Of a stretch of 42,820 bases of DNA, positions 1 to 42,820 are shown in pieces. Below the pieces are notes generated by a model. That model saw only the letters and a list, made by a program, of their open reading frames with translations. It made no database searches and was not told where the DNA came from. This DNA comes from Clostridia bacterium (lineage in GTDB: Bacteria; Bacillota; Clostridia; Oscillospirales; Acutalibacteraceae). Positions within the stretch are counted from its first letter, which is position 1, and every line of letters begins with the position of its first letter. The DNA lies in NCBI GenBank assembly GCA_017631355.1, contig JAGBTL010000210.1, forward strand, positions 1-42,820. The letters run 5' to 3'. Made by a program: the position numbers and the translations under genes.

Positions 1-3000
1 ACATCAGATATGGCGGAAGATTCTTATGTTTCGTATACAGGACCTTTCAGAATTACTGAAACTACAACGCTAAAAACATTTGCAATCAGCAATAAAAAGA
101 AGAATAGCGCAACGGTAACGGCAACGTATACCAAGTCTAATCTCAAAGAATCCGAGTTTACTGTAGAAAACGGAATACTTACCGCATATACAGGCTCAAA
201 GACTGATGTTATAGTTCCGTTGTATTACAATAATACTTGCGTTACAGGGGTTGATGCTGGTGTGTTTCGTAATAACACCACCATTGAAAGCGTAACGCTT
301 AGTCAGGAATTAATTACAATAGGGGCAGATGCGTTTAATGGGTGTGTAAATCTGAGATCTGTAACAGCACCGGGTGTTGAGATTTTGGACGACAGAGCGT
401 TCTATGGTTGCTCATCTTTAAATGGATTTACATTATCAAATCTGAAAACTATGGGTGTCAGCGCGTTTGAAAATGCAGGTACTACCACAGGAACACTCAG
501 TGCCATGTATTCAACAAGTGTGGGTGAGAAAGCTTTTTATAATTGCGGTTTTAAAACGGTGTATCTCACTAATGCCCAAACTATAGGTGCAGAGTGCTTT
601 GCAGGCTCTCAAGACCTTTCTTCGGTTAATGTTAGCAAAGCTACTGATTTGGGTGATAGTGTATTCAAAAATTGCACATCGTTGCAGACAGTAACCCTTT
701 CAGCAATTACAACAATACCCGAAAGTACATTCAGCGGATGTGTTGGGTTAGGGACAATAAACGCAAATAAAGTAATTCTTGTTGAAAACAATGCTTTCTA
801 TGGCTGTTCGTCACTGAAAACTATAAAGCTGACAGCTCTGACTACTGTGGGGGATTATGCTTTTGCCGGGTGTGGAATTGAAAACCTTACACATAGCAAT
901 ATTATCGCGTTAGGTAATAAAAGCTTTGGTGATTGTGCTGCTCTTACTAAGGTTTCTCTCGCAAAATTAACGGAGTTTAATGCAGATAGTTTTGAAGGCT
1001 CGGTCAATGTCACTTCATTTGAACTGCCGGGTGTCACAAGTCTAACAAACGGAAAAATAGCCTTGTCGCAGACATTTCCGTTACTCACTTCGTTTAGTGC
1101 TGTTAACTGTAAAGGCTATGTTCCTGATTATTACTTTAGAGATTGTTTTAGTCTGCAAGAGGTTAATTTGCCATCAGTGACTGCTATCGGCATAAGTGCT
1201 TTTGAAAATACTGCTTTGCAGACATACACATTAACAAAAATCACATCTGTGGGGGATTATGCCTTTAAAAATTCTGCCATTACAGCAGTTTCGGGTGTTC
1301 CGAATGTTGTAAGCGTTGGCCAAGGATGCTTCTCATATATTGATGAGCTGACGACAGTTTCTTTATCAAAATTAACTTCAGTTGATTTTTCAATATTTGA
1401 GGGTAGCAGTAATATAACAAAGCTTGTTCTTCAGGGGATCACGGAAATTCCTGAGGACTACTGCTTTTCAGAGAATTTCGCTGATATTGAATATATCGAT
1501 TTTAAAGGTGTATCAAAGGTTCCTGATTATGCCTTTAAGGGGTGTCAGGCTTTATCATGGTATGATTTTACAAATACTGTTGAAATTGGTGTGGAAAGCT
1601 TCTGTGGTACTGCTATAAATAACCCCCAATGCCTTAAGGTCACATCTGTAGGAGCCCGTGCTTTTGCACAATGCGAAAGCCTTGGTGAGGTTAATTTGCC
1701 AAAGCTTACCACATATAATACCGATACTTTTGAAGGTAGCGAAAGCACAATTACACACCTTAATTTTAAGTTGGTAAATGCGGTTACAGATGAAGAAGCC
1801 TTTATGTTCACCGAATTTGCTGATCTGCAAGAGATTGTAATGCCCAATATTCCCTGCGTACCTGCAGGCGCATTTGAGGGCTGTCAACAGCTTAAATATG
1901 TTGATTTGGGTACATACAATAAAGCTATAGGTGAAAATACATTCAAGGATTGTATTTCCCTTGAAGAGATTTCCTTGTATTATGTTACTGCAATCGGTAA
2001 CGGAGCCTTTGAAAACTGCAAAAAGCTGACAAGGTTTTCAAATGGTTATATAAAAGATTTTGATTTTGATATTTTAAAAGGTTGTACAGAGCTTCGCAGT
2101 ATTGAGCTTGATGCTGTTGAAGAGTTTCCTGTGGATGAAACCGGAAGGTTGTATATTGAGGGTGTTGACAATTTGCTTGCGTTCGGAGCAGATTCGCTGA
2201 TTGAAATACCGGACCATTTTCTTGAAAACTATACTAATCTTAGTTCGGTGCAGTTTAATTCGGCTCGAACGGTAGGGGATTATGCTTTTTATGGCACATC
2301 CATAGATGCAACATCTGGTTTCAATAAAGTGGAAGAAATTGGTGACTATGCATTTTATGGTACCAAAACAAGACGATTGGAAAAAAATAGTTATTGTTAT
2401 TTGGAAAAAATAGGGGATTGTGCTTTTGCAGAGTGCACAGATTTATCGAGAGTCGATTTGTCATGCATCAGCTGTGTAGGTACAAAGTCTTTTGAAAATT
2501 GTACAGAGTTGAAGTATGTGTGTTTAGATAATTCTGCCACTCTAACTGTACCGGTTGATGCATTTAAAGGCTGTAGTAATGTTAAACAATTGCACTTATA
2601 TGGTGTGGATAGTTTGCCTGTAACAGATGAAGGACTGTCATATGTAAGTGATATGAGCAATCTTATGATTTTCTCTGCCCCTGATATTGCTGCTGTTCCT
2701 GACTATTATTTTATATATAATCCTGAATTGCATACCATCAACCTGGATAATGCAAAAGTAGTTGGTGAAGGTGCTTTTGAAAACACTGCTTTATCAACCG
2801 TTACAATGCCATTGTTGGAGAGTGCGGGGGACTACAGTTTTTATAATACTGCAATTACTTCGTTAACGTTTGATAGATTGACACATATTGGCAAATACGC
2901 CTTCGCGGAGTGTAGCTCACTTGAAGAATTTGCGCTTGTTTCAACAGGTGTTGAAATTGGTGCAGGTGCTTTTGAGAACGATTCGGCTTTGACAAAATTT

Positions 3001-4185
3001 ACTGTTAGTGGTGATATTGCCATTCCTGATATGTGCTTTAAAAATTGCACTTCCCTCAACAATGTGGTGACAGTTGAGACGGGTTCTTATATTCCTGCTT
3101 ATATAACACACCTTGGCAAAGAGTCTTTTAGTGGTTGTTCATCACTGAATGCAGATGATATCAGGCTTGATTACCTGAAAAGTATGGATGAATCTTGCCT
3201 TGCGGGTGTCGATTTTTCAGATTTATCATCTGATGATGTAGTTATGCCCGCCCTTGAGACAGCTTACGAAAATGCGTTCATTGGTGTTGCTTTCAGGTCG
3301 TTAGCACTTGAAAACATAAAAACTCTGAATGATTTGCCGGAGTGCGAATTTGCTGTTATAGGCTCAGATATAAAGAACTTCAAGGTAAAGGATTCTGAGG
3401 CTACTATATATGCATACGAGGGTAGTGTTGTAGAAGATAAGGCTGATTTGTACGGTTTGAATTTTAAACCCTATAACACAACTGATACAGTGATAAACGA
3501 TATAGCCGATGAGGTTTTGTGGTATGGATCACCGTTAAGCTTCGAGGTGGCGGGATTTAATTTGAATTACAGGTGGTATGGCTGTAATAATTTGGATAGA
3601 AGCGATGCAGAGTTTATCGTTGATTCTGGTGAAAAAGCATCAGAAATTGATGTGATTGAACCACTCTTTGATACTTATAATGAAAACAAGTATCGTTATT
3701 TCTTCTGTGTTGCAATAAGTACGGAAAACGGTAATGTTCTTGAAATTGAAAGTAGTTTATCTAAAAATCTGTTTGCTACGGTAGGTGTAACTGAAAATAC
3801 CTTTGCAGATTATCACGAACAGATAATATACACCGACAGCCACAAAAATATTGATAGCTATAATGGAATATTTACCTATGTGGACGATGCCTATGCCTAT
3901 GTTTCACCATCATACACCCAAGGTGAGGTGCAGTGCTATGGTACCGGTTCAATACTTGCCTTCCGATATGACGGAAGCGACGCTTTTGAAAATACCCTTG
4001 TTGTATATGGCGATATAAATGGTGATGGCGTTGTTGATGCTCTTGATGCATCGGCGGTTGCACTTGCATCGTCAGGTAAAAGCGGTTTTAAGGATAATAT
4101 ATATGAGCGTGCTGCAGATACAAACAGAGATGAACAGATAGATGCAGATGATTATCAGGCAGTCGTTAATAAGCTTGTAAGCTGA
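1..4185 (+). CDS. Large BspA-type leucine-rich-repeat surface protein with C-terminal type I dockerin; 5' end probably truncated by the window edge
   Basis: ORF 10..4185 stays open back to nt 1 (aca tca gat has no stop). Many tandem ~23-25 aa repeats follow the pattern AFxxCxxLxxVxLPxxVTxIGxxAF. The first ~45 aa (YTGPFRITETTTLKTFA) look like the end of a chitobiase/Fn3-associated domain, and no signal peptide is visible, so the true N-terminus lies upstream. The last ~60 aa (nt ~4003-4182) carry two Ca-binding dockerin segments, DINGDGVVDALD and DTNRDEQIDADD. Confidence 0.85.
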   Translation, partial: TSDMAEDSYVSYTGPFRITETTTLKTFAISNKKKNSATVTATYTKSNLKESEFTVENGILTAYTGSKTDVIVPLYYNNTCVTGVDAGVFRNNTTIESVTLSQELITIGADAFNGCVNLRSVTAPGVEILDDRAFYGCSSLNGFTLSNLKTMGVSAFENAGTTTGTLSAMYSTSVGEKAFYNCGFKTVYLTNAQTIGAECFAGSQDLSSVNVSKATDLGDSVFKNCTSLQTVTLSAITTIPESTFSGCVGLGTINANKVILVENNAFYGCSSLKTIKLTALTTVGDYAFAGCGIENLTHSNIIALGNKSFGDCAALTKVSLAKLTEFNADSFEGSVNVTSFELPGVTSLTNGKIALSQTFPLLTSFSAVNCKGYVPDYYFRDCFSLQEVNLPSVTAIGISAFENTALQTYTLTKITSVGDYAFKNSAITAVSGVPNVVSVGQGCFSYIDELTTVSLSKLTSVDFSIFEGSSNITKLVLQGITEIPEDYCFSENFADIEYIDFKGVSKVPDYAFKGCQALSWYDFTNTVEIGVESFCGTAINNPQCLKVTSVGARAFAQCESLGEVNLPKLTTYNTDTFEGSESTITHLNFKLVNAVTDEEAFMFTEFADLQEIVMPNIPCVPAGAFEGCQQLKYVDLGTYNKAIGENTFKDCISLEEISLYYVTAIGNGAFENCKKLTRFSNGYIKDFDFDILKGCTELRSIELDAVEEFPVDETGRLYIEGVDNLLAFGADSLIEIPDHFLENYTNLSSVQFNSARTVGDYAFYGTSIDATSGFNKVEEIGDYAFYGTKTRRLEKNSYCYLEKIGDCAFAECTDLSRVDLSCISCVGTKSFENCTELKYVCLDNSATLTVPVDAFKGCSNVKQLHLYGVDSLPVTDEGLSYVSDMSNLMIFSAPDIAAVPDYYFIYNPELHTINLDNAKVVGEGAFENTALSTVTMPLLESAGDYSFYNTAITSLTFDRLTHIGKYAFAECSSLEEFALVSTGVEIGAGAFENDSALTKFTVSGDIAIPDMCFKNCTSLNNVVTVETGSYIPAYITHLGKESFSGCSSLNADDIRLDYLKSMDESCLAGVDFSDLSSDDVVMPALETAYENAFIGVAFRSLALENIKTLNDLPECEFAVIGSDIKNFKVKDSEATIYAYEGSVVEDKADLYGLNFKPYNTTDTVINDIADEVLWYGSPLSFEVAGFNLNYRWYGCNNLDRSDAEFIVDSGEKASEIDVIEPLFDTYNENKYRYFFCVAISTENGNVLEIESSLSKNLFATVGVTENTFADYHEQIIYTDSHKNIDSYNGIFTYVDDAYAYVSPSYTQGEVQCYGTGSILAFRYDGSDAFENTLVVYGDINGDGVVDALDASAVALASSGKSGFKDNIYERAADTNRDEQIDADDYQAVVNKLVS

Positions 4186-4367
4186 ATTGTTCACAAAATG
4201 TTCACATTTTCACAACGTGAACACAACATTCTTGTGGTAATATTTGGTTAAAGAAAAGGAAAAAATCCTTTCTTTAGTCAGAAACGGGAGCGTGTGTATA
4301 AACGCCTATACATTCCGCCCTGTGAAGAAAATGCTAAACGCCAATAGCAAAAAGACGCAACCGCTCA

Positions 4368-4645
4368 GGGAGCGTAAATTAGGAATTTATTAGGTTTAAA
4401 TTTAATATTTTCCGTTAATACTTTATGAAAACACATCGCAAGGCACAAAGCCTTACGGTGTGTTTGTCATTTCGTCTGAACGAAAACTATTTAAATTTAA
4501 ACTGACTTGCACCTTAAATCAATTAGATTTGGATGCAGAGCAAGGCATGAACGCGAGGGCACCCTGCCGGGTTCCCTCGCGTTTTAACAAAGCTATGCGC
4601 CAAATATGATGATTTAAGGCTATTAAATTCCTGATTTACACTCCC
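4368..4645. repeat. Long form (278 bp) of a nested palindromic intergenic repeat
   Basis: Terminal arms GGGAGCGTAAA (4368-4378) and TTTACACTCCC (4635-4645). Second stem AGGAATTT (4381-4388) / AAATTCCT (4625-4632). Internal perfect inverted repeats are 4394-4405/4491-4502 and 4512-4520/4611-4619, plus three local hairpins. The first 34 nt match the reverse complement of 32577-32610 with 2 mismatches. Confidence 0.65.
4550..4587 (+). terminator. GC-rich hairpin inside the long-form repeat; possible terminator for the LRR gene
   Basis: AACGCGAGGG (4550-4559) pairs perfectly with CCCTCGCGTT (4574-4583). The stem can extend via ACCC/GGGT. It is followed by only a short T-run (TTTTAA). Confidence 0.4.
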
Positions 4646-6270
4646 TAAAAGGGGTCGGTTGTGCTGTTTTTGTTGACATTTGTTCTTTCAATAGCAATTA
4701 TGCTTTCTGCAATTTCTTTGAATACAGGTCCGCAATCACCACCGCCCGATACACCGTTTTCATTCATAATACAAATGGCGTAGCGTGGGCTTTCCGCAGG
4801 AAAAAAGCCTGAAAACCAGCAATACATAACCTCTGTACCATCAGCGTTGTATTGTCCGCTTTGTGCGGTAGCCGTCTTTGTGCAACAAGTGTAGAGTGAA
4901 GAAAATGCGGCTTTTCCCGTACCTGTTTTTACTGTTTCTGTCATTGCTGATTTAATTGCAAGGCAGGTTTCTTTTTTCAAAAACTCTCGTGATGGGCTTT
5001 CAAGGTTTGGCGTGAAATTCCCTTTATCATCTGTAAACCCTGCAATCAGCTTAGGCTCTTTACTGTATCCGTCATTTGCAATTATTGTCATAAGTGATGC
5101 CACCTGTAGGGGTGTTGCAGTTAATTTGCCCTGACCAAATGAAAGGTTGCCTACGGAAGCATCACTGTTAAGCTCGTCAACGGTTGGTAAAATTCCGCTG
5201 TCAGATGCCATTCCGTTACCAAGGTCGGTGCTTTTTCCGAAGCCAAGCCTTTGCGATGCTTCAATAATGGCTTCGCCACCTGTGCTTACACCCAATTCAA
5301 TGAAGTATGGATTGCAGGATTTTGCAACTGCGGTGTCAAAATTAATCTGTCCGTGTCCGTCAAGCTTACTGCAGTTAAAGGTGGTCCCATTTTTCACAAT
5401 GCTACCCTTGCACATGAAATCGGGTGGTGTAATTCCGCTTTCCAAGGCAGCGGCAGAGGTGACAATTTTGAATATTGAGCCAAGAGGGTAGGCGGTAAAG
5501 GCCCTGTTTATAAACGGCGAGTCGGTTCTCGTTATATATTTGGAAAGATTTTCTCGGTCATAAACAGGGGTGGAGGCGCAGGCTAATATTTCACCGCTTC
5601 GTGTGTCCATAACTATTGCGGCACCTGTTTTTATGCCGTTATTCTTTAAGGCTTTCTCTGTTATTTCTTGAATATCCTTGTCAATCGTCAGCACAATGCC
5701 CGACCTGCTGTAATATTCCTCGTTGCGGATTTCAATGCCCTCGTTTAGCAGCATTCTTCCTGTTGCATCTGTATTGTAAACAACCGATATTGTACCCGAG
5801 GCATCCTTAAGGTATTGGTTGAAGTGCTTTTCAATACCGCACACTCCATCACCGCTTTTATCAAGGTAGCCGATAACGTGCAGCAGGGTAGCGTCACAGT
5901 ATCTTTCGGTGGCTTTTATTTCCCTGATGTCATTACCACCGGAATGAGGCACTGAAGTCTTGCTTTCGGTAATAGTGAGGTATCCGTCAACGACGTTTTT
6001 AATAACGTCGTTGCTGTAGCCGTTTGCCTTGAGGAAGGCAAGAGCCTTGCTTGTGGGTGATATTATCAGCATAGTAGTGTCAGCGGTGTTTACAAGGGGG
6101 ACAAGGCTTCTGTCATATATCATACCCCTCTTTGTGTCTATTCTTTTTACTCTTGTGCTGCTTTGGGTGGATGCAAGCTGTGGCTCTGTCGTCAGGTTGA
6201 ATAATCTGCCGCACAGGGACAGCACAAGCAGATTTGTACACAGCAGAAAGGATATTATCCGTTTTTTCAT
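4645..6270 (-). CDS. Class B penicillin-binding protein / peptidoglycan transpeptidase (FtsI/SpoVD/PBP2-like)
   Basis: 541-aa ORF with an N-terminal membrane anchor (IISFLLCTNLLVLSL). Transpeptidase motifs are SxxK (GSIFK, ~res 264) and SxN (KSCN, ~res 318). The third motif aligns to GKTGTAQ but reads TKTATAQ (res 464-470). The WFSGFFP block is typical of the family. Confidence 0.9.
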   Translation of the reverse strand: MKKRIISFLLCTNLLVLSLCGRLFNLTTEPQLASTQSSTRVKRIDTKRGMIYDRSLVPLVNTADTTMLIISPTSKALAFLKANGYSNDVIKNVVDGYLTITESKTSVPHSGGNDIREIKATERYCDATLLHVIGYLDKSGDGVCGIEKHFNQYLKDASGTISVVYNTDATGRMLLNEGIEIRNEEYYSRSGIVLTIDKDIQEITEKALKNNGIKTGAAIVMDTRSGEILACASTPVYDRENLSKYITRTDSPFINRAFTAYPLGSIFKIVTSAAALESGITPPDFMCKGSIVKNGTTFNCSKLDGHGQINFDTAVAKSCNPYFIELGVSTGGEAIIEASQRLGFGKSTDLGNGMASDSGILPTVDELNSDASVGNLSFGQGKLTATPLQVASLMTIIANDGYSKEPKLIAGFTDDKGNFTPNLESPSREFLKKETCLAIKSAMTETVKTGTGKAAFSSLYTCCTKTATAQSGQYNADGTEVMYCWFSGFFPAESPRYAICIMNENGVSGGGDCGPVFKEIAESIIAIERTNVNKNSTTDPF

Positions 6271-6319
6271 AAAATTATGACCTTTTTGAAATTTAATCAG
6301 TATTTTTTATATTTATTAT

Positions 6320-6347
6320 TTGACATTCACGGTAAGAATATTATAAT
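6320..6347 (+). promoter_or_regulatory. Sigma-A-type promoter for tcdA operon
   Basis: TTGACA (6320-6325), a 16-nt spacer, then TATAAT (6342-6347), ~30 nt upstream of ATG 6378. Confidence 0.6.
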
Positions 6348-6377
6348 TATTTTATAAGATGTTTTTCAGGTGATTTA

Positions 6378-7067
6378 ATGGATGAGCGTTTTTCTCGTTC
6401 TGCCCGCGTGATCGGGGAGGACAGTCTGCAAAAACTGAATAATTGCTCTGTTATTGTTTTCGGACTTGGGGGTGTAGGCGGTGCCGCCGCCGAGAGCCTT
6501 GTCCGTGCAGGCGTGGGTACAATCGGCATTGTTGACAAGGACGTTGTTGAGGTTACAAACCTTAACCGTCAGCTAATGGCAACGGAGTGTACCATAGGGC
6601 TTCCGAAAACACAAGCCACTGCAGACAGATTACTGAGCATAAATCCCGCTGTGAAAATCAATAGATATGATTTATTCTATCTCCCTGAAACTGCAGATCA
6701 AATTGACCTTTCACAGTACGATTTCATTGTGGATTGCATTGATAACGTAACTGCAAAGCTTGAGCTGATTTCACGAGCAAGCGAGCTGAATATTCCCGTT
6801 ATTTCATCAATGGGCACAGGCAACAAGCTCCATCCCGAGCTGCTTGAAATTGCCGATATCAAAAAAACAAGCGTTTGCCCCCTGGCAAGGGTAATGCGTC
6901 GTGAATTGCGCAACAGGGGAATAAACAAACTAACAGTTGTATATTCCAAGGAGGAGCCCGTGAAAACGCACACCTCCGAGCCCGGCTCAATGTCCTTTGT
7001 GCCACCTGTTGCAGGGTACCTGATGACCTCTTACGTGGTCAGAACAATTTTAGATAGTGAGGTTTAA
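6378..7067 (+). CDS. tcdA: tRNA threonylcarbamoyladenosine dehydratase (ThiF/MoeB-family, TcdA/CsdL-like)
   Basis: N-terminus RFSRSARVIGEDSLQKL followed by the Rossmann motif FGLGGVGG and VEVTNLNRQ. The ~229 aa size fits the family. SD AGGTGA at 6367-6372 and a consensus promoter lie upstream. Confidence 0.8.
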   Translation: MDERFSRSARVIGEDSLQKLNNCSVIVFGLGGVGGAAAESLVRAGVGTIGIVDKDVVEVTNLNRQLMATECTIGLPKTQATADRLLSINPAVKINRYDLFYLPETADQIDLSQYDFIVDCIDNVTAKLELISRASELNIPVISSMGTGNKLHPELLEIADIKKTSVCPLARVMRRELRNRGINKLTVVYSKEEPVKTHTSEPGSMSFVPPVAGYLMTSYVVRTILDSEV

Positions 7068-7068
7068 T

Positions 7069-8043
7069 ATGAGATATATTCCTTGTGAAAAGCCCGGTAT
7101 GGTAGAGGGCTTCGGTCTTGTTAAAAGCTGTGATAAAAAGAGTGCCAAAAACGGCACGTTTTACCTTGACATTCTCCTTGGTGACAACGAAGGCGACGTT
7201 TATGCAAAAATGTGGGATTACCGCGAGGACGTAACTCCTATGCCTGTTGTCAACAGCGTAATAAAGTTCCGTGGCAGCCTTCAGCAGTACAACGGCAATG
7301 ATCAGCTTATTGTTCAGCGCATCCGCCCGACAGACGTGAATGATAATATCAATATGTCGGATTTCGTTAAGTCGGCAGATTTTGGCGGTGACGATATGCT
7401 TGACGTTATTGTGAGAATGGTTGCAGATTTTAAGGACGAGGAAATCAAGAGCGTTGTTCTCGCAATGCTTGCCGATAATAAAGAGCAGCTTCTTACATTC
7501 CCCGCAGCGGAAAAGCTCCACCACGCCATGACAGGCGGTCTGCTTTACCACACACTTTCTATTGTGCGACTTGCAGATTGTGTTTCCAGCATTTATCCTT
7601 CAATTGACCGCGAGCTGCTTCTTGCAGGTGCAATACTTCACGATATTGCAAAGCTCCGCGAATATAGCCTTAGTCCCGCAGGTGTTGTGGACGGCCACAC
7701 TCTTGAGGGTATGCTCCTTGGCCACCTCGTTATGGGTGCAGAGGACGTAGGCAGAAAATGTGATGAATTAGCTATCACACCTGAAACAAAGTATCTCTTA
7801 CAGCACATGCTTGTTTCACATCACGGGAAGCTTGAGTTTGGTGCAGCAGTAAGACCAGCTTTTATTGAAGCAGAAATTCTTTCACAGCTTGACCTGCTTG
7901 ATGCCAACGTTTACGAAATGGCAGATGCAGTCAAGGACGTTGAAAACGGTGAGTTTACAGGCAGACTCTGGATGCTTGATAACCGCAAGCTTTACAACCA
8001 CGGTAGAGTGGAAGTAGAGCCCAAGGCAAATATAATGGATTAA
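7069..8043 (+). CDS. yhaM: 3'-5' exoribonuclease YhaM-like (OB-fold + HD domain)
   Basis: N-terminal OB-fold (GTFYLDILLGDNEGDVYAKMWD) and an HD domain (HHAMTGGLLYHTLSI ... AILHDIAK ... VSHHGKLEFGA). The track start at 7057 is a GTG inside the tcdA end. ATG 7069 follows GTGAGG (7057-7062), so I prefer it. Confidence 0.75.
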   Translation: MRYIPCEKPGMVEGFGLVKSCDKKSAKNGTFYLDILLGDNEGDVYAKMWDYREDVTPMPVVNSVIKFRGSLQQYNGNDQLIVQRIRPTDVNDNINMSDFVKSADFGGDDMLDVIVRMVADFKDEEIKSVVLAMLADNKEQLLTFPAAEKLHHAMTGGLLYHTLSIVRLADCVSSIYPSIDRELLLAGAILHDIAKLREYSLSPAGVVDGHTLEGMLLGHLVMGAEDVGRKCDELAITPETKYLLQHMLVSHHGKLEFGAAVRPAFIEAEILSQLDLLDANVYEMADAVKDVENGEFTGRLWMLDNRKLYNHGRVEVEPKANIMD

Positions 8044-8056
8044 GGGAGGATTTGTT

Positions 8057-9088
8057 ATGAGAAACCATGAGGTTACAAACGTACAGTCACTTTTAAAGGA
8101 GGACGGCTCTCTTCGTGAACCCGGTTGGTCAAGGAGCCTTGTTCAGAAATACGACCGTAAGGACGTTAAGGCACCCAAGTTCCGCTTAAAGGAATGGGAT
8201 TACTACCTTGTAGTGTCAAATGAGCACAACATCGCACTTGCTTTTACTATCTCCGACGACGGCTACATCGGCTTGCAGAGTGCATCATTCCTTGATTTGG
8301 GTGATAATCCCTGGGAGCATACCGAAACAATTCTCAATTTCTTCCCTATGGGTAAATTCAATCTGCCTGCAACAAGCGAAACAGGCATAACAAAATATAA
8401 GGATAAGCGCCTTGATATGCAGTTTGTTGCAGAAAAGGATAAGCGCTCAATTTACTGTGACTATAAAAACTTTATGGGTGAAAAACCCCTTAAGTGCGCA
8501 ATCACGCTTGCTCAGCCTCCTATGGATACAATGGTTATTGCAACTCCTTGGAAGGAAAAGAAAACAGCGTTCTACTATAATCAAAAAATCAATTGTATGC
8601 GCGCATCAGGTACTATTGAGTTTGACGGCAAATCATACGAGCTTAATCCCGAAATTGACTACGGTACCCTTGACTGGGGTCGTGGCGTGTGGACCTATGA
8701 CAACACATGGTATTGGGGCTCGGGCAATATGACCGTTAACGGCAAACCCTTTGGCTTTAACATCGGCTACGGTTTTGGTGATACTACCGCTGCAAGTGAG
8801 AATATTCTTTTCTACGACGGCAAGGCTCACAAGCTTGATGACGTTACCTTCAATATTCCCAAAACAGGCTACACAGACCCGTGGACCTTTACTTCAAGCG
8901 ACGGCAGATTTGAAATGGACTTTGTGCCCATTCTTGACAGAGCTGCAAAGATTGACATCAAGTTTATCATAACAGATCAGCATCAGGTATTTGGCAGAAT
9001 GAGTGGTAAGGCTATTCTTGATGACGGTCAGGTTATTGAGCTTAAGGATTGCCTTTGCTTTGCTGAGGACGTACACAACAAATATTGA
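8057..9088 (+). CDS. DUF2804-family protein (function unknown)
   Basis: 343-aa soluble protein with GWSRSLVQKYDRKD...RLKEWDYYLV near the N-terminus, which I recognise from DUF2804 proteins. The assignment rests on memory of family features only. SD GGGAGGA lies just upstream. Confidence 0.55.
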   Translation: MRNHEVTNVQSLLKEDGSLREPGWSRSLVQKYDRKDVKAPKFRLKEWDYYLVVSNEHNIALAFTISDDGYIGLQSASFLDLGDNPWEHTETILNFFPMGKFNLPATSETGITKYKDKRLDMQFVAEKDKRSIYCDYKNFMGEKPLKCAITLAQPPMDTMVIATPWKEKKTAFYYNQKINCMRASGTIEFDGKSYELNPEIDYGTLDWGRGVWTYDNTWYWGSGNMTVNGKPFGFNIGYGFGDTTAASENILFYDGKAHKLDDVTFNIPKTGYTDPWTFTSSDGRFEMDFVPILDRAAKIDIKFIITDQHQVFGRMSGKAILDDGQVIELKDCLCFAEDVHNKY

Positions 9089-9095
9089 GGTTATT

Positions 9096-10013
9096 ATGAA
9101 TTACACAGAGGTTAAAATTTTTGTTCCCACAAGCGATACCGAGCGTGCATCAGGTATTGCGGTTATGACTGTTCCTTATGGTATTTATATAGAGGACTAT
9201 TCTGACCTTGAGCAGGGTGCGTGGGAAATTGCACACATTGACTTGATTGATGAGGATTTGCTTGAGAAAAACCGTGAAGAATCAATCATTCACGTTTACA
9301 TTGAAGAGGGCAATAACCCTGCTGAGGCAGTTTCCTTCATTTCCGAGCGTCTTTCTGCCGAGGGTATATCATTTGAAATCGAAACAGACGGCTGTAGCGA
9401 GGATGATTGGGCTGATAAATGGAAGGCATTTTTCAAGCCCACGGCTGTTGGTGACAGATTGTTTGTAAGACCAATCTGGATAGATGATTATGATAGCGGT
9501 GACCGAGTAGTGCTCAACATTGAGCCGGGTGCCGCCTTTGGTACAGGCACTCACGAAACAACACGTCTTTGCCTTGAAACCCTTGATAAGATTATTAAGG
9601 CGGGTGACACCGTCCTTGATATCGGCTGTGGCAGCGGCATTCTTGCTATTGCCTCAATGCTCCTTGGTGCCACAGAGGGCTTTGGTGTTGATATTGACCC
9701 CCTTGCAGTTAAAACCGCTGTTGAAAATGGCAAAATGAATAATCTTACCGAGCCTCAGCTTCAGTTTGTTTGCGGTGACCTTGCAGATAAGGTAACCAAG
9801 AAATATGACGTTGTTGTGGCAAACATCGTTGCTGATATTATCATCCTTTTCAGCACTCAGGTAAGAGCGTTTATGAAGCAGTGCGCAAAATTCGTTGCAT
9901 CGGGTATTATTGATTCCCGTGCAGATGAGGTTGTGCTTGCGCTTCAGAATGCAGGTCTTTTGGTTAAAGAGCGCATAGAGGAAAACGGTTGGGTTTGCCT
10001 TGTATGTGAATGA
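9096..10013 (+). CDS. prmA: Ribosomal protein L11 methyltransferase
   Basis: MNYTEVKIFVP start, W..WK.FFKP block (WADKWKAFFKPTAVG), SAM-binding VLDIGCGSGILAIA and ANIVADI. The track ORF 9003.. begins inside the upstream gene. ATG 9096 is preceded by GAGG (9087-9090). Confidence 0.85.
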   Translation: MNYTEVKIFVPTSDTERASGIAVMTVPYGIYIEDYSDLEQGAWEIAHIDLIDEDLLEKNREESIIHVYIEEGNNPAEAVSFISERLSAEGISFEIETDGCSEDDWADKWKAFFKPTAVGDRLFVRPIWIDDYDSGDRVVLNIEPGAAFGTGTHETTRLCLETLDKIIKAGDTVLDIGCGSGILAIASMLLGATEGFGVDIDPLAVKTAVENGKMNNLTEPQLQFVCGDLADKVTKKYDVVVANIVADIIILFSTQVRAFMKQCAKFVASGIIDSRADEVVLALQNAGLLVKERIEENGWVCLVCE

Positions 10014-10040
10014 AAAATGCAAAATGTAGAATGCAAAATT
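10014..10040 (+). repeat. Heptanucleotide tandem repeat (AATGCAA AATGTAG AATGCAA) directly after the prmA stop
   Basis: Read directly from the sequence. It is followed by the hairpin GGAAGCtccGCTTCC (10046-10060) and GAACATTATAAG. Confidence 0.7.
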
Positions 10041-10076
10041 ATTGGGGAAGCTCCGCTTCCGAACATTATAAGATAT

Positions 10077-10112
10077 GCTCCGTGATACATAATGTGTTGC
10101 GGAGCTTTTATT
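10077..10112 (+). terminator. Candidate intrinsic terminator after prmA
   Basis: GCTCCGT (10077-10083) pairs with GCGGAGC (10099-10105), including one G-T pair, followed by TTTTATT (10106-10112). Confidence 0.5.
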
Positions 10113-10153
10113 AGTGTTAAAGATAATCTGGATGAAGTGAAAATTTATTATTT

Positions 10154-10181
10154 ATTCTCTGTTCTTTATTCTTTATTCTTT
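10154..10181 (+). repeat. Heptanucleotide tandem repeat ATTCTCT GTTCTTT ATTCTTT ATTCTTT upstream of the carboxypeptidase gene
   Basis: Read directly from the sequence, 34 nt upstream of ATG 10215. Confidence 0.6.
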
Positions 10182-10214
10182 GAGATTTTCATATATTTCA
10201 CCGAGGTGAGGTAT

Positions 10215-11480
10215 ATGAGAAATTTTTTCGTTTCAAAGCCAATTGTTTTTCTGATATCATTTTGTATTGTTTTTCAGCTTTGTACAGTAAGTGCTGCAGG
10301 AGTAAGCGTTGTAAAGGGTGAGGAGGAAATATCGCTCCCGAAGGATTTTGCCGCATCTGTCAGTAATGATGCGGAACTAAAAAAGCTACCTGTGGAAATC
10401 AAGGCAAAATCGGCAGTCTTGATGGAGGTATCTACAGGCGAAATTCTTATGGAATATAATTCCGATGTAAAGCTGTTCCCTGCATCGGTAACCAAAATTA
10501 TGACCATGCTTCTTGTTGCAGAGGCTGTTGATAGCAAGAAAATATCCTTGACGGATAAGGTGTCCTGCTCCGAAAATGCCGCGTCAAAGGGTGGTTCGCA
10601 GATATGGCTTGAGCCGGGTGAGAGTATGAGTGTGGATGAGCTTCTCCGCGCAACTGCAATCGGCAGTGCCAACGATGCCGCAACACTCCTTGGTGAATAC
10701 GTCGCAGGCAGCGAGGAGGCTTTTATAAGCCTTATGAATGACCGCGCAAAGGAAATTGGTATGAAAAACACCCGCTTTGTCAATGCCACGGGGCTTGATG
10801 ACACAACCGATGAGCACCTGACAACTGCCCGCGATATAGCAATAATGTCAAGACAGCTTTTGAAACACGATTTCATCACCAAATATACTACTGTGTGGAT
10901 GGATTCTCTTCGTGGCGGTGAAACTGAGCTTGTGAATACTAATAAGCTCGTCAGGTTTTATGAAGGCACAACAGGACTTAAAACAGGTACAACTGCCAAG
11001 GCGGGCTGCTGTGTTTCTGCAAGTGCCAAGCGTGATGGTCTTCACCTTGTGGCTGTAGTAATGGGCAGCGCTAATAGCAATGATCGCTTTAATACAGCCA
11101 AGGCTATGCTTAGCTGGGGCTTTAGTAATTACACGTTGTTTACTCCAAGGGTTGATAACTCTGCACTCAATCCTGTTAAGGTTATAAAGGGTAAAACGGA
11201 TATGGTTACACCCGAAATTCCTCAGCTTTCACCTGTGCTCGTTAAAAAGGGACAGGAGGAAAGCGTGGAAGTAAAAACACAGCTTTGCGCTGACGTGCAG
11301 GCGCCTGTAATCAAGGGTCAGACCCTTGGCACGGTTTCTGTCCTGGTTGACGGTAAATCGCATAATGAATATAAAATAACCGCTTCAGATGAGGTAGGGG
11401 AGCTTAACCTTTTTGGCGCATTGCTGAAAATAGCCAACTTCCTTTCAACAGGGGGCACAGAATATCCCTTTTTACCTTGA
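10215..11480 (+). CDS. Serine-type D-Ala-D-Ala carboxypeptidase (peptidase S11, PBP5/DacB/DacF-like)
   Basis: Signal peptide MRNFFVSKPIVFLISFCIVFQLCTVSAAG. Motifs are SxxK (ASVTK), SxN (GSAND) and KTG (LKTGTT). The start was moved to ATG 10215, behind GAGGTGAGG. Confidence 0.85.
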   Translation: MRNFFVSKPIVFLISFCIVFQLCTVSAAGVSVVKGEEEISLPKDFAASVSNDAELKKLPVEIKAKSAVLMEVSTGEILMEYNSDVKLFPASVTKIMTMLLVAEAVDSKKISLTDKVSCSENAASKGGSQIWLEPGESMSVDELLRATAIGSANDAATLLGEYVAGSEEAFISLMNDRAKEIGMKNTRFVNATGLDDTTDEHLTTARDIAIMSRQLLKHDFITKYTTVWMDSLRGGETELVNTNKLVRFYEGTTGLKTGTTAKAGCCVSASAKRDGLHLVAVVMGSANSNDRFNTAKAMLSWGFSNYTLFTPRVDNSALNPVKVIKGKTDMVTPEIPQLSPVLVKKGQEESVEVKTQLCADVQAPVIKGQTLGTVSVLVDGKSHNEYKITASDEVGELNLFGALLKIANFLSTGGTEYPFLP

Positions 11481-11555
11481 CAATTATTTAACCCTTTGAT
11501 AAAATAAGACGATAATGCAGTAATGCGACTTTTTTCAAAGGGGAAGTGACTTTTT

Positions 11556-13049
11556 ATGTTTTTTACTTCAACAAGAGATAATAATGTAAAGGTTACAGCA
11601 TCTAAGGCAATTGCAGACGGTATTTCACCCGACGGCGGTCTTTATATCCCTGAGAGCATTCCTCAGCTCAGCGCTGATGAAATCAAGGCTCTCTGTGGTG
11701 TGAATTATAAAGAGCGTGCCAAAAAGGTGCTTGGTCTTTACCTTACAGATTTCACAAAGGAAGAGCTTGATTATTGCGTAGAGGGCGCATATAAGGATGG
11801 CAAGTTTGATTCAGAATTTGTTGCTCCTGTTGTGAACGTTCACGACAACGTTAATATCCTTGAGCTTTTCCGTGGACCTACTTGTGCATTCAAGGATATG
11901 GCACTCCAGATATTGCCTTATCTCCTTACAGTTTCCGCTAAAAAGAACCTTAAGGATAAGGAAATTGTTATCCTCGTTGCAACGTCAGGCGATACAGGTA
12001 AGGCTGCGCTTGAGGGCTTCAAGGATGTTCCCGGCACACGCATTCTCGTGTTCTATCCCAATGACGGCGTAAGCCCCATGCAGAAGCTTCAGATGACCAC
12101 TCAGGAGGGTGGCAACGTTGGCGTTTGCGCAATCTACGGCAACTTTGACGACTGTCAGACAGGTGTTAAAAACATCTTCACTAACAAAGAAATTCTTGAC
12201 AGATTTGAGCAGAATAACCTTGTTTTCTCATCTGCAAACTCAATTAACTGGGGCAGGCTTGCACCGCAGATTGTTTACTACGTATCAGCATATTGCGATA
12301 TGATTAACAACGGCTCAATCAAATATGGCGACAAAATCAATATCGTTGTTCCCACAGGTAACTTCGGCAATATTCTTGCTGCATATTTTGCAAAGGAAAT
12401 GGGTCTTCCTGTAAACAAGCTTATCTGCGCATCAAATGCAAACAAGGTTCTTACAGACTTCATTGAAACAGGCGTTTATGATAGAAATCGTGATTTCTAC
12501 ACAACTGTTTCTCCCTCAATGGATATTCTTATTTCAAGCAACCTTGAAAGACTTCTTTACATTCTTTGCGGCAGAGATAGTGCAGTTATCAACGACTGGT
12601 TCACTCAACTCAAGGAAAATGGTAAGTACGAGGTAAGCGACGAGGTTAAGGCACAGATTCAGTCACTTTTCGTTGCAGGCTGCTGCGATGACGTTAAAAC
12701 AAAGGAGACAATCAACAGAGTATATAATGACTACGGCTACCTTGCAGATACACATACTGCGGTTGCTCTTGACGTTTGCGATTCCTACATTGAGTCAACA
12801 GGCGACAACACTCCTGTTGTTGTTGCTTCAACAGCATCACCCTTCAAGTTCTCAAAGGCAGTTCTTTCTGCAGTTGAGGGTGAAAAGGACTATGCAGATG
12901 AGTTCAGCACAGTAAGTGCACTTGAGGACGTTTCTTCTCTTAAGGCTCCTGCACAGCTTTCTGCGCTTAAGGGCAAGGAAGTAAGATTTACAAAGGTAAC
13001 GTCCAAGGAGAATATGGCTGACGTTGTCTTTGAAATGCTCGGTATTTAA
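11556..13049 (+). CDS. thrC: Threonine synthase (long form)
   Basis: MFFTSTRD start, PLP-lysine motif FRGPTCAFKDMALQ, ATSGDTGKAA and VPTGNFGNI blocks. Confidence 0.9.
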   Translation: MFFTSTRDNNVKVTASKAIADGISPDGGLYIPESIPQLSADEIKALCGVNYKERAKKVLGLYLTDFTKEELDYCVEGAYKDGKFDSEFVAPVVNVHDNVNILELFRGPTCAFKDMALQILPYLLTVSAKKNLKDKEIVILVATSGDTGKAALEGFKDVPGTRILVFYPNDGVSPMQKLQMTTQEGGNVGVCAIYGNFDDCQTGVKNIFTNKEILDRFEQNNLVFSSANSINWGRLAPQIVYYVSAYCDMINNGSIKYGDKINIVVPTGNFGNILAAYFAKEMGLPVNKLICASNANKVLTDFIETGVYDRNRDFYTTVSPSMDILISSNLERLLYILCGRDSAVINDWFTQLKENGKYEVSDEVKAQIQSLFVAGCCDDVKTKETINRVYNDYGYLADTHTAVALDVCDSYIESTGDNTPVVVASTASPFKFSKAVLSAVEGEKDYADEFSTVSALEDVSSLKAPAQLSALKGKEVRFTKVTSKENMADVVFEMLGI

Positions 13050-13061
13050 GGTGATTTACTG

Positions 13062-13760
13062 ATGTCATTATTTGTTATCGGTGACCCACATCTGTCTTTC
13101 TCCGTCAACAAGCCAATGGATGTTTTCAGGGGATGGACAGATTACGTTGACCGCCTCCGTGACAACTGGAACAGGGTTGTGGGTGCGGACGACAGCGTTG
13201 TGATTGCAGGCGATATTTCCTGGGCAATGAACTTTGAGGAGGCAAAAAAGGATTTTGCCTTTCTCAATGAGCTCAACGGCACCAAATATATCGTCAAGGG
13301 CAACCACGACTATTGGTGGAATACAATGTCAAAAATGAACAAGTTTCTTGAGGAGAATCATTTTGACACAATAAAAATTATTCACAATAATGCCTATAAG
13401 GTTGAGGGCTTTGCCATTGCAGGCACCCGTGGTTGGTTCTATGACGATTCCGAGGGCGACGTGCACAAGGTCATTCTTCGCGAGGCAGGCAGGCTCCGCG
13501 CATCACTTAAGGCAGCGTCAGAGCTTGGGGGAGAGGTTCTTGCCTTTCTCCATTATCCGCCCATCAATGAGGTTCAGCGTTGCGACGAGCTTCTTGACGT
13601 GCTTGCAGAGTTTCCTGTGAAGCGTTGCTTTTTCGGTCATCTTCACGGCTTTGTGGCACCGGGCTGCTCACGCATTGATGATAACGGCGTTGAGTTCAGG
13701 CTCATTTCTGCAGACTTTTTGCAGTTTGTGCCCAAGCTTATACCGCCTGTTGTTGAGTGA
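13062..13760 (+). CDS. Metallophosphoesterase (calcineurin-like phosphoesterase family)
   Basis: Motifs GDPHL, GDISW, GNHDYWW and a later GHLH. It starts 12 nt after thrC and is probably co-transcribed with it. Confidence 0.75.
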   Translation: MSLFVIGDPHLSFSVNKPMDVFRGWTDYVDRLRDNWNRVVGADDSVVIAGDISWAMNFEEAKKDFAFLNELNGTKYIVKGNHDYWWNTMSKMNKFLEENHFDTIKIIHNNAYKVEGFAIAGTRGWFYDDSEGDVHKVILREAGRLRASLKAASELGGEVLAFLHYPPINEVQRCDELLDVLAEFPVKRCFFGHLHGFVAPGCSRIDDNGVEFRLISADFLQFVPKLIPPVVE

Positions 13761-13856
13761 TTTTTATAAAAATTGCTTGTTTTGCTATGAATTTCCATAT
13801 ATTTTACTAAAATATGTAATTTTTTTAAAAATATGGTGGAAAATCAAATATTGTTG

Positions 13857-13865
13857 TGATATAAT
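13857..13865 (+). promoter_or_regulatory. Extended -10 promoter element upstream of tig
   Basis: TGaTATAAT at 13857-13865 in an AT-rich intergenic region, ~45 nt before ATG 13911. I saw no good -35. Confidence 0.45.
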
Positions 13866-13910
13866 ATCTCGGTAAAAATTATGTTCGCAAAATGAAAGGA
13901 TGTAATTCAA

Positions 13911-15374
13911 ATGTTAAAGTCTTGCGAAAAAATCGAAACTAACGTATATGCGGTTGAAGTTGCACTTGAGGGCGACGCTTTCAAAGCTGCGGTTACAAAG
14001 GCTTATACCAAAACAAAGGGTAAATACAACGTTCCCGGCTTCCGTAAGGGTAAGGCACCCAAGCACATCATTGAAACATACTATGGCAAGGAAGCTTTCT
14101 GGTATGATGCAATTGATGCAGAGTATCCCGCACTTTACGAAGAGGCTGTTAAGGAAGCAGGCATCAATCCTGTTGCTGCTCCCCACGACGATGAAATCGT
14201 TGATATGAGCGAAAACGGCTTCACAATCAAGTTTAAGGTAACAGTTAAGCCCGAGGTTGAGCTTAAGGCTTATAAGGGCATCAAGGCTGAAAAGGAAAAG
14301 GTTACAGTTAAGAAGGCTGAAATCAAGGCGGAGGTTGACAAGGCTCTTGAAAAGGATGCAAAGCTTGTTGCTGTTGAAGGCAAGGCTGCAAAGAAGGGCG
14401 ACATCGCAACTATTGACTTTGAAGGCTTCCTTGATGGTGTAGCATTTGAAGGCGGCAAGGGCGAGGGCTATGACCTTGAGCTTGGCTCAGGTAACTTCAT
14501 TCCCGGCTTTGAGGATCAGGTTATTGGCCACAAGGCTGACGAGGAGTTTGATATTGACGTAACCTTCCCCGAGGATTACGGCGCAGAAGAGCTTGCAGGC
14601 AAGGCTGTTGTTTTCAAAATCAAGCTTCACAAGATTATGAAGAAAGAGCTTCCCAAGTACGACGACGAGTTCGTTAAGGACGTTAGCGAGTTTGATACAA
14701 TCGCTGACTACGAAAAGAGCCTTGAGGAAGAAATCAAAGCAAGAAAAGAAGCTGCTGCTGACCGCGACTTTGAAAACAAGGTTATGGACACTCTTGTTGA
14801 TAACGTTGTTGCAGAAATCCCCGCAGTTATGATTGAAAAGGAAATTGATAATCAGATCAACGAATTTGATTACAGACTCCGTTCACAGGGCATGCAGATG
14901 GAAATGTACCTTCAGTACCTCGGTATGGATATTGCCGCACTCCGCGACAGTTACAAGGACGGCGCCGAGAAACAGGTTAAGCTTCGTCTTGCACTTGAAA
15001 AGATTGTTGAGCTTGAAAAGATTGACATCAGCGATGAGGATATCGAAACAGAGCTTAAGACATATGCAGATGCATACAATATGCCTATTGAGAAGATTAA
15101 GTCTCTCGTTTCTGCGGAGGACGTTAAGGCAGACCTTGCTTGCAGAAAAGCAATGGATCTTGTTAAGGAAACTGCAGTAGCAGGCGCAAAGAAGGCTCCT
15201 GCAAAGAAAAAGGCTGAAGCAGAGGATGCAGAAGCACCCGCTGAAAAGAAGGCTCCCGCAAAGAAAGCTCCTGCAAAGAAAAAGGCAGCTGCTGACGATG
15301 CTGAAAAGCCCGCAAAGAAGCCTGCAGCAAAGAAAGCTCCTGCTAAGAAGAAGGCAGAAGAGTCAGCTGAATAA
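13911..15374 (+). CDS. tig: Trigger factor with an unusual 64-aa Lys/Ala/Pro-rich C-terminal tail
   Basis: N-terminal ribosome-binding signature GFRKGKAPKHIIE and an FKBP-type PPIase block (GDIATIDFEGFLDGVAFEGGKG...FIPGFEDQVIGHK). The position upstream of clpP-clpX is the conserved one. The tail spans 15180-15371. Confidence 0.92.
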   Translation: MLKSCEKIETNVYAVEVALEGDAFKAAVTKAYTKTKGKYNVPGFRKGKAPKHIIETYYGKEAFWYDAIDAEYPALYEEAVKEAGINPVAAPHDDEIVDMSENGFTIKFKVTVKPEVELKAYKGIKAEKEKVTVKKAEIKAEVDKALEKDAKLVAVEGKAAKKGDIATIDFEGFLDGVAFEGGKGEGYDLELGSGNFIPGFEDQVIGHKADEEFDIDVTFPEDYGAEELAGKAVVFKIKLHKIMKKELPKYDDEFVKDVSEFDTIADYEKSLEEEIKARKEAAADRDFENKVMDTLVDNVVAEIPAVMIEKEIDNQINEFDYRLRSQGMQMEMYLQYLGMDIAALRDSYKDGAEKQVKLRLALEKIVELEKIDISDEDIETELKTYADAYNMPIEKIKSLVSAEDVKADLACRKAMDLVKETAVAGAKKAPAKKKAEAEDAEAPAEKKAPAKKAPAKKKAAADDAEKPAKKPAAKKAPAKKKAEESAE

Positions 15375-15497
15375 TTCAAAACAAGCTATGCCGCCACAGT
15401 TTTATCCTGGGGCGGTATATGTGATTTTTAGTGATGATTAAAATCTGACCGTTCGGTCAATAATCAACTTATATTTTAGTTTCAGGAGGTCGTTTTT

Positions 15498-16079
15498 ATG
15501 GCACTTGTACCTTACGTTGTTGAGCAAACAAGCCGTGGAGAGCGTCAATACGATATCTTTTCACGTCTTCTTAATGACAGAATTATCGTTCTTTCTGACG
15601 AGGTTAACGATGCAACCGCAAGCCTTGTTGTTGCGCAGCTTCTTTACCTTGAGGGTCAGGATCCTGAAAAGGACATCAGCTTTTACATCAATAGCCCCGG
15701 CGGTAGCGTAACCGCAGGCCTTGCTATTTACGATACAATGCAGTACATCAAGTGCGATGTTTCTACAATTTGTATGGGTATGGCAGCATCAATGGGTGCA
15801 TTCCTTTTCTCAGCAGGCACAAAGGGTAAGCGTTATATTCTTCCCAATGCAGAGGTTATGATTCATCAGCCCTTAGGCGGTGCACAGGGTCAGGCAACTG
15901 AAATCCTCATTGCTGCAGACCACATTAAGCGCACAAAGGATCGTCTTAACAAAATTCTTGCTGAAAACACAGGCAAGACAGTTGAGGAAATCTTTGTTGA
16001 TACAGAGCGCGATAACTGGCTTACAGCAGAGCAGGCTGTTGAATATGGTCTTGCTGACAAAATCATTGAAAAAAGATAA
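15498..16079 (+). CDS. clpP: ATP-dependent Clp protease proteolytic subunit
   Basis: [22 protein letters not shown], catalytic Ser in [10 protein letters not shown] and His in MIHQPLGG. Confidence 0.97.
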
Positions 16080-16104
16080 TTCTTAATTTTCGGAGGTGCT
16101 ACTT

Positions 16105-17358
16105 TTGGCACGAGATGATGAAAAGAAAGTCCGTTGTTCCTTTTGCGGCAAAACACAGGATCAGGTTGAAAGGTTAATTTCAGGTCCCGGCGTTTACATT
16201 TGTGACGCTTGTGTTGAGCTGTGTATGGATATCGTTGAGGGTATCCCCACAAAGCAAAAGGTAATCACACCCAAGCCTGTTAAAAAGCTTCCCAAGCCTA
16301 TGGAAATCAAGGCTGCCCTTGACGAGTACGTTATCGGTCAGGAAAAGGCAAAGCAGGTTCTTAGTGTTGCGGTTTACAATCATTACAAAAGAATATATAT
16401 GAAATCCCCCGACGATGTGGAAATCAATAAGAGCAACGTTCTTATGCTTGGTCCCACCGGTGTAGGTAAAACCTTACTTGCATCTACTCTTGCCAAGATT
16501 CTTGAGGTTCCCTTCGCTATTGCCGATGCCACAACCCTTACGGAGGCGGGCTACGTTGGTGAGGACGTTGAGAATATTCTTCTCAGACTCATTCAGGCGG
16601 CAGATTACGATATGGAGCGTGCAGAACGCGGCATCATCTACATCGACGAAATTGACAAAATCGGCAGAAAGTCCGAGAACACCTCAATCACACGTGACGT
16701 TAGCGGTGAGGGTGTTCAACAGGCACTTCTCAAGATTATTGAGGGCACAGTTGCTAACGTTCCTCCTCAGGGTGGCAGAAAGCATCCTCAGCAGGAGTTC
16801 ATTCAGATTGATACGTCAAAAATCCTCTTCATTTGCGGCGGTGCCTTTGCAGGCATTGAAAAGCTTGTTGAGGACAGAATGGGTAAATCTGTTGTTGGCT
16901 TCGGCGGTGAACTTCACTCCAAGTCAGAGCTTAAGGCAATGGATATGTACTCACAGGTTATCCCTCAGGATCTTGTTAAATTCGGTCTTATTCCCGAGCT
17001 TGTTGGTCGTATTCCTGTTATCACGTCACTTGAAAATCTTGACGTTAACGGACTTGTTAATATTATCACTCAGCCTAAGAATGCTCTTCTCAAGCAGTAC
17101 AAGAGCCTTCTTAAAATGGATAAGGTTGACCTTGAGTTTACCGATGAGGCAGTCAGAAAGGTTGCCGAGCTTACCATTGAGCGCGAAACAGGCGCACGTG
17201 GTCTTCGTTCCATTATGGAAAGTGTGCTTAACCCCATTATGTATGAGGTTCCCTCAGATGACAGCATTGAGGTAGTTAAAATCAATGCAGACGTTGTTGA
17301 GGGCAAGGGTGAGCCCGTTTTTGTCAAAAAAGCAAAAACCGATAATAAAGCGGTTTAA
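16105..17358 (+). CDS. clpX: ATP-dependent Clp protease ATP-binding subunit ClpX
   Basis: Zn-finger CSFCGK...CDAC, Walker A GPTGVGKT, Walker [10 protein letters not shown] and sensor GARGLRSI. The track start GTG 16096 overlaps the SD GGAGG (16092-16096). TTG 16105, 8 nt downstream of that SD, gives the usual MARDDEKK..CSFCG start. Confidence 0.95.
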
Positions 17359-17371
17359 TTACTAAAAGATT

Positions 17372-17396
17372 GGGGAGCCGAAAAATACGGCTCCCC
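17372..17396 (+). terminator. Stem-loop between clpX and lon (no T-tract; partial terminator or processing site)
   Basis: GGGGAGCCG (17372-17380), loop aaaaata, then CGGCTCCCC (17388-17396), a perfect 9-bp stem. It is followed by gttaag rather than a U-run. Confidence 0.35.
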
Positions 17397-17446
17397 GTTA
17401 AGTCTATATATACCTTATTATTTTAGGTCAAAAATAGGAGAAGTTT

Positions 17447-19882
17447 ATGACAGAAAACATCTATAAGCCCGAAGCTTTACCTGTCCTTGCGCTTCGCAAT
17501 CTTGTTATTTTCCCCGGACAGACAATAAGCTTTGAGGTTGGCAGAATCAAGTCTATAAGAGCAATCCGATCTGCAGTTGATAGCGAAAGCAGAAAGATTT
17601 TTCTTGTTTCGCAAAGGGATGCTCTTATTGAGGATCCCAAGTTTTCCGACTTGGGCGATATTGGTGTTGTCGCAGAAATAAAGCAGCTTTCAGGCTCCTC
17701 TGACAGCAATAATTTTGAAATTGTTGTTGAGGGTCTTTACAGGGCTTGTGTTGCCGAGGTCAGCCGTGAAAAAATCTCGTTGAGAGCGGTTGTTCAGCGT
17801 GTTCCTGAAATCCATCCCGAGCAGGATAACCCATTTGCAGAGGCTACACTCCGTGCCCTTAAAACTAATTTTGATAATTATCTTGCGGTCAATCCTCGTA
17901 TTGCACCTGAAATTTTTCTTGCAATACTTGAGGAGAAAAGCCTTCGCACCGCAACTGACAATATAGCAGGCCACTTCCATTTTCCAATTGCAGATAAGCA
18001 GGCAATGCTTGAGGAGCTTGACGTTCTTACGCGTGCAGAAATGCTTTGCAAAATTCTTGTCCGCGAAACAGAAATTCTTGGCATTGAGCTTGAAATTCAG
18101 GACAAGGTTCAGGAGCGAATGGACAAAAATCAGCGCGAATACTATCTCCGTGAGCAGATAAAGGTTGCTTCAACCGAGCTTGGTGAGGATGATTCTCCTG
18201 TTGCCGAGGCACAGAAGTACAAGGATAGAGTTTCTGCACTTCCTATTGAAGAAAAGTCAAAGAAAAGACTTTTTGAAGAGTGCGACAGGCTTGTTAAAAC
18301 CACTCCCGGCTCACCTGAGGCAAACGTATCACGTACATATCTTGAGCGTGTTACAAGCCTTCCTTGGGGCGTTTTCACAGAGGATTCCTTGGACGTTGCA
18401 GCAGCGCGTAAAATCCTTGATAAGGAGCATTACGGCCTTGAGGACGTTAAGGAGCGAATCCTTGAGCTTATTGCAGTTAAGCGCCTTGCACCCGATGTGA
18501 ATGCGCAGATTTTGTGCCTTGTTGGCCCACCCGGTGTGGGTAAAACCTCTGTTGCAAGGTCACTTGCAAAGGCAATGGGCAGAAAGTACGTCCGCATTTC
18601 ACTTGGTGGTGTTCACGATGAGGCTGAAATTCGCGGTCACCGCAAAACATATATCGGTTCAATGCCCGGTAGAATCATTGCTGCTATTGAACAGGCTGAA
18701 ACACAGAACCCGCTTATCCTTCTTGATGAAATTGATAAGCTTGGCAGCGACTATAAGGGTGATCCATCATCTGCACTCCTTGAGGTGCTTGACGGTGAGC
18801 AGAACAGCACCTTTACCGACCACTACATAGACGTGCCCTTTGATTTGAGCAAGGCACTCTTTATTACAACCGCTAACGATGCCTCCCGTATTCCCGGTCC
18901 GCTTTTTGACCGTATGGAGATAATTGAGCTTTACAGCTACACAGCAGAGGATAAGTTCAGCATTGCCAAAAAGCACCTTGTTCCCCGTCAGGTGAAGAAT
19001 TATGGTATGAACACCAAAATGATTCGCTTTACAGATGGTGCGCTCCGCGAGATTATAAGCAGCTACACTAAGGAGGCAGGTGTTCGTACACTTGACCGCG
19101 TTATCTGTAAGATTATCCGCAAGGTAGCAGTTAAATTTGCCGACGGATTTGAGGGTAAGGTTACCGTTGACCCCGCATCACTTGAGGAATATCTTGGCGC
19201 TCCCAAGTATAAAGCATCAAAGCTTGATTTTGATGATATGGTTGGAGCTGCAAATGGTCTTGCATGGACCTCAGTGGGTGGCGAAATGATGCAGATTGAG
19301 GTTGCCGTTCTTGAAGGTACAGGCAAGCTTGAGCTTACAGGCTCATTGGGTGACGTTATGAAGGAGTCTGCAAGGGCGGCTCTTACGTATATCCGCAGCA
19401 GGGCAGAGGAGCTTTCAATTGATCCCGATTTCTATAAGAATAAGGATATTCACATTCACGTTCCCGAGGGTGCCGTTCCCAAGGATGGTCCTTCAGCAGG
19501 TGTTACAATGACAACTGCCCTTTGCTCAGCGCTTACAGGCAGAGCAGTTGTTAAAACAGTTGCAATGACAGGTGAAATCACCTTAAGGGGCAGGGTTTTA
19601 CCCATTGGCGGTCTTCGCGAGAAATCAACTGCAGCGTTTAAGAATGGTATGAAAACAGTCCTTATCCCTGAGGAAAATCGCGCAGACCTTGATAAGGTTA
19701 ACGAAAGCATAAAAAAGTCAATTGAGTTTATTCCTGTTTCTACACTTGATGAGGTTCTCAGCGTTGCGCTTGAGCCTGTTAAGGGAACACAGGGCAAGAA
19801 AAGCACAGAGCGTAAAAGTAAATCAATGAGCACAACCGATACCCATAAGGGTACAAACGGTGTTTATTGTCACGAGGTATAA
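17447..19882 (+). CDS. lon: Lon protease (LonA)
   Basis: N-terminal LON domain, Walker A GPPGVGKTS, Walker B LILLDEIDK and the catalytic Ser motif PKDGPSAGVTM, with the downstream K in MTGEITLRGRVLPIGGLREK. Confidence 0.95.
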   Translation: MTENIYKPEALPVLALRNLVIFPGQTISFEVGRIKSIRAIRSAVDSESRKIFLVSQRDALIEDPKFSDLGDIGVVAEIKQLSGSSDSNNFEIVVEGLYRACVAEVSREKISLRAVVQRVPEIHPEQDNPFAEATLRALKTNFDNYLAVNPRIAPEIFLAILEEKSLRTATDNIAGHFHFPIADKQAMLEELDVLTRAEMLCKILVRETEILGIELEIQDKVQERMDKNQREYYLREQIKVASTELGEDDSPVAEAQKYKDRVSALPIEEKSKKRLFEECDRLVKTTPGSPEANVSRTYLERVTSLPWGVFTEDSLDVAAARKILDKEHYGLEDVKERILELIAVKRLAPDVNAQILCLVGPPGVGKTSVARSLAKAMGRKYVRISLGGVHDEAEIRGHRKTYIGSMPGRIIAAIEQAETQNPLILLDEIDKLGSDYKGDPSSALLEVLDGEQNSTFTDHYIDVPFDLSKALFITTANDASRIPGPLFDRMEIIELYSYTAEDKFSIAKKHLVPRQVKNYGMNTKMIRFTDGALREIISSYTKEAGVRTLDRVICKIIRKVAVKFADGFEGKVTVDPASLEEYLGAPKYKASKLDFDDMVGAANGLAWTSVGGEMMQIEVAVLEGTGKLELTGSLGDVMKESARAALTYIRSRAEELSIDPDFYKNKDIHIHVPEGAVPKDGPSAGVTMTTALCSALTGRAVVKTVAMTGEITLRGRVLPIGGLREKSTAAFKNGMKTVLIPEENRADLDKVNESIKKSIEFIPVSTLDEVLSVALEPVKGTQGKKSTERKSKSMSTTDTHKGTNGVYCHEV

Positions 19883-19883
19883 T

Positions 19884-20474
19884 ATGAATTATAATAAAGT
19901 TGAGTTTGAGGCCGCTTTTGGTACTTTAAAGCAGATACCGCCATCTGATATGCCTGAAATCGTTTTTGCAGGCCGTTCAAACGTTGGTAAATCATCAATG
20001 CTTAACCGCATTTTTAATCGAAAAAACCTTGCACGTGTTTCATCAATGCCGGGCAAAACAATTACAATCAACTTCTTTAAGGTTGAAAACATCCGCATTG
20101 TTGACCTTCCCGGCTACGGCTATGCCAAGGTTGCCAAGGGCGAAAAGCGTCGTTGGGCTGAAATGATGGAGGGCTACTTCCAGTCACCGCGTAACATAAA
20201 GCTTGTTGTTCAGCTTGTTGATATGCGCCACAAGCCCTCTGAGGATGACTATATTATGATGCGCTTCTTAAAGGAAGCAGGTCTTCCATTTATTGTTGCC
20301 GCAACCAAGATCGATAAGCTTAATAAAACACAGTATAAGGAGCGCGTTGAGGGACTTAAAGCCGAGCTTGCCGAGTTTGGCGAGGACCTTGTTATCGTAC
20401 CCTTCTCATCTGAAAAGGGTGAGGGCACAGACGTCCTTAAATCATATATTGAGGCTATAGCGGAAGAAAACTAA
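19884..20474 (+). CDS. engB: Ribosome biogenesis GTP-binding protein YsxC/EngB
   Basis: G1 GRSNVGKSS, G3 DLPGYGY and G4 TKIDK. The position directly after lon is the conserved one. ATG 19884 lies 1 nt after the lon stop, so the track start at 19860 is inside lon. Confidence 0.9.
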   Translation: MNYNKVEFEAAFGTLKQIPPSDMPEIVFAGRSNVGKSSMLNRIFNRKNLARVSSMPGKTITINFFKVENIRIVDLPGYGYAKVAKGEKRRWAEMMEGYFQSPRNIKLVVQLVDMRHKPSEDDYIMMRFLKEAGLPFIVAATKIDKLNKTQYKERVEGLKAELAEFGEDLVIVPFSSEKGEGTDVLKSYIEAIAEEN

Positions 20475-20497
20475 TTCAATTAAAAGAGGGTGCTTTT

Positions 20498-21373
20498 ATG
20501 AAGCTGACCGATATTCTAAATAATGGCAAATTGTCCTTAAGCTTTGAGGTTTTTCCACCAAAGACAGATACAGGCTTTAACAGTGTTAAAACTGCAACTG
20601 AGGAAATTGCAAGGCTTAATCCGTCCTTTATGAGCGTTACCTATGGCGCAGGCGGTGGCACAAGTCAATACACGCTTGATATTGCAAAACACATCAAGGA
20701 GCAGTACAACGTGCCAATGGTTGCGCACCTTACATGTGTATCCTCCACAAGGGAAACTGTTGCTGAGAGAATTGAAGCAATGAAAAAGGCGGGCATTCAG
20801 AATGTGCTTGCCCTCAGAGGTGACCTTACACCCGAGCTTGAAAATGGTGACCGCAGCAAGTGGGCATACCGCCACGCTGTTGACCTTATCCACGACATAA
20901 AGGACAGCGGAGCGGATTTCTGTATCGGTGGTGCATGCTATCCTGAAATTCATCCCGAAAGCAATAATCAGAATGAGGATATAAAATACCTTAAGGAAAA
21001 GGTGGATGCAGGCTGCTCGTTCCTTACAACACAGATGTTTTTTGATAACAATCTGCTCTATAATTTCCTTTACAAAATTCGTGAGGCAGGCATCACTGTG
21101 CCTGTTATACCGGGTATTATGCCCATTACAAATGCGAATCAGGTTGAACGCGCAATGAAGCTTTCAGGCTCGTTTATGCCGCAACGCTTCAAAAGCCTTG
21201 TGGATAAATTCGGCTATTCGCCCGAGGCAATGAAGCAGGCAGGTATTGCTTATGCTACCGACCAGATAATTGATTTGTTTGCAAACGGCATTACAAACGT
21301 GCACGTTTATTCAATGAACAAGCCTGATATTGCAGCAAAAATCCAATCAAATATTTCCGATATTCTTGGGTGA
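20498..21373 (+). CDS. metF: 5,10-methylenetetrahydrofolate reductase
   Basis: SFEVFPPKT, SVTYGAGG, HLTC, LALRGD and the TQMFFD block are typical of MetF. Confidence 0.9.
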   Translation: MKLTDILNNGKLSLSFEVFPPKTDTGFNSVKTATEEIARLNPSFMSVTYGAGGGTSQYTLDIAKHIKEQYNVPMVAHLTCVSSTRETVAERIEAMKKAGIQNVLALRGDLTPELENGDRSKWAYRHAVDLIHDIKDSGADFCIGGACYPEIHPESNNQNEDIKYLKEKVDAGCSFLTTQMFFDNNLLYNFLYKIREAGITVPVIPGIMPITNANQVERAMKLSGSFMPQRFKSLVDKFGYSPEAMKQAGIAYATDQIIDLFANGITNVHVYSMNKPDIAAKIQSNISDILG

Positions 21374-21378
21374 TTAAA

Positions 21379-23790
21379 ATGAATCTTCGTGAATACATAA
21401 AGGATAATTTAATAATTCTTGACGGTGGCACAGGCACCATTCTTCAGGCAAAGGGACTTAAATCAGGCGAGCTTCCCGAAAGATGGAACGTTACCCACCC
21501 TGACGAGATAATTGAGCTTCACAAGGCATATTATGATGCAGGCAGTAACGTGGTAAATGCCAACACCTTTGGCGCAAATATCCTTAAGTTCAGCAAAGCG
21601 GAGCTTGAGGAAATTGTTGCCGCTGCAATGAATAATCTTAAAGCGGCTCGTGAAAAGAGCACAGGCACACAGCCTAAGTGGATAGGCTTTGATATTGGTC
21701 CCACGGGTAAAATGCTAAAGCCCTACGGTGACCTTGATTTTGAGGATGCTGTCAGCATATTTGCCGAAAGCGTAAGGCTTGGCGTTAAATACGGTGCGGA
21801 GCTTTTCTTCATTGAAACAATGAATGATAGCCTTGAAACAAAGGCGGCACTCCTTGCTGTTAAGGAAAATTCTGATTTACCTGTGTTTGTGTCAAATGCC
21901 TACGGTGAGGACGGTAAGCTTATGACAGGTGCCGACCCTGCCGCAATGGTAGCCCTTCTTGAGGGTATGGGCGCAGATGCTATTGGTGTGAACTGTTCTT
22001 TAGGTCCCAAGGCACTTGCACCTATTGTTGAAAGCTACCTTCAGCTTTCATCAACACCCGTAATGCTCAAGCCTAATGCAGGACTACCCAAGGTGGTTGA
22101 CGGCAAAACTGTGTTTGACGTTTTACCCGAGGAGTTTTCCGAGGAGGTATATAGCCTTGTGCTTAAGGGCGTAAGGGCAGTAGGTGGCTGTTGCGGTACA
22201 ACTCCCGACTATATAAAGGCGGTAAAAAACAAGGTTGACGGCATGGCCGTTCAACCCATAACAGATAAAAACATCACCTGTGTTTCCTCATACTCACATA
22301 GTGTTTGCTTCTGTGATAAGCCGGTTTTAATTGGTGAACGAATCAATCCCACAGGCAAAAAGAAGTTTAAGGAAGCACTCAAAAATAATGATATTGATTA
22401 TATTTTAAAAGAGGGTATTGCACAGCAGGAAAAGGGCGTGCATATTCTTGACGTAAACGTAGGTCTGCCTGAAATTGATGAAATCGCAATGCTCACCACC
22501 GCGGTTTGTGAGCTGCAGGCGGTTACGGACCTTCCCTTGCAGATAGATACCTCTGATCCCCTTGCAATGGAAAAGGCTCTTCGCCGATATAACGGCAAGG
22601 CGATGCTTAACTCTGTCAATGGTAAAGAGGAGTCAATGAGGGCGGTTTTCCCCCTTGCTAAAAAGTACGGTGGCCTTGTGGTTGCGCTTACCCTTGATGA
22701 AAACGGAATCCCCGAAACAGCCGAGGGCAGGGTAGCTATTGCAAGGAAAATCCTTGATACAGCCAATGAATACGGCATCAGTAAAAAGGATATTATCTTT
22801 GATCCGCTTGCACTCACCATAAGTGCAGATAAAAATGCAGGTAGGGAAACCCTTAAGGCGGTTAGCATTATTAAAAATGAATTGGGCTGCCATACCTCAC
22901 TTGGTGTTTCAAACGTTTCCTTTGGGCTTCCCAACCGTGAAATTATCAACAGTAATTTCTTCACTCTTGCTTTGTGGCAGGGCCTTTCAGGGGCAATTAT
23001 GAACCCTTATTCTGACGAAATGCTCAAGTCCTATTATGCCTATTGCGCGTTGAATGGTCTTGATGATAACTGTGCAGAATACGTTTCATTTACCGAAACA
23101 CTTCCGCAGACGGTTACAACCGCACAGGCTGTGACACTTGCTCCAAAGGAGGAATCTGCAACAGGGCTCAAGAGAGCCGTTATAAAGGGGCTTAAGGAGC
23201 AGGCGGCAGTATTGACAGATGAACTGTTACAAAGCCGTGAGCCTCTTGATATCGTCCGTAATGAGATAATTCCCGCACTTGATGAGGTGGGTATAGGTTT
23301 TGAAAATAAAACAGTATATCTTCCTCAGCTTCTTATGAGTGCTGAGGCTGCAAAAAGCTCCTTTGAGTGCATTAAAAAAGCCGTTGGCACAAACAAGCCT
23401 GCAGATAAATGCAGCTTTGTTATAGCAACGGTTAAGGGGGATATTCACGATATCGGCAAAAATATCGTTAAATTACTTCTTGAAAATTACGGCTTTGATG
23501 TCCACGATTTGGGTAAGGATGTTTCACCCGAGGCGGTTGTTGAAAAGGTTTGCGAGCTTAAGGCTCCCTTGGTAGGCTTAAGCGCACTTATGACAACAAC
23601 AGTCCCCGCTATGGAGGAAACCATCAAGCAGCTTCGTGTGAAAGCACCGTGGTGCAAGGTGGTTGTTGGTGGCGCAGTCCTTACACAGGAATATGCCGAC
23701 TCCATCGGTGCCGACAAATACGCCAAGGACGCTATGGAAACTGTAAGATACGCGGAAATGCAAAATGCAGAATGCAAAATGCAGAATTAA
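21379..23790 (+). CDS. metH: Cobalamin-dependent methionine synthase, short form (Hcy-binding + pterin-binding + B12-binding; no AdoMet reactivation domain)
   Basis: Hcy S-methyltransferase N-domain (ILDGGTGT ... GGCCGTTP), pterin-binding domain (ILDVNVG ... NSV ... GVSNVSFGLP) and the B12 motif GDIHDIGKN (DxHxxG) with ALMTTT. The 806 aa length leaves no room for the ~300-aa activation domain. The start is either GTG 21370 (overlapping the metF stop) or ATG 21379. The last 11 codons lie in a heptamer repeat. Confidence 0.9.
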   Translation: MNLREYIKDNLIILDGGTGTILQAKGLKSGELPERWNVTHPDEIIELHKAYYDAGSNVVNANTFGANILKFSKAELEEIVAAAMNNLKAAREKSTGTQPKWIGFDIGPTGKMLKPYGDLDFEDAVSIFAESVRLGVKYGAELFFIETMNDSLETKAALLAVKENSDLPVFVSNAYGEDGKLMTGADPAAMVALLEGMGADAIGVNCSLGPKALAPIVESYLQLSSTPVMLKPNAGLPKVVDGKTVFDVLPEEFSEEVYSLVLKGVRAVGGCCGTTPDYIKAVKNKVDGMAVQPITDKNITCVSSYSHSVCFCDKPVLIGERINPTGKKKFKEALKNNDIDYILKEGIAQQEKGVHILDVNVGLPEIDEIAMLTTAVCELQAVTDLPLQIDTSDPLAMEKALRRYNGKAMLNSVNGKEESMRAVFPLAKKYGGLVVALTLDENGIPETAEGRVAIARKILDTANEYGISKKDIIFDPLALTISADKNAGRETLKAVSIIKNELGCHTSLGVSNVSFGLPNREIINSNFFTLALWQGLSGAIMNPYSDEMLKSYYAYCALNGLDDNCAEYVSFTETLPQTVTTAQAVTLAPKEESATGLKRAVIKGLKEQAAVLTDELLQSREPLDIVRNEIIPALDEVGIGFENKTVYLPQLLMSAEAAKSSFECIKKAVGTNKPADKCSFVIATVKGDIHDIGKNIVKLLLENYGFDVHDLGKDVSPEAVVEKVCELKAPLVGLSALMTTTVPAMEETIKQLRVKAPWCKVVVGGAVLTQEYADSIGADKYAKDAMETVRYAEMQNAECKMQN
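23755..23788 (+). repeat. Heptanucleotide tandem repeat (AATGCAA AATGCAG)x2 forming the last codons of metH
   Basis: Read directly from the sequence. It encodes ...EMQNAECKMQN and runs into the TAA stop (23788-23790). It is followed by the palindrome GCGCaaGCGC and GAATTATAAT. Confidence 0.7.
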
Positions 23791-24060
23791 AGGGCGCAAG
23801 CGCGAATTATAATGCTGTAAAAATTTGTAGTTATGCGAAGCCTTACCTCCCTATCCCAAGGGGGCAAGGAACACGACCGCGCCCTGTGGGCGATGCAGGG
23901 AGTGTGAGTTGGCGTAGTGGTCAAAGAAATCAAGCAAGCGAACAGCGCGATGATTTCTTTGGGTACCACAAGAGGGCCATGACCAAAAGCTCCGCTTTTG
24001 GTGGTGGGTAGTTCCACTAAGTGTTTGCCTTTGGTTGGATAGAAAAGAGATAAAGCTAAT
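23791..24060 (+). other. Orphan GC-rich, hairpin-dense non-coding region (long metH 3' UTR or unannotated structured RNA)
   Basis: I find no credible ORF. Stems seen include the perfect 10-bp AAAGAAATCA (23923-23932) / TGATTTCTTT (23951-23960), CCAAAAGC/GCTTTTGG (~23982-24000), CCTTACCTCCC/GGGGGCAAGG (~23841-23869) and CGCCC/GGGCG (~23880-23892). The region is bounded downstream by the strong terminator at 24062-24098. Confidence 0.3.
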
Positions 24061-24061
24061 A

Positions 24062-24098
24062 AAAAAAGGTTGCAGAATCATCATCTGCAACCTTTTTT
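24062..24098. terminator. Bidirectional intrinsic terminator (metH unit on + strand, orphan membrane gene on - strand)
   Basis: AAAAAAGGTTGCAGA (24062-24076), loop atcatca, then TCTGCAACCTTTTTT (24084-24098). This is a 15-bp perfect stem with an A-run on one side and a T-run on the other. Confidence 0.85.
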
Positions 24099-24711
24099 AT
24101 ATACTGTTATTTAGGTTAAGGATTTTCAAAACTGTCTTTTTGTCGTAGTCGTATTGTTTCACAGGTTCCACACAGACTAAAACTTTGCTATGCCTCAAAT
24201 AAGTTATTCGTAAAGGGGTTTGACTTTTGCCGTTTTCACTCCAATCGTCAAAAATGCAACTTTTTTTGTGTGACATAATTGTTCTCACGTAAAACGTTGT
24301 GCCATCTTCGCTGTTGAAAAACAGTTTAAATTTTCCAACACCCATATCTTTCGGGAAGAAATTTCCGATTCTGCTTGTAAAGTTCCTGCCTGTAATTGAA
24401 AACTCGTGTTTATGGTTTTTTACATAAACTGTTTCGGTTATAGTATTTTTAGTCCTTGTATCAATTATAAGTTTAATAACCGTCAGATATTCAAAAGGTA
24501 TCTCAATAGCATAGAATATAATCAATGGTACATAGAACAGCATTTTTGCTTTTAAGGCATCTTCGGGTGCTACGTCGGGTACAAGTCCTAAATGTATCAA
24601 GAGAAAGTAAGCCCCAAATATGCAGAATTCAAAAGCTAAACTAACAAGGACTTCCATATAGTACCCATCTTTTGCTGCTAGAAAATATTTAGTGTTGAAT
24701 TGATTCTTCAT
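24097..24711 (-). CDS. Hypothetical membrane protein (two predicted TM helices + ~130-aa C-terminal domain), visibly AT-richer than its neighbours
   Basis: Start moved to ATG 24711 (MKNQFNTKYF), behind GAGGA. TM segments are VLVSLAFEFCIFGAYFLLIHLGLV and MLFYVPLIIFYAIEIPF. I recognise no family. The stop abuts a strong bidirectional terminator. Confidence 0.6.
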   Translation of the reverse strand: MKNQFNTKYFLAAKDGYYMEVLVSLAFEFCIFGAYFLLIHLGLVPDVAPEDALKAKMLFYVPLIIFYAIEIPFEYLTVIKLIIDTRTKNTITETVYVKNHKHEFSITGRNFTSRIGNFFPKDMGVGKFKLFFNSEDGTTFYVRTIMSHKKSCIFDDWSENGKSQTPLRITYLRHSKVLVCVEPVKQYDYDKKTVLKILNLNNSI

Positions 24712-24856
24712 TATATTATCCTCGTTTATAAATACCTGCACGCAGTGCCCAAAATTTGCCATTTCCGATTGCACTTTGCCATTATACCTCTTCGTACAAA
24801 ATCAATTCCGACTCCATAGCCGAGCCTAAATAAACCTCAATGCCTTTACTTAATTC

Positions 24857-26911
24857 CTAGCCCGACACAGTAAATGTACAATTATCATTATCGAGTGTAA
24901 CGCTATAATTCTTGCTTCGGTCAAATCCTTTAGGCTTAACAACAATGTTTTGTTCGTTTGTATTACACATAGTAAATACTGTCATAGCACCCCTTGATTT
25001 ATCAGGTGTACCGATTTCAAGCACACACACGTCCTCGTCATAAAGCTCAGGTGTGTGGTGATAAATTACAGATTCACTTAAGAATGGTCTGATAAAATTC
25101 TTGTAAATATCTGTGCTATGCTTAATGAATTTCATAGCCTCATCATTAACTCTTGCACCCTCGGGTGAAATGACGTTAAGGGAGACGTGACCAAGCATAG
25201 TATTTCTTAAATGAGCCTTGAATGAGCCGATTGTGTGGCAACCCATACCTGCAAAAAGTCTGTCAACTCTTTCGGGAGGCAATGCCATTGTCATACCATT
25301 GGTTATAGCAACAGAGTAGGGCATTTTCTGATTATCCGAAACCCATGTGTGGTTAAAGCTTTTCATCATACCGAGGTCTGTTCTGCCTCCGCCACCTGCG
25401 CAGTTTTCAAATATAACGTGGGGGAATCTTTCTTTAAGACGGCTGTACATATCGTAAACCGCCTTGTTGTGCCTTAAGGTGACACACTCCTTTATGCCAC
25501 AGCCTGTGTCGCGCATGCTGAAATATTCTGTGTAGTCAACGTTGTAGTCAACTCGCAGAAGCTCTATTTTATATTCCTCTATAACCCTTGCAAGCTCGTT
25601 TTCTGCCCATTCGTTGACCTCGGGGACAGACATATCAATAAGTCGGGGGTTCTTTGTACCGAAAACGTTGTCTGACCTGAAATCAGGCTTTTCATTGAAC
25701 AAGGGACAAAGTCTTCCTAAGTTCTCAATATCCATCCACAAGCCGAATTTAAGACCTTTTTCGTGGGCGTAGTCGCGTATCTCATCAATGCCGTTTGGGT
25801 AACGCTCCTTGTCGGGAGTGTTAAGTCCGTTGTAATCACCCCAGCTTGTTTCCTTGTGGGGCGGACATACCCAGCCTGCATCTACAATAAATACCTCTCC
25901 GCCCATTTCGGCAAATTGGTCTATAAATGACTTGCTGCCTTTAATGTCCATATTGTGCTCTGCACCCATACCACAACCAACAAGGGCAGGGGTGGGGTCT
26001 GCAAATTCGTTGTTCAGTACGCTTTCCCTTGTGTGGGCGTGCATTTCGTTTATTGCACAGTCAAGGTCGCCGTGCACCATACCAATATGTACCTCGGGAG
26101 TTGCAAATTCCTCAAAGGGCTTTAATACAAGAATAGGTGAATGACCTGTTATTTCTGCCTTAAATGAAAGGTAGGATTCATCCTTATAAGGCTTTGCGTT
26201 ATAATCAATAGTAAATCGGTAGCCACCGCTATATGCTAACTGACAGAACCATATGTGACCCATAACGTTATTCTTAAGGAAAATCAATGGGTGACGGAAT
26301 CTGTCACGTGCGAATCTGCCGTCAATGGCAGTTGCTTCTGTCTGTAAATCATTCCAACGGAACTGACCCTCGCGACCCCATGAGTCATCATCAAAATAAC
26401 CGATGGAATAAAGCTTTGCCTTGTCGCTTGTTCCCTTCAGGTGGTCTGTGTCCATATCCTCAAATCCACCGCTGATAAGGTCAAGTCTGCTGATGCACAT
26501 AGGCTTGTCGGAAAGGCTTTTCAGCTCAAGCCAACGGCTGAGCATCTGTGTGCCGTCAAGGAGTGTGCATACGGTGATTTCAAGGGGCTTAATATTACTT
26601 TTAAGCGTAAGTCTGCAAAGAATTTTGCCTTCTGCTTCTTCCTTTTCAAACGAAACAAAATCAAGGTCATAGCTTACGCTCTGACCGTCAATTTCAAGGT
26701 TGAATGCAAATGGCTCTGCATAGCGCCTTGTGTCAAGCCTTGATGGAAAGCTTGTGAGCACGTCAAGGGGATATCCTGCCGCATTCCAACCACAGGGCAC
26801 AAGAGCGCCTTTTTCAAAGCGCTCCTCATAAACCATATCTTTACTTCTGTAACAAAAAGTGTTTTGCTCTTTGTTGTAATAAACGTCACAAAAACTGCTT
26901 TTGCTTGTCAT
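24857..26911 (-). CDS. Glycoside hydrolase family 36 (alpha-galactosidase-like)
   Basis: GH36 hallmark ENCAGGGGRTDLG and the upstream LRVDYNVD block (the KWDxN-equivalent nucleophile region). Also has a FGLWMDIE block. The real start is ATG 26911 (MTSKSSF), behind GAGGA and 4 nt after the lepA stop. The track ORF is extended spuriously into lepA. Confidence 0.8.
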   Translation of the reverse strand: MTSKSSFCDVYYNKEQNTFCYRSKDMVYEERFEKGALVPCGWNAAGYPLDVLTSFPSRLDTRRYAEPFAFNLEIDGQSVSYDLDFVSFEKEEAEGKILCRLTLKSNIKPLEITVCTLLDGTQMLSRWLELKSLSDKPMCISRLDLISGGFEDMDTDHLKGTSDKAKLYSIGYFDDDSWGREGQFRWNDLQTEATAIDGRFARDRFRHPLIFLKNNVMGHIWFCQLAYSGGYRFTIDYNAKPYKDESYLSFKAEITGHSPILVLKPFEEFATPEVHIGMVHGDLDCAINEMHAHTRESVLNNEFADPTPALVGCGMGAEHNMDIKGSKSFIDQFAEMGGEVFIVDAGWVCPPHKETSWGDYNGLNTPDKERYPNGIDEIRDYAHEKGLKFGLWMDIENLGRLCPLFNEKPDFRSDNVFGTKNPRLIDMSVPEVNEWAENELARVIEEYKIELLRVDYNVDYTEYFSMRDTGCGIKECVTLRHNKAVYDMYSRLKERFPHVIFENCAGGGGRTDLGMMKSFNHTWVSDNQKMPYSVAITNGMTMALPPERVDRLFAGMGCHTIGSFKAHLRNTMLGHVSLNVISPEGARVNDEAMKFIKHSTDIYKNFIRPFLSESVIYHHTPELYDEDVCVLEIGTPDKSRGAMTVFTMCNTNEQNIVVKPKGFDRSKNYSVTLDNDNCTFTVSG

Positions 26912-26915
26912 TTTA

Positions 26916-28730
26916 TCAATCCTCGTCAAGCTTGAGTATTGCCATGAATGCCTCCTGAGGTACTTCAACCGTACCGAATGAGCGCATTCTCTTTTTGCCT
27001 TCCTTCTGTTTTTCAAGAAGCTTCTTTTTACGTGTAATGTCACCACCGTAGCACTTGGCAAGCACGTCCTTGCGCATTGCCTTAACTGTTTCACGGGCAA
27101 TAACCTTGCCACCGATTGCGATCTGAATGGGAATTTCAAACATCTGTCTTGGAATGTTATCCTTCAGCTTTTCGGCAATCTTTCGTGCTCTGCCATAAGC
27201 CTTGTCAGCGTGCACGATGAATGAAAGTGCATCTACTATATCACCATTAAGAAGAACGTCAAGCTTAACAAGGTTTGAGCGCACGTAGTTGGATATTTCA
27301 TAGTCAAGTGATGCGTAACCGCGTGTGCGTGATTTAAGCGCATCAAAGAAGTCATAAATGATTTCGTTAAGTGGTAAATCGTACTTGATTTCTACACGGT
27401 CACCTGAAATATAATCCATATTTTTGAAAATACCGCGTCTTTCCTGACAAAGGTCCATAACAGCACCGACGTATTCTGTGGGAGCGTAAATGTGCGCATC
27501 TGCCACAGGCTCCTCGCAGAAGTCAATTTCTGCAGGGTCAGGGTAGTGGGTGGGGTTGTCAATTTCAACAACCTCGCCGTTTGACATATGGATTTTATAA
27601 ATAACGCTTGGAACTGTTGTAACAAGGTCAAGGTCATATTCTCTTTCAAGGCGCTCCTGAATAATCTCAAGGTGCAAAAGACCAAGGAAGCCACAGCGGA
27701 AGCCAAAGCCGAGTGCGCCTGATGTTTCGGGCTCGTAGGAAAGAGCAGCATCGTTTAACTGCAGCTTTTCAAGTGCCTCGTGCAGGTTTTCGTAGTCTGC
27801 ACCATCAGCTGGGTAAATACCGCAGTAAACCATAGGTGTAGCCTTGTGGTAGCCGGGGAGTGGCTCTGTGGCAGGGCGTGTTGCAAGTGTAACAGTATCA
27901 CCAACAACCGCATCACGTACTGTTTTGATGGAGCCTGTAAGGTAACCAACCTCACCTGCACAGAGCTTGTCTGTGGGGTTAAGTCCCGTTGCCTTCATTG
28001 TGCCGACCTCAACAACGTTGAATTCTGCACCCGTTGCCATCATTCGCATTGTGTCACCGGGCTTTATTGTGCCGTCAACAATACGGGTATAAACAATAAC
28101 ACCCTTGTAGTTGTCATAAACTGAGTCAAAAATCAATGCTCTTAATGGGGCCTCGTCATCACCCTCGGGTGGGGGAACAAGCTCAACAATCTGCTCCAAT
28201 ACCTGCTCAACGTTCTGACCGGTTTTTGCTGATACTCGCGGAGCAGTATCACAAGGAAGACCAATGATATCCTCAACGTCTGCTGAAACTCTGTCAGGGT
28301 CAGCAGAGGGAAGGTCAATTTTGTTGATTACAGGCACAAGCTCAAGGTTGTGGTCAAGTGCAAGATATGTGTTTGCAAGTGTCTGTGCCTCAATGCCCTG
28401 TGATGCGTCAATAATGAGTATTGCGCCCTCACAAGCTGCAAGTGAACGTGAAACCTCATAGTTAAAGTCAACGTGACCGGGAGTGTCAATAAGGTTGAGC
28501 TGATATTTTTCACCATTTTTTGCCACGTAGTCAAGCTTAACCGCGTGAGCCTTAATGGTGATACCGCGCTCTCTTTCAAGGTCCATATCGTCAAGAATCT
28601 GTGCCTCCATATCACGCTGTGAAACAGAGTTGGTGATTTCAAGGAGTCTGTCGGCAAGAGTTGATTTGCCGTGGTCAATGTGGGCGATAATGGAAAAATT
28701 TCGTATATGTTCTTTCTTTACAAGGGACAT
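26916..28730 (-). CDS. lepA: Translation elongation factor 4 (LepA)
   Basis: [33 protein letters not shown] and the characteristic LepA C-terminal domain (...[22 protein letters not shown]...). Confidence 0.97.
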
Positions 28731-28757
28731 TTTAATGTTTCCTTTCCAAAATATCTC

Positions 28758-29207
28758 TTATTTTTCTGTGTTTGCTTCAATAAAAGCCCTCAGGGTGCTC
28801 ATATCAAACAGCTCCCTTAATCTGTCGGTCTGACCGCACAGATATAAGTATCCGTAAAGCGCCTCAAAGCCTGTGGCATAGCGGTAGTCCGCCTCGCTCT
28901 GGTTTTTCGGGGAGTGTGCGCTGTGGGCGTTTCTGCCACGCTTGAAAACAGCGGTTTCATCCTCGGTCAGGTGGGGGAGCAGCTCTCGTATCATTTCGGC
29001 CTGAAATGCCGCATTTACAAGCTTGATGGAATCCTTGTGCAGCTTTCCTGTGGGCTTGTTTGCCTGCTTTGTCAGCATATCGCGAACCATAAGGCTGTAA
29101 ACAGCATCACCTAAAAAGGCAAGCGTAAGGGGGCTGTACATACGAGCCTGTGGCTCTGTCAGCGGTGTGCAAACGCTACTTAATAAATTCATTTCATCAG
29201 GGCACAT
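28758..29207 (-). CDS. mrnC: Mini-ribonuclease 3
   Basis: LAFLGDAVYSLMVRD, RGRNAHSAHSPKN and YRYATGFEALYGYLYL are signature blocks. In-frame start options are 29225, 29207 and 29192. ATG 29207 has GGAG 7 nt upstream and overlaps the obg end. Confidence 0.8.
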   Translation of the reverse strand: MCPDEMNLLSSVCTPLTEPQARMYSPLTLAFLGDAVYSLMVRDMLTKQANKPTGKLHKDSIKLVNAAFQAEMIRELLPHLTEDETAVFKRGRNAHSAHSPKNQSEADYRYATGFEALYGYLYLCGQTDRLRELFDMSTLRAFIEANTEK

Positions 29208-30468
29208 AGTCAAACTCCAAATCATAAATGCTTACTGTGTCACCCTCGGTAATGCCGTGGTCAATAAGTGACTGAATAATACCGCTTGTGTGTAATACGT
29301 TCTGGAAATACTGGAGCGAGGAATAGTCGTTAAGGTCTGTTTTCATAAGTATCTTACCAAGCCACTCTGCCTCAACAATGAATACGTCACCCTCAACACG
29401 GATTTTGTAATCCTGCTTTGCATTTTTGAATATCTCCTTGGGTGTGATTTCCTGCTTTTCGTAAATCTTAACAGGGGGGAGCTTCTGTAATTCGCGTGCA
29501 ACTGCATTTATAAGCTCCTGTGTACCCTCCGCAATGGGAGCGATAATCTCGTAATACTCAAGACCCTTGTCGCATATATAGTTTTTGAAGGCCTCTCTCT
29601 GCTCGTCTGTTGCAAGGTCAATCTTGTTACCTGCAACAATCTGGGGATATTTGCTCAACTCCTCGTTGTATTTGAAAAGCTCGCTGTTGATTGCTTCAAA
29701 GTCCTCAATGGGATCTCTGCCCTCGCTGCCTGCAACGTCAACCACGTGCACAAGAAGTCTGCAGCGCTCGATGTGGCGGAGGAATTCGTGTCCAAGACCA
29801 ACACCGTCGCTTGCACCCTCAATGATGCCGGGAATGTCAGCCATAACAAAGCTGCTTTCGGGACCCATTCTTACAACACCGGGAACAGGAATAAGGGTTG
29901 TGAAGTGATAGTCAGCAATAATTGGCTTTGCCTCACTTACAACGGAAATAAGTGTAGATTTACCAACGTTAGGAAAGCCGATAAGACCAACGTCTGCCAG
30001 GAGCTTAAGCTCAAGCGTTACCTCCCAATCCTCACCGGGAGCACCGTCCTTTGCAAATCGGGGAACCTGACGTGTAGCAGTTTTGAAGTGGGAGTTACCC
30101 CAACCGCCTTTACCACCCTTTGCGGCAATGAAGGTTTCGTCAACGCTCATATCAGCCATAACAAATCCGGTTTCAACCTCTTTTATAACAGTTCCGCGGG
30201 GAACCTTGATAATAAGGTCCTCGCCCTTTTTACCGTTGCAGTTTGAGCCTCTGCCGTTTTCGCCGCTTGCGGCTTTATATTTTCTTTTATAGCGGAAGTC
30301 TGCAAGGGTGGAGATGTTGTCATCTACCTGAAAAACAACGTTACCGCCTCTGCCGCCGTCGCCGCCGTCAGGGCCGCCTGCAGCAACGTATTTCTCACGG
30401 TGGAAGGCTACTGCACCATTACCGCCGTGACCTGCGATTATTCTGATTTTCGCTTTATCAACAAACAT
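29197..30468 (-). CDS. obg: GTPase Obg/CgtA
   Basis: MFVDKAKIRIIAGHGGNGAVAFHREKYV glycine-rich Obg fold, G1 GFPNVGKST, G3 DIPGIIEGA, G4 NKID and a C-terminal OCT domain. Confidence 0.95.
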   Translation of the reverse strand: MFVDKAKIRIIAGHGGNGAVAFHREKYVAAGGPDGGDGGRGGNVVFQVDDNISTLADFRYKRKYKAASGENGRGSNCNGKKGEDLIIKVPRGTVIKEVETGFVMADMSVDETFIAAKGGKGGWGNSHFKTATRQVPRFAKDGAPGEDWEVTLELKLLADVGLIGFPNVGKSTLISVVSEAKPIIADYHFTTLIPVPGVVRMGPESSFVMADIPGIIEGASDGVGLGHEFLRHIERCRLLVHVVDVAGSEGRDPIEDFEAINSELFKYNEELSKYPQIVAGNKIDLATDEQREAFKNYICDKGLEYYEIIAPIAEGTQELINAVARELQKLPPVKIYEKQEITPKEIFKNAKQDYKIRVEGDVFIVEAEWLGKILMKTDLNDYSSLQYFQNVLHTSGIIQSLIDHGITEGDTVSIYDLEFDYVP

Positions 30469-30535
30469 TGTAATTTACCTCATTATTCTGAAAAAATAGC
30501 ACATTTACTCATTATCTATCGTATTATACTATATT

Positions 30536-30564
30536 ATTATAAAAAGATAAATAGTTTTTGTAAA
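30536..30564 (-). promoter_or_regulatory. Sigma-A-type promoter for obg (minus strand)
   Basis: On the minus strand, TTTACA (30564-30559), a 17-nt spacer, then TATAAT (30541-30536), ~65 nt upstream of the obg ATG at 30468. Confidence 0.5.
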
Positions 30565-30757
30565 TTTTCTAATAACATTTATCCCTTTGCTTCGCGGGAA
30601 AAAATGTTCGGTTTTGTTCTGTCGTTGTTCTCTTTTTTGTAATGTTTTGTTCGGTTTTTTTCGCGTAAAACAGCTGAAAAACAACACAAAACCCACGAAA
30701 ACGTTACCAAAGACCCAAACAAGGGACTAAAAAACGAAAAAAGTTAGAACATTTGTG

Positions 30758-30785
30758 TTGACTTATGTCAAATACGTGATATAAT
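30758..30785 (+). promoter_or_regulatory. Sigma-A-type promoter with extended -10 for the 30831 small ORF / nnrD unit
   Basis: TTGACT (30758-30763), a 16-nt spacer ending in TG (30777-30778), then TATAAT (30780-30785). Confidence 0.6.
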
Positions 30786-30830
30786 TAAATCACAAAAACA
30801 AATGTTCGTTAAATGTTCGGAGGTATATTT

Positions 30831-31112
30831 ATGACAACATTAGCAATTCTTAAAGTATTCGCAGAGGTAGCACTCATTCTTCTTGGCGCTTATGCAATTT
30901 ATCGTGAAAAGGATATTGCAAAATTTGAACGAAAGGCGCTTAAATACGTTAAAGCATTCCTTAAGGCTGTTTACTATACAATTCATGAAAAGAAGCAGCC
31001 CAAGGCAAAGCAGGTTAGCAAGCCTTCTTACCACAATGCTGAATATGATGAAATGCTTGCAAGCCTTAACAAGGGCGCGAATACATCTCTTCAGGATGTT
31101 CTTGTTGCCTGA
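30831..31112 (+). CDS. Small hypothetical protein with an N-terminal membrane anchor (93 aa)
   Basis: ATG 30831 is preceded by GGAGG (30819-30823) and a near-consensus promoter. It has one hydrophobic helix (LAILKVFAEVALILLGAYAIY) and then a charged tail. I recognise no family. Confidence 0.5.
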   Translation: MTTLAILKVFAEVALILLGAYAIYREKDIAKFERKALKYVKAFLKAVYYTIHEKKQPKAKQVSKPSYHNAEYDEMLASLNKGANTSLQDVLVA

Positions 31113-31161
31113 TTAACCTTTTTGTGATAAAATCAGTATATATTGATTTGGAGCTGGTTTT

Positions 31162-32058
31162 ATGACGGAAAAATCACTTGATTTAATATCTGCTAACGGT
31201 CTTTTACCACGTAGGGAGCAAAATTCTCATAAGGGCACCTATGGTAACGTGCTGCTTATATGCGGCAGCAAAAATATGGTTGGCTGTTGTGCACTTGCTG
31301 CCGAGGGTGCATTGCGAAGCGGTGCAGGGCTTGTTACAATTGCCTTCCCCGACGTGCTTTATACTGCACTAACAAGCCGTCTGACAGAGTGTCTTTTTCT
31401 TCCGTTGCCTACGGATGAATGCGGGTTTATAAGCCACCTTGCTATGGAGCTTCTTCTACCTGCCATTGAAAAGGCGGACGTTGTTACCGTTGGTTGCGGT
31501 ATAGGTGTGGGCTTTGCACAAAGTCTTGTCACAACAACTCTGCTTGAGTGTGAGAATAAGCCGGTGATATTTGATGCCGATGCACTTAATTGCATTGCTC
31601 AGGTTCCCGAAATGCTCCAAAAAGCAACCGCAAAGGTGCTTCTTACACCTCATCCGGGTGAAATGAGTCGTCTTACAGGCTTGAGTGTCAGCGAAATAGA
31701 AGCAAACAGACAAAAGGCTATCTCCGACTTTTGTAAAAAATATAACGTGAGCGTTCTCCTGAAGGGTCACAGAACACTTATCTGTAACGCATCAGGCGAC
31801 CAGCTTTACGTGAACACAACAGGCAATTCTGCTCTTGCAAAGGGTGGGGCAGGTGATTTGCTCACAGGTATAATTGCAGGTCTTACACCCGCCTTAAAGG
31901 GCAATACCTTTGACGCTGGCGTGCTTGGCGCCTTTGTCCACGGTCTTTCGGCTGATATTGCCACGCAGAGCATGTCTGAATATTCTGTTTTACCCTCCGA
32001 TTGCGCAAAACGGTTGGGTGAAGTATATTACACTATTGAAAAGAGTGGTAACAGTTAA
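31162..32058 (+). CDS. nnrD: ADP-dependent NAD(P)H-hydrate dehydratase (YjeF C-terminal / carbohydrate kinase family)
   Basis: HKGTYGNVLLICGS start, LTPHPGE and the C-terminal GGAGDLLTG motif. Confidence 0.85.
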   Translation: MTEKSLDLISANGLLPRREQNSHKGTYGNVLLICGSKNMVGCCALAAEGALRSGAGLVTIAFPDVLYTALTSRLTECLFLPLPTDECGFISHLAMELLLPAIEKADVVTVGCGIGVGFAQSLVTTTLLECENKPVIFDADALNCIAQVPEMLQKATAKVLLTPHPGEMSRLTGLSVSEIEANRQKAISDFCKKYNVSVLLKGHRTLICNASGDQLYVNTTGNSALAKGGAGDLLTGIIAGLTPALKGNTFDAGVLGAFVHGLSADIATQSMSEYSVLPSDCAKRLGEVYYTIEKSGNS

Positions 32059-32539
32059 AAAATCATTTCTGTCAGTTTTACCCTTGCTTTTTCTATCGTT
32101 CCTTTTTAGCGCTTGCGGTAAAGCTAATCTCCACAACGGAGCTTCGGAAGTTGATTTAAATAGTAAATTGCCTGTACAACTTCAGTACAGGCAATTTATT
32201 TATAATTGTGAAATTTCATTTGTTGAAGGAAGGCTGCAAATTGACTTTTGTGGTAACGGCACAATTCCCGACGGCTTTTCCTACGTCTGTGATGGTGATG
32301 ACTGTGTCTTTTCTTATGAGGGACTTGTGAAATCCTATCGGGTTAGTGATTTGCCCTCTGATTGCCTGCCGGTAGCTTTGTATAATTTCTTTTCGGGCTT
32401 CAATGAGGGCTTGGTAACAGAGGCCTATGACGACAGAAAGGGCTGTGCGTTTATCAAGCGAACCGTCGGCGCCTCGTTTGTGACTCTTGAGGTGTACAAT
32501 CAGGGTGAAAAGCCTGCATATAGCATAATAGTGAATTGA
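32045..32539 (+). CDS. Hypothetical lipoprotein
   Basis: The track ORF 31910.. overlaps nnrD. Downstream of the nnrD stop region the frame encodes KKSFLSVLPLLFLSFLFSACGK, a signal peptide plus lipobox LFSAC. The only nearby in-frame start is GTG 32045, so the start is uncertain. Confidence 0.55.
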   Translation: MVTVKKSFLSVLPLLFLSFLFSACGKANLHNGASEVDLNSKLPVQLQYRQFIYNCEISFVEGRLQIDFCGNGTIPDGFSYVCDGDDCVFSYEGLVKSYRVSDLPSDCLPVALYNFFSGFNEGLVTEAYDDRKGCAFIKRTVGASFVTLEVYNQGEKPAYSIIVN

Positions 32540-32629
32540 AAAAAGGCTTCCTCTTTTGGGGAGTGTAAAATAGCGGATTTAAACCTAATGAATCCCTAAT
32601 TTACGCTCCCTTTGGGAGAAAGCCTTTTT
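32540..32629. terminator. Long nested hairpin between convergent genes (lipoprotein + / nagB -); likely bidirectional terminator built around the short-form repeat
   Basis: The outer stem pairs AAAAAGGCTTcCTC (32540-32554) with GAGaAAGCCTTTTT (32616-32629). The inner stems are those of the repeat element at 32558-32610. Confidence 0.55.
32558..32610. repeat. Short form (~53 bp) of the same palindromic repeat
   Basis: GGGAGTGTAAA (32559-32569) pairs with TTTACGCTCCC (32600-32610), and GGATT (32575-32579) with AATCC (32591-32595). The loop TAAACCTAATG is conserved with the long form. Confidence 0.65.
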
Positions 32630-32642
32630 GTTTGTTGCTTTA

Positions 32643-33371
32643 TTATTTTGTGAGGAGTGAAGCTGCATCTTCATCAAGGAAGATAAGCACGTCGTCATGC
32701 TCCTGAAGAATTGATGCAGGAACCTGAGGAGTAACAGGACCTTCAATCATATTCTTGATAGCCTCTGCCTTCTTGGGGCCTGTTGCAATAAGAATAATCT
32801 GCTTTGCAGACATAATCTGCTTGATACCCATTGTAAGAGCGTGTGTGGGCATGGGATTCTCGTCAAAATAAATCTTGTTAGCATCAATTGTGCTCTGTGT
32901 AAGAGTGATTTTGAAGGAACCGTTTGTGAACTCGTCAGCAGGCTCGTTAAAGCCGATATGAGCATTGTTACCAATACCAAGGAGCTGTATGTCAATACCG
33001 CCTGCAGCGTTGATTTCATCGTCGTAGCGCTTGCACTCTGCTTCTGTGTCAGCAGCGTTGCCGTCAAGGAAATGAACGTTTTCCTCAAGTATATCAAGGC
33101 TGTCAAAAAGCTGCTTGTGCATAAAAGTGTAGTAGCTGTTTTTGTCCTCCTTGGGAAGGTTGCAGTATTCATCAAGGTTGTAGGTTTTTACTGCCTTGAA
33201 TGAAAAATCGCCCTCGTTGAAGTTTTTGATAATGTTGTTGTATGTAGGAATAGGGGTAGCGCCTGTTGCAAGACCCAATACGCTGTCGGGCTTGTTTTTT
33301 ACCTGTTTTGTGAAAATTTCGGCAACTGCTACACCGATTTCCTCTGCAGTTTTGAATGTTTTGATAATCAT
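32643..33371 (-). CDS. nagB: Glucosamine-6-phosphate deaminase
   Basis: LGLATGATP, NLDEY, GIGNNAHIGFNEP and ILQEH blocks. The start was moved to ATG 33371 (MIIKTF), behind GAGGG. Confidence 0.9.
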   Translation of the reverse strand: MIIKTFKTAEEIGVAVAEIFTKQVKNKPDSVLGLATGATPIPTYNNIIKNFNEGDFSFKAVKTYNLDEYCNLPKEDKNSYYTFMHKQLFDSLDILEENVHFLDGNAADTEAECKRYDDEINAAGGIDIQLLGIGNNAHIGFNEPADEFTNGSFKITLTQSTIDANKIYFDENPMPTHALTMGIKQIMSAKQIILIATGPKKAEAIKNMIEGPVTPQVPASILQEHDDVLIFLDEDAASLLTK

Positions 33372-33459
33372 CTGTATCACCCTCGTCATCAAATTTGGAA
33401 TAATTATATCACATAAAGCTTGGAATAAAAAGGGAAAAAATAAAATTTTTATATAAATA

Positions 33460-33487
33460 TTGAAAAAAATATATAAAATGGTATAAT
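33460..33487 (+). promoter_or_regulatory. Sigma-A-type promoter with extended -10 for the HAD hydrolase unit
   Basis: TTGAAA (33460-33465), a 16-nt spacer ending in TGg, then TATAAT (33482-33487). Confidence 0.55.
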
Positions 33488-33506
33488 GAATATGGTGATG
33501 CTTAAA

Positions 33507-34115
33507 ATGGTGAAAAATATTGTGTTTGATATGGGTGGCGTGCTTCTTGATTTAGATGTCCGCCGTACCATAGCAGAGCATTTCCCCGAGGAATACCGCG
33601 AGGATATCGTAAAAAACGTTTTTTATGGTGAGCAATGGCGCCTGATGGATGCAGGTCTTATGCGTCCCGACGAAGCAAAGGAAATCCTTTTGCCTCGTTA
33701 CCCGCAGGAGCTTCGTCCCTTGCTCGGTGAAATGATAAACAATTTCTACCCATATATGCCACCCATTAAGGAAACCGAGCAGCTTATAGCCCGCATAAAA
33801 AAGGCAGGGTATAAGATTTACCTTTTGTCAAATGCCACACCTCGTGTATTTGATGAATATCACAACATTCCTGCTTTAGCTTATATGGATGGTATGTTTA
33901 TTTCAGCATTGTACAAGCTTCTGAAGCCCGGTTCTGAAATCTACAACGCCTTTTGTGACAGGTTTTCCTTAAAGGCGGAGGAGTGCTTCTTTATAGATGA
34001 TATGGAGCAGAACATTATCGGTGCCAGAGCTTGTGGTATGAAGGGCTTTGTTTTTGACACCCGCGATTTTACCGCCCTTGAAAAGGCGCTTAACGACGAA
34101 GGCGTTTTCTTTTAA
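33507..34115 (+). CDS. HAD-superfamily hydrolase (subfamily IA-like)
   Basis: Motif I FDMGGVLL, LSNAT, and K...FIDD near the C-terminus. The track start 33486 sits inside the -10 box of the predicted promoter. In-frame ATGs at 33492, 33498 and 33507 are all possible. Confidence 0.75.
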   Translation: MVKNIVFDMGGVLLDLDVRRTIAEHFPEEYREDIVKNVFYGEQWRLMDAGLMRPDEAKEILLPRYPQELRPLLGEMINNFYPYMPPIKETEQLIARIKKAGYKIYLLSNATPRVFDEYHNIPALAYMDGMFISALYKLLKPGSEIYNAFCDRFSLKAEECFFIDDMEQNIIGARACGMKGFVFDTRDFTALEKALNDEGVFF

Positions 34116-34145
34116 CAAAGCACAATTTTATTGGAGGACATTTTT

Positions 34146-34937
34146 ATGAAAAAGATTGTTTCTATTTGCGCAGTTATTCTTTCTGTTGCGTTGCTCGTTA
34201 CAGCCTTTTCTGCTTGTGGTAAAAAGGGTGAAGGCACAACCGATGCAACAACACAAGCTCCCGTTGCTGACGGCGAATACAGCATTGACATCACTGCAGC
34301 AAACGCAGTTGTTAAAAAGGGCGATGCAGTTTTTCAGGAGCTTTCATATCCCAACGGTATCGGCTATGAGTTTGATTTAGCCTATGCTAAGGAGCATTAT
34401 GAATTTATTGATATGAACTTTGACGGCAATCTTGACCTTTACATTGCGGTAAGCAAGGTTGATAACGTGATAAATTACTATTGTTGGCTTTACAATGCTT
34501 CAGCAAACAAGTTTGACTTCTCGGCTTCTCTTTCAGCACTCAAGAACATTTCTGTTGATTCTTACGAGCAGCTTGTTTTGTCAAAAACATACTATAACGG
34601 TATTGAAAAGGTTTCAACCTATCAGTGGGTTGACGGTGTGCTTCAGCTTAAGGACGTTTACGGTGATGAGGGCGTAACAATTCCTCAGGACGTTGTTCAG
34701 TCATACAATGACAACACAATCGGTGAGGTTTCCAATAGCGAAAAGGCTACAACAACCAAGGCTACAACTCAGTCACAGGCAACGTCTTCAACATCAGCAC
34801 AGGGTTCAAACGGCGGCGCTTCTGAAAATAAGACAACTACCGCTCCCAAAACAACCAAGCCCTTGCTTACAACTACAACACCCGCTAATGGTATTGAGCT
34901 TGTAACAGGTGACCCTGAAGGCGACGAGTGGTATTAA
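34146..34937 (+). CDS. Hypothetical lipoprotein with Ser/Thr-rich C-terminal linker
   Basis: GGAGG (34133-34137) precedes ATG 34146. The signal peptide MKKIVSICAVILSVALLVTAFSACGKK carries a lipobox. The C-terminal region is low-complexity and T/S/A-rich. Confidence 0.7.
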   Translation: MKKIVSICAVILSVALLVTAFSACGKKGEGTTDATTQAPVADGEYSIDITAANAVVKKGDAVFQELSYPNGIGYEFDLAYAKEHYEFIDMNFDGNLDLYIAVSKVDNVINYYCWLYNASANKFDFSASLSALKNISVDSYEQLVLSKTYYNGIEKVSTYQWVDGVLQLKDVYGDEGVTIPQDVVQSYNDNTIGEVSNSEKATTTKATTQSQATSSTSAQGSNGGASENKTTTAPKTTKPLLTTTTPANGIELVTGDPEGDEWY

Positions 34938-34950
34938 TAAGGAGAATATA

Positions 34951-35355
34951 ATGGAAAAAGAAATTTTGAATTCACAGAATGAATTTGCGGAAGCAACCGA
35001 AAACACTCCTGTTGTTGAGAACGAGGCATTCTATGCTGAAGGCGATTCACAGGCAGCAGCCGAGGAAAACAAGCAGACCGATGCGAAATTGTTTGATTTT
35101 AAGTTCTTCCGCAGCTGTTCAGCTTCACTCAAGAAGTTTTCTGTCATAGTTTTCGTAATCAATATCTTCATTTCAGTTGGCATTACAGGTGCGGTAACCG
35201 TGCTCCTTGCAGTCAATCTCGGTGCACAGATGCTTTCATTGCTTGCATTGCCTATTGTTACGTTGTTTATTATTCTCATTATTCTTTCAAGATTTGCTTC
35301 AGCGCTCATTTATGGCTTTGCAGAAATTGTAGAAAAAGCTGAGAAAAACCAATAA
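34951..35355 (+). CDS. Hypothetical membrane protein (acidic N-terminus, two C-terminal TM helices)
   Basis: AAGGAG (34939-34944) precedes ATG 34951. TM segments are VIVFVINIFISVGITGAVTVLLAV and LLALPIVTLFIILIILS. Confidence 0.55.
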   Translation: MEKEILNSQNEFAEATENTPVVENEAFYAEGDSQAAAEENKQTDAKLFDFKFFRSCSASLKKFSVIVFVINIFISVGITGAVTVLLAVNLGAQMLSLLALPIVTLFIILIILSRFASALIYGFAEIVEKAEKNQ

Positions 35356-35370
35356 AATAAAATATTCCTA

Positions 35371-35399
35371 TTGACAAACGCAATTCGTAGGAGTAGTAT
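35371..35399 (+). promoter_or_regulatory. Candidate promoter of the aromatic operon leader
   Basis: TTGACA (35371-35376), a 17-nt spacer, then TAGTAT (35394-35399). It would start transcription ~25 nt upstream of the leader ORF. Confidence 0.5.
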
Positions 35400-35431
35400 A
35401 CTAAGCATAATTTTTCAGAAAGGTGATACAG

Positions 35432-35509
35432 ATGAACAGAAACTTTAGTTATCGATTTTATTACTTTACTAAAACGGATTGTCTGTGTGCCTTTCGCGAG
35501 TGCAAGTAA
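35432..35509 (+). CDS. Candidate Phe/Tyr-rich leader peptide of the aromatic amino-acid operon (25 aa: MNRNFSYRFYYFTKTDCLCAFRECK)
   Basis: My own translation, because the ORF is below the track cutoff. SD AGGTGA is at 35421-35426, ATG at 35432 and TAA at 35507-35509. Six of the eight codons at 35444-35467 are TTT/TAT/TAC. It lies between a predicted promoter and an intrinsic terminator. Confidence 0.55.
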   Translation: MNRNFSYRFYYFTKTDCLCAFRECK

Positions 35510-35533
35510 TTGCACCCGATAGTGTGAATAGTC

Positions 35534-35585
35534 AGTCCGCATTCTGCTATGCTTTTAGTGTATCGGTTTGCGGACTTTTATTTTT
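35534..35585 (+). terminator. Intrinsic terminator within the aromatic-operon leader (attenuator terminator)
   Basis: AGTCCGCA (35534-35541) pairs perfectly with TGCGGACT (35569-35576), followed directly by TTTaTTTTT (35577-35585). The loop is large (27 nt). It ends 20 nt before ATG 35606. Confidence 0.65.
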
Positions 35586-35605
35586 AGTGAACAAGGAGTT
35601 AATTT

Positions 35606-36793
35606 ATGATTTCATCAAAAATGCTTGAATTAGGTAAAAAGAGCTCTGTTATACGTGAGATTTTTGAATATGGTCTTAAGCGTAAAGCAGAAATTGGCGC
35701 AGAAAACGTTTATGATTTTAGTCTTGGCAATCCAAGCGTTCCCGCACCTGCAAAGGTAACCGAGGTTATGAAAAAGCTTATTGACGAAACACCTGCCGAG
35801 GTGCTTCATGGCTATACCTCTGCACCCGGTGACGTTAAGGTACGTACCGCTATTGCTGAGAATATCAAAGCAAAATTCGGCGTTGATGCATCTCTTGCTA
35901 ACATATATATGACCTGTGGTGCAGCGGCATCACTTACAATTACACTCAATGCAATTGTTGAGGAGGGTGATGAGGTTATTGCCTTTGCACCATTCTTCCC
36001 AGAATACAGGGTTTTCGTTGAGCAGGCGGGCGCGAAGCTTGTTGTTGTAAGCAACAAGACTGAGGATTTGCAGCTTGACTTTGATGCTATTGAAAAGGCA
36101 ATCACTCCCAACACCAAGGCAGTTATTATCAATTCTCCCAACAACCCCTCAGGAGTTATTGTTCCCGAGGAGGATATCAAAAAGCTTTGTCAGCTTCTTA
36201 AAAGCAAGCAGAGTGAATATGGTAAGGAGATTTTCCTTATCTCCGACGAGCCTTACAGAGAGCTTGTTTTCACAGGGGAGAAGGTTGCATATATTCCTTG
36301 CTATTACGATAATGCAATTGTTTGCTATTCTTACAGTAAGGCACTTTCGCTTCCCGGTGAGCGCATCGGCTACATTTTCGTTGCTCCCACAGTAAAGGAC
36401 AGCGGTGACGTGTTTGCAGCAATTTGCGGCTCAGGCAGAGCACTTGGCTACGTTTGTGCACCAAGCCTTATGCAGTACACAATTGCGCAGTGCCTTAACG
36501 ATACTGCAGACGTTTCAATTTATGAGAAGAACAGAAACCTTCTCTACGATGCACTTACAGAAATCGGCTATACAGTTATCAAGCCTGACGGTGCATTTTA
36601 TATGTTCGTTAAATCTCTTGAGGAGGATGCAAATGCATTCTACGAGAGAGCAAAAAAGTTTGATTTGCTTATTGTTCCAAGCGACAGCTTCGGTGTACCG
36701 GGCTTTGTAAGAATTTCATATTGTGTGGACACTTCACTTATTGAGCGTTCACTTCCTGCATTCAAATCACTTTACGAGGACTATCAGAAATGA
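35606..36793 (+). CDS. Class I PLP-dependent aminotransferase (aspartate/aromatic aminotransferase)
   Basis: Blocks NPSVPAP, INSPNNPSG and SYSKALSLPGERIGY (PLP-Lys ... R). It is the first gene of the aro/phe operon, which suggests a phenylpyruvate/4-hydroxyphenylpyruvate transaminase role. Confidence 0.85.
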   Translation: MISSKMLELGKKSSVIREIFEYGLKRKAEIGAENVYDFSLGNPSVPAPAKVTEVMKKLIDETPAEVLHGYTSAPGDVKVRTAIAENIKAKFGVDASLANIYMTCGAAASLTITLNAIVEEGDEVIAFAPFFPEYRVFVEQAGAKLVVVSNKTEDLQLDFDAIEKAITPNTKAVIINSPNNPSGVIVPEEDIKKLCQLLKSKQSEYGKEIFLISDEPYRELVFTGEKVAYIPCYYDNAIVCYSYSKALSLPGERIGYIFVAPTVKDSGDVFAAICGSGRALGYVCAPSLMQYTIAQCLNDTADVSIYEKNRNLLYDALTEIGYTVIKPDGAFYMFVKSLEEDANAFYERAKKFDLLIVPSDSFGVPGFVRISYCVDTSLIERSLPAFKSLYEDYQK

Positions 36794-37878
36794 TTGATTA
36801 TACAGAAAAATTTCACGAGGCACGAAAGGCTATCGGTGAAATTGATAAGGAAATAGCGATTCTTTTTGAAAAAAGAATGAAGGCTGTTGAGGACGTTGCC
36901 GCATATAAAAGGGTGAACGGAATTCCTGTTGAGGACCCCGTCCGCGAAGCGCAGCTCATTGAAGAAAGCAGTATGCTTGTTGATAACGATAAAATCCGTT
37001 CATATTACGTGAACTTCCTCAAAACTACAATGAGGCTTTCCAAGGAATATCAGCACAAGCTTATTGATGGTACACGCGCCGCGTTCGCAGGCGTAAAGGG
37101 CGCCTTTGCTGAAAATGCTGTGAAAAAATTCTTTCCTGATTGTGTTCCTGTACCTTGTCAGGATTTTAAGGCTGCTTATAAATCCGTTGAAAACGGTGAG
37201 TGTGAAATAGCTGTTTTACCCATTGAAAACAGCTATGAGGGTGACGTTGCAAGGGTTATGGATTTAACCTACTTCGGCTCACTTTATATAAACGGTGTTT
37301 ATGATATGTCCATTGAACAGCACCTTTTCGGCACACCCGATGCCGACCCCAAATCAATAAAAACGGTTATCAGCCATCCTCAGGCACTCGGTCAATGCGC
37401 CGAGTTTATTGAGGAAAAGGGCTACGAAATAAAGGAAGCAGTCAATACAGCGGTTGCGGCACAGCTTGTCCGTGATAGCGGTGACAGCTCCTTGGGCGTT
37501 ATCTGTTCAATTGAAGCAGGTCACGAATACGGACTTAAGCTCATTGACCGCAAAATAAACAAGGATAGCACAAATATAACTCGTTTTGCAGTGTTTTCAC
37601 GTGTTCCCCGCGATTGCTCGGAAGATCAGAACAACTTTATCATCCTTTTTACCGTTCGCGATGAGGCAGGCTCACTCGGCAAAGCACTTTCTGTTTTCAG
37701 CGAGTACGGCTACAATCTTAAGGCGCTTAAGAGCCGTCCCTCCAAGGATGTTATGTGGAACTATTATTTCTTCCTTGAGGGTGAGGGACACCTTACGCCT
37801 GAGGTTGAGCGTGATATGGAGGAAAAGCTATCAAAGGTTTGTACCAACGTTCGCGTTGTAGGTAAATATGCCGGATAA
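36790..37878 (+). CDS. pheA: Bifunctional chorismate mutase / prephenate dehydratase (P-protein) with ACT domain
   Basis: N-terminal AroQ-class chorismate mutase helix (IDKEIAILFEKRMKAVEDVAAYK), a prephenate dehydratase domain (AFAGVKGAFAE ... NITRFAVF = TRF motif) and an ACT domain (GSLGKALSVFSEYGYNLKALKSRPS). The ATGA overlaps the upstream stop. Confidence 0.9.
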   Translation: MIDYTEKFHEARKAIGEIDKEIAILFEKRMKAVEDVAAYKRVNGIPVEDPVREAQLIEESSMLVDNDKIRSYYVNFLKTTMRLSKEYQHKLIDGTRAAFAGVKGAFAENAVKKFFPDCVPVPCQDFKAAYKSVENGECEIAVLPIENSYEGDVARVMDLTYFGSLYINGVYDMSIEQHLFGTPDADPKSIKTVISHPQALGQCAEFIEEKGYEIKEAVNTAVAAQLVRDSGDSSLGVICSIEAGHEYGLKLIDRKINKDSTNITRFAVFSRVPRDCSEDQNNFIILFTVRDEAGSLGKALSVFSEYGYNLKALKSRPSKDVMWNYYFFLEGEGHLTPEVERDMEEKLSKVCTNVRVVGKYAG

Positions 37879-37895
37879 GGGGACAATGAATTTCT

Positions 37896-38909
37896 ATGGT
37901 TCTGAATGTTAAAACCCAAACAGATAATTACAATATAATTCTTCAGCGTGGCGCAATTAACCGTGTGGCAGAATTTTATGATACAGCTAAAAAAGCGCTT
38001 ATTGTAACTGATAGCGGCGTTCCGTTTGAATATGCCAAGACGGTTTCAGCACAGTTCAGCAACAGTATAATCAAGGTGATTCCTCAGGGCGAAAAAAGCA
38101 AGTGCTTTGACGTTTATAAGGATCTTCTTGAGGCTCTTTGTGAAAACGAGTTTTCACGCTCTGATTGTGTTGTTGCAGTTGGTGGCGGAGTTGTAGGTGA
38201 TTTGTCGGGCTTCTGCGCTTCTACCTATATGAGAGGTATTGATTTTGTGAATATCCCCACAACTGTGCTTTCACAGGTTGATTCCTCAATCGGTGGCAAA
38301 ACAGCTATTGATTTTTCGGGGTATAAAAACATTGTGGGCGCATTTTATCCGCCCAAGGTTGTTATAATTGACTCCGACGTTCTTAAAACTCTGCCCCAAA
38401 GGCACATAAACAACGGCCTTGTTGAAAGCATTAAAATGGCTGCAGCCTGTGACAAGGATTTGTTTGAATTTATGGAAAACAATGACCTTTATGAAAACGT
38501 TGATAAGGTTATTGAGGGCTCTCTAAGAATCAAAAAATATATTGTGGAGGAAGATGAAAAGGAGCAGGGGCTTCGCAAGGTGCTTAATTTCGGTCACACA
38601 GCGGCTCACGCTATTGAAACGGCGACCGGGCTTGGTGATTTGCTTCACGGTGAGTGTGTTGCTATCGGTATGCTTGCTTTTTCATCACCTTCAGTCAGAG
38701 CGCGCTTAACATCACTTCTAAAAAAATACAATCTTCCTACTGAATTTGATTTTGTGGGAGATACCATTCTTGAAGCACTCCGTCACGATAAAAAGAGTGC
38801 AGGCGACGGTGTTAACGTCGTTTATGTAAATGAAATCGGCTCGTTTGAGTTTAAGTTTTTAGATTTTAATCAGCTTGATGATGCAGTAAAGGGGGCGTAC
38901 CTTAAATGA
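37896..38909 (+). CDS. aroB: 3-dehydroquinate synthase
   Basis: GGGVVGDLSGFCASTYMRGIDFVNIPTT, DSSIGGKT, NFGHTAAHAIE and HGECVAIGM. Confidence 0.9.
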   Translation: MVLNVKTQTDNYNIILQRGAINRVAEFYDTAKKALIVTDSGVPFEYAKTVSAQFSNSIIKVIPQGEKSKCFDVYKDLLEALCENEFSRSDCVVAVGGGVVGDLSGFCASTYMRGIDFVNIPTTVLSQVDSSIGGKTAIDFSGYKNIVGAFYPPKVVIIDSDVLKTLPQRHINNGLVESIKMAAACDKDLFEFMENNDLYENVDKVIEGSLRIKKYIVEEDEKEQGLRKVLNFGHTAAHAIETATGLGDLLHGECVAIGMLAFSSPSVRARLTSLLKKYNLPTEFDFVGDTILEALRHDKKSAGDGVNVVYVNEIGSFEFKFLDFNQLDDAVKGAYLK

Positions 38910-40000
38910 AAAACACCTTTGGTAATAACGTGAGCATTACACTTTTCGGTGAAAGCCACGGAGAAGCAATCGGTGCAGTTGTTGACGGCCTTCCTGCAGG
39001 CATTGCTGTTGATGAGGGCTTCATTGCTTCACAGCTTACGCTCCGTCGTCCTGTGGGTGCAATTTCCACACCTCGTGCAGAAAAGGATGCCTTTACCATC
39101 GTCAGCGGATGCTTTAACGGCAAAACAACAGGCACACCTCTCTGTATTATCATTCCCAATGAAAATACACAGTCAAAGGACTATTCTGCAACCTACGGCA
39201 AGGCAAGACCGGGTCACGCGGATTTCACCGCCTTTTCCAAATATAACGGCTGCGAGGACTATCGCGGCGGCGGTCATTTCAGCGGCAGGGTTACTGCAGG
39301 TCTTGTTGCAGCAGGCGCAGTTGCTATTGACTTGCTGAAAAAGAAAAATATATTCATCGGCACTCATATTCTTAATTGCGGCGGAGTAAATGACGTTGAA
39401 TTCAAGGATTACGAAAACGAAATAAAAGCAATTTCAACAAAGGCTTTTTCTGTTATTGATGATTCTGCAGGGGAGCAGATGATTAAAAAAATCAAGGCGG
39501 CTGCCACAGAGGGCGACAGCGTTGGCGGCGTTCTTCAGACTGCAGTTGTGGGCTTGCCTGTTGGTGTTGGTGAGCCTTGGTTTGATTCGCTTGAAGGTGT
39601 GATTTCTCACGGACTTTTCTCAATTCCCGGTATCAAGGGTGTTGAGTTTGGCATCGGCTTCGGTTGTGCTCAGCTTTTGGGCAGCGAAATGAACGATGAG
39701 TATTATTACGATAATGGCACAGTTAAAACCGCCACAAATAACAATGGCGGCATAAACGGCGGTATATCAAACGGTATGCCTGTTTTGTTCAATTGTGCAG
39801 TAAAGCCTACGCCCTCAATTGCAAAAGAACAAAATACTATTGATTTCGTGAATGACGAAAATACAACACTTGCCACAAGGGGCAGACACGACCCTTGTAT
39901 TGTACATAGGGCAAGGGTTGTTGTGGACAGCATAACCGCACTTGCTGTTTGTGATATGCTTTCACAGAAATTCGGTACAGATTGGCTTGGTGAAGGCTGA
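38906..40000 (+). CDS. aroC: Chorismate synthase
   Basis: FGESHGEAIGAVVDGLPAG, RPGHADF, GGGHFSGR and the GRHDPC motif. Confidence 0.95.
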   Translation: MKNTFGNNVSITLFGESHGEAIGAVVDGLPAGIAVDEGFIASQLTLRRPVGAISTPRAEKDAFTIVSGCFNGKTTGTPLCIIIPNENTQSKDYSATYGKARPGHADFTAFSKYNGCEDYRGGGHFSGRVTAGLVAAGAVAIDLLKKKNIFIGTHILNCGGVNDVEFKDYENEIKAISTKAFSVIDDSAGEQMIKKIKAAATEGDSVGGVLQTAVVGLPVGVGEPWFDSLEGVISHGLFSIPGIKGVEFGIGFGCAQLLGSEMNDEYYYDNGTVKTATNNNGGINGGISNGMPVLFNCAVKPTPSIAKEQNTIDFVNDENTTLATRGRHDPCIVHRARVVVDSITALAVCDMLSQKFGTDWLGEG

Positions 40001-41250
40001 TGGAATACGGTTGTATAGGTGAGCACCTTACTCATAGCTTTTCAAAAGAGATACATAATGCGCTTACTGGTTATGACTATTGCATTCAGGAGTTAACACC
40101 CGAGGAATTGCCACAGTTTATGACAGAGCGCAATTTTAAGGCGATAAACGTTACCATACCATATAAGAAGGATGTTATACCTTATCTGGAGTGGATTTCA
40201 CCTGAGGCAAAGACAATAAATGCAGTCAATACAATCGTAAATATTGATGGCAAATTATATGGTTATAATACAGATTTTTACGGCTTGAAATCTCTCGTTG
40301 AGCGTCAGGGAGTAAGTCTTTCGGGTAAATGTGTTGCCATTCTTGGCAGCGGTGGTACGTCTAACACCGCGTTTGCCGTTTCTAATGCTATGGGGGCGGA
40401 AAAGGTGCTTAAGGTGTCACGTAAAGCAAGTGACGGTTATATTACCTACGATGAGCTTTATAGCGTGGCAGATGAGGTTGAAGTAATCATCAACACAACA
40501 CCCTGCGGTATGTACCCCCACATCGGCACCTCTGCCGTTGACGTTACACGTTTTACAAAGCTTACTGCGGTTTTTGATGCAGTTTACAATCCGCTTGCTT
40601 CAAAGCTTGTTTGCGATGCAAGGCAGATGGGGGTTATTGCAACAGGCGGACTTTATATGCTTGTTTCACAGGCAGCCTATGCAGTTGAAAAATTCATTGA
40701 TGCCCCTGTTGATAGTCAGGCAGTTGAAAGGATTTATAGCGATTTATATAAATCCAAAATGAATATAGTTCTTGTGGGAATGCCATCCTGTGGCAAAACT
40801 ACCATAGGCAAAGCCCTTGCAGAAAAACTCGGCAAAGCCTTTACGGATACAGATGAGCGCATTGCTCAGCTTGACGGACGCAATATTCCAACTATTTTTG
40901 CCGAGGATGGAGAAGCAGCCTTCCGCAAGAAGGAGTGCGAAGCCGTTTTTGACGTCGCAAAAGCCACGGCAACAGTTGTTGCAACAGGCGGAGGAGCCGT
41001 GCTGAACAAAGCAAACGTGGATATACTCAAGGAAAACGGCAGAATTTATTTTATAGACAGACCCTTAGAGCAGCTTGTCACAACAGGGGACAGACCCTTG
41101 TCAAGCAACAGAGCTGACCTTGAAAAAAGGTATAATGAACGCTATCCCATTTACACCGCCTGTGCAGACGTTATTATTGACGGCTCGGGCACGGTCAGTG
41201 AGGTAGTAAAAAGAATCGAGGCGGATTATTACGGATATACTTGTAATTAA
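40000..41250 (+). CDS. aroE/aroK: Fused shikimate dehydrogenase (N-terminal ~250 aa) / shikimate kinase (C-terminal ~165 aa)
   Basis: AroE blocks are GCIGEHLTHSFSKEIHN, NVTIPYK, YNTDFYG and GSGGTSNTA. AroK blocks are the P-loop VGMPSCGKTTIGKALA, DTDERI, GEAAFRKKE and ATGGGAV. It is a single uninterrupted 416-codon frame. Confidence 0.9.
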   Translation: MEYGCIGEHLTHSFSKEIHNALTGYDYCIQELTPEELPQFMTERNFKAINVTIPYKKDVIPYLEWISPEAKTINAVNTIVNIDGKLYGYNTDFYGLKSLVERQGVSLSGKCVAILGSGGTSNTAFAVSNAMGAEKVLKVSRKASDGYITYDELYSVADEVEVIINTTPCGMYPHIGTSAVDVTRFTKLTAVFDAVYNPLASKLVCDARQMGVIATGGLYMLVSQAAYAVEKFIDAPVDSQAVERIYSDLYKSKMNIVLVGMPSCGKTTIGKALAEKLGKAFTDTDERIAQLDGRNIPTIFAEDGEAAFRKKECEAVFDVAKATATVVATGGGAVLNKANVDILKENGRIYFIDRPLEQLVTTGDRPLSSNRADLEKRYNERYPIYTACADVIIDGSGTVSEVVKRIEADYYGYTCN

Positions 41251-41266
41251 CGGACCAAACCTTAAT

Positions 41267-41665
41267 ATGCTGGGCATTCGTGAGCCCGACATATACGGCA
41301 AGGAAACCTATAATTCACTTGTTGAAAAAATTGAAAGCTACGCCCACGAAAAGGGTGTGTATGTGAATTGCTATCAGTCAAATCACGAGGGTGACCTTGT
41401 AGATGCCATTCAGTTTGCTTACGGCAGATTTCAGGGCATTGTCATTAACCCCGGTGCATATACTCACACAAGCATTGCAATTCTTGATGCAGTTAAGGCG
41501 GTAGGTATTCCCACAGTTGAGGTGCATATTTCTGATGTTGATTCACGTGAGGATTTCAGAAGAGTAAGCTATATCAGACAGGCTTGCTTTAAAACAATCA
41601 GCGGCGAGGGTACCGATGGTTATCTTCACGCTATTGATTGCATAATTGAGAAGGTGGCAGAATGA
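41267..41665 (+). CDS. aroQ: Type II 3-dehydroquinate dehydratase (minimal ORF from the first ATG; the true start is probably upstream at ~41225-41237, see findings)
   Basis: LGIREPDIYG, QSNHEGDLVD, INPGAYTHTSIA and EVHISD blocks. The conserved N-terminal ILVINGPNLN is encoded in the same frame immediately upstream (41237-41266) but without an ATG/GTG/TTG. Confidence 0.85.
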   Translation: MLGIREPDIYGKETYNSLVEKIESYAHEKGVYVNCYQSNHEGDLVDAIQFAYGRFQGIVINPGAYTHTSIAILDAVKAVGIPTVEVHISDVDSREDFRRVSYIRQACFKTISGEGTDGYLHAIDCIIEKVAE

Positions 41666-42820
41666 ACGTAGCTATTACACCTTCTGTTGCCAAAGGCTCT
41701 GTAACACCGCCACCCTCAAAGAGCTACGCTCACAGGCTCCTTGTCTGTGCAGCACTTTCAAGAGGCGAAAGCATTATTGAAAATATCGGCACTAACGATG
41801 ATATTCTCGCAACGGCTGATTGTCTGCGAAATATGGGTGCAGATATAAAGCTTGACGGCACAACTGCTACTGTTAAAGGTATCGGACTAAATAAAATGGC
41901 AGATAGAATAAGCCTTTTCTGTAACGAAAGCGGAAGCACCTTGCGTTTCCTTATTCCGTTGTCGCTTGTTTTTTCAAAAAAGGCAACGTTCAGCGGCAAG
42001 GGCAGACTTATGGAGCGTCCACAGACAGTTTATGAGGAGCTTTTTACAGCAAAGGGCTGCTCTGTTGAAAAATCAGACGGCAAAATGACAGTAAGCGGTC
42101 AGCTTCACAGCGGTTTGTATGAGGTTGCAGGGGATGTAAGCAGTCAGTTTATAACAGGCTTGCTTTTTGCCTTGCCCCTGCTTTCAGGCGATAGTGAAAT
42201 TCACCTTACAACACCCTTACAGAGCGCACCGTATATTGATATTACCATTGACGTGCTTTCACGCTTTGGTGTTGAAGTTAAAGCTACCGATTACGGCTAT
42301 TTTATAAAGGGCTTACAGACCTACACCGCCCACAACGAGGTGTGCGAGGGCGACTGGTCAAATGCCGCGTTCCTTGATGGCTTTAACCTTGCAGGCGGTA
42401 GCGTTGAGCTTGAAAATATGAGCCTTGAAAGTAAGCAGGGGGATATGATTTATAGGGATTATTTCCGTCAGCTCAATGATGGCGCGCCTGTGCTTGATAT
42501 AACCCAATGCCCCGATTTGGGTCCCGTTCTTATTGCTTGTGCAGTCCTTAAAAATGGTGCAAGGCTTATAGGCACAAATCGCCTTAAAATCAAGGAGAGC
42601 GACAGGGGACAGGCTATGGCACAGGAGCTTTTAAAGCTCGGTGTTGATCTGGAAAACGGTGATGATTATATAATCATTCCCAAGTGTGAAATTAAAGCGT
42701 CAACAGAAAATATTTACTGTCACAATGACCACCGTATTGCTATGAGCTTTGCTCTGCTTTGTAGTGTTGTAGGTGGCACTTTAGAGGGCGCAGAATGCGT
42801 AAACAAAAGCTATCCCGAGT
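41662..42820 (+). CDS. aroA: 3-phosphoshikimate 1-carboxyvinyltransferase (EPSP synthase), 3'-truncated by the window edge
   Basis: Not in the ORF track, because no stop falls inside the window. My own translation from ATG 41662 (overlapping the aroQ TGA) gives MNVAITPSVAKGSVTPPPSKSYAHRLLVCAALS... It contains NESGSTLRFLIP, DVSSQFITGLLFALPL, IKESDRG and NDHRIAMSFAL. Confidence 0.9.
   Translation, partial: MNVAITPSVAKGSVTPPPSKSYAHRLLVCAALSRGESIIENIGTNDDILATADCLRNMGADIKLDGTTATVKGIGLNKMADRISLFCNESGSTLRFLIPLSLVFSKKATFSGKGRLMERPQTVYEELFTAKGCSVEKSDGKMTVSGQLHSGLYEVAGDVSSQFITGLLFALPLLSGDSEIHLTTPLQSAPYIDITIDVLSRFGVEVKATDYGYFIKGLQTYTAHNEVCEGDWSNAAFLDGFNLAGGSVELENMSLESKQGDMIYRDYFRQLNDGAPVLDITQCPDLGPVLIACAVLKNGARLIGTNRLKIKESDRGQAMAQELLKLGVDLENGDDYIIIPKCEIKASTENIYCHNDHRIAMSFALLCSVVGGTLEGAECVNKSYPE

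Follow-up and report, generated by a model that had tools for sequence, protein, structure and literature searches.

A predicted ribosome-mediated attenuator with phenylalanine and tyrosine codons upstream of the aromatic amino acid operon of uncultured Clostridia

The leader directly 5′ of an aromatic operon in a Clostridia bacterium (Acutalibacteraceae) is very probably a ribosome-mediated transcription attenuator for an aminotransferase-pheA-aro operon, with charged tRNA-Phe and tRNA-Tyr as the signals sensed. The window, by which we mean the whole stretch of DNA that was analysed, is 42,820 nt long (assembly GCA_017631355.1, contig JAGBTL010000210.1, positions 1-42,820, forward strand) and the region studied as an attenuator is 35371-35605. 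Ribosome-mediated attenuation of the pheL type had been proposed for this region in an earlier note made from the sequence. The computable tests support that proposal, as the mini-ORF, the terminator and the antiterminator are conserved and there is no T-box; from these features we infer the response to Phe and Tyr. The features of the leader and of the genes that follow it are given in Table 1.

Table 1. Positions of leader features and downstream genes in the window
Feature	Position	Strand	Basis
Sigma-70-type promoter, TTGACA-17-TAGTAT	35371-35399	+	Promoter scan, 10/12 matches
Leader Shine-Dalgarno (SD) sequence AAAGGTGA, 6 nt 5′ of ATG; AGGTGA at 35421-35426	35419-35426	+	Read from sequence
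Leader ORF, 25 codons plus TAA, MNRNFSYRFYYFTKTDCLCAFRECK	35432-35509	+	Sequence; related leaders
Proposed regulatory codons F-S-Y-R-F-Y-Y-F (TTT AGT TAT CGA TTT TAT TAC TTT)	35444-35467	+	Sequence; peptide alignment
Conserved rare Arg codon CGA, directly 5′ of the F-Y-Y core	35453-35455	+	Codon counts
P1 helix (proposed anti-antiterminator), 35418-35424/35489-35495 and 35426-35435/35479-35488	35418-35495	+	MFE structure
Predicted antiterminator, 12 bp, 35475-35486 (CGGATTGTCTGT)/35528-35539 (ATAGTCAGTCCG)	35475-35539	+	Conserved complementarity; MFE
P2 hairpin, GTGCAA-GTAA-TTGCAC (35500-35515) plus 2 outer pairs	35497-35518	+	Fold; alignment
Intrinsic terminator: 8-bp outer stem, nested inner hairpin 35544-35566, T-run TTTTATTTTT	35534-35585	+	ViennaRNA, -20.9 kcal/mol
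Candidate regulated operon	35606-42820	+	Pfam
Aminotransferase, first operon gene	35606-36793	+	Pfam
Chorismate mutase/prephenate dehydratase (pheA; CM_2+PDT+ACT)	36790-37878	+	Pfam
aroB (DHQ synthase)	37896-38909	+	Pfam
aroC (chorismate synthase)	38906-40000	+	Pfam
aroE-aroK fusion (shikimate DH N-terminal domain + shikimate kinase)	40000-41250	+	Pfam
aroQ (type II dehydroquinase)	41267-41665	+	Pfam
aroA (EPSP synthase)	41662 to beyond window end	+	Pfam

Pfam analysis gave the operon the content read from it earlier, an aminotransferase, pheA and shikimate-pathway genes. Likewise, the promoter, SD, ORF, hairpin with the stop codon in its loop, terminator and T-run that the earlier note had listed were each found again at the same coordinates. 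An nhmmer search found the leader once in the window and in 73 of 80 species-level loci, mostly in Acutalibacteraceae MAGs. Seventy of the 73 leaders make up alignment A1, and the nhmmer profile of A1 separates members from non-members cleanly.

The promoter places the predicted transcription start at about 35406-35407. TTGACA is present in 61 of the 70 related leaders, and in 61 of the 70 a -10 box (TAAAAT, TATAAT, TAGAAT or TAGTAT) ends 29-36 nt before the leader ATG. An SD motif (AGG, GAGG or GGAGG) and the ATG are kept in 70/70 aligned leaders, and all 70 have an ATG-started ORF of 18-25 codons, with 63 distinct peptides among them. The distance from the ATG to GGAYTGYC is 35, 38, 41 or 44 nt (one frame) in 68 of 69 leaders. 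There are thus four ORF length classes in steps of 3 nt, and the frame is retained even where the ATG has moved (L021, L026, L029 and L071-74). The mini-ORF is therefore conserved in the sense that the earlier note had in mind: its aromatic codons are kept in the 70 aligned species and its frame is held across indels and start-codon shifts. Short ATG ORFs with at least 6/8 aromatic codons occur only twice in the whole window; a first-order Markov simulation gives a chance expectation of 0.31 such ORFs per window, and of 0.02 with an SD-like motif. The other one (35408-35310, minus strand) has no SD, lies in AT-rich promoter DNA and was taken as a chance occurrence. A search of the window for other mini-ORFs with amino-acid runs gave nothing convincing.

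Six of the eight codons at 35444-35467 are F or Y; the background in the genes of the window is 4.5 % Phe and 4.0 % Tyr (8.5 % in sum). The F-Y-Y core (35456-35464) is the best-conserved part, and columns 10-12 of the 70-leader peptide alignment are 100 %, 100 % and 99 % aromatic, with F/Y swaps. F and Y are freely exchanged at the aromatic positions among species and there is synonymous variation (TTT/TTC and TAT/TAC) among the leaders. The best eight codons hold 5-7 F/Y in 66 of the 70 leaders and four in the remaining four, and a Trp codon is absent from every aligned leader. Before the structured part, aromatic codons account for 48 % in frame versus 14 % and 17 % in the other frames; those two frames contain stops in 24/69 and 60/69 leaders. 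The CGA codon is kept in 65 of the 70 leaders and makes up only 5 % of the Arg codons in the window genes.

The leader folds better than 200/200 shuffled sequences (z = -3.56), and the ribosome-free full leader of the window folds into P1, P2 and the terminator. P1 covers the SD, the AUG and most of the 5′ strand of the antiterminator, and its loop contains the regulatory codons. Across the 70 species this helix is 79 % paired and has undergone double changes (GC to AU, CG to UA); RNAalifold without guidance recovers its core as well as the terminator. The leader stop codon TAA (35507-35509) sits in the loop of P2. This hairpin is 79-88 % paired with compensatory changes (e.g. GCAA/TTGC to GTAA/TTAC); the GCAA type is found in 59 of the 70 leaders, and in all 59 a TAA or TGA stop lies in or at the loop. 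In the outer stem of the terminator, AGTCCGCA (35534-35541) pairs with TGCGGACT (35569-35576), and the T-run TTTTATTTTT ends at 35585, which leaves 20 nt to the ATG at 35606. Only because its 'loop' is a nested hairpin of more than 8 nt was this structure missed by the terminator scan. Pairing in the outer stem reaches 99.6 %; 11 species have changed CG to UA in it, and two GC to AU. The CG to UA change also occurs in the inner hairpin, in 21 species, and the T-run does not vary among the aligned leaders. Taken together, P1, P2 and the terminator are 87.6 % paired compared with 30-52 % for slid controls and have 21 pairs with double changes, and 0/500 shuffles reach any of these measures.

The predicted antiterminator takes six of the eight bases of the terminator 5′ strand. 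It has one U-U mismatch in the window and is a perfect 12 bp in 31 of 70 relatives, which have a U-A pair there. Across the 70 species it is 92 % paired versus 18-42 % for slid controls. Its positions are mostly invariant or change on one side (UG/CG/UA) and there are only two double changes. Both strands are almost invariant, so support for this helix consists of conserved complementarity and one-sided changes. Three competing pairings had been suggested from the letters. One of them, CGGATTG (35475-35481) with CAGTCCG (35533-35539), turned out to be the core of this 12-bp helix. The other two, CCGATA/TATCGG and AAGCATA/TATGCTT, were rejected as antiterminators, being 49 % and 62 % paired and no better than controls. 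When the P1 5′ strand is removed, leaving the RNA 3′ of a stalled ribosome, the MFE structure has at least 9 of the 12 antiterminator pairs in 70/70 species. On average the antiterminator state lies 2.9 kcal/mol above the terminator state; for 13 of the 70 species it is as stable as the terminator-state optimum (ddG 0). In the window leader with P1 absent, forcing the antiterminator state costs 3.7 kcal/mol relative to the terminator state, and read-through would thus need kinetic control.

No match to the leader was found when the whole window was searched against Rfam at the gathering threshold, including Phe_leader (RF01859), Leu/phe leader (RF01743) and T-box (RF00230). At E<=10, region 35300-35700 matched three snoRNA families and one lncRNA family, all four spuriously, and nothing else. 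The T-box core motifs GGTGG and TGGNACC do not occur in 35400-35605. The covariance-model and motif searches thus bear out the earlier statement that the leader has no T-box. A TRAP array, for which we took about 9-11 (G/U)AG triplets 2-3 nt apart, is not present either: the GAG/TAG triplets number only seven, lie scattered, and never form a correctly spaced run longer than one. The loci of 14 divergent relatives, searched in Rfam for a T-box in place of the leader, gave only tRNAs.

The leader is associated with the aro genes. pheA and aroB follow the aminotransferase in 72 of the 80 related loci. Among the loci where they do not, the leader is truncated in L015, and in L052 the ORF has decayed to MAGSKDF* and an FGGY kinase gene then follows. 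The leader is absent at L066 and L077-80 and also at L207, where pheA and aroB no longer follow the aminotransferase. A scan of metagenomes with the pattern GGATTGTCTG-N30-60-CAGTCCGCA was too permissive: nhmmer recognized 7 of the 120 returned stretches as real leaders and the remaining 113 were chance matches from unrelated environments. All seven precede the same aminotransferase, so there is no second regulon member in this small sample. Additionally, there is a second leader type (L075 and L201-203) with a different RNA structure and the same operon downstream. Its ORFs, e.g. MKKMYYSYFRFYYYAASL and MNNLYYYAMRFYYYTASL, have the same kind of codon bias. In related lineages the same operon is found with this second leader type, with a divergently transcribed TetR-family gene or with no leader.

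We infer that the ORF is translated, that ribosomes stall at its F/Y codons and block P1, and that starvation leads to read-through. Transcription would start at about 35406, and a ribosome would load on the strong SD and AUG once these have emerged and translate the 25-codon leader. If Phe or Tyr is scarce, the ribosome would stall in the F/Y codons (35444-35467) with its footprint ending just 5′ of 35475. Sitting in the P1 loop, it would keep P1 open and leave 35475-35486 free to pair with 35528-35539 once these have been made. This pairing would deprive the terminator of most of its 5′ strand, and RNA polymerase would read through into the operon. If Phe and Tyr are plentiful, the ribosome would pass 35475-35495 and reach the stop codon in the P2 loop, where it would part the antiterminator strands; the terminator (35534-35576 and the T-run) would then form and transcription would end. 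If no ribosome has loaded, or after release, P1 would form and hide the SD, the AUG and the antiterminator 5′ strand, giving termination, so that the default state would be OFF. Since P1 hides the SD and AUG, the time for a ribosome to load would be limited to the transcription of roughly 45-60 nt, from the AUG to 35479-35495. Transcription is reported to outrun translation in Bacillus subtilis (Johnson et al., 2020, as presented in the review PMC7858274). If the same holds here, coupling at the leader would be hard unless RNA polymerase pauses; no pause site was identified.

There are other ways to read these data. The switch might not depend on translation: a metabolite (Phe, Tyr or prephenate), an uncharged tRNA or an RNA-binding protein might bind single-stranded AUCGAUUUUAUUA in the P1 loop, or the invariant bases of the terminator, and decide between P1/terminator and antiterminator, with the ORF being tolerated and not the sensor. 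The block CGATTTTATTA, including its synonymous positions and the rare CGA, is more conserved than selection for aromatic codons or simple pairing needs. It is near-invariant at synonymous positions in 65/70 type-I and 4/4 type-II leaders, the terminator bases GCATTCTGCTATG are nearly invariant too, and there may be an extra RNA-level or protein contact. Sequestration of the SD and AUG by P1 is also what a non-translated structured leader would be expected to show. However, the frame is kept across indels and moved start codons, aromatic enrichment is confined to one frame, and the other aromatic positions undergo F/Y swaps and TTT/TTC and TAT/TAC changes. The leaders of L071-74 and L069 lack the CGA and the exact block, yet they retain runs such as YFYFYFF. 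The P1 loop also lacks both a conserved pairing partner and the sort of complex fold that ligand-binding aptamers typically have, and the leader has no Rfam family, T-box core or TRAP array. We consider a translation-independent switch improbable. A TnaC-like arrest peptide sensing the free amino acid was rejected on other grounds, since stalling on abundant Phe or Tyr would then turn on a biosynthetic operon, a response of the wrong sign.

A ribosome-dependent attenuator could also report general translation capacity (slowed elongation, CGA decoding, or stalling caused by antibiotics or stress) or set a constitutive low read-through. The conserved rare CGA lies directly in the stall region, P1 makes initiation efficiency a determinant by sequestering the SD and AUG, and Bacillota have many leaders of the ermC-like and ABCF types that sense stalled ribosomes (PMC2965389, PMC8632094). 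Against this, the enrichment is specifically for Phe and Tyr and fits the products of the downstream pathway, the same codon bias recurs in a second RNA architecture, and the leader is lost or decayed where the aro genes leave the locus; there is very little probability left for such a general sensor. Finally, the ORF might encode a Cys-rich micropeptide with a function of its own (conserved D-C-L-C...C-K); the terminator would then be an ordinary partial terminator between two genes. Conservation is 97-100 % for D17, C18 and L19, and C20 and C25 are mostly kept, but the conserved codons coincide exactly with the P1/antiterminator strand GGATTGTCTGTG and the P2 stem TGCAA, and Cys is replaced by Tyr where the P2 partner co-varies (L023, L044 and L051). 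Leaders of the L055 type stop short of this region (…DCLCAE*), the C-terminus is variable with peptide lengths of 18 to 25 residues, and type-II leaders have no Cys motif. Judged from the alignment, the conservation of the C-terminal peptide (DCLC..C) is a reflection of RNA pairing. A micropeptide function is extremely unlikely.

Sensing of charged tRNA-Phe and tRNA-Tyr by the translating ribosome is thus the reading that we prefer, and a close parallel is pheL-pheA of Escherichia coli and other gammaproteobacteria (RF01859; PMC3082878). There, too, a short SD-led ORF is rich in codons for the end product of downstream pheA, and mutually exclusive antiterminator and terminator hairpins are followed by a T-run, with the ON state set by a stalled ribosome (as proposed here). 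The two leaders differ in several respects: there is no sequence or covariance-model similarity and the present leader belongs to Clostridia (Bacillota). Its codons are a mix of Phe and Tyr whereas those of pheL are Phe-only runs. Its unit is a long aminotransferase-pheA-aroBCEKQA operon and not pheA alone. P1 is built from the SD/AUG region with the codons in its loop, whereas region 1 of pheL overlaps the codons, and here the stop codon lies in a conserved hairpin loop.

T-box riboswitches and TRAP are the usual RNA regulators of aromatic pathways in Bacillota. As in those systems, a choice between terminator and antiterminator in the 5′ leader would report aminoacylation or amino acid status, but the proposed sensor is the translating ribosome and not tRNA or TRAP binding. 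The earlier note regarded the arrangement as unusual for a Firmicute; this was right only in part, because leader-peptide attenuators have already been described in Bacillota for His, Leu, Leu/phe and Acholeplasma aroF. The his operons of the Bacillus cereus group, Peptostreptococcaceae and Erysipelotrichales have such attenuators (PMC9413887, PMC2965389), and the Leu-responsive attenuator of ilv-leu in Staphylococcus aureus has experimental support (PMC5794164). These cases show that classical leader-peptide attenuation can stand in for T-boxes in Bacillota, as is proposed here; they differ from the present leader in the amino acids sensed, the operons and the sequences, which are unrelated. 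The Leu/phe leader of Lactococcus lactis is listed as a leader element in Bacillota (RF01743; Weinberg et al., 2010, PMC2864571). It does not match our leader even at E<=10 and has a different RNA architecture. It is not known outside L. lactis, nor is it known to contain Tyr codons.

A candidate uORF upstream of Acholeplasma aroF, uORFC-13-1, has a promoter, an RBS, a start codon and U-rich Phe codon(s) and lies directly 5′ of an intrinsic terminator; its suggested role is to respond to how fast Phe is incorporated (Brewer et al., 2021, PMC8632094). Both cases combine a uORF with Phe codons and a terminator before one or more shikimate-pathway genes in a Bacillota-related lineage. uORFC-13-1, compared here by its published description only, precedes aroF (DAHP synthase) in another taxon and is reported to have 'at least one' Phe codon, versus 5-9 F/Y codons per leader here. 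Its description contains no antiterminator or SD-sequestering helix, both of which are predicted for the present leader. If the motif is included in Rfam 15, the searches of the leader gave no match to it.

On the sequence evidence, what we describe is most likely a known mechanism, textbook attenuation, in a newly seen and well-conserved form. We suggest more tentatively, as a possibility that falls short of an even chance, that it represents an undescribed and widespread family of dual-specificity (Phe and Tyr) leader-peptide attenuators, carried by uncultured Clostridia of the gut and rumen (Acutalibacteraceae and neighbours). Such a family would have at least two architectures sharing the core CGA-UUU-UAU-UA(U/C), the leader's own SD/start-codon helix acting as anti-antiterminator, and the rare CGA as a brake that positions or slows the ribosome just before the sensing codons. 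With that helix in this role, initiation and elongation through the F/Y codons would both gate read-through.

The predicted attenuator gives a concrete regulatory annotation to the aromatic operon in uncultured Clostridia of the gut and rumen, a large group whose leaders show no T-box, TRAP site or known riboswitch. The classical leader-peptide attenuators listed for Bacillota are few, and a Phe/Tyr case now joins them. With the 70-species alignment as its seed, an Rfam-type model could be made, and the mini-ORF would then no longer be annotated as a 'hypothetical protein' or ignored. Since related lineages use other modes of control, the locus also shows regulatory turnover in compact form. 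P1, which sequesters the SD, and the conserved rare CGA pose the question of how ribosome loading is timed relative to RNA polymerase in a phylum of supposedly weak coupling. If the family reading is confirmed, transcription and translation would be tightly coupled at this leader, even though runaway transcription is supposed to work against such a mechanism in the phylum.

All the leader elements listed in the earlier note are borne out by the sequence between 35100 and 35800 (see the table). The terminator stem has an energy of -20.9 kcal/mol (ViennaRNA) and was missed by a simple terminator scan only because it encloses a nested hairpin. The leader as a whole is more stable than all 200 shuffled sequences (z = -3.56). 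There are two short ATG ORFs with 6/8 aromatic codons in the 42.8-kb window, of which only the leader ORF has an SD; the number expected from Markov simulation is 0.31 per window, falling to 0.02 when an SD is required. The other is a 32-codon ORF without an SD on the minus strand (35408-35310), in the AT-rich promoter region, and is probably due to chance.

Features of the leader in the window and positions of the type-II leaders
Feature	Position	Strand	Basis or context
Promoter TTGACA-17-TAGTAT	35371-35399	+	sequence; promoter scan, 10/12 matches
SD AGGTGA	35421-35426	+	sequence
Leader ORF, product MNRNFSYRFYYFTKTDCLCAFRECK	35432-35509	+	sequence
Aromatic block TTT AGT TAT CGA TTT TAT TAC TTT	35444-35467	+	sequence
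Hairpin GTGCAA-GTAA-TTGCAC, TAA stop inside loop (P2)	35500-35515	+	sequence
Terminator stem AGTCCGCA / TGCGGACT	35534-35541 / 35569-35576	+	sequence
TTTTATTTTT after terminator stem	ending 35585	+	sequence
ATG, 20 nt further	35606	+	sequence
Type-II leaders (alignment A2)	L075:2225-2500, L201:2215-2500, L202:2245-2500, L203:2250-2500		upstream of aminotransferase-pheA-aroB-aroC

Pfam matches confirm the operon content described previously. Its genes encode a class I/II aminotransferase, a chorismate mutase/prephenate dehydratase/ACT protein, DHQ synthase, chorismate synthase, a shikimate dehydrogenase-shikimate kinase fusion and a type II dehydroquinase; the last gene, for EPSP synthase, is cut off by the window end. 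In the aroE-aroK fusion, the shikimate dehydrogenase N-terminal domain and the shikimate kinase domain lie in a single ORF (40000-41250). Within the window, the operon shows no gene for DAHP synthase or prephenate dehydrogenase. The two ORFs upstream of the leader (34909-35355 and 34131-34937) have no Pfam match. The former, of 148 aa, looks like a small membrane protein and is found directly 5' of the leader in 67 related loci.

A scan for the aminotransferase with one genome per species gave 80 loci (58-96% protein identity), most of them from Acutalibacteraceae MAGs (Clostridia). Searching with an nhmmer profile detected the leader in 73 of these loci and once in the window; 70 leaders were taken into an alignment (A1). 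The earlier note had named conservation of the F/Y-rich mini-ORF in relatives as a check, and both the ORF and its aromatic codons are kept: every leader in A1 has an SD and an ATG, and the ORFs, of 18-25 codons, encode 63 distinct peptides. The spacing from the ATG to a GGAYTGYC block is 35, 38, 41 or 44 nt in 68/69 sequences, showing that insertions and deletions come in steps of three nucleotides, including in leaders with a shifted start codon (L021, L026, L029 and L071-74). Over this interval Phe and Tyr make up 48% of codons in frame, compared with 14% and 17% in the other frames, which contain stop codons in 24/69 and 60/69 sequences; the background in the window genes is 4.5% for Phe and 4.0% for Tyr. 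F and Y interchange in peptide columns 10-12, which are 99-100% aromatic, and columns 2, 5, 7, 8 and 13 are mostly aromatic, with F/Y exchange and TTT/TTC and TAT/TAC variation. There is no Trp codon in any leader. The conserved C-terminal D-C-L-C...C-K coincides with RNA helices and changes as they co-vary, so the constraint is on the RNA and not on the peptide.

The helix P1 (35418-35435 with 35479-35495), which includes the SD and AUG, P2 and the terminator are together 87.6% paired across the 70 species, compared with 30-52% for slid partners. There are two-sided changes at 21 pairs, and none of 500 shuffles reaches any of these measures. The terminator outer stem is 99.6% paired (11 species change CG to UA and two change GC to AU, among other changes), P1 reaches 79% and shows both of these exchanges as well, and the terminator inner hairpin and P2 also co-vary. 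The P1 core and the terminator also emerge from unguided RNAalifold prediction. Three competing pairings had been proposed by eye; the first is conserved and extends to a 12-bp antiterminator helix (35475-35486/35528-35539), while the other two are not supported. The antiterminator is 92% paired (18-42% in slid controls). In the window it contains a U-U mismatch; the 31/70 relatives with U-A at this position have a perfect helix. Covariation here is weak because the strands are nearly invariant, as expected for strands that must each fit two alternative partners.

The folding results support a switch with three states. The complete, ribosome-free window leader folds into P1, P2 and the terminator (-53.4 kcal/mol). 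To model a ribosome stalled at the F/Y codons, the RNA was removed to 13 nt beyond the A site. The MFE of the nascent RNA, taken as far as the 3' strand of the terminator, then contains the antiterminator in 70/70 species; this state averages only 2.9 kcal/mol above the terminator state and matches the terminator-state optimum (ddG 0) in 13/70. A ribosome at the stop codon covers approximately 35492-35520, between the antiterminator strands, and the RNA 3' of this footprint folds into the terminator. From these models we infer that a shortage of Phe-tRNA or Tyr-tRNA would stall the ribosome and keep P1 open, so that 35475-35486 would be free to capture 35528-35539 and allow read-through. Fast translation to the stop codon would lead to termination, as would a lack of translation, with P1 closed. 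The stop codon is in or at the P2 loop in 59/59 leaders with a GCAA-type P2 hairpin (59/70 of A1), which fits a role as a ribosome parking site. In the window, forcing the antiterminator state costs 3.7 kcal/mol relative to the terminator state, which means that control must be kinetic. As P1 hides the SD and AUG, the ribosome must load before the 3' strand of P1 has been made, a span of ~45-60 nt of transcription. Since RNA polymerase runs ahead of ribosomes in B. subtilis (Johnson et al. 2020, as reviewed in PMC7858274), a polymerase pause may be needed here; none was identified.

The block CGATTTTATTA is nearly invariant, synonymous sites included, and is also present in 4/4 type-II leaders. 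The codon CGA (35453-35455, peptide column 9), which makes up only 5% of Arg codons in the window genes, directly precedes the invariant F-Y-Y in 65/70 leaders. Similarly, GCATTCTGCTATG (35539-35551; terminator interior loop and inner hairpin) is nearly invariant in the 70 species, beyond the needs of base pairing. This conservation exceeds what the simple model needs and would allow for a brake formed by the rare codon or for a further contact with RNA or protein.

The leader appears to be tied to the aro genes. pheA and aroB lie 3' of the aminotransferase gene in 72/80 loci, and a metagenome pattern scan, otherwise noisy, gave seven genuine leaders, all preceding the same aminotransferase. 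Where pheA/aroB do not follow, the leader is absent (L066, L077-80) or decayed: L015 has only a terminator remnant (L015:2407-2477), followed by an unrelated large ORF, and L052 has a decayed ORF, MAGSKDF* (L052:2276-2436), with an FGGY sugar kinase gene downstream. The L051 locus is merely interrupted by the end of its contig. Inserted sequence separates the terminator from the aminotransferase start codon at L024:2212-2500 and L030:2215-2500 (~290 nt) and, with a hairpin GTATCTGATTCGGATAC, just upstream of 2501 at L002 and L004 (~45 nt).

The more distant operon relatives show regulatory turnover. The type-II leaders have different hairpins, two in number and with T-runs, and F/Y-rich ORFs (MKKMYYSYFRFYYYAASL, MNNLYYYAMRFYYYTASL, MNNVFYFTMRFYYYAFSIVRQAV and MATVYYYAMRFYYYAVSSNGHTVSA). 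A candidate antiterminator would pair GCAGAATGC of the first hairpin with the complementary GCATTCTGC within the 3' strand of the second. Finding the same codon bias in a second RNA architecture is what selection on the codons, and not on one RNA fold, predicts. At L204:1770-2500 and L208:1777-2500 the same operon lacks a leader ORF, and a divergent TetR-family gene with GTTAAC-type palindromes beside the promoter suggests that a protein repressor has taken the attenuator's place. Neither L205 nor L206 has a leader, the 5' UTR being short in both, and in Clostridium niameyense (L207) the aminotransferase gene is outside any aro operon, also without a leader.

None of the known RNA regulators searched for was found in the leader. 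Rfam 15 cmscan gave no match in the whole window at gathering thresholds, and at E<=10 only four spurious matches in the leader (three snoRNA families and one lncRNA family), so T-box, Phe_leader and Lactococcus Leu/phe leader are ruled out. The T-box core is absent, in agreement with the original reading, as is a TRAP-type triplet array, and 14 divergent related loci have no Rfam regulatory RNA. The leader would work like E. coli pheL-pheA (PMC3082878), as first proposed, but belongs neither to that family nor to the Lactococcus Leu/phe leader (RF01743, PMC2864571), as neither model matches. In Bacillota, leader-peptide attenuators have been described for His in the B. cereus group, Peptostreptococcaceae and Erysipelotrichales (PMC2965389, PMC9413887) and for Leu in S. 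aureus (PMC5794164), and Acholeplasma uORFC-13-1, upstream of aroF, combines a Phe-codon uORF and a terminator (PMC8632094). Our literature searches revealed no Phe/Tyr leader described for a pheA-aro operon of Clostridia. Multivalent leaders such as Thr+Ile or Leu+Val+Ile are well known, so the mixed F/Y codons extend a known principle.

Taken together, the in silico data support the ribosome-mediated attenuation first proposed and make it quite likely that the leader is a Phe/Tyr attenuator. It is a new, well-conserved case of a known kind of regulator, with individual features: an anti-antiterminator containing the SD and AUG, a stop codon in a hairpin loop, a conserved CGA and two architectures.
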